DNA of 64,000 bases, taken from the NCBI GenBank assembly GCA_052327205.1, contig CM126208.1, positions 36,270,001 through 36,334,000 on the forward strand. The letters run 5' to 3'. The stretch comes from Somniosus microcephalus. Its lineage: Eukaryota. Positions 1 through 64,000 of the stretch are shown here, piece after piece (position 1 is the first letter of the stretch; every line of letters begins with the position of its first letter). Under the pieces are notes generated by a model that ran no database searches, had not been told where the DNA came from, and was given only the letters and a program-made list of their open reading frames with translations. A program made the translations under genes and the position numbers.

Positions 1-79
1 AGATGTGAGAGTCTTCCACGTCGCCCCTCCTTCCAAGGCTCAGTCCTATCAGGGTGAGTAGGATTACGCTCCCCTTCAT
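1..79 (-). CDS. env: N-terminus of putative envelope glycoprotein (signal peptide), truncated by window edge
   Basis: Manual translation MKGSVILLTLIGLSLGRRGDVEDSHI; ATG preceded by acceptor-like tgtttttgtatctgttgcagactttcag; located downstream of integrase. Confidence 0.55.
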   Translation of the reverse strand, partial: MKGSVILLTLIGLSLGRRGDVEDSHI

Positions 80-341
80 CCTGAAAGTCTGCAACAGATA
101 CAAAAACATACAGCCAGGTCCCCAAGAGATTCTCTGGCTTGGGTGAAGCATAGTCGGGTCTCGCGACCTCGACTCAAATATACACACTCTTAGCAGATCA
201 CTACTTAATTAAACTACCCATCGCCTTACTTAAACTTAAGCTAAACACCCAAACTTAAGCTAAATACCTAAACTTAACAATAACCAAAACTTAAACTTAC
301 CTAAACTGTGTATATCCCCCGCCCGTCTCCGGGCGGCCAGG

Positions 342-1681
342 CTAATTTCTGGTAGGGCTGCGGCACACCGCTCCCTCCGGCGTGGCCACGCTGTCCTGCA
401 CTGTTGGTCCCTCGCCGCCCGTGGCCACTGGCTGGGGACCTCTGTCCTTGGATTTCCCCCTGACTCGGGAGGCTGTCCCTTTAAACTGGGGAGCTAGTGA
501 CCAGGGTTTCCTAGGTTGGGGCGTCCGTGGGGACCTTCTAGGGGCTTTGGTGGGTGGGGTTTTCTTGGCCGATGGGCCTTTAACCCGAAACGCTGTCCCC
601 TCCGGTGCGGCCTGTAGGCTTACCACTACCGCTGGCTGGGGATCTTCCCCCTTAGGCTTGACCTCTCCCGAACCTGGGCTAGGGGCAGGTAACTCTTCGC
701 AGCCTGTTGCTGTAGGCTGAGAGTCTCCGCCCCCAGGTCCCAAAACTGGGTCCGGGGCATAGTCTTCGCCCTCAGGTCCCTCCTCCTCTACACCCGGGTT
801 AGGGGCGGGGTTTTCACCCTCGGGTCCCTCCTCATCTGGATCCCAGAAGAGGGGGGGGCCCAATCGGTGGGCGGGATGGCCCCTCCCCTTAAACAAGTCA
901 CAGCGCCTGCCCATGCAGTCTGTGAACTTGCTCCTGCTGCAGGCTGAGGATTTTTAACCTCAGACCCTACCCCAACTGGCTGTTTTCTCCTCTCAGGTTG
1001 AAACAGTTTGCACTGGTTAATATGGAACCATTTGGTACGCTGAGGCATCTTAATGCTGTAGGGCCCCCATGTACAATGGTTCCAAACTTCCTACTGGGGC
1101 ATAGTTCCTCACCATGACCTGATCTCCTACCTCCCACTCGTGGTGCTTACGGGGTTCGAGCAGCAATTGGTTACTCCGATGCTGTCTTCCCATGTTCCCA
1201 GCTGTCTGCTCGTGGACCTGTTTAAGGTGCTCAAAAAGGTTTCGGACGAACCTGTCTCGGTTTACCTCCCTGAGCTGACCGTCCGTGAGCACCGGGGCTA
1301 GTACATGGGTGGGGGTCCGCATAACCCTGCCAGTCATCAGCTCGTACGGGGAGTACCCCGTGCTTTTCGACTGGCTGGCCCGGATCCCCATCAGAACCAA
1401 CGGTAGGACCTCGGCCCATTTACGGGCGAGTCCACCGTCTCCTTCCTCAACCTTTCTTTTCGGGTCCTATTCATTCTTTCCACAATCCCTGATTACTGTG
1501 GGTTGTGGGCCACGTGCCACTTCCCTTCGATGCCTAGCAGCATAAAGGTATTCTGCATCACCTGTCCAGTGAAGTGGCTCCCTTGGTCGGACTCCACATA
1601 CTGTGGTAGTCCCCACTGCAAGAACACTTCCCGGACCAGGATCCTGGCAGTACCCAGAGCTATGGCTGTTCTGCAGGGGAA
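342..1681 (-). pseudogene. Integrase core and C-terminus of the host element with long Pro-rich tail (frameshifted)
   Basis: Reads FP|CRTAIA...WGLPQYVESDQGSHFTG across the insertion site; ORF 1050-1400 STGYSPYELMTGR and GPY-like YMG; WFHINQCK; Pro/Glu-rich ORF 342-914. Confidence 0.8.
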
Positions 1682-1872
1682 TGTAGTGTATGTACTTTGC
1701 AGAAGGAACTATATTCTGCAGCCCCTGTATACTGCAGTACCAGTAGTGACCACCCCTGTATATAAGCCTGTGTAGTAACATTTGCATAGTAGTTCCAGGT
1801 TGCCTCCATTCAGTAAAGACCTGTTATAACCAACTCCTGCAGTCCGTGTCTCAATTATACATGGACATAATA
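1682..1872 (+). repeat. 5' LTR of nested Gypsy
   Basis: Direct repeat of 6641-6831; TG...TA termini; internal TATATAA and AGTAAA. Confidence 0.95.
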
Positions 1873-1873
1873 C

Positions 1874-1883
1874 TGGCGACGAG
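1874..1883 (+). promoter_or_regulatory. Primer binding site, tRNA-Ser(GCT)-like
   Basis: TGGCGACGAG just after the LTR, complementary to the tRNA-Ser 3' end CUCGUCGCCA. Confidence 0.75.
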
Positions 1884-2476
1884 CAGATACGAACTTACCT
1901 ACAGTCTGCACCACCTCATGGGGATCCATCCCTGAAGCGAAGTTATCAGAGGTCGAGGCCAGAAGGAAGAAAGAAACAGAAGAAACGGGCGTCGACCGTG
2001 GACATCCGCCTCTGAGTCAGCGGAGTTGAAGATTTGCAGGAGAGGCTGTCGAGAGCGGGGCTTGGTTATCCTGTCGATGGTGCTTCAGCTAATCGGGCTG
2101 GTGGCAGGTAGTACACTGATCCTTCCTCGGCTGCGGCAGTCTAGAGCTCGAGCGGGTGGCTTTGCAACGGGGCCGAGCAGCGTTGTCGGGAAGAGGAGAG
2201 AGAGAGAGGGTGGAGCACACAGGGCGCGGCCGGTGCTACGAAGCCGGGCAGTGTACAGACCCGAGAAGAGGGAGGCAAGAGTCCGCAGGGTTGTTCCAAC
2301 AACGGGGAAATAATAAAAATTAAATGCGCAGAAAGCCGCGAGGAGCTGCAGTTTGCCACGGGAACCGTGGAGAGCGGCGTTAGCAGCAGCGCGGGGGGAA
2401 GTGCGCGAAGACCATAGGGCGACGCCATCAAGGCATAAAACGCCAGCAACAGCGCTGGCAACAGCGGAGAAGACAG

Positions 2477-2582
2477 AAAGCGCGGGAGGCGCCATCTTAA
2501 TCCAGCGGGGAAGAAGGCAAAGCGCGGGAGGCGCCATTTTGTTAAATCGGGGAAGAAGGCAAAGCGCGGGAGGCGCCATTTT
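2477..2582 (+). repeat. 42-bp tandem repeat (about 2.5 copies) in Gypsy leader
   Basis: aaagcgcgggaggcgccat(c/t)tt...ggggaagaaggc repeated; each unit has CGCCATNTT. Confidence 0.85.
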
Positions 2583-2593
2583 AGATTTCCAAG

Positions 2594-3358
2594 ATGCCGA
2601 AGACTGGCAATATCACTGCCTTCGATAATGCAATAGAAGACTGGACCACGTATGTGGAAAGAGTCGAGGTATATTGCGAGGCAAACAAAGTAGCCGATGA
2701 GAAAAAGGCATCGGTACTGCTAAACTTAATGGGCGCAAGAACGTACGGCCTATTGCGGGACCTGATTACCCCAGCCAAACCGAAGGCGAAGAGTTTTAAC
2801 GAAATTGTTGCTATCCTACAGGCACACCTAAATCCTACACCGCTGCTGATAGCAGAAAGATTTAAATTCCACAGGAGAAATCAGCATAAAGATGAGAGCA
2901 ATGCTGATTACCTTACGGAACTACGCAAGCTATCAAAGCACTGCCAGTTCGGAGCAGGACTGGCAGATACCTTACGGGACAAATTTGTCTGTGGACTCCT
3001 GAGTGAAGGAACCCAGAAGAGGTTACTCTCAGAGAAAGAGCTGACGCTAGATAAGGCTTTCAGTGTGGCAGTATCGTACGAAGCAGCAGCAAGGGGAGCT
3101 GCGGAAATACAGCAAAAGCCACAGGAATACGGCACCCACGAAATGACACGGGGATTTGCAAAATGTTATCGCTGCGGCAGAACAACCCATGACCAGAAGG
3201 ACTGCTGGTCCAAGGACAAAATATGCAGGCAATGCGGAAAGATGGGACACATTGCACGAGTTTGCAGGTCTGGGAAGAAGACCGATGACAACAAAATGGC
3301 TACTAAGGAACCGTACAGGAAAGTACAAAAGATGACGGACAGTAGTTCCGAAGAGTAG
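2594..3358 (+). CDS. gag: Gag with two CCHC zinc knuckles
   Basis: CYRCGRTTHDQKDC and CRQCGKMGHIARVC; LRDKFVCGL; Mag-type N-terminus. Confidence 0.9.
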   Translation: MPKTGNITAFDNAIEDWTTYVERVEVYCEANKVADEKKASVLLNLMGARTYGLLRDLITPAKPKAKSFNEIVAILQAHLNPTPLLIAERFKFHRRNQHKDESNADYLTELRKLSKHCQFGAGLADTLRDKFVCGLLSEGTQKRLLSEKELTLDKAFSVAVSYEAAARGAAEIQQKPQEYGTHEMTRGFAKCYRCGRTTHDQKDCWSKDKICRQCGKMGHIARVCRSGKKTDDNKMATKEPYRKVQKMTDSSSEE

Positions 3359-6300
3359 ATGAGCGATAGTGAATCCAGGAACAAGAGACTAAGCTGTCTC
3401 AAACTTCACAACGTAATCGCAAAAGAGGATCACCAAACCATTTGGGTCACCCTCACGATAGCAGGGTCCCAAGTCAAAATGGAATTGGATACAGGATCAG
3501 CTCTAACCGTCATGAATCGACGAGACTACGAGCGGCTATTCTCACACATACCCTTGAAAGAGACATCCATTGTCTTGAAGACGTATACGGGGCAAAAAGT
3601 ATACCCCAGAGGAAAAATAAGGGTGCCTGTCGAATACAACGGCAAGGAAAGACAGAAATTGTATCTGTACATACTGCAAGATGGTGGACCACCGTTATTG
3701 GGACGTGAATGGATCAGAAAGATAAGTTTAGACTGGCACTCCATTCAGGCACTGACGGTGGCTGGTAAAAAGGATGACGACGTCACTCCTGGACGATTGT
3801 CAACAATCTTAGCTAACGCCAAAGAGGTATTTCAACAAGAACTGGGAACTCTTAAAGGCATAACCGCCTCGATAAAAATAGAAGAGAATGCAATTCCTAA
3901 GTTTTTCAAAGCAAGACCGGTACCATATGCAATTCGCCCAGCCGTCGAGGCAGAGCTGGAGAATCTGGAGAATGCAGGCGTGTTATCTAAGGTAGACTGG
4001 AGCGAGTGGGCGACACCCATCGTTCCTGTCATGAAGAAAACGTTAAACAATAAGTCTGAGGAGCCAAGGAAGGTTCGCATCTGTGGGGACTTCAAGGTGA
4101 CGGTGAACCCAGTCCTTCACACAGTACAATATCCTCTTCCAAGGATAGAAGATATCTTCGCCTCACTATCTGGAGGGAAGCGTTTTACAAAAATTGACCT
4201 AGCACAAGCGTATTTGCAGATGGAGGTTGAAGAATCCTCTAGGAAGTATCTCACGATAAACACTCACAAAGGTCTTTACCAGTATAATCGACTGGTATTC
4301 GGAGTAGCATCAGCTCCGGCGATATGGCAAAGAGCGATGGAACAAGTCCTGCAAGGAATTCCGGGGACTCAGTGTTACTTGGACGACATCCTAGTGACAG
4401 GTGATGATGACAGTGAACACCTTGCCAACCTAGAGCAGGTGCTCACTAGACTATGTGAACATGGGCTACGGGCCAATCGCCCCAAGTGCGAGTTTTTTAA
4501 GAAACAGATATCGTATTGTGGCCACGTGATTGATGAAGAGGGGTTACATAAGTCCCCTGACAAAATTGAAGCGGTAGTTAAGGCTCCAGTGCCTGAAAAT
4601 GTGTCGCAACTAAGGTCATTCCTCGGATTGGTGAATTACTACCATAAGCTTTTGCCGAATTTGTCCACAATTCTGCACCCACTGAACGCCCTACTACAAA
4701 CGAGAGTAGCATGGAAATGGAGCGATGAATGTAAGTGGGCCTTTCAGAAGAGTAAGGACCTAATCACTTCAAGAGAAGTATTGGCTCACTACAACCCATC
4801 ACTACCAATAAGACTGGCGTGTGATGCGTCTCCCTACGGCATTGGGGCGGTACTGTCACATAAATTACTTGATGGTTCAGAGAGGCCGATAGCTTTTGCG
4901 TCACGCTCGTTAACTTCAGCCCAGCGTAACTACGCCCAGATTGACAGAGAGACCCTCAGCCTGGTGTGGGGGGTGGAGAAGTTCAATCACTACCTGCACG
5001 GTCAGAAATTTACTCTACTTACTGATCATCAACCTTTTGTCTCCATTTTCAACCCTCAGAAGGGCGTACCGATAATGACAGCACAACGGCTACAGAGGTG
5101 GTCCCTTTTCCTAGGGGCACACCAATATGACATCGAGTACAAAGGAACTAAACAGCATGGGAATGCTGATGGATTGTCGCGCCTACCGTTGCCGACGGTG
5201 GAAGAAGAACTTGCAGTGGATCCAGTGGAGATATTCCACTCGACCATAGTCGAATGTCTCCCTGTGACGAATGCAAACATAGAAAAGGAAACACGAAATG
5301 ACCCGACACTCTCCTGGGTCTATGATTTAACGGTGAAGGGATGGCCAGCACATGGCGAACCACTGCTGCCAGCATTCTCGCCGAGAAGAGAACAGCTGTC
5401 AGTGTGCAGAGGAACCTTGATGTGTGGATCCAGAGTAGTAATTCCACCCAAATTGAAGGATAGAGTGCTCAATGAGCTTCATGAGGGTCATCTGGGAGGG
5501 GTAAAAATGAAGAACTTAGCCAAAGCGTTTGTGTGGTGGCCGGGAATCGATAGAGAAATCGAAGAGATGACCAAGAGCTGTACAGGATGCCAGAAGGTCC
5601 AAAACGCCCCACCACAAGCCCCTCTACATCCATGGGAGTGGCCCTCATCTCCATGGCAAAGGGTGCACATTGATTTTGCTGGTCCATTTTTGGACTCGAT
5701 GTTTTTAATTGCGGTGGATGCACATTCAAAATGGCCAGAGGTAATAAAAATGTCCTCAACCACCACAGAAAAAACTATCACAGTCTTACGAACCATATTC
5801 ACAAGGAATGGGCTGCCTGAACAGATTTGCTCCGACAATGGACCACAGTTTGTGTCTGAAGAGTTCCGGAGGTTCTTAAAGAACAATGGTGTTAAGCATT
5901 ACACATCCGCCCCATATCATCCAGCCACTAATGGATTGGCCGAGAGGTTCGTTCAAACATTCAAGAAGGCTATCAAGGCAATGTGTAATGAAGATATACC
6001 CCTACAGCACAAGGTGGATAACTTTTTGTTTGCCTACCGGAATGCGACACATGCGGTTACCAACCAAACTCCAGCCATGATGTTCTTCAATCGAAGACTA
6101 CGATGCCGCTTGGATTTGGTTAAGCCAAACATCAGAAGAGATGTGGAGAACAGGCAGTTTCAGAATATGAATGAAAGGCCGACCAGGAGTTTTAAGATAG
6201 GTCAACCAGTTTTGGCCCGGGGCTACCGCACAGAGAAATGGCAGCCAGGAACGATCTGTACACGGCAAGGACCTCTAATGTATACTGTGGACGTTGGAGA

Positions 6301-6628
6301 GAGTATTGTAAGACGCCATGCTGACCAGATTCTAGAGTCACTGGGAAACGTCAACTCCACACCACGATCTGATACACCTGGCGATGAAACCGAAGTACCA
6401 ATTGCATCTACCTCAGAATCGGTGATATTGGAAGCAGACAAACCAAACAACGACATCGATCCCGACTCAACGTTGCCAGAAGAACCTGATACCCCAAAGA
6501 GGCGTTATCCAGCCAGAATCAGGAAGCCTCCTCAAAGAAATTGCTTAACTTCAACTAATGTATCTAGCAACTGTAATTGTGAATATGTTATTTCATTGTT
6601 AATCGAATGTTATGTACTGTTTAGCTAA
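3359..6628 (+). CDS. pol: Pol polyprotein (protease, RT, RNase H, integrase)
   Basis: LDTGS, YLDD, DASPYG, HEGHLG...CTGC, VHIDFAG, SDNG, NGLAER; 1089 aa open. Confidence 0.95.
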   Translation: MSDSESRNKRLSCLKLHNVIAKEDHQTIWVTLTIAGSQVKMELDTGSALTVMNRRDYERLFSHIPLKETSIVLKTYTGQKVYPRGKIRVPVEYNGKERQKLYLYILQDGGPPLLGREWIRKISLDWHSIQALTVAGKKDDDVTPGRLSTILANAKEVFQQELGTLKGITASIKIEENAIPKFFKARPVPYAIRPAVEAELENLENAGVLSKVDWSEWATPIVPVMKKTLNNKSEEPRKVRICGDFKVTVNPVLHTVQYPLPRIEDIFASLSGGKRFTKIDLAQAYLQMEVEESSRKYLTINTHKGLYQYNRLVFGVASAPAIWQRAMEQVLQGIPGTQCYLDDILVTGDDDSEHLANLEQVLTRLCEHGLRANRPKCEFFKKQISYCGHVIDEEGLHKSPDKIEAVVKAPVPENVSQLRSFLGLVNYYHKLLPNLSTILHPLNALLQTRVAWKWSDECKWAFQKSKDLITSREVLAHYNPSLPIRLACDASPYGIGAVLSHKLLDGSERPIAFASRSLTSAQRNYAQIDRETLSLVWGVEKFNHYLHGQKFTLLTDHQPFVSIFNPQKGVPIMTAQRLQRWSLFLGAHQYDIEYKGTKQHGNADGLSRLPLPTVEEELAVDPVEIFHSTIVECLPVTNANIEKETRNDPTLSWVYDLTVKGWPAHGEPLLPAFSPRREQLSVCRGTLMCGSRVVIPPKLKDRVLNELHEGHLGGVKMKNLAKAFVWWPGIDREIEEMTKSCTGCQKVQNAPPQAPLHPWEWPSSPWQRVHIDFAGPFLDSMFLIAVDAHSKWPEVIKMSSTTTEKTITVLRTIFTRNGLPEQICSDNGPQFVSEEFRRFLKNNGVKHYTSAPYHPATNGLAERFVQTFKKAIKAMCNEDIPLQHKVDNFLFAYRNATHAVTNQTPAMMFFNRRLRCRLDLVKPNIRRDVENRQFQNMNERPTRSFKIGQPVLARGYRTEKWQPGTICTRQGPLMYTVDVGESIVRRHADQILESLGNVNSTPRSDTPGDETEVPIASTSESVILEADKPNNDIDPDSTLPEEPDTPKRRYPARIRKPPQRNCLTSTNVSSNCNCEYVISLLIECYVLFS

Positions 6629-6640
6629 AAGGGGAGGAGT

Positions 6641-6831
6641 TGTAGTGTATGTACTTTGCAGACGGAACTATATTCTGCAGCCCCTGTATACTGCAGTACC
6701 AGTAGTGACCACCCCTGTATATAAGCCTGTGTAGTAACATTTGCATAGTAGTTCCAGGTTGCCTCCATTCAGTAAAGACCTGTTATAACCAACTCCTGCA
6801 GTCCGTGTCTCAATTATACACGGACATAATA
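6641..6831 (+). repeat. 3' LTR of nested Gypsy
   Basis: Preceded by PPT 6627-6639, followed by TSD GGGAA. Confidence 0.95.
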
Positions 6832-7240
6832 GGGAAGGCCTCTACCCATTTGGTGAACACATCCACCAGTACTAGGCAGTACTTATAGCCTAACTGGGCG
6901 GTGGGCAGGGGCCCGATGTAGCCGACCTGTATCGACTGCCATGGTTCCTCTACCCTCCTGCTGTGTCCCATAGGTACCTTGCTTTTGTGGGGGTCAGGGT
7001 TATTAGCAGCACACACAAGACAGCCGGCACAGAACTCGCGGACATCTTCCCTGAGTCCCGGCCACCATCCCGCCTGTTCTACCCGCTGCCAGGTGGTCTC
7101 AGGCCCGGAGTGTCCCGCTCCTGGCCCCTCATGGGCCAGTTGAAAGAATTCCCTCCAGTGCTTTTGCGGCACAAACCACTGTTCCCCCCCCGGAACAGCA
7201 TGCCCTCTTTGATGGAGAGGGTTGCTGTGCTGTATGGACC
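6832..7240 (-). pseudogene. Integrase N-terminus (HHCC and start of core) of host element
   Basis: AHEGPGAGH...WWPGL...CAGCLVCA; PWQSIQVGYIGPLP...VDVFTKWVEAFP, cut by the nested Gypsy. Confidence 0.85.
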
Positions 7241-7242
7241 CT

Positions 7243-8388
7243 CTACTCCTTTCCCTCAGTTACTGCACTGAGGACCGCCTTGAGGACGGGGTCTTGGGCT
7301 TGGACCGTCTTAAGATACGGGGCTAAAGCTACCCCTGCACTCCCTTGGGTCCCGTCCCTACCTCTGACTGCCGCCATGGGTCTGGACCCATAGGGGTCCC
7401 AGACAGTGCCTGTGCGGGCACCCTCCTTGGCGAGCATGTCAGCCTGCTGGTTGCCTTGACTGCGGGGTTCTGTGGAGGAATGGGCTTTCACCTTGTGGAT
7501 GAAAACCTCCCCTGCCTCACCCACTGTGGCCAGGATCTTTTCCAGCAGGGGTTTTACTGTGAGGGGTCTCCCGTCGGCAGAGGTGTATCCGCAGCGGGAC
7601 CAAATGGCCAGGTACTCCGTACACGAATTGCACGTTAACATACTGTCTGAGCAAATCGTGTATGGGGTAGGGAAGATTTCGGGGTGTGTAACGACGTACA
7701 CTACCGTGGACAGTTCAGCCTGCTCGGCGCTCATGTTGCTGGGGAGCTTAATCGCCAGGGAAATGTTTGCCGCAGGGTCATAAACTCCACACCCCGTGAG
7801 ACGCTCACCAGCAGATACCGTGCTGGAACCGTCTACATAGATCTCGTGGCCCGTGGGATGTATCCCGGCCCGTAAACCTATGTTCACTTCCCAAACCCCT
7901 TCAATGGAACACCGGTGGGCTGTTCCAGGATATACCAGGTTGGCTGCGAGCTTTGGCTCGCAGAGACCCTTCACCTTAAGATCCATCTCTGAGAGGAGGA
8001 GGGTCCAGCGAGCAAAGCGGGCACTTCTCACTGTTCCATCCTTGATCCTCCCATCCAGAAGCATCTGGGTGGGTGTGTGATGGGTGAGGAGGGTGATGGG
8101 AGAGGTGCCTGTGAAGATCAGTGATCTCTTCACAGCCCAATGTGTGGCCAAGAGGTGCCTCTCACAATTGGAGTAGCTCCTTTCCACATCTGTGAGTATC
8201 CTAAAGGAGTAGACCACCGGCCTCAGCCGGCCATGCCGCTCTTGGAGCAGCACAGCACTCAGGCTATCCCCGCTGGCTGCTACCTCCAGGAAAAACTCTT
8301 TCCCCCCATCTATGGCCCCGAAAGCTGGTGCGGTCTGCAAGTCTTTCTTGAGCCTGACGAACGCTGCCTGGCAACCCTCATCCCAAAG
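7243..8388 (-). pseudogene. Degenerate tether RNase H plus second retroviral-type RNase H
   Basis: First domain FFLEVAAS...LSAVLLQ...YSNCERHLLA...TLLTHH; second domain YVDGSS...SAEQAEL...ICSDS...KVKAHS...GNQQADMLAK. Confidence 0.85.
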
Positions 8389-9200
8389 CTACTCCACTCC
8401 CTTGTGTAGGAGTCGGAGCAGAAGGGCTGCTGTGGCTGCATAGTCCTCAATAAAGTCTCTGCAGTACCCGGTTAGCCCTAGAAACGACTTCACACCCGTG
8501 ACTGTGTTGGGGATCGGTAACTCCTGTACCGCCTCCCTCCTAGCCTTGTCTATGGCCCTTTCTCCAGCGCGGACGGCCAGACCTAGGAATTTCACCTCCT
8601 GCTGGCCGATCTGCGCTTTCTTGGAGTTTACTTTGAAACCCTTCTGCCCAAGCAGCTCCAGCAGTTTGGCCAATAGTGGGCCATGCTCCTCTTTCGAATC
8701 AGTGAACAGGAGCAGGTCATCCACATATTGTACCAACTGTCTGGGCTGACTAAAATCCCTTAAACTGTTTGCCATACACTGATGGAAAATGCTGGGGCTG
8801 TTGTGGAAGCCCTGCGGCAAGCAGTTCCACGTGTACTGTTGCCCTTTAAACGTAAAGGCAAACTTGTACTGATCCTCCCTCCTTAAAGGGATGGACCAAA
8901 ACCTGTTGGAAATATCCAGCACCATGAACGTGGTCGCGGACGCTGGGATACTTCCTATCAGGTCGGCAACTGCTGCTACCGTGGGTGCACAGGCTGGGAT
9001 GTTACTATTGAGCACCCGATAGTCCACCGTGGCTCTCCAGGAATTGTCCGGCTTTCTAACTGGCCACAATGGAGAGTTTACGTGGGTGGCTATCGGTCTC
9101 AGAACTCCCTGCTGTACTAACGAGGACATGGCTGCTTCCATGTCTGGCTCTGCTTCCCTGGGGAAGTTATACTGTTTCTGTGGTCGGGCCATGGGGTCCC
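8389..9200 (-). pseudogene. pol: Reverse transcriptase of host element
   Basis: NSPLWPVRKPD, VDYR.LN, LPQGFHNSP, QYVDDLL, FLGLTGYCR; premature TAG at 8389-8391. Confidence 0.92.
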
Positions 9201-9203
9201 CGT

Positions 9204-9794
9204 CTACGCTGACCTCAAACCTTTGACCCTCCCACAGTCGTGTTTGTGTGTGGCAAATGTGGCCAGGTGGGCCTGCACAAATGCCTGGAACTCCTGTGGG
9301 GTGTTACTGACCATGAGCTCGAGGTTATCACCCTCTTTGGGCTTCATGGTGCATAGGGTCCCATTCCCTTCCTTTCCCAGGATTACTACTATCTCGCCGT
9401 CCTTTCCTTTACTTGCCCCCCATAGGCAATGATTCCTCAAATCTACTAGGATCCCGTGGCCTACAATGAAGTCGGCCCCCAGGACCCCTCTTCCACCCTC
9501 CACTTCCCATTTCATCAGGACACAGGTCCACTTGGAGCGGAGCGGTCCTAACCGAATGGCGAGCGGGATGGAAAATGAGCCAGCCTGTTCTTTGCCTGTG
9601 AACCCCGACAGACTGTATGGGACCCCGCTAGAGAGAGGTGAGGTGGTGGGGTTAGCTGAGTAGACCACAGTGCATGATGCTCCCGTGTCCAACAGATAGG
9701 TCCCCTTCACCCTTTCCACCTCCATCTCCACGAGGGGTCTTTTCCATTCATCATACCGGAGAGAACACAGGTAAACAGGCTGCGCTGGCTCTAG
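9204..9794 (-). pseudogene. pro: Aspartic protease of host element
   Basis: YLLDTGAS and VLGADF; in frame with gag after a single TGA; frameshift before RT. Confidence 0.85.
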
Positions 9795-11522
9795 TCATGG
9801 CTTTGGGTTGGATGGGGCTGACGGGGTCAGAGCACCGGTAGTGGCTGCTACTCTCCCATGGCCAGTCAATAAGGACCTCATGGTGTCCAAAAATGACTCG
9901 ACCGCTGCGGGAGGGATTCCCGCCTCTGCCTTTTGGGCTGGGGCCGTGGAATTCATTCCCTTGTTGTCTTTCCAAGGGTTTTTGCACTCCTTCCGCCAAT
10001 GACCATCCTTCCTACACCCATAACAATTCGTCTCTGTGTTGGGGGGGTTATTCCCTTCCTGGTGCCACTCTTTCCTACCCGGTCCGGGTTTTACCTCATG
10101 CACCTTCCCCTTGGGTGGGTGTGCATCGGTTCCCCTACCGTTTTTATAGGCTAGAGTCAACTGTCTAATCACCGTAAGTTCTGTGGTCTGGGGGTTCTTG
10201 GGGTCGAACCAGACTTCTGCCTTGGCCCGGACCTGTGGCAAGCTGTTCGCCACCAGGCAACGGAGCCAATGGGCCAGTGGATCCCCGTTCAGGAACACCC
10301 GGTTCGGCGTCCCCGGACAGGCCCTCCGGTACACCGGCCATAACCGGTCCACGAAAGCCTGTGGGGTTTCCCCTGCGAGCTGGACCGTCTTCTCCACACG
10401 GGAGAAAGGACTTCCCTCATTCACCCCCATGATCTCTAGAACCGCATCCCTGAGCTCCTCATGCCCGCTCTGCCCCCTCTTACACTCGTCAGAGAGGGAT
10501 TGGAGGAGACTACTCTCCAGGGAGAATAGCAGCATTTTGGCCTCCTCAGCGTCATCGCAGTCATTGACGCCGGCTGCCTGCTCTATGTCCCTGAAGTGGA
10601 TCGAGGGGTCTCCCTTTTCGGAGAGCTTCGGGATATGTTTCACCATAGCCCTAAGCTGTTGGGTGCTATAGGGTAATACAAACTGGTTTTGGAGGGGTCC
10701 CTCATCATCGCCATTGACGGGTGGGCCAAACCCCTGATGCCGGGCTGGGCACATCGGTCCCGGCTCCGACCTCTCTGGCGGGGGTTGCTCCACCTCCGCT
10801 TCCACCTCTGGCTCCACCCCCCCTTGCTGCCAAACCTCGCTGAAACTTAGCGCTACGGGTGGTGGTCGTGAGACCTCCTGTCCCTCAACCGGGTCATCCC
10901 TGGGCACTACCGGTGATGTTTGAACTGTCCTCCCCTCGTTCCCCATAAAATCCGCCTGACCTGCCTTCGGGCTTATAAGGCATACCATGCCTTTTGCCTT
11001 CCTGAGGGCCCGGCTCAGATTTTCTATCCGCTCCTTGTAGGGGTCGTGGTCTGCCTCCTTAAACCCCTGTTCACTCGCTAGTTTATAAGCTGCCTTTACC
11101 TCCTGTACTTTCTCTTCCTGTTCCCTAACTTGCCTTGCCAAGCGAGCGTTCTTTTCCCGCAACCTTAACTCATTTACCTTGGCTTTGCTGACTTGGCACT
11201 GTAGGTATTCCAACTGGGCCTTGTGTTCTCCCACTAAATACAACCTCTCCTGATTCAGGGCCTGCAATGCTACTATTAACTTCTCCCCTGCTAGGGCCTT
11301 ATCCTGGATCTCCAGGGCTGACTCCTTTAACTCGGCTGCCTGTGCTGCAACGAGCCTGTCCAAAAGCTGGACCTGCTTTTTGAAACACATCAGCCAGACT
11401 GCCTTCTCTAAGGACTTCTTGTGTTCCTTTCCCTCTGTCCACTTAGCTGCTGCATCTACCAGACGCCCAGCCCTTAAGAGAGTGGTGATCCACTTCTTCG
11501 TGATATTCACCTTGCCAAACAC
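9795..11522 (-). CDS. gag: Gag-like protein with N-terminal coiled coil and one CCHC knuckle
   Basis: 575-aa ORF; heptad-rich N-terminal third; MHR-like QLAGETPQAFVDRL; CYGCRKDGHWRKEC; start codon uncertain. Confidence 0.85.
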   Translation of the reverse strand: MFGKVNITKKWITTLLRAGRLVDAAAKWTEGKEHKKSLEKAVWLMCFKKQVQLLDRLVAAQAAELKESALEIQDKALAGEKLIVALQALNQERLYLVGEHKAQLEYLQCQVSKAKVNELRLREKNARLARQVREQEEKVQEVKAAYKLASEQGFKEADHDPYKERIENLSRALRKAKGMVCLISPKAGQADFMGNEGRTVQTSPVVPRDDPVEGQEVSRPPPVALSFSEVWQQGGVEPEVEAEVEQPPPERSEPGPMCPARHQGFGPPVNGDDEGPLQNQFVLPYSTQQLRAMVKHIPKLSEKGDPSIHFRDIEQAAGVNDCDDAEEAKMLLFSLESSLLQSLSDECKRGQSGHEELRDAVLEIMGVNEGSPFSRVEKTVQLAGETPQAFVDRLWPVYRRACPGTPNRVFLNGDPLAHWLRCLVANSLPQVRAKAEVWFDPKNPQTTELTVIRQLTLAYKNGRGTDAHPPKGKVHEVKPGPGRKEWHQEGNNPPNTETNCYGCRKDGHWRKECKNPWKDNKGMNSTAPAQKAEAGIPPAAVESFLDTMRSLLTGHGRVAATTGALTPSAPSNPKP

Positions 11523-11595
11523 ATAATCAGAAATCCTTCCCTCATGGTTTGCTCATCCGAACCATTGTCTACTGTATCACAACCCTGTTGCCGGT

Positions 11596-11613
11596 GTCCT
11601 GCTGCGGTCGCCA
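11596..11613 (-). promoter_or_regulatory. Primer binding site, tRNA-Arg
   Basis: TGGCGACCGCAGCAGGAC, 17/18 complementary to the vertebrate tRNA-Arg(TCG) 3' end GUCCUGCCGCGGUCGCCA as recalled. Confidence 0.75.
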
Positions 11614-11618
11614 TTTTC

Positions 11619-12966
11619 TGTAGGGGGTGGCGTGTGCCCAGTCAGTTATGCCCCTGACTGCCTTTGAGCGGTTCGAGTCGCTCCCACACCCCTGGGTTCT
11701 CGACTCCGGACTTAGGTACAGGCGGCGATACAGAAAACGAGTAGACAAGTGGTTTGGTGTAAGAAAACCAAGATTTTATTAAAACAGAAATAAAAATTAC
11801 AAACACTGAAAAGTCACTATGTAGCTACATTTATCAAAAGAATATATTCAAATGGGAATGGGGAACACATGGCACATCGAGGGAACAACACACATTAATA
11901 AAATCCCTTAACCCTTATCCCACCTATAATACCTAACTAGATTAAGCTAAGAGGGGCCAGGAATTCATGCTCACCAAGTCAAAATCTGCTGAGTTATAAC
12001 GGTTGTGGGGTTTGGGGTTTGCTCTTTGTGCTCTCTGGGGCCTGCCGTCATCACGTGGTCTCAGGGCGCTGCAAGGGCGTTGTCCTGGTAAAGTACCCCG
12101 AGATTAAAGTCTTTGCTTGGGTACTTTACCTCGCAGGGATGATGGTTCTTCTTCTTCAGGTGGCAGCTGAACTTTGCATGAAGATAGTCATAGGTCAGCT
12201 GGATTGAAGGCCCGATTATTCGAAGAGTTCTTCAATCTTCTTCCAAATCATCTCGTCTTCATCTCATCTCATCTCATCTCGTCTCGTCTCATCTCGTCCG
12301 GCCTGGTCTGCCTGTGTTTGCCTGGCGCTGTGCCGGGCGTCCCTGATGGATTTGGGGAAGACACGGGCGGTGGCCAGGTAACAAGCGCAGGAGGAAGAGA
12401 GAGTGAGCAACGTGGCTACCAATGGGCCTATAATTATACGCCCGTTGAAAGCCCTTATCTGCGTGCCAAATCAGGTCAGTCTATTGTCCAACTTTTGGCG
12501 TGCTGTTTTAAATGATTATACCAATCTAAGTTAACTGGCTTTAGATGGCCGTTTATCGCACCTGATGGCCCCGATGTCCGGGTTGTATTGTCATTAATGC
12601 ATTTTAATCGGCCTGTCCAGCCTTGGTGGTTCCCTTGAGCTGTTTCCAATTATTTATGCAGACAAACTAATGGCCTTATGCTTAGGCCTAACTGGGCTGA
12701 TCTGTTTTGATCTGACGCAATGCATATTCAATGTTTGCCTAGCTGTCTGGCTTTTCAAACGCAAAGTCCGTTTCACAGAAATGCATTTTAAGTTTCAATT
12801 TCCCAAAGCTGCCTGCTTGTGCTGCAGAGTCCATGCTTTTAAAATCTTACAGGCTTTTGGTCACGAGGTGCGGACGCCATCTTTTGGGTACCCTTTTTAA
12901 ATTGTCCATACAGGGTCCCTTTTATTAATAACCTTGGGTTAATGTGGGAATTTTGAGAACCTTACA
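11619..12966 (-). repeat. 5' LTR (about 1.35 kb) of host element
   Basis: TGTAAG...CCTACA termini on minus strand, 5 nt from the PBS; AATAAA at 11780-11775; TATA-like 12438-12429; outer boundary inferred without the second LTR. Confidence 0.7.
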
Positions 12967-13399
12967 GACTATTCTGTATCTCCCCTACCTCCGCTGTACC
13001 AGCTGTCGCAGAGCCTTCAGCCCAGTAGCATAGGTAGGGAATGTTCAGCGTATTCAAACACAGCCTGAAATTTCTATGATTTGTTTTTTTTATTGGACCA
13101 CCCTTTATTTCGAAAGAACATGCCTTAGATCAATCACTTGATAAATTACGGAAACAATGAATGTTCTTCCAGAGCTGGTCAGTTCTGCAGTTCAATCAGT
13201 GAACAATGATCAGTTGGGCTTGTGCTTCTAAATGTTCACCAAGGTATTGCAGTGAGTAGTAGCAAAGTTATTGATAAACTCATGACACATAACCAGCGCC
13301 TGGACTTTGCGCGTTAGAGTTTTTGTCCGACATGACTGTTTTTCTTTTCACTTGATTTATCTGAATTGATAGATTAATGCAAATAATAATGTTTCTCTT

Positions 13400-13705
13400 T
13401 GACCAGGAGTGCGTTGGAATAGTCTAGTCTAGCAGTAACAAAGGCATGGATGAAGGTTTCAGCAGCAGATGAGCTGAGGCAGGGGCGGAATCGGGCGAAG
13501 TTATGGGGGGTGGAAATAGGCGGTCTTACTGACGGCGTGGCTATGTGGTCGGAAGCTCATCCCAGGGTCAGATATGTCACCAAGCTTGCGAACTTAGGGC
13601 CTAGGCAGCTGAAGGCACAGCCGCCAATGGTGGGGTGGTTAAAATCGGGGATGCGCAAGAGGCCAGAATTGGAGGAGCGCCGAGATCTCGGAGTCTTGTA
13701 GGAGG
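13400..13705 (-). mobile_element. L2-type LINE 3' fragments
   Basis: Reverse complement of L2 RT C-terminus (ccctgcctcagctcatctgctgctgaaaccttcatccatgcctttgttac) and tail. Confidence 0.6.
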
Positions 13706-14059
13706 TTACAGAAACCGCTTCTCCACACTTACCCGAGTGGGGGCGGGTGGCCAATATGCCCAATTTTGCGGAGGCCGGCTGCTGCTTCCCTCCTAATTCC
13801 CGCCTGATCTGGGCGGGAGGTGGACCAGCGGTGTGTTAATGATTCCTGCCGGTTATAACCACTCTGGCCTCATACTACACAGGCAGGCGGGAAACTAACT
13901 GAAACAGTTAAAAGCCCCCCCCCCTTAGTATATGTAGATGTATAAGTCCTAAACCAATTAAACTTTTAATTCTCCCTTAATTAAGCCTGGAGGCAACTAT
14001 ACATGTTCTTTTTGTCATCTGTTGTGAATTTTTTTCAAAGTCTGTAACAGGAAAATAAC

Positions 14060-16020
14060 TAAAGAAAAAGGGTGGGACTAACAAATCTAGAGCTCCCTGG
14101 TTGTCAAGGGACATACAAGTTAGGATAAAGAAAAAAAGGGAGGTTTATGACAGATACCGAGGGCTCAATACTGCAGAAACTCTAAAGGAGTATAGAAAGT
14201 GCAGGGGTGCAATTAAAAAGGAAATTAGGAAAGCAAAGAGAGTGCATGAAAAATTTTTGCCAAGTAAAATCAAGGAAAACCCAAAGATGTTTTATAAATA
14301 CATTAAGAGCAAGAGGATAACTAAAGAAAGAGTAGGGCCTATTAGAGACCATAAAGGTAATCTGTGTGTGGAGGCGGAAGACGTGGGTATGGTTCTTAAT
14401 GAATAGTTTGCATCTGTTTTCACAAAAGAGCGGGGCGATGCAGTCATTGCAATCAGGGAGGAGGAGTATGACATATTAAATGAAATAAACATAGTGAGAG
14501 AGGAAGTATTAAGGGGCTTAGCAGCTTTTGAAATGTATCCCAGGCTGTTAAGAGAAGCAAAGAAGCAAAAGAGGAAATAGCAGAGGCTCTGACCATCATT
14601 TTCCAATCCTCTCTGGCTACAGGTGTGGTGCCAGAGGACTGGAGGACTGCTAACTTTGTACCTTTGTTTAAAAAGGGAGAAAAAGATAGACCGAGTAATT
14701 ACAGGCCAGTCAGCCTAACCTCGGTGGTGGGAAAGTTATTGGAAAAAGTTCTGAGGGGCAGGAGAAATCTTCATTTAGAAAGACACGTGTCTGACTAACT
14801 TGATTGAATTGAGGAAGTAACAAGGAGGGTTGATGAGGGTAGTGCATTTGATGTAGTGTATATGGATTTTAGCAAGGCTTTTGATAAGGTCCCACATGGC
14901 AGACTGGTCATGAAGTGAAAGCCCATGGGATCTAGGGCAAAGTGGCAAGTTGGATCTAAAATTGGCTCAGAGGCAGGAAGCAAAGGGTAATGGTTGTTGG
15001 GTGTTTTTGTGACTGGAAGGCTGTTGCCAGTGGGGCCCCGCAGGGCTCAGTACTAGGTCCCTTGCTTTTTGTGGTATATATCAATGATTTAGACTTGAAT
15101 GTAGGGGGTATGATTAAGAGGTTTGCAGATAATACTAAAATCGTCTGTGTGGTTGATAATGAAGAAGAAAGCTGTAGACTGCAGGAAGATATCAATAAAT
15201 TGGTCAGGTGAGCAGAACAGTGGCAAATGGAATTCAATCCGGAGAAGTGTGAGATAATGCATTTGGGGAGGGCTAACAAGACAAGGGAATATACATTAAA
15301 TAGTAGGACACTGAGAAGTGTAGAGGAACAGAGGGACCTTGGAGTGCAGGTCCACAGATCCCTGAAGGTAGCAGGCCAAGTAGATAAGGTGGTTAAGAAG
15401 GCATACGGAATACTTGCCTTTATTAGCCGAGGCATAGAATACAAGAGCAGGGAGGTTATGCTTGAACTGTATAAACCACTAGTTAGGCCTCAGCTAGAGT
15501 ACTGCGTGCAGTTCTGGTCACCACATTACAGGAAAGATGTGATTGCACTAGAGAGGGTACAGAGGAGATTTACAAGGATGTTGCCTGGACTGGAGAATTT
15601 TAGCTATGAGGAAAGATTGGATAGGCTGGGTTTATTTTCTTTGGAACAGAGGAGGCTGAGGGGAGACCTTATTGAGGTGTATAAAATTATGAGGGGTCTA
15701 GATAGAGTGGATAGGAAGGACCTATTTCCCTGAGCAGAGGGGTCAACATACAGGGGGCATAGATTTAAAGTAATTGGTAGGAGGTTTAGAGGGGATTTGA
15801 GGGGAAATTTCGATGGGGGTCTGGAACTCACTGCCTGAAAGGGTGGTAGAGGCAGAAACCCTCACCACATTTAAAAAGTTCTTGGATGTGCCGTAACCTA
15901 CAGGACTATGGACCAAGAGCTGGAAAATGGGATTAGGCTGGATAGCTCTTTGTCTGCCGGCACGAACACGATGGGCCAAAATGGCCTCCTTCCGTGCTGT
16001 AAATGTCTATGTTTCTATGA
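14060..16020 (+). mobile_element. CR1 LINE, 5'-truncated, degraded
   Basis: Broken RT ORFs (PQGSVLGP, RPQLEYCVQFWSP, RRLRGDLIE); 3' end ctatgtttctatga. Confidence 0.92.
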
Positions 16021-16435
16021 TATCTGTCATGGTAACTTTGACCAAACAAAGAACAGGTTATTTGTGCACTGTTGGATTGGTTCGCTCTAGAACACAATAC
16101 AAATGATTTGGCTTCATGTGGGAAACACAGCATTTCTGGGCCTGAACAAAGAGACAGCATGATAAATGATCTGAATATTAAATTACCCCCTAATTTGCTA
16201 CTTATTATTGACAAGAAGAATAGCAGTAACTACAACTGAAACTATATTATAACTAGTATATCAAATTTCACATGCATCAGTGGAAAGTAATTCTTTTTGA
16301 GAAATTATATTTTGCTGGGTAAAATCAACAATTCTTCATTTTCTATGGTGAAGTGTTTACATTTATAACCAATATAGTACACCCACAAAACTGATCAGGT
16401 ACAAAATAGTTTGGATACATTAAGGATGAAATAAT

Positions 16436-17950
16436 GGCCCGTATTTTCTGATCGTAGGCTTCCTGCGTGCGGAGGCCTCCGATCTGGAAAAAATCTACGC
16501 CCTTACCTGAGGGCTCCGGAGGTCCGGACATTTCCGATCCTGGGTCTCTGCTGTACGAAATGCACAGGGCCCAGGTAGCCCAGGGGCGCATGTGGTTTGC
16601 AAGCGACTCTGGGATCACATGGGCTATGGGGAACCAGTGGAAGAAGGGAACCCCCCTTCATACTTTTGACAGGTCTCGCAGCTTAGACCCATTAAAAGTA
16701 TGAATGGGGATCACTCAAAAAACACATTAAAACATTAAATAATTTTTTTAAATCGCATTTTTAAAATTACATTAAATTCAATATTTTAACCAAAAATGTA
16801 ATTTTTTGAAAAAGAATTGGCCCGGATATCCCAATCCCTATGGGTGGGTATGCGCTGTGTACCCACCCTTTTGACATCGGAAATGCCGGTTTCAGGTATG
16901 CACAGTGCGTGCGCTGAAAACCGGCATTTCCAATCTGTCAAGAATGCTCTTGACAGATCGGACGCCTGCCCTGGAGAAGGGCCTCTGCGGGCGGATAGTT
17001 ACGCCTTCTGGAGCCCCTCCGCCCGCAGAAAACCCTTAGAAATCTTACGCCTGGTAAAAGCAGGCATAAGGCTTGCTTTTACCTGGATAAGAGTTGAAAA
17101 AAAGTAAAAAAAGACAATTTTCAGGCATTTATCATTTTAAAATACTTTTTAAAAAAGGTAAGTTTATTTTTAGCCCTGTAAATAACTTTAATTATTTTTT
17201 CAAAAAATTAAATTTTTGTTTAAAATATTTGTTTGAAATGTTTATTGTAATTTCAACTAATTTTAAAAATGTGATTTGTTTTTTTACATTTATTTAATGT
17301 TTTGAAGTGTTTTTGGGGTGATCTCCATTCATATATTTGACAGGTCTATCTGTCAAGTGTATGAAGGGAGATTCCCTTCTTTGATTGGCTCCCCAAGGCC
17401 CACATGATCCCAGGGATGCTTGCGACCCGCATGCGCCCCTGGGATACGTGGGCCCTGCGCACTTGGAGTTCGAGAGGCCCAGCATTAGAACTGTATGCAC
17501 CTCGGGAGCCCTCAGGTAAGTGCGTAGATATTTTCCAGATCGGAGGCTTCTGCACGCGGGAAGCCTCCGATCAGAAAATACGGCCCATTAAAGTTTTATA
17601 CAGGGCTAAAAATAAACTTTCCTTTTTTAAAAGTATTTTAAAATTATAAATGAATGAAAAAAAAAATATTTTTTAACTTTTTTAAACTCTTATGTTGGTA
17701 AAAGCAGGCCTTACGCCTGCTTTTACCAGGCGTAAGATTTTTAAGGGTTTTCAGTGGGCGGAGGTTCTACTCTCCACCCACAGAGGCCCTTCTCCAGGGC
17801 AGGTGGATGATCTGTCAAGAGGATTCTTGACAGATCGGAAGTGCCGATTTTCAGCGCATGTGCTTCGCATGCCTGAAACCGGCACTTGCGAGGTTCCTAC
17901 GTGTATGTACACAGCTCGTACACACCCGTATGGATCGGAAAATATGGGCC
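16436..17950. mobile_element. PIF/Harbinger-like MITE interrupted by an inverted copy of the same family
   Basis: GGCCCGTATTTT...AAAATATGGGCC TIRs; 3-bp TSD AAT. Confidence 0.8.
16819..17586. mobile_element. Inner MITE copy, opposite orientation
   Basis: GGCCCGGATAT...AAAATACGGCCC; TSD ATT at 16816-16818 and 17587-17589; homologous in reverse to both outer halves. Confidence 0.8.
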
Positions 17951-18324
17951 AATTTATCTTATTACATGTAGGCTAATAACTAACTAGACTGGAGCTAAAC
18001 TGATGATTTAGAATATATTTAAATGAGGCTTGATTGATGTAAAACATAGGGTAAAATGTGCAAGTCTCCACTTGCGACCTAGAGTGAAAGGCCGGTGTTC
18101 CAACCAGTGTTTAACCCAGCCCCCAAGCACATAATTACTTCAAAATCAACAATGTCTTTATTAAATGTCAACCATTAATTGACCATGCCAGAAAAAAAAT
18201 CAGCATTTTTAACAGTAAAAGACTGAAGAAAGTTGATTGATTCTTACCAAATTCTAGTTTTGTTTTATCAAATTCAAGATGTAAAACATCAAAATTCACA
18301 TCATTTGGTGATATTCACTCCCAT

Positions 18325-18452
18325 GGGAGTCAAGGGTTACAGAGAACAGGCAGAAAAGTGGAGTTGAGGCCAAGATCATATCAGCCATGATCTTATTGAA
18401 AGGCTCGAGGGGCCGAATGGCTGACTCCTGCTCCTGTTACTTATGTTCTTAT
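18325..18452 (+). repeat. CR1 3'-tail fragment
   Basis: agtggagttgaggccaagatc...gctcgaggggccgaatgg...ttatgttcttatg. Confidence 0.75.
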
Positions 18453-18704
18453 GCAATGGAGACAGATTAATAGCTAGGCAATGGTAACACAACAGGAATA
18501 AAATCAGAGATTAAAACAAATCTTTTTATATTCAAATTGATTCATCTTTAAATAATACATGTGAATGTCAATTATATGGTTAAAATACCTGAGATCAATT
18601 ATCTTCCAGTAAAGAATTTGGTACGTAACCTTTCTATTATAGTTATAGTTATAGTGATTCTAATTAGATAGCAACAATCACTAACAACATTTCCACTTAG
18701 TATT

Positions 18705-18710
18705 TATAAA
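18705..18710 (+). promoter_or_regulatory. TATA box of Ly6/uPAR gene
   Basis: TATAAAGG about 50 nt upstream of the ATG. Confidence 0.55.
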
Positions 18711-18757
18711 GGAGAATTATTTTTCCACATGAACACTTGCACAAACCGTGAGACAAG

Positions 18758-18809
18758 ATGAAGACTGTTTTATTCCTTCTGCTCGTGACTTACCTCTGTA
18801 CAAGTACAG
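18758..18809 (+). CDS. Ly6/uPAR three-finger protein, exon 1 (signal peptide)
   Basis: MKTVLFLLLVTYLCTST+G|gtaat; phase-1 junction fits exon 2; typical Ly6 layout. Confidence 0.75.
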
Positions 18810-19335
18810 GTAATATGTTTTTTACATAGTACTTTTCATGATACAGAAATTTTAAAATTAATATTTTGGTGCTTTACAAATGTATTTTTGGGAAGGTTGT
18901 GCTCTGGGTTAGGATATGAGGGACAGTTGTTCAAGTTTCTATTGATCTTCCAGGGCAGGAGATTGGGAGAATCTACCTGGAAATCCCAGGTGCTTGTTCC
19001 GGAGTGAAGTTTTAAATTAACTCAAGTTTCATTTTTTAATAGAGGTGGCGTGCCCTGTACAACAAAATATTTACTCACGACAAGTGTATTTTTCAGTAGA
19101 TCTACTCTGAGTGAACTAAGATGATTATGGATCCCTGTGTCACGTGCATATGTCACAATTAAATACCCATTAATGAAACATTTTGTGATTGAGACTGCCT
19201 CATCAGCCATCATTTAATCACATGTTGTCTGGTTTAATCCGTACCAATAACCACCTAAGTGATTATTTTTATTCTTAATCATCTTATGTTCATATTGAGG
19301 CCCACAGCTACATCAACATCTTCTTATATATTTTA

Positions 19336-19951
19336 TCTATATATAAAGCAGTTGGTTTGTCTGTCTGTCTGTCTGTGTGTATGTATGTCCACTATACACT
19401 CAAAAGTTATAGAGCGTACCTACACATATGTTATATCAAAAGAAAGGTTATGATCAGGGGAGTGTCATAGGCATATTTACTTTATGGTCAGACAAAAATT
19501 GTTCGGACGGTATACAAAAAACGTTCAAAAATCCGCTCATTAGTGGTTGACCAATCTTACCGCTCATTAGCGTTGAGTGACATGATGGTTGACCAATCCT
19601 ACAGTTCAGTGACCTGATGGTTGACCAATCGGTGCATCATGGGGGGTGTTTCATTCCGTGTGTGGGCGGGCCTAATCCTGCAGCCACCCGAAACGTCGCC
19701 GCCATTTTTTTCATACCGACAGCGACAGCACCAGCACAACAAACCCCCACATTGCGGCTCCGGCACAGTATCCCGCTCCCGGCCCGCCGGAGCGAGAGGT
19801 GAGTTGGGCTCACTCGGGCCGGGCCAGGCCTGACAACTGCTCGGCCCGAGACACAGAGCGGGGGAGTGGCAGCGGCCGGCCGTCAACCGCGCGGCCCTGC
19901 AAACTGCCGTTCTACAAAAAAGCCTAGGCAATGCCGGGCCCCCCCAGCTAG
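19336..19951 (+). mobile_element. Non-autonomous Helitron
   Basis: A|TCTATATATAAAG 5' end, (gtct)n, subterminal hairpin cctaggcaatgccggg, CTAG|T 3' end, no TSD. Confidence 0.75.
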
Positions 19952-20707
19952 TAAAATATTACACTGATTGATGTGTCATGTTACTTCAGTAAATAAATAA
20001 GTTCAGAGGACTGGATTGTGTTGTCTTTCAAGTCTGGGAACTGGCCTCAAACTCAGTTCAGTCTAAGGGGATGAAAATGGCTTTCTCTCCTGGTTATAAG
20101 AATCCTATTTGAAATAACTTTGGGCTGTCTCAGTTTAGTGGGTCACAGGACAAAAATGGATGTAAGCGGTATACTTTCCTCTGCTTCTGTTTTTAAACTG
20201 TAAAAAAATCTCCCCAGCTTTATACTTACATTTACTGTTTCACTAAAACTGATGAACAGAGAAAAATTGCTCTTAAATTGCCAAACTTGTTCAGTCAGGC
20301 CACAGGATGAAAGATGTGGGAAATAGAAAAATGTTACACTGGTATATCTTTTGAGTTTGGGGCTGAGGCACATTGCTTGGGTAAAGAGAGTCTTACTCTG
20401 CATATAACTATGCTATACCTGACCTGGAAGTGCTGGATGCCCAAAATGGAAAGTTTTCCATTCTCCAATATCCACCCCCTTGATAAGTAAAAACTTCACA
20501 AAAGGTCATTAAAAATATGGCCTAGAAATTCGCCTCAGACAGTGGCAAAAAACAGGCGGTTTCAGATTGGCTGCCCGTTATACGCAGCGCCTCATATTCA
20601 GTTCCATTGCAGTCTCTCCAAATGTTGTCCCTCCCAGTGACCATAGGCTGATGTGCCAGTTTCTTCCAGTCACCTCAGAGGCTTTCATTGATGGTTTTCA
20701 TTGATGT

Positions 20708-21162
20708 GTCAGCCAGTGGATCAGTGGGTAGCACCCTTGCCTCTGAGTCAGAAGGTTGTGGGTTCAAGTCCCACTCCAGTGACTTGAGCACAAAAATCTA
20801 GGCTGACACTCCAGTGCAGTGCTGAGGGAGTGCTGCACTGTCAGAGGTGCTGTCTTTCAAATGAGATGTTAAACCGAGACCCCGTCTGCTCTCTTAAGAT
20901 ACCACGGCACTATATTGAAGAAGAGCACGGGGAGTTATCCCCGGTGGCCTGGCCAATATTTATCCCTCAATCAACAGCACTAAAACAGATTATCTGGGTC
21001 ATTATCACATTGCTGTTTGTGGGAGCTTGCTGTGTGCAAATTGGCTGCCGTGTTTCCTACATTACAGCAGTGACTACAATTCAAAAAGTACCTCATTGGC
21101 TGTAAAGCTTTGGGCCGTCCGGTGGTCATGAAAGGCGCTATATAAATGCAAGTCCTTTTTTT
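20708..21162 (+). mobile_element. tRNA-derived Deu-domain SINE (SacSINE1-like), full length
   Basis: A/B boxes (ggatcagtggg, ggttcaagtcc), Deu core gatgagatgttaaaccgag...gaagaagagc, L2-type tail aaaggcgctatataaatgcaag. Confidence 0.8.
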
Positions 21163-22654
21163 GTATTTAGTCTAGATCTCCATGGTAAGGGTCCACAGCA
21201 GCCTGATCCTTGAGTACTCTTTTTAAAAATGCATCCCCAGTATTTTTATTTATGTATCTTAAAAAGTTATTTAGAAGTGAAAGTGTTATGCGAGTATGGA
21301 GCAGCAGCGTGTGGTACTTACTCTGCCAAGTTCCTAAACTGCAGGGCAGTGCCAAACAGAAGCCAGCTGCTACCCCTACAGCTAGAGGGAATATCGGAGG
21401 AACGTTGCCAATGGACTGCTCTCACACAACCCTTGGCAGCCAACTAACAGCAGCTTTGGCAGGGCCCCACGAACAGACTGATTGCCCTTTGTTCTCAGAC
21501 AATGGGGGGGTCCGAGAAACTTCTCTTAACTCCTACGCAGCCTTGGGGAAGGAATCAGCGAAGGTAAGATACTGGGAGTAAATAAATGAATGTGTGATCC
21601 TATTGGGATCTAATTGGGAGGACAGCCAACATAAGTTAAAAAGTTTACATGATAGGTTGATTTCAAATATATTTTTAAATAAACTATTCCTTTAAAATTA
21701 TGTTAGTTCTCAATGATGGCTTAGTTTGTATATAAAAGTAAAACTTAGCCATACAACATTCAAATTCCATTTCATCTCCCCTTGCCTTCTCTTCTTTGAA
21801 TTCACAGCCCTCCCTAAACCATTCCCTCCATACAAATGCTCCTACCCATATTCAAGGCCACCCCCTTGACTTTGCCATCTCCTGTGGCCTCTCTACTTTC
21901 ATGGTCTTGATCATTGCATCACAACATTACAACAGTGACTATGGCCAGAATTTTGCGGGAGGTCAGTGGGCGGGATTGGTGGCGGGTCAGGTGGTAAATT
22001 TGATATTTTTGACAGTGGGTCGGGAACCCGCTGGCAACCCGCCGCCATGCGCCTTTCGCGATGTCGGGCCTGTCAGCAGTGAGCAGACCCGACAGGCAGC
22101 AGCGAGTGACCCAATTCAGGTGATTAATGGCTTGTTTAGAGCTACTTAAGAATGATTTTCAGCTCACCTTTTGCATTTGACAGCTCACCCACGGGGTCCA
22201 CGCTGGTCGGGAGTTCAGTGGTCATTGAACAGCTGTTGAGTTTCTTATGATCATTAATAAATAGACATTCTTATTATGAACACAGCTAGCTTTTGCTAGA
22301 CACTTTTATTGAGCACATGTGGACTAGATACAGTATCTGTAGAGGCTTCCATCTTGACTGCTGCCTTGTGGGTAGCCTAGTGCCTCATGGGTAATGTAGT
22401 CTTAATATACATACAACTGGGTACTGTAGTCTTATACATACAGCTATATACAGCTCTACGGCTCCACCTAGTGTCCACTATAGAATGACATGTTATTGAT
22501 CATTACATCCCCCTTTCTTTGAGGTTTAACAAAATCAATATCAATCAACTTTCAAGAAAACAATAAAGATAATATCAGTAACACTTTTGTTAGTGCTCTA
22601 TAAACATAAACATTTTCAAAACAGTCAACACATTTTCAAAGCTTTACATTGTAC

Positions 22655-24154
22655 TCAAAGATTAAGTCTATCAGGCTTTTTTACTTCACGTGTGGATCTT
22701 CTCAACACGGGTAAGTCTGATGTGTCTTCATGAGATTGTTCTGGCGGTGAATGACAAGATGCAGTTGCGGCATTGTCATCAATCTGGTCTTGAATAGTCT
22801 CTTGTGTTTTTAGGAGGGAACGGCGGTTCCTCCTGAGAATCTGTCCTTCCTCAGTTCTAACAGTGTATGACCTTGGTCCTACTTCCTCACGAACTGTAGC
22901 TTTCCTGTTCCATGCATCTGGATCCTCAATCCTGACAACATCATCCCTTGTCAATGGTTTTAGAGTTTTGGATGATTTGTCATAGTATGATTTCTGTTTC
23001 AGCTTTAACAGTTGAAGTCTCTGTCTCAGTTCCTCACTTTGCTGTTCTTTTGCACAGCAGGGTAGCGTGGTGCGCAACTTGCGACCCATTAGTAGTTCAG
23101 CAGGTGAAGAACCACAGTCTAAAGGTGAGGCTCGGTAGCTCAGCAGGGCGAGATAAGGATCAGACTTGCTTTCTGTCGCTTTCTTCAGTAGCTGCTTGAG
23201 AACTTGAACACCTTTCTCTGCCTTACCATTTGACTGAGCATACAAAGGACTGGATGTGATGTGCTGAAAGTCATAATGTGCTGCAAATTGTTGCCACTCC
23301 TTACAGTTGAAGCACGGACCATTGTCGCTAACAGCAATCCTGGGAATTCCATGTCTGGCAAAGATGGATTTCACATGCATTATGATACTGCTTGCTGTGG
23401 TGCTTGAGAGCAGCGCCATCTCAGGATAGTTAGAATAGTAGTCAATCACTATTAGATAGTCTTTACCATTTAAATGAAAAAGGTCCATACCAACCTTTTG
23501 CCATGGTGCTGTTGGTATGTCAGCTACTATCATTGGTTCCTTTGCTTGTTTGTTTTGGTGTTTCTGACATGTCTCACATTTGCCTATCATGTTCTCAATG
23601 TCCTTATTTATGCCAGGCCAATAAACAGTGTCTCTTGCCCTCCTTTTGCATTTTCCAATTCCGAGGTGTCCCTCATGAATCCTTTTGAGCATGTCTTGAC
23701 GTAGAGCCTGTGGAATGACTATTCTGTTCTGTTTTAGTAATAGTCCACTTACGACACTCAATTCTGACCTTATGTGAAAATATTTTGGACAGGAACCTTT
23801 TGGCCAACCATGATGAATGTTCTCTATTACTGTTTGTAATACTGTATCTTTTACTGTTTCTTCTGCTATTTGCTTTGATTTTGTGTCTGACACGGGCAGC
23901 GCAGCAGTGACCATACTCACATGAACATCCACGTCTTCTTCAGTAGAGCTCACATGACTCATTGTGGGTGCTCGGGATAGTGCATCTGCTAACACTATGT
24001 ATTTGCCTGGTGTGTAGATCAGTTCAAAGTCATATCTTTGCAGCTTCATCATGAGTCGTTGAATCCTTGGAGACATCTCATTCAGGTTCTTTTTTATGAT
24101 GGCAACCAGTGGGCTGTGGTCTGTCTCAACTGTGAAGTCCATATATGTAGCCAT
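22655..24154 (-). pseudogene. pol: RNase H end and integrase of second Gypsy
   Basis: ETDHSPL, HEGHLG..C, WQKVGMDLF, SDNGP, NGKAEK, ends KPDRLNL; separated from upstream ORF by stop and frameshift. Confidence 0.9.
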
Positions 24155-24206
24155 GAAACTTTTCTAGTCCAACTACCAAGCCTAGACATTCCTTTTCAAT
24201 CTGGGC

Positions 24207-26584
24207 TTATCGACACTCAGTATCAGTCATAGACCTGGAGGCATAGGCAACAGGCTTCCAATCTTCACCCTCTGCTTGTAACAAGACCGCACCTAGGCCA
24301 TCTTTTGATGCATCCGTTGACACTTTGATTCTTTTTGTTGGGTCAAAGAAGGTGAGTACAGGTGTGGTTGTCAGCACTGTTATGAGGTTTATCCACTCTT
24401 GTTCATGTCTTTCTGTCCATGCGAACTCATTTGTTTTATGTAGCAGGTCTCGCAGACAGGCTGTCTTGGCTGACAAGTTAGGAATGAACTTTCCAATGAA
24501 GTTTATCATCCCCATGGTGCGTAGCACTCCTTTTTTGTCAGTGGGTCGGGGCATTTTGAGTATGGCGTTTACTTTTTCCATATCTGACTCTATTCCTTTA
24601 CCAGATAGATTATCTCCTAGGAAAGTGACTTCCTGGACGCCAAACTGACACTTGGCTTTGTTGAGCTTCAGTCCATTCCGGCGTATGCTCTGTAGCACTT
24701 TAGTCAGTCTCTCATTGTGTTCTTTCAGTGTGGAGCCCCAGATGATGATGTCATCAACATAGACCCGAACTCCTTCCAGACCTTCAATTATGTGTTCCAT
24801 CGCTCTATGAAAGATTTCAGATGCAGATATTATCCCGAAAGGCATTCTGAGGAAACAATACCTGCCAAATGGTGTGTTGAAGGTACAGTATTTGGTGCTC
24901 TCTTCATCCAGTTTTAGTTGCCAAAATCCTTGTGAGGCATCGAGCTTTGTAAAGTATCTGGCACCTGACATTTCACTGGTGATTTCTTCTCGCTTGGGAA
25001 TCTGGTAGTGTTCACGTTTTATGTTTGCATTGAAGTCCTTTGGATCCATGCATATTCTTAGATCATTGTTCTTTTTCTTTACACATACCATGGAGTTAAC
25101 CCAGTCTGTTGGCTCTTCGACTTTCCTGATGACTCCTAGTGTGGTCATTCTGTCCAGTTCATTCTTGAGCCGGTCACGCAGGGGTGCTGGAACTCTTCGT
25201 GGAGCATGTACCATTGGCTGAGCATCCTCCTTTAGCTGGATCTTGTAAGTGAATGGTAGAACTCCAAATCCTTTGAACACATCCTGGAAATTATTCACTA
25301 CAGAATCCACCGAGTCATCTGGTCTGCTTATGGCACAGTTTATACGGTAGACTCTCTTGACCAGTTCTAAGTCCTCACAAGCTTTGTCGCCCAGTAGTGA
25401 ATCAAGTCTTTCAGCCACAACAGAAAACATGAGATGATGCACTTTGTCTTTGACTGTCACTTTGAGTCTGCATACACCTAAGCTATCTATTTTCTGTCCA
25501 TTATAGTCCTTCAGTAGTACTGACTTTTTCTGTATTTTTGGCTTTTCTTTCATATTGTTAATGTCACTCATACTGATTAAGTTTGCTTTTGCCCCAGTGT
25601 CTAGTTTCAAGGTAACTAATGCTCCATTTACCTGCAGTGGGATCATCCATTTGTCCTCTTTTACTGCATTAACTTTATGTTCAGCATTGTCCATTTCTGA
25701 GGGCTGCACATTTTCTGTATCCTTTTTGATATTGTCACATGACACCATTCGTACAAAAAATATCTCACTTAAATCAGTGTCCTCAATTACATTAACTCGT
25801 TGCCCTTTCTTAGTTTGTACTTTTGAAAAGCATTGTTTGGCAAAGTGATTCTTTCCATTACACTTTGTGCACATTTTTCCAAACGCTGGGCATTGTCTTA
25901 ACTGGTGTTTGTAACCACAGCGTTTACAATTAAAAATGTCATCCTCCGATTGCTTTTCATTTCTGTTCTGCCCACGTTTCTTCCCCTTGTAGGACACAGC
26001 ACCGACAGCAGCATTATCACTCATTACAATCGCATCATTATTGATTTCACTGAAAGTCTTCGCGTGCTTTCGAGCTAGCTTGCTGGCTTGGCATATTTTC
26101 ACTGCATTTTCCAAATTTAGTTCGGTTTCTCTCAACAGACGTTCCCTGACTTTTTTATCATGAATACCAAACACAATCTGGTCACGAAGCATGGATGCTT
26201 TGAGCTCAGAGAAATTACATGTCTGTGCTTTCAGTTTCAGATCAGTTATAAAGCTATCAAAAGTCTCATTTTGCTGCTGTGTCCGAGAACAGAAGATGTA
26301 TCTTTCATAGGTCTCATTCTTTTTGGGAGAGCAATGTGCATCAAATTTTTTTAGCACATCTTCTAATTTTTCTCTGTTCTCCTCTGGATTAAATACAAAT
26401 GTATTAAATACCTCTATCGCCTGTGGGCCTGCAACCGTAAGCAGCAACGCTATCTTCCTTGCGTCTGGCTTCGTACCGAATCCGATGGCTGCAATGTAGA
26501 GTTCGAATTGTTGTTTAAGAGTCTGCCAATTGTAGTCGATGTTTCCTGTGAGTTTCAAATGCTCTGGCAGCTTCAAATTCTCCA
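24207..26584 (-). pseudogene. gag-pol: Gag-protease-RT-RNase H of second Gypsy
   Basis: CKRCG..H..C / CTKCNGKNHFAKQC, LDTGA, YVDD, TDASKDG; premature stop after DTECR. Confidence 0.9.
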
Positions 26585-27809
26585 TGTCGCTTTTCACAAT
26601 TTTCAGCAGATCTTCACCATCCTGGTACCATCTTATGTTCATTAATAAATAGACATTCTTATTTTGAACACAGCTAGCTTTTGCTAGACACTTTTATTGA
26701 GCACATGTGGACTAGGTACAGTATCTGTAGAGGCTTCCATCTTGACTGCTGCCTTGTGGGTAGCCTAGTGCCTCATGGGTAATGTAGTCTTAATATACAT
26801 ACAGCTGGGTAGTGTAGTCTTACACATACAGCTATATACAGCTCTACGGCTCCACCTAGTGTCCACTATAGAATGACATGTTATTGATCATTACAGAGTT
26901 GACAGCTTCGATAGTAAAGTAAAAGCTCCCACCTTACAGAGATATCTTCCCTCAGCCATAAGCTGTTCCTCACTGCATTTCCACAACAGATTCACCATGT
27001 TGCAAGTCTTTACACAAGTCTCCATCCAGTCTGACCTCATTACCTCTCCCACCATTGACAGACCGCTTCCGTCATCTCTACTTCACCTGCCATCTACTCC
27101 ATCAGCACCGGTGCCCTTGAAACTCTCTCACCTTGGTCCTCAGAATCCCACCACGATCAGCCCCAGCACCAGGCACACCAGCAGCAACAACAACACCAAC
27201 CTTCTCCGCAATCAACTGATGCTGCACAGGACAGAGGGTATCAGCACCCAACCACATTGCTGCCTGGGAGGCCAGGGATGGCCTCACCATGGCCAGGTTT
27301 ACTTCACTTGACGCTGTACACCCTGGCTGCCACATGATGCGCCAGGTTGGCACCACCCCACACCAACACCATAAAGCATCCCAGCAATGACCAAGCCATT
27401 CCTTTCACACTCACCGCCATTGCGGGGTACCGTTATGTCTCACCATTCACTGCAACTCACTAAGCCATTTCCAAAGGTGCATACAAATTTGTCCAAGAAC
27501 ACAAAGTGTTGAAAATAAAGTTTTCAATGTTTGACACCACATTAACAGAAACTTTGCATGAACATTGGATAAAACACGTAAGTACCTACCCTTGTGTGCT
27601 GTTAGTTGGTATGATTGCACTAGGATGAGGGTGAGTGTGAGGGGTGGCTAGTGAGATGGGGATGTGATAATATATATAGAGAGGGATGGGTGGATGTCTA
27701 AGGTAAGTTGATGTGAGTAAGGCTGTGCAGGATTTGGGTAGGGAAGGCAGAGTGACGGGGACGTGATGAGAAGCACAGCAAGATGAGGTAGAATGTGGCT
27801 TTGTACCAA

Positions 27810-28060
27810 TGTTTTGTGATCTACTGAGATCATTGAAATGTTTGCGGCACTGCACCCAGGTCCTCCTGACCACATCCCTGCCTGTGCCCTCCTGTGCAAT
27901 GTGCAACCAGGCTGTGTTGATCTCCTGGGGAGGTCTCTTCCACCCATGGGAAGGGAAGAGGACCTCCCTGCATGATGTGCCTCCCTCCATAAGCATACGG
28001 AGGGAGTCATGGGAGAGCCTGGGTGCAGCCCTGTGCCTGTGTGCAGTGCTTGTCAGTGTT
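27810..28060 (-). pseudogene. Myb/SANT-like DNA-binding domain of Harbinger
   Basis: RAAPRLS...LF...AWLHIAQE...RRTWVQCRKHFNDL. Confidence 0.75.
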
Positions 28061-29664
28061 TGCAGCACCTCACTGCTGTAGAACATTGACAGCACAAATG
28101 TCAATATAAATTTGTACTTGGCCCCTTTAAGGAAACCGGCTGATGACGCGTCATCAAATGACATCATCAGAGTCGCTTCCTCTAATTGGCCAGGAAACGC
28201 GCTGGGCGGGCTTAACAAGCTCTATCAAGGGAAAATCATTTCACAGAATGGGATGGAGCCAGCAGCGGGGTTGGGACCCGTCACTGACATCGCCCGCCAC
28301 AGACCTGTCGAGGTCAGCAAAATCGTGGCCTACACTTCAAAAGTACTTCATTCACTGTAAAGAGCTTTGGGGCGTCCTGAGGTCGTGAAAGGTGTTATAT
28401 AAAAAGTAATTCTTTCTTATTGGTAAGGCCATCACTGACCACTTCCTATATCTGTCACCGCCCACATCCCCCTGCCCTCTCTGCACTTCCTACTGAGTCC
28501 GCCCCGGGAAAATTCTCCTCTGAGTTTTAAGCTCCCAACATCCTAGCCTTTGGCCTTCCATTCACCATGATACTTCTGCAGGAGTCAACTTGGCCAACCA
28601 CTCCCTCATCTTTGATGCCCTTGACCCCAGCACAACCTTTACTCTCTCCTAGCCTGGCCATTCCCCCTGGTAAGGCCCCCATCTGTGCTCCCTCAAGTCC
28701 AAAGGGGTGCAGACTTGAATGTATCTGGTGCACATCAGGTTTAACCTTCCATCACTAGATCTGGCGGGACCACATCATGCATTATCGGGCCTCACGCTCC
28801 TGCCAAAACCACCCACTACTCCTGGGTCATCGTGGAGAGCAAAGATAACCTTTGGCTTTCTTTTCTCCACCATCAACCATCTCCTTAAACCCTTCTCCCT
28901 TAAACCCTCCTTAAACCTTAAACCCTCCTTAAACCCTTCTCCCCTGCCATTCTACAACCTCACCTGCAATAACAAGTGGACTAAGATTGAGACTGTCCAT
29001 TCAGCTGCCTCTCCTGCTTCCCCACATTCCCTCTGCCTACCAAGCCAAACCTCCTCCAAGGGTCCTCCCTGCTCTAACCCGTTTCTCTCTCATCTCTCCT
29101 TATGCTCCCTCTACGCTCATCTCATCTATGAGACCCACCTCCTGTTCCTTTGACCCCCAAACCCCTACTAAACTGCTGACCACCTTTCCTTCCTGGCACC
29201 CCTGCTAGCTGACATTATAAATAGTTCCCTCTACTCAGTTACTGTACCCTCTTCCTTTGAAACCACCCTTCTCAGAAAACCCACCCTTGACCCCTCTGTC
29301 CTTGCAACCCAACGCCCCATCTCCAATGTTAATTTTCTTTCCAAAGTGCTTGAACGTGTTGACGCCTCCCAAATTGGTGCCCATCTTTCCCACAATTCCC
29401 TATTTGAATTTCTACAATCAGATTTCCACCCCTGCAACCGCACCAAAACACGAAACAACGAAAGTCACAAATGGGGCATCCCCTGTGACCTTGCCCGCGG
29501 TGCAGCAGCCCTCCTCCTCGACCTCTCGGCAGCCGTTGACCGCACCATTCTCTTCCAACACTTCTCCTCCATTGTCCAGCTCAGGGACTGCCCTCACTTG
29601 GCTCCACTCTTACCTACCATAACCAGAGCATCTCCAGCCATGGTTTCTCCTCTCACCTCCACAC

Positions 29665-30079
29665 TGTTATAAATCTCATCATTCATCAAGAAACTACTTG
29701 TGAAATAACGCTGGATGGCCAGCTGGTGGCGCCATCCAAGGTGTATAAATACTCGGGCGTCGGCCCCAGCTTTCCAGGGACATTTTGTAAGACAAGGAAC
29801 TAGTGAAGTACAGCTAGACCTCCATGTTCTGAAACAAGTTGATTAAAGCCTTGCTTTATACTCAAACCAAGTGCGTAGTGAGTTTTATTACGTCAATTTA
29901 ATCAACTTGTTTCAGAACATGACGGGCTAGTTGTACTTCACTAGTTCCTTGTCTTACAAAATGTCCCTGGTAAACTGGGGCCGACGCCTGAGTATTTATA
30001 CTCCTTGGACGGCGCCACCAGCTGGCCATCCAGCGTTATTTCATGAGTAGTTTCTTGATGAATGATGAGATTTATAACA
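29665..30079. mobile_element. Palindromic double-LTR insertion
   Basis: LTR 29665-29895 (TG...CA) plus inverted partial copy 29897-30079; whole unit flanked by CACAC TSD. Confidence 0.8.
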
Positions 30080-30123
30080 CACACCGTTAACTTCAGAGTT
30101 CCCCAGGGATCTATCCTTGTCCC

Positions 30124-30258
30124 CAATGTTGCCTTTAAGCTGCGCAGTCACGTGGCCACGCCGCATTCTAAAGGTCCCGCGCAGCCGGCTTCCCAGCTTT
30201 AAATAGAAACATTTTTGAATGGGCCGCGCAGCCCCTAAAATAATCACAGGGAACATTG
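30124..30258. mobile_element. hAT-like MITE
   Basis: CAATGTTGCC...GGGAACATTG TIRs; decayed 8-bp TSD cttgtccc/cttggtcc; relatives at about 61522-61660 and 61968-62103. Confidence 0.65.
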
Positions 30259-31684
30259 CTTGGTCCACCTCCTCTTTCCAATCTACATGCTGCCCCTTGG
30301 TAACACCATCAGCAAACATGGGGTCAGCTTCCACATGCTGAGGGCAACTAGCCCTACCTCTCCACCGCAACTCAACTCCTCCACTGCCCCTGTGCTCTCA
30401 GACTGCTTGTCCAACATCCAGTCTTGGTTGAGCCATAATTTCCTCCAGTTGGAGAGACCGAAGCCATCATCTTCAGCCCCCGCCACAAGTTTGGTATGCT
30501 TCCAACAATTCCATCTCCTGCTCCAGCCATTGTCTCAGGCTTGAGCAGACTGTACACAACCTCAGCATCCGATTTGACCCCGAGCTGAGCATCCGGTCTC
30601 ATATCCATTCCATCGCAAACACCAACTACTTCCACCTCCGTAATATTGCCGGCCTTCACCCCTGCCTCAGCCTATCTCCTGCTGAAACCCTCATTCATAC
30701 TTTTGTCACCTCCAGACTTGAGGCTCTGCAAACTTCAACTTTTCCAAAACTCTGCTGATCCTATCCTATACTGCACCAAATACAGCACACCCATTACCCC
30801 GTCCTTGCTGATCTACATTGGCTCCTGGTCACCCAATATCTCAAATTTTAAACTCTCATCTTTCTGTTTACCTTCCTTCATTGCATTCCCCCTCTCTTTG
30901 TCCGTAACCTCCTCCAGCCCAAACCTTTGTTCCTCTTACTCTGGCCGCCTGTGCATCCAACCCCCTTTACCATCGGCTGCACTTTCAGCCACCTAGGCCC
31001 CACACTCTGAAATTCCTTCCCTAATCCTGCTCTCCATCTCCCGCTCTTCCTTTAAGACCCTCCTTCAAACCCATCTCTTTGACCGCGCTTTTGTTCATCC
31101 CTTCTAATATATCCTTCTTTGGAGATGTTAGAATTCTCGTGAAATTAAGGTGGGGGAAACCTTCAAAGCCAAAGTGGGGATGATTCTCAGGATATAATCA
31201 AGGACATTCAAATGGAGATAAAAGAATAGAGGACTGAAGAGATCAGTGGCTAGGTAGCTCTTAAAACTTCCAAAAATGTAGTGGGGTAGGACTTCTACGT
31301 GCCCACGTGACACCACGGCAAGCCTTCCATATTATCCTGGAGTGGGTCGAACGATTTATGCAGGTGGGTTCATTGCTGATATTGCTGCTCCTGACAGGCT
31401 AACTGCTGCTGGGAGGGTAGAAAATGCTGTGGAACTTGTACTCGCGGTTATCATTCATCTTAGCACCTGTGACAAAGAAGAGACTTTAGCCATGGAATAT
31501 TTTCATCTCTGCAAATTATTTTGTTTTCTTGTAACTGTAGACATTGCACTGAAACACAATTAAAACACTTCACACAAAAACATAATGAAACCAACTAAGA
31601 AAGGAATAACATTTGTGTGACAGGCAGGAAATTTGCTTTGTATATGAAGTGCTAAAGTTGCTGCTGTGTTTACTCTATTTGCAG

Positions 31685-31810
31685 TTGTCTCCTTAAAATG
31701 CTACAGCTGCACTGGTGCAATAACCAATACACTCTGCAATCTGGGGATACCTGAAACGTGCTCTGGTGATGAGGACAGGTGCATGGTAACTCAGGTCAAA
31801 GCAGAGATTT
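31685..31810 (+). CDS. Ly6/uPAR three-finger protein, exon 2
   Basis: tttgcag|..VSLKCYSCTGAITNTLCNLGIPETCSGDEDRCMVTQVKAEI|gtaag; phase 1 at both ends. Confidence 0.9.
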
Positions 31811-32541
31811 GTAAGTTTACATTCCTAACTATCTTATAGAAGCACTGTGAAAGCTGCCATTTAAAATCCATTCTTTATAATGCCATCGTTGAGCCTAATG
31901 AGACATCCATCCGTGTTGTAGGTGTTTGTGGCTTCAGATTGTTATATCAACCAGTTATATAGAAAGAGAAATGTTATAATCCTACTAGAATATGCAGAGG
32001 TGTATAACAAAAATAGGGAGTTATCAGAGACTGTGATTCGGAGTGGTGGAAGGCAGAGAAACAACCCACAGCAAAATATTTGGAAGGAGGCAAGTTCCCT
32101 TCATCATCAGCCTCACCTTTACTGACAGTGCCTGTCATGAATATAATAAGGGAACTTTAAACCCTACGTATTCTTCATTTGGGCAACATCGGTAATTTTC
32201 AAAGAATGTCAAGAGGATTGATGATTGCCTACAGAACTGAGTTATCTATAAATTCTGATTGGTAATATTAAATTATATAACACAACAAGCTTTCAAAAAA
32301 GGTTTTATATTTTCTTTCCGTCTCTTCTTGGCACATGTTAACCTCAGGTGGAGGGTGAATTGATGGCCTCTTCTCATGCCTCTGTTAATGATGCCTTTCA
32401 GTTGGCTACTAGGCAATGCATGAAAGCAGTTGTGGTGATTTATTTCGAGTTCTCTGTCCATCTCTGTGGCACAGCACCCAGAGTGAACTTGATTACCCTC
32501 CCAATGGCAAGGCTAAAATCGATAACACTTTGTGAGACTCA

Positions 32542-33526
32542 TAAGAACATAAGAAATAGGAGCAGGAGTAGGCCACTTGGCCCCTCGAGCCTGCTCCGCC
32601 ATTCAATAAGATCATGGCTGATCTTGGGCTCAAAGCCACTTCCCCGCCCGCTCCCCATAACCCTTCACTCCCTTATCTTGCAAAAATCTGTCTATCTCCA
32701 CCTTAAATGTATTTAATGACCCAGCCTCCACAGCTCTCTGGGGCAGAGAATTCCACAGATTTACAACCCTCTGAGAGAAGAAATTCCTCATCTCAGTTCT
32801 AAAAGGATGACCCTTTATTCTGAAACTATGCCCCCGAGTTCTAGATTTCCCCACGAGGGGAAACATCCTCTCTGCATCTACTTTGTCAAGCCCCCTCAGT
32901 ATCTTACATGTTTCAATAAGACCACCTCTCATTCTTCTAAATTACAATGAGTATAGGCCCAACCTGCTCAACCTTTCTTCATAAGTCAACCCCCTCATCT
33001 CAGGAATCAACCGAGTGAATCGTCTCTGAACTGCCTCCAATGCAAGTATATCCTTCCTTAAATAAGGAGACCAAAACTGCACGCAGTACTCAAGGTGTGG
33101 TCTCACCAATACCCTGTATTGTTGTAGCAGGACTTCCCTGCTTTTATACTCCAACCCACTTGCAATAAAGGCCAACATTCCATTTGCCTTTTTGATTATT
33201 TGCTGTACCTGCATGCTAACTGTTTGTGTTTCATGCACAAGGACACCCAGGTCCCTCTGAACTGTAGCATTTTGTAATCTCTCTCCACTTAAATAATAAT
33301 TTGCTTTTTTTAATTTTTCCTGCCAAAGTGGATAACCTCGCACTTTCCCACATTACACTCCATCTGCCAAATGTTTGCCCACTCACTTAGCCTGTCTATA
33401 TCCCTTTGCAGATTCTTTGAGTCCTCTGCACAACTTGCTTTCCCACCCATCTTTGTATCATCCGCAAACTTGGCTACATTATACTCGGTCCCTTCATCCA
33501 GGTCATTAATGTAGATTGTAAACAGT
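32542..33526 (-). mobile_element. CR1 LINE 3' fragment in Ly6 intron 2
   Basis: AKFADDTK, RPHLEYCVQFWSP; cataagaa tail. Confidence 0.9.
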
Positions 33527-33695
33527 ACATATGTGTAAACCTGTTTCCTGCTTCTTCGCGTCGCCTGCTGTTGGAACTCCCACCTGCAATGACACAAGAA
33601 CACGCAGATAATGCACACCCCTGATTAAAATGTTAACATTACTGATACTTGAAAATTAACAAGAGTTTAAATTATTTCCCCCACCACCATTCTAG

Positions 33696-33904
33696 TTGGA
33701 CTAGAGTCATCTACTTTGACCAAAGGTTGCATTGAAAATAAGAAGTGTACTGGGACCATCGGTGCCATATTCGTCAGTACTGGTACTCAATGCTGCAACA
33801 GCGACCTGTGCAACGTGAATGGCTCAGTTATTTTCGGTGGAAGCAAACTGGTGCTTATAGCTTCTGCAGGTTTTCTCTACATAATCCACAAGTTGGCAAA
33901 CTAA
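33696..33904 (+). CDS. Ly6/uPAR three-finger protein, exon 3 (CCxxDLCN and GPI signal)
   Basis: ttctag|GLESSTLTKGCIENKKC...QCCNSDLCN then hydrophobic tail and TAA; 10 Cys in mature domain; AATAAA at 34190 and 34209. Confidence 0.92.
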
Positions 33905-34382
33905 GTGGAGTTTTAATACATAGAATGCAACATTTGCTCGAGCAAATCTAGTTATATAATACTATTGATTTTACTTAGAGCTACGGCGCAATCGGGACCA
34001 ACATATGCAACAGTTATTGTATTTTAGTTTCTGTTTTCATCGCCAAAATCAGTGATTCGTGTTGAAGTTTCTATCTTTGTATTGATGCTATAACTTACTG
34101 TAGTGATCTTATATTGGCCAGAATGCAACCACAAGACAAAAAAAAACACAAAGAGAGAAAAGAAAGAATATCAAGATTAATTAAATATTAATAAAAGAAA
34201 ACAAGATTAATAAAATAAGTTAAAGAAGCCTAGGTATAAACTGAACACTTACAGCCCTTATCAAAATTCACATTTTATACCACTCATTATCACAGTCAAC
34301 GGTCAGCATAACTCAACTTGCAACTACTGGGTAGGAGTTAAAGTGGGTGATATTATCGTACATTTAAAATAAAAGACTTAAA

Positions 34383-35071
34383 GGCCTAGAAATTCACTAG
34401 CCTTAGCGCCGCTTTTGAGGCGCTAGAGGGACTAGCGCCAGAGTTATGGCCAGTTGAAAAATTCCCTGGGGCCCTAAAGCGGCGTTGCACCGGTAGCGCT
34501 GCGCCGGCACCGATGACGTCATCGGTGTGCGCAGCGTCCCGATTGCCATGCCGACGGGCCCCAGCGCCGAAATTCAGTTGCGGCCGCCTCGCCCACGGCA
34601 GCCGCAACTAAGACTCTGGCAACAGAGTCCAACATGTGTTTGCGCCGGCGCATTAAAGGCCCCGCGGCGGCCGGCCGCTTTCCCGCCGGCCGCCTGCCCG
34701 CAGCTCCCTCCCCGGACTTCTCCCCCCCCCCCCCCCCCGGAACAGATGCAAGCCCGGCACTTGTCCGAGGTGCCGGGCTCATTTTTAAACAGATTTGCGC
34801 GGGCCGCGGCCAGGTGCAGGCAGCTCCTCCTTAACAGAAGGAGGAGGCCTGCACTTCCCCAGCCTGCCGCACCGCATCGGGTGCCGCAGCGCCGGAATTG
34901 CGGCGCTAAACGGCAGTTAGCGCCCTTTTCCAGGCGCTAAGACCCTTCAGTAGCGCCGGCAGCCGTTTGGGCGCGGCGCTACTGAATTTTTGCCGCGCGC
35001 AGGGGGACTCAGCGCCGGCACTAACTTCCGGCGCTAAAGCCCTGGCTAAGCCAAAACCCAATTTCGAGGCC
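34383..35071. mobile_element. GC-rich Harbinger-like MITE
   Basis: GGCCTAGAAATT...AATTTCGAGGCC TIRs; 3-bp TSD AAA; repeated AGCGCC motifs. Confidence 0.75.
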
Positions 35072-35429
35072 AAAGCCTCCATTAAAATAGCATAGAGACA
35101 AATTTGATGTAAGCTCGCATAGTATTTGTACAATACATTGCTGACACTAACATTTTTCCTCACGTTATGGCAGTTACACAATTGCATTCAATCGTAATGT
35201 ATAAAAATTGTAAATCACTGTAACCTGCTATGTTTCCTATGCATTTCTGTAATTCTTTATTTGAACTGTAATTAGATGTATGTGGTTCTATATTTTATGA
35301 AGGATCTATTTTATTAACTTTATACTATAATTAGTTTCATGTTGTGCGACAGATGTAATCAGCAAAATGATTCAACCAGAAAGGCATTGATTGCTGCAAG
35401 GTAGAAGCTCATGGCTAATGAAGATGATG

Positions 35430-35778
35430 TAATGGCCTTGCCCCTCGCTATCTCTGTAACATCCTCCAGCCTTACAACCCTCCAAAATCTCTGCACTCCT
35501 CCAATTCCCCAATTTTAATTGCTGGACCATTAGCAGCCGTGCCTTCAGCTGCCTAGGCCCTAAGTTGTGGAGTTCCCTCCCTAAACCTCTCCACTTCTCT
35601 ACCTCTCTCCTCCATTAAGACGTTCCTTAAAACTTACCTTTTTGACCAAGCTTTTGGTCACCTATCCTAATATCTCCTTATGTGGCTCAGTGTCAAATTT
35701 TGTTTGACTTTCTGTGAAGTGCCTTGGGATGTTTTACTATGTTAAAGGTGTTATATAAATGCAAGCTGTTGTTGTTCT
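35430..35778 (+). mobile_element. L2 LINE 3' end
   Basis: ctctgtaacatcctccagcc...gttaaaggtgttatataaatgcaag(ttg)n. Confidence 0.75.
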
Positions 35779-36230
35779 AATAAATAAATGCATATCATGA
35801 GATATGAGTGTTTTTATTCGCTATAGTATGAACATATAAAGTATGGAAGATGAAAAGGCCCATCAAGGCCATTCCCTACACAGACCATGTACAATTTGTC
35901 CTATCATAAATGTATTTGACCAACTCTTGACGAGGATGTTCAAGGACAGGTTACAAAGGACTCACCGGGTATGGTGGAAATATTAAGTGAGTACTTATAA
36001 GAACATAAGAACATAAGAAATAGGAGCAGGAGTAGGCCAATCGGCCCCTCGAGCCTGCTCCGCCATTCAATAAGATCATGGCTGATCTGATCCTAACCGC
36101 CAATCCACTATCACAGAACCATCTCCTGAATCTAACAGAATTAGACACACGAAATAGGAGCAGGATCAGGCTACACGGCCCCTGGGCCCGCTCCGCTACC
36201 CACAGGGCCATGACCGATCCAAACCTGGAC

Positions 36231-39182
36231 TCATGTCCAAATTCCTGCCCGCTCCCCGTAACCCTTAATTGCCTTTACTTCTAGGAAACTGTCTATTTCT
36301 GTTTTAAATTTATGTAATGATGTAGCTTCTACAGCTTTTTGGGGCAGCATATTCCACGGACCTACCACCCTCTGAGTGAAGTAGTTCCTCCTCATCTCAG
36401 TCCTGAAAGAGCAGCCCCTTACTCTAAGACTATGCCCCCTAGTTCTAGTTTCACCCATCATCGGGAACATCTTCCCCGCATCCACCCGATCCAACCCCTT
36501 CACAATCTTATATGTTTCAATAAGATCGCCTCTCATTCTTCTGAACTCCAATGAGTAGAGTCCCAATCTACTCAACCTCTCCTCATATGTCCATCCCCTC
36601 ATCCCCGGGATTAACCGAGTGAACCTTCTTTGTACTGACTCGAGAGCAAGTATGTCCTTTCTTAAGTATGGACACCAAAACTGTACGCAGTATTCCAGGT
36701 GCAGTCTCACCAATACCTTGTACAACTGAAGCAATACCTCCCTATTTTTATATTCTATCCCCCTAGCAATGAAAGCCAACATTCCATTGGCCTTCTTAAT
36801 CACTTGCTGCACCTGCATACTAACCTTTTGAGTTTCGTGCACCAGGACCCCCAGATCCCTTTGTACTTCAGTACTTTCCAGTTTCTTGCCATTAAGATAA
36901 TAACTTGCTCTACGATTTTTCCTGCCAAAGTGCATAACCTCACACTTTCCAGTATTGTATTCCATCTGCCAAATCTCTGCCCACTTACTTAGCCTGTCGA
37001 TGTCCCCTTGCAGGTTTTTTATGTCCTCCTCACTCACTACTTTCCCTCCCATCTTAGTATCATCTGCAAACTTTGATATGTTACACTCGGTCCCCTCCTC
37101 CAAATCGTTAATATAGATTGTAAAGAGTTGGGGACCCAGCACTGACCCCTGCGGAACACCACTAGTTACTGATTGCCAGTCTGAGAATGAACCATTTATC
37201 CCAACTCTCTGCCTTCTGTTAGATAGCCAATCCTCTATCCATGCCAGAATATTACCCCCAATCCCGTGATTTTTTATCTTAAGCAATAATCTTTTGTGTG
37301 GCACCTTGTCAAATGCCTTTTGGAAGTCTAAATACACTACGTCCACTGGTTCTCCTTTATCCACCCTATACGTTACTTCCTCAAAGAACTCCAGCAAATT
37401 TGTCAAACATGACTTCCCCTTCATAAAACCATGCTGACTTTGTCCTATTAAATTATGATTATCCAAATGTCCTGTTACTGTCTCTTTAATAATGGACTCC
37501 AAAATTTTACCTACCACAGATGTTAGGCTAACCGGTCTATAGTTTCCAGCCTTCTGTCTACTGCCCTTTTTAAATAAGGGTGTTACATTAGCAGTTTTCC
37601 AGTCTGCCGGGACCTTTGCCGAGTCCAGGGAGTTTTGGAAAATTATTACCAATGCATCCACAATCCCTACCGCCACTTCCCTCAAGACCCTAGGATGTAA
37701 GCCATCAGGTCCAGGTGATTTATCCGCCTTGAGTCCCATTATTTTACCGAGTACCACTTCCTTAGTGATTTTGATCGTGTTTAGCTCCTCCCCCCCTTTA
37801 GCCCCCTGTTTGTCCAGTGTTGGGATATTCTTAGTGTCTTCTACTGTAAAGACTGATGTAAAATATTCATTCAGTGTTTTTGCCATCTCCATATTTCCCA
37901 CCATTAATTTCCCGGTCTCATCCTCTAAGGGACCAACATTTACTTTAGCCACCCTTTTTCTTTTTATATAACTATAAAAACTCTTACTATCTGTTTTTAT
38001 ATTTTTTGCTAATTTACTTTCATAATCTATCTTCCCTTTCTTAATCAATCTTTTTGTTATTTTTTGCTGTCTTTTAAAGTTTTCCCAATCCTCTATCCTC
38101 CCACTAGATTTGGCTACCTTATATGCCCTTGTTTTTAGTCGAATACTATCCTTAATTTCTTTACTTAGCCACGGATGGCTGTCTTTTCTTTTACACCCTT
38201 TTCTTCTCAGTGGAATATATTTTTTTTGGAAGCTGTAAAATAACTCCTTAAATGTACACCACTGGTCATGTATCGTCTTACCCTTTAATCTATTTTCCCA
38301 ATCCACTCCACTCAATTCCGCTCTCATACCTTCATAGTCTCCTTTATTCAAGCTTAGCACTCTTGTTTGAGATCCAACCTTCTCACCCTCTAATTGAATG
38401 TGGAATTCAACCATGTTATGGTCACTCATTCCAAGGGGATCCTTTACTAGGACATTTTTAATTAATCCCGTCTCGTTACACAGGACCAAATCTAAGGTTG
38501 CTTGCCCCCTGGTCGGTTCAGTTACATACTGCTCAAGAAACCCATCCCTAATACACTCAATGAACTCATCCTCAAGGCAGCCCTGCCCAATTTGATTTGT
38601 CCAATTAATATGATAGTTAAAATCCCCCATAATTATAGATGTTCCCTTATTACAAGCCTCAACTATTTCCTGATTGATACTCCGCCCAACAGAGTTGCCA
38701 CTGTTTGGAGGCCTATAGACTAAGCCCACTAGTGTTTTTTTCCCCTTATTATTCCTTACCTCCACCCAAACTGTTTCATTATCCTGATCTTTTGACCCAA
38801 TATCATTTCTCTGTATTACAGTGATTCCTTCCTTTATTAACATAGCCACCCCACCTCCCCTTCCTTCCTGCCTGTCCTTCCTGATCGTTAAATAACCTGG
38901 TATGTTTAATTCCCAGGCATTGTCACCCTGCAGCCATGTTTCTGTAATGGCCACAAGATCATACCCATATGTAGTTATTTGTGCCATTAACTCGTCTATT
39001 TTGTTACGAATGCTACGTGCATTCAGATAGAGAACTTTCAAAGATGTTTTGTGACACTTAATTCCTGCTTTTGCCCTTTTTATTACTTTACCTTTTACTC
39101 CATACCTTCTGCCCCTTCCTGACACGCTCTGGTTTTTAATTTCCCCACTGCTACCTAAGTCTATGACCTTCTCTGTTGTCAT
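36231..39182 (-). CDS. CR1 ORF2 (APE endonuclease and reverse transcriptase)
   Basis: YLNARSI, ITETW, YRPP, GDFN, LDL, SDH; PGPDG, DFQKAFD, PQGSVLGP, FADD; no stops. Confidence 0.95.
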   Translation of the reverse strand: MTTEKVIDLGSSGEIKNQSVSGRGRRYGVKGKVIKRAKAGIKCHKTSLKVLYLNARSIRNKIDELMAQITTYGYDLVAITETWLQGDNAWELNIPGYLTIRKDRQEGRGGGVAMLIKEGITVIQRNDIGSKDQDNETVWVEVRNNKGKKTLVGLVYRPPNSGNSVGRSINQEIVEACNKGTSIIMGDFNYHINWTNQIGQGCLEDEFIECIRDGFLEQYVTEPTRGQATLDLVLCNETGLIKNVLVKDPLGMSDHNMVEFHIQLEGEKVGSQTRVLSLNKGDYEGMRAELSGVDWENRLKGKTIHDQWCTFKELFYSFQKKYIPLRRKGCKRKDSHPWLSKEIKDSIRLKTRAYKVAKSSGRIEDWENFKRQQKITKRLIKKGKIDYESKLAKNIKTDSKSFYSYIKRKRVAKVNVGPLEDETGKLMVGNMEMAKTLNEYFTSVFTVEDTKNIPTLDKQGAKGGEELNTIKITKEVVLGKIMGLKADKSPGPDGLHPRVLREVAVGIVDALVIIFQNSLDSAKVPADWKTANVTPLFKKGSRQKAGNYRPVSLTSVVGKILESIIKETVTGHLDNHNLIGQSQHGFMKGKSCLTNLLEFFEEVTYRVDKGEPVDVVYLDFQKAFDKVPHKRLLLKIKNHGIGGNILAWIEDWLSNRRQRVGINGSFSDWQSVTSGVPQGSVLGPQLFTIYINDLEEGTECNISKFADDTKMGGKVVSEEDIKNLQGDIDRLSKWAEIWQMEYNTGKCEVMHFGRKNRRASYYLNGKKLESTEVQRDLGVLVHETQKVSMQVQQVIKKANGMLAFIARGIEYKNREVLLQLYKVLVRLHLEYCVQFWCPYLRKDILALESVQRRFTRLIPGMRGWTYEERLSRLGLYSLEFRRMRGDLIETYKIVKGLDRVDAGKMFPMMGETRTRGHSLRVRGCSFRTEMRRNYFTQRVVGPWNMLPQKAVEATSLHKFKTEIDSFLEVKAIKGYGERAGIWT

Positions 39183-39220
39183 TTTTATTATTTGCTCTCT
39201 AGGAACCTCCCCCCCACTAG

Positions 39221-39678
39221 TTAGTTTAAAGCCCTCTCTACAGCCCTAGTTATATGATCCGCAAGGACTCTAGTCCCAGCACTGGCCAAGTGAAGCCCGT
39301 CCCAACGGAACAGCTCCCTCCTGCCCCAGTACTGGTGCCAGTGTCCCAGGAAGCAAAACCCATTTCTCCCACACCAGTCTTTGAACCACGCATTTAACTC
39401 TCTAATTTTATTTGTCCTAGCCAAATTCGCTCGTGGCTCAGGTAGAGATTATTACCCTTGTGGTTCTGCTTTTTAATTTGGCCCCTAGCTGCTCAAACTC
39501 CCTCAGCAGAACCTCCTTCCTTGTCCTATCTATGTCGTTGGTACCAACATGGACCACGACAACTGGATCCTCCCCCTCCCACTCCAAGTTTCTCTCCAGT
39601 CCAGAGGAGATGTCCTTAACCCTGGCACCGGGCAGGCAACACAGCCTTCGGGACTCTCGCTCTCGGCTGCAAAGAACT
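39221..39678 (-). pseudogene. CR1 ORF1 esterase domain fragment
   Basis: CCLPGARV, VHVGTND, DGLHL; frameshifted and 5'-truncated. Confidence 0.85.
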
Positions 39679-41520
39679 CTACTTTGCATCGGTCTTCACT
39701 CTTGAAGATGATGCTCGACTATTAGAATTGAATAATTTTAATAACAAAACTAGTAATATTAAATATGATGAACATATTGTTTTAGATCGAATTAAGAACT
39801 TGAAAATAGATAGAGCAGCCTGACCAGATGATATCCACCCGTGGGTCCTCAGGGAGATGGGACATGTGCTGTTCAAGCCCCCAGCCTGTATTTTTAATAG
39901 CTCACTGCACTCTGGAATGGTTCCTATAGACTGGAAGGAGACTAATGTAGTCCCCATCTTTAAAAAAAAAGGTGACAAGATGGACCTGGGTAACTATAGG
40001 CCCATTAGTATAACATCAGTAATAGGCAAGATGCTTGAGGGAATCATTAGGGATGCAATATATGATTGCTTGGATAGAGAGGGACATATTAGGGACACCC
40101 AACACAGCTTTATAAAAAGGAAGTCATGTCTTACAAATCTATTTGTATTTTTTGAAGAAGTTACGAAGATGGTGGATGAGGGAAGCCCAGTAGACATTGT
40201 CTACTTAGACTTCCAAAAAGCTTTTGATAAGGTACCGCTCAAGAGGCTGCTCTACAAGATTAAAGTCTCTGGTATTAATGGTAATATATTGAGCTGGATT
40301 GAGAAATGGCTGGCAGGACGTAGACAAAATGTAGTTATAGATGGATTTGGATCTGTTTGGAGACCGGTCACCAGTGGTGTCCCGCAGGGATCGGTGTTGC
40401 GACCATTGCTCTTTACTATTTTTATTAATGATCTGAATGTAGGTGTTGGCAGCACGATCTGTAAATTTGCTACTACATATGAAGATCTGTGCGAATGTTA
40501 GGACTGTAGACAATGCTTGACTGCTTCTGATTGGAAGATTGGGCTCATGGCTTGCAAATGATGTTTAATTTGGAAAAATGCAGTGTTATGCATATGGGCA
40601 GGGCAAATGCTCAATATTCATACACCTTTCAGGAAAAAGCATTAAAGATGGTGGAGAAAGAAAGAGATCTGGACATTCTAGTGCATAGATCTCTAAAGGA
40701 ACATGGGCAATGCCATGAAGCAATAACTAGAGAGAATAGGGTGTTGGGATGCATTCATAGGACAATTGAGTGTAAGATGAGGCATACTATTTTGTCCTTG
40801 TACAAGACCTTGGTCAGGCCTCACTTGGAATACTGAGCCCAGTTTTGGTCTCCTCACACAGTGGGTGATATTGGGGCTTTGGGAAGGGTGAAGAGGAGGA
40901 GCCACTGGACTAATTCCCAGTCTAAAGCATCTTAGTTATCAAGATATAGGCTAAAAGAGTTGGGACTCTACACTTTAGAGAAGCGTAGACTTAGGGGTGA
41001 TCTGACTGAGGTTTATAAGATGATAGATTGTGTTCCAGTTGACCATTGGTTCCAATTAAATAGGTTAGGGAGGGCCAGAGGTCACAATTTTAAGTTGTGT
41101 AAGCCCAGATCTAGGTTAGATGTCAGGAGGTGGTTCTTTTCCCGGAGAATAGTGGACCTCTGGAACAGGCTGCCATCTCGTGCGGTGGACGCCGATTCGG
41201 TGATTTCCTTCAAACGAGAGCTGGACCTGTTTCTGGTTGGGGTGGAGATCACCTCTTACAGAAGGTTGGTACTGCAAAGAATTCAGGGCCAGAGTGATGA
41301 TCTGGACTAGTTTTGATCGCCTAGATGGGTCGGAGAGGAACTTTCCAAATTTATTTCCCCCCAAATTAGCCTGGGTTTTTAATCTGGTTTCTCGCCTCGC
41401 CCAGGAGATCACATGGTTTCAGGTGTGGTGGGGAGTGTATATATTGTGACACACAAGGTATTACAATTGTGCAGGACAGCTTGGATGGACCAGAGGGTCT
41501 TTACCTGTCCGTCATTCACT
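39679..41520 (+). mobile_element. CR1 LINE of a different subfamily, 5'-truncated, degraded
   Basis: [31 protein letters not shown]; longer 3' UTR. Confidence 0.88.
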
Positions 41521-41996
41521 TTTGAACCTCCAAAACATAACATTTTGTTAAATTTCTGCCTGATCCCCCAAAAGCAATCAAGCAATACTCCAGAATATTA
41601 ATCCAGCCTTACAACCCATGCTTACAACTGTTGCCAGTGGCATTCACAAATGATTTATTCATGGTTACAGCAGTATATGAAGTGTCACAGTCCATACTGC
41701 ATTTGATATTTGATGTCGAAACACATTCTTATCACCTTTGAACGTGTCTACCCAGACCCTTATGCTTTTTTAAGGAGTTGATTGATGCGTTGTCTACTTT
41801 CTTCCATGCTCCTATATGGGGAAAACATCTGATAGTCTCTAGACTAGCTTGAGGCTTTTATGTTGTCCAGGGGGGTCTCAGCAGAAGGGCACTCATAGAA
41901 ACATAGAAGATAGGAGCAGGAGTAGGCCATTTGGCCCCTCGAGCCTGTTCCGCCATTTAATGAGATCATGGCTGATCATCCAAATTCAGTACCCTG

Positions 41997-42222
41997 TGAC
42001 ATGAATCAGTCATTCATGAAAGAAAGACATATGAAATAATACTGAGCGGCCTACGGGTGGCGCTGTCCAGGGAGAGTATAAATACTCGGGCACGGGCCCA
42101 GCTTGCGCATGACATTCTTAACAGGAACTACTGAAGGACACAACTAGACCTCCATGTTGTAAAACAGTTGATTAAAGCTTTGTTTAACGCTTAGACCAAG
42201 TGCCTAGTAGTTTCTTATGTCA
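41997..42222 (+). mobile_element. Solo LTR
   Basis: TG...CA, TATAAA, ATTAAA; TSD CCCTG; inserted in a CR1 tail. Confidence 0.85.
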
Positions 42223-42652
42223 CCCTGTCCCTGCTTTCTCCCCATATCCCTTGATCCCTTTAGCCTTAAGAAATATATCTAACTCCTTCTTGAATATATT
42301 TAATGAATGAATTGGCCTCAACTGCCTTGTGTGGTAGAGAATTCCACAGGTTCGAACAGAGATCTGTGACCGCTGTGCACCGCTTTACCTGGTGCTGCCA
42401 CTCCGCAGAAGCCTTACTGGAATCCGTAGATGCCACAGGTGAAAGGGAGGAAATACAGCTCTGCGGGTTTATATTTAAGTGGAGATGTGCTCGTAGCTTG
42501 GGGGAACCATGAAAATGTGAGTCTCTGATATTGCTGGATTCCCAGAATTTGCCCGTTTCTTTTTTATTACAAAATAAGTGTCACTGACTGTGGAAGTAGC
42601 ATGTGTCTGCTGTCAATGACACTCACTTAACGTAAAGTGCCTTTACCGTCCT

Positions 42653-43390
42653 AGGCCCTGATATTTCTGGGGAGGCAGGGAGGGAGATGGGCAGCGTGTT
42701 TGCGGGGGAGAAACCTTGAAATCATGGGAACACAGAGGTTCCCCCCAAATTTAACGGCAGTACACCTCATTATCACTTTTTACTCCGTTTTCTGCCTGGC
42801 AGCTGGTCAGATGGTCAGGCTGGCCAGCTGCTGGGTGGGACAGCCAGCGGTAGAAGGGTACGGTCCCTGGCAATCGGCAAAGATCGCGGGGTTGGGGGGT
42901 GTCGGACTGGCAATCGGGAGGGTGGGGGGGTGGCCAGGAGAGAGTGCGGGTTTGGAGGGGGGGGGCGGCGGTTCGGCAAACTGCGGCAGGAGATTTGCTT
43001 GAGGGGCGGGGGAGGGGGAAGGGGGAAGCGCTCCTGGCCCACAAGTAGTGCAATAAAAAGCACTTACCTGCTGGATCCGGCTGATCGCATCTCTCTTTAG
43101 CTGCCGGGTTTCCCGAGTCCTGGGAAACCCACGCAGGAAGCATTAAATTGAAATCGCTGCCAAAATATCAAGAACGGGGCCTCATTTACATATTATAATT
43201 ACAGACCCGCCTCTCCAGAGCGGGTTACTTGGATGCCCTGATACCCGAGGCAAACGAGCCTGCTTACGTTTTAACCACAATGAGTTTCAGGGCGTCTGGG
43301 TCGGGTTTTGCAAATTTGCCAATTTAATGCCCCCCCCAACCCTCTTTCATCTATCATGGGGAGCCGGGGGGGTTGTTAAAATTCCCCCCT
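42653..43390. mobile_element. Harbinger-like non-autonomous element
   Basis: ggccctgatattt...aaaattccccc degenerate ends; GC-rich; resembles other MITEs in the window. Confidence 0.45.
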
Positions 43391-43630
43391 AATGTCTAGA
43401 ATGATCATAATCCATCTTCTTTGAATTCCCTACCATATGTTAATCAATGAGCGTTAATGTCTTTTATCTCGCACTGGTCTGTCACCTCAGGCATCATGCA
43501 CACACGTTTCTGTGTCACACTTTTAAAAAAGTAGAAGGGAAGCCAGTCATTTCCTGTTGATCATCATAGAAATTTACAGCACGGAAGGAGGCCATTCGAC
43601 CCATTTTGCCCGTGCCGGCCGAAAAAGAGC

Positions 43631-43857
43631 TGACATGAATCAGTCATTCATGAAAGAAAAACTTATGAAATAATACTGAGCGGCCTACGGGTGGCGCTGT
43701 CCAGGGAGAGTATAAATACTCGGGCACGGGCCCAGCTTGCGCAGGACATTCTTAACAGGAACTAGTGAAGGACACAACTAGACCGCCATGTTATAAAACA
43801 CTTGATTAAAGCTTTGTTTAACGCTTAGACCAAGTGCCTAGTAGTTTTCTTACATCA
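43631..43857 (+). mobile_element. Solo LTR, same family as 41997-42222
   Basis: TG...CA; TSD AGAGC. Confidence 0.85.
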
Positions 43858-44569
43858 AGAGCTATCCAGCCTAATCCCACTTTCCAGCTCTTGGTCTGTA
43901 GCCTTGTAGGTTGCAGCACTTCAAGTGCATATCCAAGTACTTTTTAAATGCGATGAGGGTTTCTGCCTCTACCACCCATTCAGGCAGCGAGTTCCAGACC
44001 CCCCACTTCCCTCTGGGTGAAAAAAGTTCTCGCCACCTGCCCTTTAATTTCCGCCGCCGCTGCCACAAAGACGCCACCCTGACCCTGTCGGACATATCGT
44101 CTGGCGGTAGGTGAGGGGGCGCAACTGAAGTTTGTGGCCGGGGCGTGAGCGGGATGCGGCGCACGGCGATGCCGTCATCGCCAGAGGCACAGCGCCACGG
44201 GGCAATACCGGCTACCGCCACCGCTAACCTCCCGCTGAATTTCACGGGAGGTGTTAGCAGCACCGCACCCGGCGCTAGGGGCTTTGCGCCCCATTAGCAA
44301 CCCCCCCCCCTCTGCCGGGGCGCTAATTTTTCCCCCCAATTGTTTGAGGTTTGCTGTTTTCTCACAATCAATAAGTGAAATTGAAAAATCCACTGTGCTT
44401 CAACTATCTGCGATGTGAATCAGCTTAATAAAAATATACCCAATCCAATGAATTGAATAACTTTGTCAAAAACTTTGTGTTTTTCAATATCTAAAGTGTG
44501 CTGAGCTGTGGAAGATTATTAATAATCATACCAATAATATATATGTACACCTATGATGTAAGACATATT

Positions 44570-45340
44570 GGGGGTTATTTTGGTGAAAGAGTGAAAATGG
44601 GTGCTAAATGGGTGCTGTGCTAATAAGACAGGACTGTTTGAAACTCTGGTTTTAGCACGCAATTTTGGTCCTAATTGCTGATTACCATAATTTGAACTTG
44701 CCTCGAGGTGCTACGAGAGACAGCAGCAGGTTTAGCACTCAAGTGCTGATTAGAAACAATTGTCATGGAGCAGTATATGTGGGCTCCACGCTCCCTGAAG
44801 CTGTAAAGTGCATTGGCTGACACACAGCGGCAGGTTTCAAGACGGCTTAGGTACCGAGGGAGAGGGTGCCCAGGTTCTTGTACGCGGCACTGGAAGTCCT
44901 GGCAGAGGAGGGATATCCTGTACCCGCAGTGGGGAAAGAGTCCACCTCGCCCTCCTGTCCCTCTCTCCTGCAGCAGCTGGTGCTGCTCTGCCTGGCCTCA
45001 TCGCCTCCTCCCCCCATTCCTCCTGCAGACCAAGGGGGACCTCTAGCAAGATGCCCTTGACCTAGCACTCCCTTTCCCCTGGTGACTCCTATAAGGAGTT
45101 CAATAAGGTAGAGTAGCACAGCACTCACGCTTTTTAGATGACTTCCTCAGAGAATTTCTGGAATAAATATTGATAGAATGTCGGTGAAGTCTTGACAAAG
45201 TGTCTCAGAAAGTCTCCCGATGTGTTTCAAATGTCCTCTTCAAACTTCCAGCAGCAAGTGAACAGTAATGGGTGATATGCCTTTAAGTAGCGCTGGAAAT
45301 CCTCTGCAACACCGTGTTTATTCCCAATCAGCTGGTCGTT
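44570..45340 (+). mobile_element. Degraded Harbinger with Myb/SANT remnant
   Basis: PRFLYAALEVLAEE / RRDILYP fragments at about 44860-44925. Confidence 0.45.
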
Positions 45341-45353
45341 GTTAGGAGAGGGT

Positions 45354-45602
45354 TGATATGCCATCAATGACTCAAAGACAAGGATTCAACTGAAGGCTTT
45401 TAATCACTAAGAACATAGCAGCATAGCAGGTCTTCCCACATCGGGTTCGTCTGGTAGTGAGTGACTCATGCAGCTCCTGAGACCTTTATATGGCAAAAGA
45501 CAGGGGCGTAGCCAATACACACAATAGGAACAAAAGGGTGCGGTTCACACAATACAAGCAGGTAAAATACAAGCAGGTCTGATGAAGGCATATTTCATCA
45601 CA
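45354..45602 (-). mobile_element. Solo LTR, second family
   Basis: TG...CA; TSD AGGGT; TATAAA and ATTAAA on minus strand. Confidence 0.75.
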
Positions 45603-45809
45603 AGGGTGTTAGGTCTAGTGCTAGCCATTAAATGCCCTCTCCCTCCCCGCCCCCCCCACCCCCCCCCGCTGCGATGACCCTCTCGCCCCGGCCCCGCCCT
45701 CCCGCTCGGACCTATCCATGCTCACTCTCTCTCTCTCTTGCTGTTGCCAGTATCTGGATCTTCTGCTGAAGCAGATCCAGGACATTGTTGAAAAACAAAA
45801 TTCAAAATT

Positions 45810-46735
45810 TTGTATGTTTCAATGCGATCACCTCTCATTCTTCTAAACTCTAGAGAATATAGGCCTAGTCTACTCAATCTGTCCTCATAGGACAATCCCC
45901 CCCATCCCAGGAATCAGTCTGGTGAACCTTTGTTGCACTCCCTCTATGTCAAGTATATCCTTCCTTAGGTAAGGAGACCAAAACTGTACACAATACTCCA
46001 GGTGTGGTCCCACCAGGGCCCTATATAATTGCAGTAAGACGTCTTTACTATTATACTCAAATCCTCTTGTAATAAAGGCCAACATACCATTTGCTTTCCT
46101 AATTGCTTGCTGTACCTGCATATTAACTTTCAGTGATTCGTGTACAAGGACACCCAGATCCCTCTGAACACCAACATTTCCCAATCTTTCACCATTTAAA
46201 AAAAACTCTGCTTTTCTATTTTTCCTACCAAAGTGGATAACTTCACATTTCTCCACATTATATTCCATTTGCCATGTTCTTGCCCACTCACTTAGTCTGT
46301 CTATATCCCCTTGAAGCCTCTTTGCATCCTCCTCACAACTTACATTCCCACCTAGCTTTGTATCATCAGCAAACTTGGATGTATTACATTTGGACCCTCA
46401 TCCAAATCATTGATATAGATTGTGAATAGCTGAGGCCCAAGCATTGATCCTTGCGGTACCCCACTAGTTACAGCCTGCCAACCCAAAAATGGCCCGTTTA
46501 TTCCTACTCTCTGTTTTCTGTCCGTTGAACAATCCTCAATCCATGCTAGTATATTACCCCCAATCCCATGAGCCCTAATTTTGTTTAATAACCTCTTGTG
46601 TGGCACCTTATCGAATGCCTTCTGAAAATCCAAATACACCACATCCACTGGTTCCCCCTTATCTATTCTGCTAGTTACAACCTCAAAAAACTCTAACAGA
46701 TTCGTCAAACACGATTTCCCTTTCATAATTCCGTG
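45810..46735 (-). mobile_element. CR1 RT fragment
   Basis: [14 protein letters not shown]...HLEYCVQFWSP. Confidence 0.9.
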
Positions 46736-47834
46736 GTTTAGCTCTTTGAGAAATGAGTGCAGATTGTAGCATTGCAGCAACATATTCACAGTCACTCAAA
46801 AGGTGATATTGTGCATTATTAAGTGAGCAAGGCTTTGATGAAATGTTATTGTAGAAATTATATTTAATCAGAAAGTGGGTGGGAGAAATATGTAATCCCC
46901 ACACCGACCGCCCCGGCACCGATCGAGAGATGTGGACCTCCTCCGTCTCTCTCTGCAGCCAAGTGACTGAGATTTGCTGAACTTGCTTCTAAGTGGGGTC
47001 TGAACCGTTGGTGGGAAGGTGGCGCCAGGGCTGGCAGAGAGAGTTGGGGGGCAGGTTTACCCAAATCCGCCTGCTGGGGAACTGGTGGCACCCGTTCGAC
47101 CGCCCGATTTTCACCCCGCACCATTTGACTTTCCGCTGAGGGGCATCTGATTCGATCGGGATTAGGATAGCGCTGGGCAGGTTCAGTTAAAACAAAATTC
47201 TAAATACAAAATTCTTACAGGGCTTGACAGGGTAGATGCAGGATGTTGCCTACTCTTCCCTATGTTGTTGATCCCAACATGGACCACAACAACTGGATCC
47301 TCCCCCCCGCCCTCTCCAACATCCTTTCAAGCCGGTTAGAGATGTCCCTCACCCTGGCACCAGGTAGTCACTCCTTCCCCCTTAGGACATTTAATTGAAT
47401 GCAGACAAATGTAAAGTGCTGCACGTAGAAAGAAAAGATAGATGACACGTGCTTGATGATGGTGATGATTTTGAGTTGCCAGCTTTTTTTTGAGCTATGA
47501 CAGCTTTTCTGAGTTTTGTAGGTTGACAAGTTTGCAACACCATAGCAATAAACAGATGGAGTATCTAACTGGTGGCAATCTTAATCATGAATTGGAAGAT
47601 GATACAATAATAAAAACATTTTCTATTTCTCATTATAAGAGTTACTCATAACAGTCATCAAAATAAATGTAAACACAGGAAATCTTCAATAAAAACCCTA
47701 CTCACTTGGCCCCTCTACTGTACAATATTGAGATCAGTGGGCACCGCAGGGACTGGAGTGGATGCTGGACAATAGTAACAACTTTATTATTTAAGTTTAT
47801 AAGTTTCCTTTGTATTTTTTATGGCTTAGTTCTT

Positions 47835-48675
47835 AGAGAGGGTACAGAGAAGATTTACGAGGATGCTGCCAGGACTGGAGAATTTTAGCTATGAGGAAAG
47901 ATTGGATGGGCTGGGGTCGTTTTCTTTGGATCAGAGGAGGCTGAGGGGAGATTTAATTGTGGTGTATAAAATTATGAGGGGCCTAGATAGAGTGGATAGG
48001 AAGGATCTATTTCCCTTAGCAGAGCGGTCAATAACCAGGGGGCATAGATTTAAAGTAATTGGTAGAAGGAATAGAGAGGAGTTGAGGAGAACTTTTTTCA
48101 CCCAGTGGGTGGTAGAGGTAGAAATCCTCATCACATTTAAAAAGTACTGGGATATGCACTTGAAGTGCAATAACCTACGAGGCTATGGACCAAGAGCTGG
48201 AAAGTGGGTTTAGGGCAGATGGCTCTTTGTCAGCCGACGCAGACACGATAGGCCAAATAGTCACCTTCTGTGCCGTAAATTTAAGAACATAAGAAATAGG
48301 AGCAGGAGTATGCCACGAGATCATGGCTGATCTTCTGCCTCAACTCCATTCACTGGCCCTATCGCCATATCCCTTGATGCCCTTACTAGTCAGAAATCTA
48401 TCGACTTCTGTTTTGAATATACCCAATGACTGAGCCTCCACAGCCCTCTGGGGTAGAGAATTCCAAAGATTCACCACCCTCTGTGTGAAGAAATTTCTTC
48501 TCATCTCAGTCCTGAATGGTCTACCCTTTATCCTGAGGCTGTGGCCCCTGGTTCTAGACTCCCCAGCCAAGGGAAACATTCTCCCAGCATCCACCCTATC
48601 AAGCCCTGTAATAATTTTGTATGCTTCAATGAGATCCCCTCTCATTCTTCTGAATGCAAGAGAATACAGGCCTAT
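47835..48675. mobile_element. Two tail-to-tail CR1 3' fragments (+ 47835-48282, - 48283-48675)
   Basis: RRLRGDL and MRGDLIE C-terminal ORFs on opposite strands. Confidence 0.85.
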
Positions 48676-48859
48676 GTTGTGCTCTTCTAAAAAGTGTGGG
48701 GGGGGGCACTTTTGTTTGACTGGTGGCAGCCCAGCATCTCCTTATTGGTTTCTGTAAATACAAGTTGTTGTTGCTCTTTTGATTAAACAAATCGACCGTA
48801 AATTAATAAAACTTTAGTAGTTGTTGTAATTGTTGTCTTCATGGCCTCTCCAGCCCGCC

Positions 48860-48955
48860 CCCTGCCGGATGTAGCCTGCGGCTGACCCGGCAGTGACGCA
48901 GCGGACGCGCTATATAAGCGCGCGGCGGGGCCAGCCAACCTTTCCTCTTCCCGCT
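48860..48955 (+). promoter_or_regulatory. RPLP1 CpG-island promoter with TATA box and 5'TOP start
   Basis: TATATAAG at 48911; CTTTCCTCTTCCC at about 48940; TGACGCA and CCGGATGT upstream; CGGAAGT downstream; YY1-like GCCATCTT twice in intron 1. Confidence 0.85.
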
Positions 48956-49059
48956 CTGCCCGGTTCGGAAGTGCTCGGTTCTTCTGATCGAAGCTAAGGC
49001 CGAATCCCACCGGCGACTAGCACCATCGGACCCGCAGCCGCGCAGAGAGACTCCTCACC

Positions 49060-49131
49060 ATGGCTTCCACCTCCGAGCTAGCCTGCATCTACAGCGCCCT
49101 CATCCTGCACGACGACGAGGTCACCGTGACT
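49060..49131 (+). CDS. RPLP1: 60S acidic ribosomal protein P1, exon 1
   Basis: MASTSELACIYSALILHDDEVTVT|gtgagt. Confidence 0.96.
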
Positions 49132-50539
49132 GTGAGTGCGGCGGGCGGGCGGCCATCTTAGGGCAGGCCCGGGCCGGGGAGCCGCCATCTTGAGGCAGCG
49201 CCTTGAGGTTTGGGAGGCGGCGAGCCGCCCCGGGAGGGGTGGGGGTGAAAAGGGAAGCGCTTGCCTGGGTGCCGGTCTCGGCGCGACGTGCCCACGGCCG
49301 GCTGGTCGGTGTGGCTGAGTCTGCGGGCCCCGCTCCTCGGGAGACACGTGTCGGGTTCGGACCCTCGGACCAGCACATGGCGAGAAGCCGAGCCCAGCAG
49401 GTGTTCCCCGGGGGGCCGCTCCGTGTTCGGCCGGTCTCTCAATCCCCCCCAAACCGGGCATTGCACCCACTCCTTGCGGCCAGAAGTTTGAATTCCCGCA
49501 GCAAAGTCTGTCTTTAAGCTTTGGAGGTTTTTTTTTCTTCCAGCACCTCAGTTCAGTTGAATTATTTGCTATCTTGCCACTGTTGTCTGGTTATTGCATC
49601 TGACTGCAGGAGTTTTGACTTTGAATTATAATAAAACAAATCCAGGGTGGGGAAATTTGCCTCTAGGCTGGGGCTCCTCCACATGTTTCCCTCTACTTAA
49701 AGGAACACAGTATTGCCAACCCCACCGCCTCAAATCAGGAGGCAAACTCTTGAAAGTTGTAAGTTGATTTTTTCCCCCCCAAAAACATAAACCAGTCTAG
49801 ATTGTGTTAGAAGCTTATAAACCTCGTGCCTGAGGGCTGGTGCTGGCATTGATGTCTGCGCTCGAGCAAGCTGCCCGTGGAGACACGACCTGTGTCGGCA
49901 GCTCACCCCCGAGTATGCAGAAGTGCTTGAAGTTGCGTTTGGTGGCTTTATTTAATCTGACAGGTCACAGCTCTTAGCAAAAACTGCATTATTGCATCTA
50001 AAAATGCTTTACAAAATTTTATTAAAAATCCTACCCGTGTCGGCAGCTTGCCCCAAGTACGCAGATGTGGCCCGAGGACCGATTTTCTATCTATCCTCTT
50101 GCTTTCTGGGACCCCCTGTAACAGATTATTTTTTCTGTATTTAAAAATTAGTTATACAATTAAGCATACATATTTTTGTTTCTCTTTTATGTAAGAGCAG
50201 GAACGTGCCTGGGTTTGATCCCTGGCCTATGCTGAGTTACCAGACCTGAGCTAGGGTGGCCGTAGCCCCTGTTTCCTAAAATCTCAATACTAAACCCCAA
50301 CACGAGGAACGTTGCAGGTATCCAAGTGCGTGACCGGCTTCCAACTTGCTGACATAAGGCCGCGGACGGCTCTCGAAAGGAAGGCTGCTCGTACCTCAGC
50401 CCACGCAATGCACTTTGGAGAAGTTCTTGAACTCCCACTCGGCGACCCTTTATTATTTTAATAAAAGCAGTCAGTGAATGGTCTACGTCCAACAGAGGCC
50501 TGAATCAAAACAAAACTTAACTTCGAGAAATCCATTGGA

Positions 50540-51055
50540 GAACATTCAATGGCATTACCATCGCCGAATCCTGCACCATCAACAGACCAGCCACATAAAT
50601 ACTGTGGCAACAAGAGCAGATCAGAGGCTGGGTATTCTGCGGTGAGTGTCTCACCTTCTAACTCACCAAAGTCTTTCCACCATCTACAAGGCACAAGTAA
50701 GGGGTGTGATGGAATACTCTCCACTTGAGCTCGACCCCATCCAGGACAAAGCAGCCTGCTTGATTGGCGCACCCCCTCCACCACTGGTGTACCGTGGCTG
50801 CAGCGTGTACCATCTACAAGATGCACTGCAGCAACTCCCAAACCCGTGACCTCTACCACCTAGAAGGACAAGAGCAGCAAGCGCATGGGAACACCATCAC
50901 CTGCAGGTTCCCCTCCAAGTTACTACACATTCTGACTTCGAAATATATCGCTGTTGGGTCGAAATCCTGGAACTCCCTTCTCGAGGGCAATTAGGGATGG
51001 GCAATAAATGTATTTGCCAACGACGCCCACATCCCATGAACGAATTTTTTTTAAA
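50540..51055 (+). mobile_element. Non-LTR retroposon 3' fragment in RPLP1 intron 1
   Basis: LSTIYKAQVRGVMEYSPL...IQDKAACLI RT C-terminus; tail gggcaataaatg...catcccatgaacgaa. Confidence 0.7.
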
Positions 51056-52295
51056 AGCCAGTGACTGATGCATTGCAGTAGTAATAGAAGTTCAACTCGC
51101 CCAACCACGTTGCAATGGTTTCCAACAGTGCATGCACAATCTTTGTATCGGAGACTTCCAATTCCACAAAAGGGAGACTGCTGATGGAAAACCCAACAGT
51201 AACTCGTGGGAGACAGTACTATGGGACAAACCAAATCGCGGACCCCCTGAAATATTGTGCATTGCCGGTTGAGAACCCCTGACCTAACCCATGTGTCCCC
51301 AGCAGCCAATCTCAGGAGCCGGTGACAAAGATTGATACAATTGCAAATAAATTGTGACTTTAGTTGAATCGTGAGTTGGGGTGAATTTTCATTTTATCGA
51401 GAGTTGGCAATACTGGGAACAGGAGTGGGCCATTCAGCTCCAGCCTGTTCTGTCATTCAATTAGATCATTGCTGATCTGCATCTTAACACTTTTTTTTCC
51501 TGCCTTGGCACCATAAGCGATGTTAATGCTTCCACATGTACACTGATGCTTCTATCTCATCAGCTTTATGTCTGTACTGTAACTGACAAGTCCTGGATGA
51601 GGATAGGCTTTTGGTTGAACGCTGATGTGATTGAATCATGCTATCTGCCAAATTGCATGCTTGTGTGCCTCTGGCTGTGGTAACCTCCTTGGTGGAGTCT
51701 GGTAGCGTGCAACTGTGATCTACTTTCTGGCACTGGGCTATCCATCCCGAATCGAGTTAATTGCCGAGACTCTAGCATTCACACATCTGCCCTTTCTGTA
51801 ATTAGCTTGAGGGCTTGCTTTTTGAAATGCTTATGCCCTTTCCAAGCTGAACTGGCTATATCTGTTCCAGTGAACTGAACTTTTGCTCATCCCTGTTTTC
51901 ACAATAACCCACAACAGCCGTCGAGTCGATCTGAGCAATTTCCAGCATACACACCCTAACTGGACCTTAAGTTTCCTTGATGTTGGATTAGTTGCTTGTT
52001 CCCTGTTCTACTGTCTGAGGCTGGGTTATTAGTCACTACACCCTGTCCTCTGAACTGCTTTGCCTCGCTATCTCCCTCCTACCCACCACATTGAACATTC
52101 CTTTGGTACCTTGCCCAAATTTCTGCCATTTGTTTGTTCTTTGTGTGAATATGCTTTTATGTGATTAGCACTGCAAATACATGTTTCATTCTGAGCCTTT
52201 TAAATTGGATTACATTCAGACAAGTAAATAACCAGATTGAGATTGCACTCTTGATTGAAGTGAACTATATAAAAGTTGTGCCTTTTTTTTTTCAG

Positions 52296-52370
52296 GAAGA
52301 CAAACTCAATGCCCTCATCAGGACAGCTGGAGTAAACATTGAGCCTTTCTGGCCCAGTCTCTTTGCTAAG
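52296..52370 (+). CDS. RPLP1: RPLP1 exon 2
   Basis: ttcag|EDKLNALIRTAGVNIEPFWPSLFAK|gtaat. Confidence 0.96.
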
Positions 52371-52942
52371 GTAATATCAATTAGTAGCTGGTAGTTTATT
52401 AAGTTTGATCACTTTGGTGTGTATTGGGTAATTTGGTACAGGGCAACTGACACCCCTGCCCCCAAAGGAAAAGAAAACCTCCTGTAACATGTAATTTTAG
52501 AAACTTTCCTCGTGCACAAGGTGCTGCATCTTTGGTCTCGAGTGGGTGTTGTGGACAGAGTATCTGTGCATTTATATATGGCCTTTCATGATCTCAGGAC
52601 ACCCTAAAATAAGTCTCGAGTGAGATTTACACCCAAAACCTTCTGACACTGTGCCAAGGCTGACTCCTTAATGAAAGAATGTGGCACACAATGGGTTTGA
52701 TGCCCCAGGAGGAAAGTGTTTGGCTTGCCTCTGATTTGACCTAAATGAGAATGTCCTGCTGCTACTTGCCATCTATGGGCAAGAATGGAAATGTGGGCCG
52801 AGTAAGAACGGGCGGTGGAACTGAAATTACAGGATTTTTGCAAGTTTCCCCCTGTCACTGTTGCACCTGTAAGAGATAATGGTTTTGATTGAGTGGAAGA
52901 TTGTGAAGACGAAGTAGATTAATTTGCACATTTCTTTTTCAG

Positions 52943-53048
52943 GCATTGGTAAATATTGACATCAACAGTCTGATCTGCAACGTTGGTGCTGGTGGCGGTG
53001 GTGCTGCCCCTACTGCTGCAGCTGTTTCCACTGCTGCCCCTGTTGCTG
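52943..53048 (+). CDS. RPLP1: RPLP1 exon 3
   Basis: ttcag|ALVNIDINSLICNVGAGGGGAAPTAAAVSTAAPVA+G|gtgag. Confidence 0.95.
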
Positions 53049-53304
53049 GTGAGTATTTTAAGGAGCGGCAGGACTAATTCAGATAACTACAGTTTGGAGT
53101 TTAAACCATTTGAGAACACCAAAGATCATTCATTGTAATGTGGTTGCCAGGGTTTTCTCTAACCTTCGATTACTAGATGTTTTAATAACTACATGTTTTC
53201 ATGAATACATCCAACGTTTGGCGGACGAGAATGATTCAGACTTGTGATCAATGTTATTATACTGGTTTGCACCGAAGAACTAAAATCACTTTTCTATCCT
53301 GCAG

Positions 53305-53384
53305 CTGAAGAGAAAAAGGAAGAGAAGAAACAGGAGGAATCAGAAGAGTCTGACGATGACATGGGCTTTGGTCTCTTTGATTAA
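53305..53384 (+). CDS. RPLP1: RPLP1 exon 4
   Basis: ctgcag|EEKKEEKKQEESEESDDDMGFGLFD*; ATTAAA at 53412. Confidence 0.97.
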
Positions 53385-54472
53385 ATGTGCCAAGGAACAT
53401 AAGTGTTAACAATTAAAAATTGAATGCTTTTGTTTACTGAGTGGTCATGAATACACTCATTTAACGGTCAGAGGCTGTGTTCCCACTCATAACTATGCCC
53501 ATTTCTCCCCCAAGATTGAAAGGTACAAAAATTGTGGGGTGAGTGTAAGGACTGATGGGTGTCACAGAAGTCAGTACTGTGTACACAGACTGGTAAACTC
53601 AGCACTAAAATACAAAAAATAAAATCAACTATGAGCAGGAGTGCTGGGATATTTTCCTAAATTGTAACAGTACCGCCCCTTAGGAAAATTATACATTTAC
53701 TGAGCTGCTGTAGGAAAGAAATAATGCACATTTATATAGTGGCTTTCATATCCTCTGGATGTGCTTCATTGCCAGTTGTGATGGTTGAAGAATTAATGTT
53801 GTCCAATCTGTTGAGAGAACTCCCCTGTTCTTTACATAGCCGTGTATATCTGCAGAGGGAGGGTATTTAATATCTTATCTGAAAGATAGCACCCCTACAG
53901 CAGAATACATATGCATAGAGATCAAAGGTTTAAGATTTTTAAAAAGTATTTCAGGGCAGGTAAGGAAAATTGGGACCATCACTCTTACAAAAAAGGTAGA
54001 TGGAAGGCAGTGTTTGCCTCGGTTTTCATAGAAGCTACAGAATCACTAGTTTAGTGGAGGTTATTGTTCAGAGATGGTACCAAAGAAGGTAACAGACAGA
54101 TTAGTTGGAATTGATGTTTCATATCTGAGGAGCTGGAGAACTGAAGGCTGAAATCGCAGATTCTGATCCTAAAGAACTTTGGAAAATTTCAAATGAAAAG
54201 CGGCAGAGGACTGGCAGATGGAACAGCCCTCTTCAAAAAAAGGGATAAGCCAGGAATTATAGGCCTGTTAGTCATAAGAAATAGCAGGAATATGCCATTT
54301 GGCCTTGCGAGCCTGCTCTGCCATTCAATAAGATCATGACTGATCTCCCTCATCTCCTTTCGTACACTATCCCCATATCCTTAATATTCAAAAATCTGTA
54401 TCTTCAGTTTACTACAAAACAAGATGAAATGATAAAACTTAACCTGTTCTGGTATATAAGCAGATGTAGGTA

Positions 54473-54765
54473 CAGGAAACTTTCTTTTATCCGGCAACAG
54501 GACCGATATGGTGCCGGTTCATTAAAAATTCCAGATAACCGAACGCTACAGTACGGAGCTCAGAGCGCCGTCTAAAGCAACAGGTTCAAAACAATGGCCA
54601 CAAGTTGCAAGCGTCTCTGTAGCTTAGCAACAGCTGCAGCCACACCCTTGCACAGTAACACATGGAGGAAGGCAAGTAATAAAAGTTACCTGAACCTACT
54701 CCTGAATTTTGCCGGTTAACTGACATTTCCAGTTATTTAGGGGCCGGTTAATCGAAAGTTTCCTG
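54473..54765. mobile_element. Tc1/mariner (Tigger-like) MITE
   Basis: TA|CAGGAAACTTTC...GAAAGTTTCCTG|TA; related partial copy from about 63745 to window end. Confidence 0.75.
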
Positions 54766-55369
54766 TAATGACAACATTGTAATGTGCTGATGGCACCGAA
54801 TTGGGGGGCGGTGACAATTATTGTGGAAGATACAGATTCATAGAATAGAATCAGAGCATAGGAGGAGGCCATTTGGCCCATTGTGCCTGCACTTTTGAAG
54901 AGCATCCAGTTAGTCTCACTCCCTGGTTCCCCTTTATACATTTTTTTATATCCTATTTATCCAGTTCCCTTTTTTGAAAGCTACTATGAATCTGTTTCCA
55001 CCATCCTATCATTGGTTGAACTCTATACACTTGGGGGTTCCTAAGGCCTCGCTCTGCCAACCTGCACCAAAGCTTTCTGGACCTGGGTAAGTGGGGTTTG
55101 TCCCTACAGGGAGAGTTTGCACTCTTTGTCGTGCAAACAGATTTTACTTGTATAGATTCCTCAGTAACTGAACTTGGAGACTCGAACATAATGATGGGCT
55201 GTACAGCACCTTTAACAATGTCCCAAGGTGGTTCAAAAAATTGATACAGAGCCAAAGGAGGAGTCTGGCATTTCACTAGAGGAAATTGCAGCTCATTCTA
55301 GACTGCATAGTGGACAAGCAGTCCGACAAATACAGGCAGTAGAGCTGGTGTCATCAGTACTTAGGCAGC

Positions 55370-55990
55370 CCCTTGGAACCGAGGATGATTTGCTTCCACA
55401 TTAAAAATGAGTTTGCAGGTGACGACAGAGTCCAATGTGGGACCTACAGTCTCTGTCACAGGTGGGGCAGACAGTGGTCGAACAGGTGTGTGGGTGCTTG
55501 AGTTGACTTGCGCTTGCTCCCAGCGAAGATACTCGGTGTTCGGCACCTTCCCGGATGCTTCTCCACTTTGTGCGGTCTTGGGCCAGGGATTCCCAGGTGT
55601 CGGTGGGGATGTACTTTTTCAAGGAGGCTTTGAGGGTGTCCTTGAAGCGTTTCCTCTGCCCACCTGGGGCTCTCTTGCTGTGTCGGAGCTCCGAGTAGAG
55701 CGCTCGTTTTGGGAGTCTCGTATCGGGCATGCGGACGATGTGGCCCGTCCATCAGAGCTGTGAGCGTGGTCAAAGCTTCGATGTTGGCCTGCACGAGAAC
55801 ACCAACGTTGGTGCGCCTATCCTGCCAATGGATTTGCAGGATCTTGCAGAGGCAGTGTTGGTGGTACCTCTTCAGTGCTTTGAGGTGCCTTCTGTACATG
55901 GTCCATGTCTCTGAGGCACACTGGAGGGTGGGTATCAGTACTCTGTAAACCATGAGCCATGAGCTTGGTGCTGGGTTTGAGGTCCTGGTG
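55370..55990 (-). mobile_element. RTE (BovB-like) LINE 3' fragment
   Basis: MPDTRLPKRALYSEL...GGQRKRFKDTLK...WESLAQDR; CPTCDR. Confidence 0.85.
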
Positions 55991-56139
55991 TACATCAGTG
56001 TACATGTGGAAACTGATCCCATGCTTGTGATGGCACCAAGGGCAGGATGTAGATGGGGGGCGAGGGGGTGCCAAGGATAGATATGAAAAAAGAGTGAAGA
56101 ACTAGATTGCTGAATAGGGAATGGGAGGATACCTTAGAG

Positions 56140-56482
56140 CGGGGGTTGTCAACCGGAGGTCTGTGAGGGAGTTTCAGGGGGTCCACCATAAATAATCTCC
56201 AGGATTTAAACAAAAAGAAAAATACACTGTTGAGTAGAGGTGGCATTGGCCGTGATATGCACCCGTGTTTCCTCCCCTCCCGAACGTCTGTGCGAGGACA
56301 GCGGCATGTGGAGGAAAAGAGGAGCGCGGGGACCAGTACTTTTTTTGCAATGACCTGGTCAGTGGGAGTGGCCCCGAGAGAATTTTTATACAGAAAAAAT
56401 ACTTGTGTTTTACAGGGGGAGGGTCCGTGGAATTTTTATAACACAGGAGGGGCTTCAGAGGCACAAAGGTTGAGAACCCCTG
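56140..56482. mobile_element. hAT-Charlie-like MITE
   Basis: CGGGGGTTGTCAACC...GGTTGAGAACCCCTG; perfect 8-bp TSD CCTTAGAG. Confidence 0.85.
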
Positions 56483-56912
56483 CCTTAGAGGGACCCTGAT
56501 GTGCAGCATAAGTACAAAGCCATAAAAGGCAAATAATCTTTAGTTTTGTATTTTAGAGGCATAGAATACAAAAGAAAGGTGATGTTGAACTTATACAAGA
56601 ACTTGGTTCGACTGTAAGTTGGAGTATTGTGTGCAATTTTAGGCCACCCTAATGGAAAAAGCAAAGTGTAGATTATAAAACTCACGCAGGGTATTTTCCC
56701 CCCTAGTATATGCCGGGCAGGTATTTATTTACACAAATGTCTGACTGCACTGAAAACCTAAGAAGCACCACTAGATGGTGCTAATACCCTGTTGAAAGTT
56801 GAGATCACTTACTGATCTAAAAGCTGTGCTGATAAGAATTAACTTTTAAAACTGGATAGAAGACTTTCTGTAATTGTGTTGGCTATCCCTTGACTTACAA
56901 AATTCAATTAAT

Positions 56913-57220
56913 TCAGATGAGATGTTAAACCGAGGCACCGTCTGCCCTCTCAGGTGGACGTAAAAGATCCCACGGCACTATTCTGAAGAAGAGCTGGCAA
57001 GTTTGGTGTCCTGGCCAATATTTATCCCTAAACCAACACCTTAAAAACAGACTATCTGGTAATTATCACATTGCTGTTTGTGGGACCTTGCTGTGCGCAA
57101 ATTGTCTGCTGCGTTTCCTACATTACAACAGTGACTACACTTCAAAAGTACTTCATTGGCTGTAAAGCGCTTTGGGACATCCTGAGGTCGTGAAAGGCGC
57201 TATAGAAATGCAAGTTCTTC
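56913..57220 (+). mobile_element. Deu-domain SINE, 5'-truncated
   Basis: Homologous to 20860-21155. Confidence 0.8.
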
Positions 57221-58063
57221 ATTTAACCATATGTAAGCTTGCTGAAGGGCGGGTAGTAGTTGAATTGCTGCCCCAGCTATAATTACATAGCACTAACTTC
57301 TTGAATCTCCACCACAGCCTTCACCCGACTCATACTGACAACTGCCCATCTTTGGCCCACTGCTTGCTGACAGAGTTTCTCTCTTTAAACCTGCCAAGAT
57401 CTTTACACTCCTGAAAAAGCCTACACGGCTGTCCTCTTCAATCACCAACTCACCCCCACCCCCACCTTGTTGTAAGGTTCTGAATTGTGTTGTGATTCAA
57501 CTCAGTGCTTACCTCTGCCTATTCAAATCCCTTCAGTATAGCTTCTGTCCTGCCCACAGCACTTAAGAATGCCCTGGGTCAAAGTCACCAATGCCATTAT
57601 GGCTCTGTGATCCTTGTGTTATCATTCCCTGACTTCTCTATGGCATTTGACATGGTTATTCCATGGTATTGCCCTTACATACTCCCACATGCTTGTCTGT
57701 CTCACCAGAGCCAGTATATCTTCTGTAATGGCTTCTTGTTTGTCTATGCAGTCAATGATGTGGTGTGGCCCAAGATTCCATTCGTGGCGCCTTCCTATTC
57801 CTCATCTGATGCTGCCCCATGGGGACATTGTCCATAAACATGGGGTCAGCTAGTTTTACCTCCCCACCAGTTCCCTGTCGCTGTGCTGTCTGGAGCTACA
57901 CATTGGCAAGACGAGGCTGTCCGAGACTCTAAGCTGAGCTTCAAACCCAACATCCACTGACTACCTGGACAGTCTGCTTTCACCTCTTAAATACCACCTA
58001 GCTGTCCTTACCTCATCCCCACTTCATGCCTTTGTCACCGGATTCCGGTCCAACTGTCACTGG

Positions 58064-58258
58064 TGATGTAAGAAAACTACCAGGCACTTGGTCTAAGCAT
58101 TAAACAAAGCTTTAATCAACTGTTTTACAATATGGAGGTCTAGTTGTGTCCTTCACTAGTTCCTGTTAAGAATGTCCTGCGCAAGCTGGGCCCGTGCCAG
58201 AGTATTTATACTCTCCCTGGACAGCGCCACCCACAGGTCGCTCAGTTGATTCATGTCA
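58064..58258 (-). mobile_element. Solo LTR with internal deletion, same family as 41997 and 43631
   Basis: Reverse-complement match; TSD ACTGG. Confidence 0.85.
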
Positions 58259-58924
58259 ACTGGTTTCCCCACTCTTCAATTAATCAATTTCAAAATCCTT
58301 GTACCCATCTTGCAAATCCTACCATGGATTCGCTTCCTTCTACCAGCAAGACCTGCTCACACCATCTGCTCGTAAAACTTCCCAATGCGTTTCACAGAAG
58401 TGTAATCAGAAATAGGAGGTATTAGGAGGGGCGATCAGAAATTTACTCAAAAAGGATGAATTTTAAGGAGGTCGAGGACGAGAGGCTTCTGCAGGAAATC
58501 CAGAGCATGGGCCTAGATGAAGCTACGACCAGCCCCCAGAAAGGATTTAACAAGTACCCAGGAATGTCCTATAGTATTCCTGACCCTGAAAACCTCCCTG
58601 GAAACCTGTGCCACACTGGAGGCGCCAGTACACCTATTGACCCTCTCCCCACTATGGTTATCCAGGTTGGATAATTCCTCCAAGTCCCTCGGTGCACTGA
58701 AGAGTCTACTGCAAACTCACCCCATTAGAACTGAGCCTCTGCAACAAAGAGCTGCCCCACATGTACATCTCAGTCCTCTCAACTGTCTGCCTCCGTGTCA
58801 GATTGGCTCCTGAATACATGACCCAGGCCCTCCACTCAGAGAAAGACTGGAGGAGGCGGCCCTGAGATGAACCCACACAAACTTCACTTGTAGCAAAACA
58901 TGAAACAGTCAATGTAGAATCCTC

Positions 58925-60960
58925 CACCGTACATGGCTAACAAGGGAAATTAGGGATAGCATAAGATCCAAGGAGAGGACATATAAATTGGCCAGAAAAA
59001 GCAGTAAACCCGAGGATTGGGAGCAATTTAGGATCCAACAAAGGAGGACAAAGGGATTAATTAAGAGGGGGAAAATAGAGTATGAGAGTAAGCTTTCAGG
59101 GAACATAAAAACTGACTGTAAAAGCTTTTATAGATATGTGAAGAGAAAAAGATTGGTGAAGTCAAACGTAGGTCCCTTGCAGTCAGAATCAGGGGAATTT
59201 ATAATTGGGAACAAAGAAATGGCAGACCAATTAAATACATACTTTGGTTCTGTCTTCACAAAGGAGGACACAAATAACCTTCCAAAGATGTCGGGGAATA
59301 TAGGGTCTAATGAAAGGGAGGAACTGATAGAAATCAGTATTTGTAGGGAAATGGTGTTAGGGAAATTGATGGGATTGAGGGCCGATAAATCCCCAGGGCC
59401 TGATAATCTACATCCTATGGTACTTAAGGAAGTGGCCCTAGAAATAGTAGATGCATTGCTGTTCATCTTCCAAAATTCAATAGACTCTGGAACGGTACCC
59501 ATGGACTGGCGGGTAGCTAATGTTACCCCACTGTTCAAAAAGGGTGGTAGAGAGAAAACGGGGAAGTACAGACCGGTAAGTCTGACATCGGTAGTGGGGA
59601 AAATGCTAGAGTCCATTATAAAGGATGTAATAGCAGAGCACTTGGAAAAAAGTGACCAGATCGGACAAAGTCAACATGGATTTACAAAAGGTAAATCGTG
59701 CTTGACTAATCTACTGGAATTTTTTGAGGATGTAACTGGTAAAATAGATAAGGGAGAACCAGTGGGTGTGGTATATTTGGATTTTCAAAAGGCTTTCGAT
59801 AAGGTGTCACATAAGAGATTAGCATGTAAAATTAAGGCACATGGGATTGGGGGCAAGGTATTGACTTGGATAGAGAACTGGTTGGCAGACAGAAAGCAAA
59901 GAGTTGGAATAAACGGCTCTTTTTCCGAGTGGCAGGCAGTGACTAGTGGGGTACCGCAGGGATCGGTCCTTGGACCCCAGCTATTCACAATATATATTAA
60001 TGACCTAGACGAGGGAACTAGATGTAATATCTCCAAGTTTGCAGACGACACAAAGCTGGGTGGGCGTGTGTGCTGTGAGGAGGATGCCGAGAAACTCCAG
60101 TATGATTTGGACAGGTTGGGTGATTGGGCAGAAGCATGGCAGATGCAATATAACGTGGATAAATGTGAGGTTATCCACTTTGGTGTTAAAAACAGGAAGG
60201 CAGATTATTATCTGAATGGCAATTGATTGGGAGAAGGGGAAGTGCAACGAGACCTGTGCGTCCTTGTGCACTAGTCGCTGAAGGCAAGCATACAGGTGCA
60301 GCAGGCGGTTAAGGCGGCAAATGGTATGTTGGCCTGCATAGCGAGAGGGTTTGAGTACAGGAACAAGGATGTCTTGCTGCAGTTGTACAGGGCCTTGGTG
60401 AGACCACATCTTGAGTATTGTGTGCAGTTTTCGTCACCTTATCTGAGGAAGGATGTTCTTGCCATGGAAGGAGTTCAGCGAAGATTCACCAGGCTGATAC
60501 CTGGGATGGCAGGAATGACGTATGAGGAGAGATTGGGTCGATTGGGTTTATACTCGCTGGCGTTTAGAAGAATGAGAGGGGATCTCATTGAAACTTATAA
60601 CATTCTGACAGGACTGGACAGACTAGATGCAGGAAGGATGTTCCCGATGGTCGGGGAGTCCAGAACCAGGGGTCACAGTCTAAGGATAAGTGGTAAGCCA
60701 TTTAGGACAGAAATGAGGAGGAATTTCTTCACCCAGAGAGTGGTGAACCTGTGGAATTCTCTACCACAGAAGGCAGTAGAGGCCAATTCATTAAATATAC
60801 TCAAGAAGGAGTTGGATATATTTCTTAAGGCTAAAGGGATCAAGGGATATGGAGAGAAAGCAGGGACAGGGTACTAAATTTGGATGATCAGCCATGATCG
60901 CATTGAATGGCGGAGCAGGCTCGAGGGACTGAATGGCCTACTTCTATCTTCTATGTTTCT
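58925..60960 (+). mobile_element. CR1 LINE, 5'-truncated
   Basis: 412-aa and 193-aa RT ORFs separated by stops; 3' hairpin and ctatgtttc tail. Confidence 0.93.
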
Positions 60961-62644
60961 TTACCCTGCTCCAGGTTCTACCTAGCCTTGACAAATAGCT
61001 GCTGGTGAAAACACACATATTTTGGTTTGGTTCCAGTCCGTATGGGAAACCACAGGACCTGTAACTGATCTAGCCATTCCCCACACATATTCAATCTGCT
61101 GTTGGAAAGGGAAGGAACGCCCGGTACTTGTAGGCTTGGAGAAGCTTCGCACCTAACAGCAAGAGAAAGCATTGCCCTGCTCTGGCGCCACTCAACACCT
61201 CCCACAGTAAAGAAGTGGGCCGTGCCAGTAACAGCAAATAATGCAGAGACTGCACACGGAGCTAGGAAACACCAGGCGATTGGGGGGGGGGGGGGGCGGT
61301 GGCTGCCTACACCCACCCCAGCCTCCATATGGAGACTCAAGTATAACTTGTTGCTGAAACAGGCCCCAAGCAATCTGCTCAATCCCTGCAGGGACCTGCT
61401 GCCGACACCTCAATGTAATGCAACATCTCACATCTTTTACCCCTCCCCTGTGATTCCCCCAGTTACAGCGACGAGGACTGACTGGTTCTGCCATTAAGTA
61501 CTCCCACTTTAATGTATAGAACATGTTCCGTTTTGTTCTGCGGGACCTATTTCTTTTAATGCAAGGTCCCTTTAAATTTCTGCGCGTGCGCGGTATTTAT
61601 GATGTAAAAGCCGGTGAGCGGCCTGGGCGGGACCTTTCCCATTACTGTGCGCTCAGAGGGAACTTTGCATGGGGCCCTAATTGGATGCATCATAGAATCA
61701 TACAGCACAGAAGGAGGCCATTCGGCCAATCATGTCTGTGTCGACTCTTTGAAAGAGCTGTCCAATTAGCCCCACTCCCCTGCTCTTGCCCCAGAGCCCT
61801 GTAGGTTTCTCCTGTAAAGCGCTTTCTACCTGCGAACAATGTTCCTGTTAAAAACAACAGAAAATGCTGGAAAAACTCAGCAAGTCAGGCAACATCCGTG
61901 GAGAGAAATTTGAGTTGACGTTTCGGATTTCGGATTTCCAACATCTGCAGTATTTTGCTATCGTACTAATGTTCCTGTTAAGCTGCGCGGCCGCTCACCG
62001 GCTTTTTTCTTTGAAGAAACAGCGCATGCGCGAAAATTTGAATGGACCCGCGCAGCCAGTTAAAGGAACCGTGCGCCGAAAATAAAAATTAGAGGGAACA
62101 TCGCCTGTAAGTATCACGTGCTATGTTCTCTGTATCAAACTCTGACCTGAGAAAGTATGTGAAGTTCTTGTATTAAACAAAGTTTTTAAAGAAAACACCC
62201 AATTCTACCAATTATTTTTTGTCCCAGTTTACAGGTTCCTCTGCAGCATACACCGTGAAGGGGGGGGGTCCACCAACCATTCAGCATTTTACCAAAATAC
62301 CACTGTGTAGGGAAATAAAATTAATTCTGTGCACAAAAAAAGAGAACATTGCAATTATGATGCTGTTTTCCTGAACAAATACAGCTTTCGTGCTTCATTA
62401 TTATTTCAGTTATTTTGCACCGAAAAAATGTCACTCTTCTGGACTGCAAGCAGCCCATCGCTCCGAGTCAAAGCGTGCACATCATCCACTGAAAAGACTG
62501 GGCCAAATCACCATTAGTGGTGGTGGTTTGAAACCCGCAAGTGTCCAGCAGGACTTCCCTTTGCGCACAACTTCCTGCATTAGAAATAAAATAGAATACA
62601 GGCGATTTCAATAAAAACCAAGAATGCTGGAAATACCACAGAAA

Positions 62645-62833
62645 TCCCACAGTGCAGATAGAGGCCATTTCGGCCCATCGAGCCTGCACCGACACATATC
62701 CCACCCGATCCCCGTAACCCCTACACCAACACATATCCCACCCTATCCCCGTAACCCCACGTATTTAATCCCCCTAACACTAAGGGTCAATTTATCATAG
62801 CCAATCAACCTAACCCGCACATCTTTGGACTGC
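62645..62833 (-). mobile_element. HE1-like V-SINE 3' part
   Basis: Reverse complement of cagtccaaagatgtgcgggttaggttgattggc...aaattgaccctt with CR1-type tail. Confidence 0.65.
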
Positions 62834-63499
62834 GCAGGAGGGCAAGTTAGCATCTGAATGTTTTGGGTGAGGCAATGTTCTTTTCATTTTAAAACCCTTA
62901 AAAATGTTTCCCTCTTTACTCTAAGGCACATGACTAATTCAAATCATGCTTAGTAATTCAGTAAGATTCTAAAACGAGAATGAAATAGATCTTGGGCACA
63001 TTAAGAAAACTCATTTTGCATGCTCCACTTATTCTGTCAATTTATAAGAAAACAGTAATTTTGCTCTCCCAGAGTTCTAAAGTCCACAGGGGATCAAAAA
63101 AATCTCATAATAGGTTGTCATTGGAAGCGGCCTTTAACTTATTTTCAACACATATATTCAACACATATATTGCACAATGTTCTGAATGTTTCGCTACATC
63201 AGCAACTTTTTTTTGCACATAATTGTATACAGAGTCTAATCTTGGTAACAGCAATCCAATTTTAGTGAATGAAGTATGAGTTGATTCCAAGGCGAAGGTG
63301 CATCTTTCCACTCTCGAGGGCTCAACAGTGCGACTGCCCGAGCCTGGCCAGGTTCTACTCTTTAATATTCACGATCAGATAAATTGTTTTTTTTTGTACG
63401 TTATGCAATGGAAATGATCTGATTTTTGAAAACTAGAATGGAAATGAAGTGCTCAAAAGGAGTTCAACATTATAAAGTCACCGTATAAAATCTTGAAGA

Positions 63500-63730
63500 A
63501 CCTCGTAGGCATCGATTATTTTCGCCACCTGGAATGCACTGCCGGAAAAGGTGGTAGAAGCAGATTCAATAGTAACTTTCGAAAGGGGGAATTGGATAAA
63601 TACCTGAAGGGCAAAAAAATTTTGCAGGGCTGTGGGGAAAGGGCAGGGGGAGTGGGATTAATTGGATAGCTCTTTCAAAGAGCCGGCATAGGCATGATGG
63701 GCTGAATGGCCTCCTGTGTTGTATGAATCG
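63500..63730 (+). mobile_element. CR1 3' fragment
   Basis: ctggaatgcactgcc...gggctgaatggcctcctgtgttgtatga. Confidence 0.75.
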
Positions 63731-64000
63731 CTGAACACCATGTGCAGGAACCTTTGGTTTATCCGGAGGTTGTATGTCCGGAAACCTCGATCTACCGGCA
63801 GAAATCAGGAGCCGTTTCGTTAGGTTTTTTTTTCTTCTCGTGGCTTTTTTTTCCCCAACAGTCAGGCTCTGCAAAGTCTCTCTGTAGCTTAGCAACAGCT
63901 TCAGAGACGCTTCCAAGGTACGGCCGACTGTTTAGAAGCTGTTGCTAAGCAACAGTGTTTGTTGCCAGATACGGAGCTGCAAATCTCCGTATGTGTGGTG

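What the first reader, a model, noticed from the sequence alone, without database searches (positions are those of the whole stretch)
9731..9800. gag-pol joined by a UGA-CUAG readthrough signal
Gag ends CCA TGA CTA G and the same frame continues for 21 open codons (LEPAQPVYLCSLRYDEWKRPL) into the protease. UGA-CUAG is an established leaky-stop context in alphaviruses and mammalian readthrough genes. Gamma/epsilon retroviruses use UAG suppression instead. Inference: programmed UGA readthrough makes Gag-Pol here.
Basis: partly seen in the sequence, partly recalled or inferred. Interest (0 to 1): 0.7.

Follow-up and report, generated by a model that had tools for sequence, protein, structure and literature searches.

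The report
Alphavirus-style leaky stop in shark retrovirus
A large family of ancient retroviruses in a shark-like genome keeps one UGA stop, followed by CUA and a predicted long RNA hairpin, between its coat and enzyme genes, so the enzymes are likely made when ribosomes occasionally read through that stop, using a signal type known from alphaviruses rather than from retroviruses.

Summary
Confirmed and extended. On the minus strand gag ends at TGA (9797-9795), followed by CTAG, in frame with the protease. The element is an env-bearing endogenous retrovirus of a basal, SnRV-grade lineage. The stop is ancestral: 3692 of 3981 genomic sites holding the downstream 20-mer have TGA. In loci picked only by protease similarity (56-81% identity), 54 of 58 have TGA exactly 36 codons before the catalytic Asp. 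The conserved core is UGA-CUA; the G varies. The first 100-150 nt fold no better than shuffles, but +1..+238 forms one long stem-loop (z -3.9) with compensatory changes across lineages, like the alphavirus type II signal. The one amplified TGG clade seen has lost capsid and pol. Five of 24 published lokiretrovirus consensuses also show gag-UGA-CUA-pol, unremarked in that paper. Readthrough is inferred, not measured. Retroviral readthrough is known, and UGA junctions are noted in SSSV, ZFERV and RMEV; I found no report of UGA-CUA plus extended stem-loop in a retrovirus. This scan noted UGA-CUAG gag-pol junctions before in copia and DIRS elements on other DNA, not in this family.

The parts
11619..12966 (-). 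5' LTR (1348 nt, TG...CA)
   Evidence: 95.1% identical over 1350 columns to the 3' LTR at G000:C7:36259420-36260761; 4-bp target-site duplication; polypurine tract before the 3' LTR
11596..11613 (-). Primer-binding site complementary to the 3' end of tRNA-Arg(UCG)
   Evidence: The complement occurs at tRNA 3' ends in the genome; ARAGORN calls two of four fetched loci tRNA-Arg(tcg), one an unassigned tRNA that Rfam confirms as tRNA, one no tRNA
9798..11552 (-). gag frame: coiled-coil-like N-terminal part, one CCHC knuckle; its 5' end is disturbed in this copy
   Evidence: no Pfam hit; one homolog, 59% identical, ending at the matching position, with a weak zf-CCHC hit
9795..9797 (-). UGA stop between gag and pro-pol; the inferred readthrough codon
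9791..9794 (-). CUAG after the stop; CUA is the conserved core
   Evidence: CTA in 49 of 54 junctions, CTG in 4, CCA in 1; CTA in 12 of 12 cluster representatives against 14 of 128 other Leu codons
9578..9786 (-). Predicted extended stem-loop, about 210 nt; base pairs +12..+32 with +198..+220, after an 8-nt spacer
   Evidence: z -3.9, 0 of 200 shuffles; 11 of 11 lineages more stable than shuffles; 18 pairs with changes on both sides against 11.8 shuffled. Function untested
9204..9794 (-). Protease frame (catalytic Asp codon 9689-9687); frame broken before RT in this copy
   Evidence: RVP E 0.0022, below the curated cut-off; codons 16-45 align without gaps to HIV-1 protease 5-34
8389..9303 (-). 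Reverse transcriptase (LPQGFHNSP, QYVDD), ending in a premature stop
   Evidence: RVT_1 E 5e-35
7243..8388 (-). Tether (degenerate RNase H) plus second RNase H: the retroviral dual layout
   Evidence: RT_RNaseH_2, RT_RNaseH and RNase_H hits
6832..7259 (-). Integrase, first part; it continues at 1681 and below
   Evidence: Integrase_H2C2 E 1e-17; other copies run from 6832 to 1681 without the insert
1682..6831 (+). Unrelated nested Gypsy element that interrupts the integrase
   Evidence: 191-nt LTRs 99% identical; pol domains

Best explanation
The TGA at 9797-9795 is the ancestral, in-frame stop between gag and pro-pol of a large endogenous retrovirus family, and Gag-Pro-Pol is likely made by occasional ribosomal readthrough of it, promoted by the CUA after the stop and probably by a predicted 210-nt stem-loop that starts 8 nt further on. 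Shown: the stop, its frame, its conservation across lineages, the fixed CUA codon, protein-level selection on the codons right behind the stop. Predicted: the stem-loop. Inferred from alphavirus and mammalian experiments: that most ribosomes stop to give Gag and a few percent insert an amino acid and continue. That the stem-loop raises readthrough is about 0.6 likely; it may serve another purpose.
For: Stop conserved in 3692 of 3981 sites, and in 54 of 58 loci chosen by protease similarity alone, always 36 codons before the catalytic Asp; 20 of 20 mapped loci chosen by a gag homolog (10 of 30 had no protease hit). CTA in 12 of 12 cluster representatives, while other Leu columns vary. Codons 1-23 behind the stop have pN/pS 0.26 and hold no in-frame AUG before codon 24 in 11 of 11 lineages, so they are translated from upstream. 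Codons 16-45 match HIV-1 protease 5-34. Fold z -3.9; best of 10 windows for stability against shuffles and best of 16 for double changes that keep pairing, 0.60 against 0.40-0.58; covariation 0.197 against 0.148, 0 of 500 shuffles. The amplified TGG clade lacks about 870 nt of gag, and its match to pol ends at about +181 (9 of 9 checked). UGA-CUA(G) is an experimentally shown readthrough context (PMC4132726) and type II signals have 3' stems (PMC3159437).
Against: No Gag-Pol protein, ribosome profile or reporter result exists here. Folds up to 148 nt are no better than shuffles. The covariation control ignores relatedness, and a pol window at +835 scores nearly as well (0.57); two other windows are also stable (-12.8 and -12.9 against -18.6 kcal/mol). 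Three of the 14 pol-bearing copies folded (L247, L257, L262) keep only the lower part of the base stem and one (L238) pairs it in another register. About 4% of sites carry TGG. All lineages come from one genome and share ancestry, so they are not fully independent. PMC4132726 found only 4 of 23 human UGA-CUAG genes with a coding signature, so the motif alone proves little.
Confidence: 0.87

Rival explanations
1. Pol is made from a separate spliced mRNA, as in foamy viruses (recalled), and the stop is a plain terminator; the AG of CTAG could be the splice acceptor.
For: The lineage is basal and its integrase hits foamy virus integrase best among solved structures. RNA coverage is thin and comes from both strands, so rare joints could be missed.
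Against: The AG is not conserved: CTAA, CTAC and CTGA occur in 36 of 54 junctions. No splice joint was listed among 5023 and 4791 reads laid on 6832-12966. Splicing would not require gag and pol to stay in frame with a fixed spacing.
Confidence: 0.05
2. The TGA is a nonsense mutation in one defective master copy that helper viruses multiplied.
For: The window copy is itself broken; the 40 top DNA hits are 94-96% alike, a single burst; pol-less derivatives are common.
Against: The same TGA-CT(A/G) stands in about 11 lineages whose first 100 pol codons differ by up to 47%, including four loci whose pol frame is open for 1439 codons from the stop.
Confidence: 0.02
3. A-to-I editing turns UGA into UGG in part of the RNA, which opens the frame.
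For: TGG is the commonest alternative: 180 sites with TG-B, 89 of the first 100 listed being TGG, against 18 CGA. The stop lies beside a long predicted duplex.
Against: 29 of 43 TGG copies in the tree form one clade (support 1.0). The 14 scattered ones scale to about 1.3% of sites, equal to the background A>G rate of 1.32%. No change at the stop was among the 40 best-supported rows of the RNA lay, but 259 rows were not shown.
Confidence: 0.02
4. Ribosomes stop and restart at the conserved Met, codon 24 behind the stop.
For: Met24 is present in 11 of 11 lineages.
Against: A protein starting there would lack the stretch matching HIV-1 protease residues 1-12. Codons 1-23 are under protein-level selection. 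An out-of-frame AUG comes first in 11 of 11 lineages.
Confidence: 0.02

Closest known systems
Type II readthrough signal of alphaviruses (SINV, VEEV): UGA-CUA/CGG plus extended 3' stem-loop (PMC3159437, passages read; PMC13517186, passages read)
   Same: UGA followed by CUA; stem predicted to start at +12, the position listed for VEEV; long-range base stem; gates a polymerase.
   Different: Here it sits in a retrovirus between gag and protease; the stem-loop is longer (about 210 nt against 126 in VEEV and 177 in SINV) and untested.
Gammaretrovirus (MoMLV) Gag-Pol readthrough (PMC13517186, PMC3159437; passages read)
   Same: In-frame stop after the CCHC knuckle and before the protease DTG; 8-nt spacer before a structure.
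   Different: [quoted passage not shown] The RT does not group with gamma-like sequences.
Aquatic retroviruses with UGA at the junction: SSSV (UGAAGA), ZFERV (UGACGA), RMEV (UGAAGU); SnRV has UAGGGC (PMC13517186 section 4.1.2, read whole)
   Same: Single in-frame stop between gag and pol in fish or amphibian retroviruses; readthrough assumed, not verified.
   Different: None has CUA; no cis-element is described for them.
Lokiretroviruses (PMC7947760; parts 1-2 of 4 and supplement passages read)
   Same: Five published consensuses (Loki-Ofa, Cne, Pyo, Sau: TGA-CTAG; Bsp: TGA-CTAA) have gag-stop-pol in one frame, read by eye; coiled-coil before capsid, tether plus second RNase H.
   Different: RT motifs differ (PFGY.NSPA there, LPQGFHNSP here) and the tree separates them. 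At least eight Loki consensuses are annotated as fused gag-pol.
SnRV-like / clade Huo ERVs, including elephant shark CmiERV lineage I (PMC4422223, part 1 of 2 read; PMC6001957, passages)
   Same: Basal retrovirus in a cartilaginous-fish-like host; RT motifs like SnRV; coiled coil and one zinc finger in Gag, as described for SnRV in PMC2717909 (passages).
   Different: Only 32% identical to SnRV pol and not its sister in my trees; nearest named relatives are coelacanth and frog proteins. CmiERV sequences were not compared.

Membership tests
Retroviridae-type ERV | LTRs, PBS, PPT, target-site duplication | tested here: met
Retroviridae-type ERV | PR-RT-tether-RNase H-IN order with dual RNase H | tested here: met
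Retroviridae-type ERV | env gene | tested here: inconclusive
   Broken frames after IN with an RQRR site, a following helical stretch and a late hydrophobic segment; no convincing Pfam hit; fold pLDDT 37
Retroviridae-type ERV | RT groups with retroviruses, not Gypsy | tested here: met
   Inside the retrovirus plus Loki group, support 0.986 and 98.9
Lokiretrovirus | RT in the Loki clade with Loki motifs | tested here: not met
Lokiretrovirus | Env like paramyxovirus fusion protein (PF00523); IN near CGIN1 | tested here: inconclusive
   No PF00523 hit on three env pieces; IN tree not built; NCBI names four close pol hits NYNRIN-like
SnRV-like clade (Huo) | RT monophyletic with SnRV | tested here: inconclusive
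   Basal grade next to SnRV and ERV-L-like rows, not sister to SnRV; no foamy or CmiERV rows were available
Type II readthrough signal | UGA followed by CUA or CGG, in frame with a downstream ORF | tested here: met
Type II readthrough signal | Conserved 3' stem-loop starting about 8-15 nt behind the stop | tested here: met
   Predicted, with moderate covariation support; not probed
Type II readthrough signal | Measured readthrough above background | not testable with these tools
   Needs a reporter assay, ribosome profiling or proteomics
Type III (gammaretroviral) signal | UAG-G plus H-type pseudoknot | tested here: not met
   The stop is UGA-C; pseudoknots were not searched for; no Rfam family matched 9450-9900

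The most novel reading that the evidence does not exclude
Deep-branching fish retroviruses make Gag-Pol with an alphavirus-type cassette, UGA-CUA plus a roughly 210-nt stem-loop, a second class of retroviral readthrough signal. The same UGA-CUA junction stands unnoticed in one group of lokiretroviruses, so this signal is either ancestral near the root of retroviruses or arose twice.
Probability: 0.55. Interest if true: 0.72.

Novelty: new variant of a known kind. Interest (0 to 1): 0.58.

Why it matters
A 2026 review states that outside gammaretroviruses retroviral readthrough is unverified and its cis-elements are unclear. This family gives a concrete, short, testable signal, with thousands of genomic copies and about 11 diverged lineages that already show which positions may change. 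It links retroviral Gag-Pol control to the type II signal of alphaviruses and vertebrate genes, and bears on how the earliest retroviruses set their Gag to Pol ratio. It would also correct annotations that start pol at arbitrary internal codons, as in the lokiretrovirus data set.

Tried and rejected
Lokiretrovirus membership: first guess, rejected on RT motifs and trees. Editing at the stop: rejected after the clade test and the background rate; only 3 TGG-picked copies passed the identity filter for the local hyper-editing check, too few to use. Short folds of 58-148 nt: z between -0.3 and +0.6. Column-shuffle z-scores (down to -9) are inflated by that control and are not relied on. Rfam: nothing meaningful. 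AlphaFold models of protease and env piece: pLDDT 33 and 37, unusable, so no fold search was run. Viral contigs: no relative. Sequencing runs: no RNA holder listed; contigs of three further coded organisms cover the junction, and partial alignments break at 9765 and 9798 in all four runs, but the variant table was cut to 40 rows, so it gives no count at the stop. Selenocysteine decoding was considered; no SECIS search was made. Earlier findings by sequence: none. The 17 'tgactag' hits in the Loki supplement are near the number chance would give; only 4 are junctions.

Full report
Observation. The minus strand reads CCA TGA CTA GAG with the TGA at 9797-9795. The 585-codon gag frame and the 196-codon protease frame are one frame. 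The window lies in a 6.4-Gb genome. That the host is a cartilaginous fish is my inference from recalled repeat types and agrees with unchecked notes of this scan.

The element. It has 1348-nt LTRs that are 95.1% identical, a 4-bp target duplication and a polypurine tract. Its primer site is complementary to tRNA-Arg(UCG). Pol has the order protease, RT, tether, second RNase H, integrase. Env-like broken frames lie beyond the window's left end; Pfam and folding did not confirm them. This copy is dead: a frame break before RT, a stop after RT and a nested Gypsy element. RT motifs resemble SnRV and not lokiretroviruses (P0017 matches the SnRV RT printed in that supplement). Trees put the family with coelacanth and frog proteins (aLRT 100) in a basal grade near SnRV and ERV-L-like rows, without resolving it (no foamy rows).

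Is the stop ancestral? Among the 29 other top DNA hits, 28 have TGA-CTAG. Genome-wide, the downstream 20-mer occurs 3981 times and TGA precedes it 3692 times. Those counts favour close copies, so I also took loci chosen by outside proteins. With a gag homolog, 20 of 20 mapped loci have TGA (10 of 30 had no protease hit). With two outside proteases, 58 of 60 loci had the motif, and 54 of 58 have TGA exactly 36 codons before the catalytic Asp; of the other four, one has a Trp codon there, two have later secondary stops and one is rearranged. Protease identity to the window is 56-81%. Four of these loci have a pol frame open for 1439 codons from the stop.

The context. Behind those 54 stops stand CTA 49 times, CTG 4 times and CCA once; the fourth base is A, G or C. 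The first codon is CTA in 12 of 12 cluster representatives, while 14 of 128 other Leu codons are CTA and other Leu columns vary. So the bases, not only the leucine, are conserved. UGA-CUA is the type II motif (PMC3159437, passages), and in four vertebrate genes the first six bases are the universally kept part (PMC4132726, passages).

Sense codons. 180 sites have TG-B, 89 of the first 100 listed being TGG; 39 sites lack the T, 18 of them CGA. I fetched 40 TGG and 40 TGA sites. In a tree of 119 copies, 29 of 43 TGG copies form one clade and 14 are scattered. The scattered share, about 1.3% of sites, equals the background A>G rate of 1.32% in 59 copies. The clade has lost about 870 nt of gag and its match to pol ends near +181 in 9 of 9 copies checked; its TGA-bearing parent lineage keeps gag and also loses the match by +181 to +218 in 6 of 6. 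The one amplified lineage seen without the stop is therefore one that no longer has a capsid or pol to balance.

Are the codons behind the stop translated? Codons 1-23 have pN/pS 0.26, as low as the protease core. The first in-frame Met is codon 24 in 11 of 11 lineages. Codons 16-45 align without gaps to HIV-1 protease 5-34, so the enzyme would begin near codon 12, upstream of that Met. RNA reads (5023 and 4791 laid, both strands, many copies) gave no splice joint; this is weak evidence.

RNA structure. Folds of 58-148 nt are ordinary. The 238-nt stretch folds into one rod, -100.8 kcal/mol, z -3.9, 0 of 200 shuffles, with a base pairing +12..+32 to +198..+220. All 11 lineages fold better than shuffles in this window, by 18.6 kcal/mol on average, the most of 10 windows scored (next 12.9; five gappy windows skipped). 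On 12 copies the window's structure is 83.5% paired, with 18 pairs changed on both sides against 11.8 in shuffles; RNAalifold finds a similar rod. Double changes keep pairing in 60% of cells, the best of 16 windows, though one distant window reaches 57%. Support is moderate: the controls ignore relatedness and four of 14 pol-bearing copies fold the base differently. VEEV's stem also starts at +12 and stimulates 10- to 14-fold.

Mechanism. Shown: stop, frame, conservation, selection on the following codons. Predicted: the stem-loop. Inferred: most ribosomes end Gag at UGA and a few percent read on to give Gag-Pro-Pol (0.87); the stem-loop stimulates this (about 0.6).

Beyond this family. In the lokiretrovirus supplement (PMC7947760; file cut when stored, line breaks can hide matches) 4 of 17 'tgactag' hits are gag-pol junctions, and a targeted look-up gave a fifth with TGA-CTAA; by eye all five run in frame into the pol homology. 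That is 5 of 24 consensuses; at least eight are annotated as fused gag-pol, and I did not examine the rest. The main text has no occurrence of stop, readthrough or frameshift.

What is known. Gamma- and epsilonretroviruses read through UAG; SSSV, ZFERV and RMEV have UGA without CUA; none outside gammaretroviruses is verified (PMC13517186, passages and section 4.1.2). No pseudoknot was found behind the WDSV or SnRV stop (PMC3835772, passages). Tca2 is a copia element with gag-UGA-pol (PMC2194720, search listing only). Searches for a retroviral UGA-CUA signal returned no such report; one search listed two papers, the review and an ilarvirus paper seen as a listing only. PMC9040795, PMC12440569, PMC2717909, PMC6001957 and PMC12193657 were seen as term passages only.

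Verdict. Real and conserved; a new variant of a known kind: retroviral Gag-Pol readthrough with an alphavirus-type signal. Interest 0.58.

Noticed in passing
L069, L074, L076, L078, L083, L095, L169, L172, L182: Derived elements keep gag, the TGA-CTAG and only about 33 nt behind it; in several the frame then runs into a sequence like the Gag coiled coil instead of protease. They could make an extended Gag by readthrough, or the stretch may be a recombination point.
   Followed up: partly
window 3356-3361 (+), nested Gypsy: Its gag ends TAG directly followed by ATG in the pol frame. Related elements in L061 and L062 have one continuous frame, so this is probably a private nonsense change.
   Followed up: partly
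G000:C8:7803417-7833603: Eight TGG-bearing junctions, mostly at about 3.65-kb spacing: a tandem array of a deleted element.
   Followed up: no
about +685 to +1030 behind the stop (RT region): A second region folds better than shuffles in 10-11 of 11 lineages and keeps double changes; possibly another RNA element.
   Followed up: no
L061 8007-9998 and 7729-8130 (-): Env-like frames with a weak Ig-domain hit (E 0.02) ahead of an RQRR site; three further insertions lie between env and the 3' LTR.
   Followed up: partly
G000:C35:0.8-4.3 Mb: Large tandem arrays of tRNA genes at about 1.6-kb period; 452 matches to one tRNA-Arg 3' motif genome-wide. The copy in L269 is 91 nt, longer than a standard tRNA.
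   Followed up: no
window 22243-26895 (-): Another Gypsy element with 265-nt LTRs 98% identical and a pol split into two frames.
   Followed up: no
L062 and L064: A second copy also has a related Gypsy element inserted in the same integrase region, at a different point.
   Followed up: no
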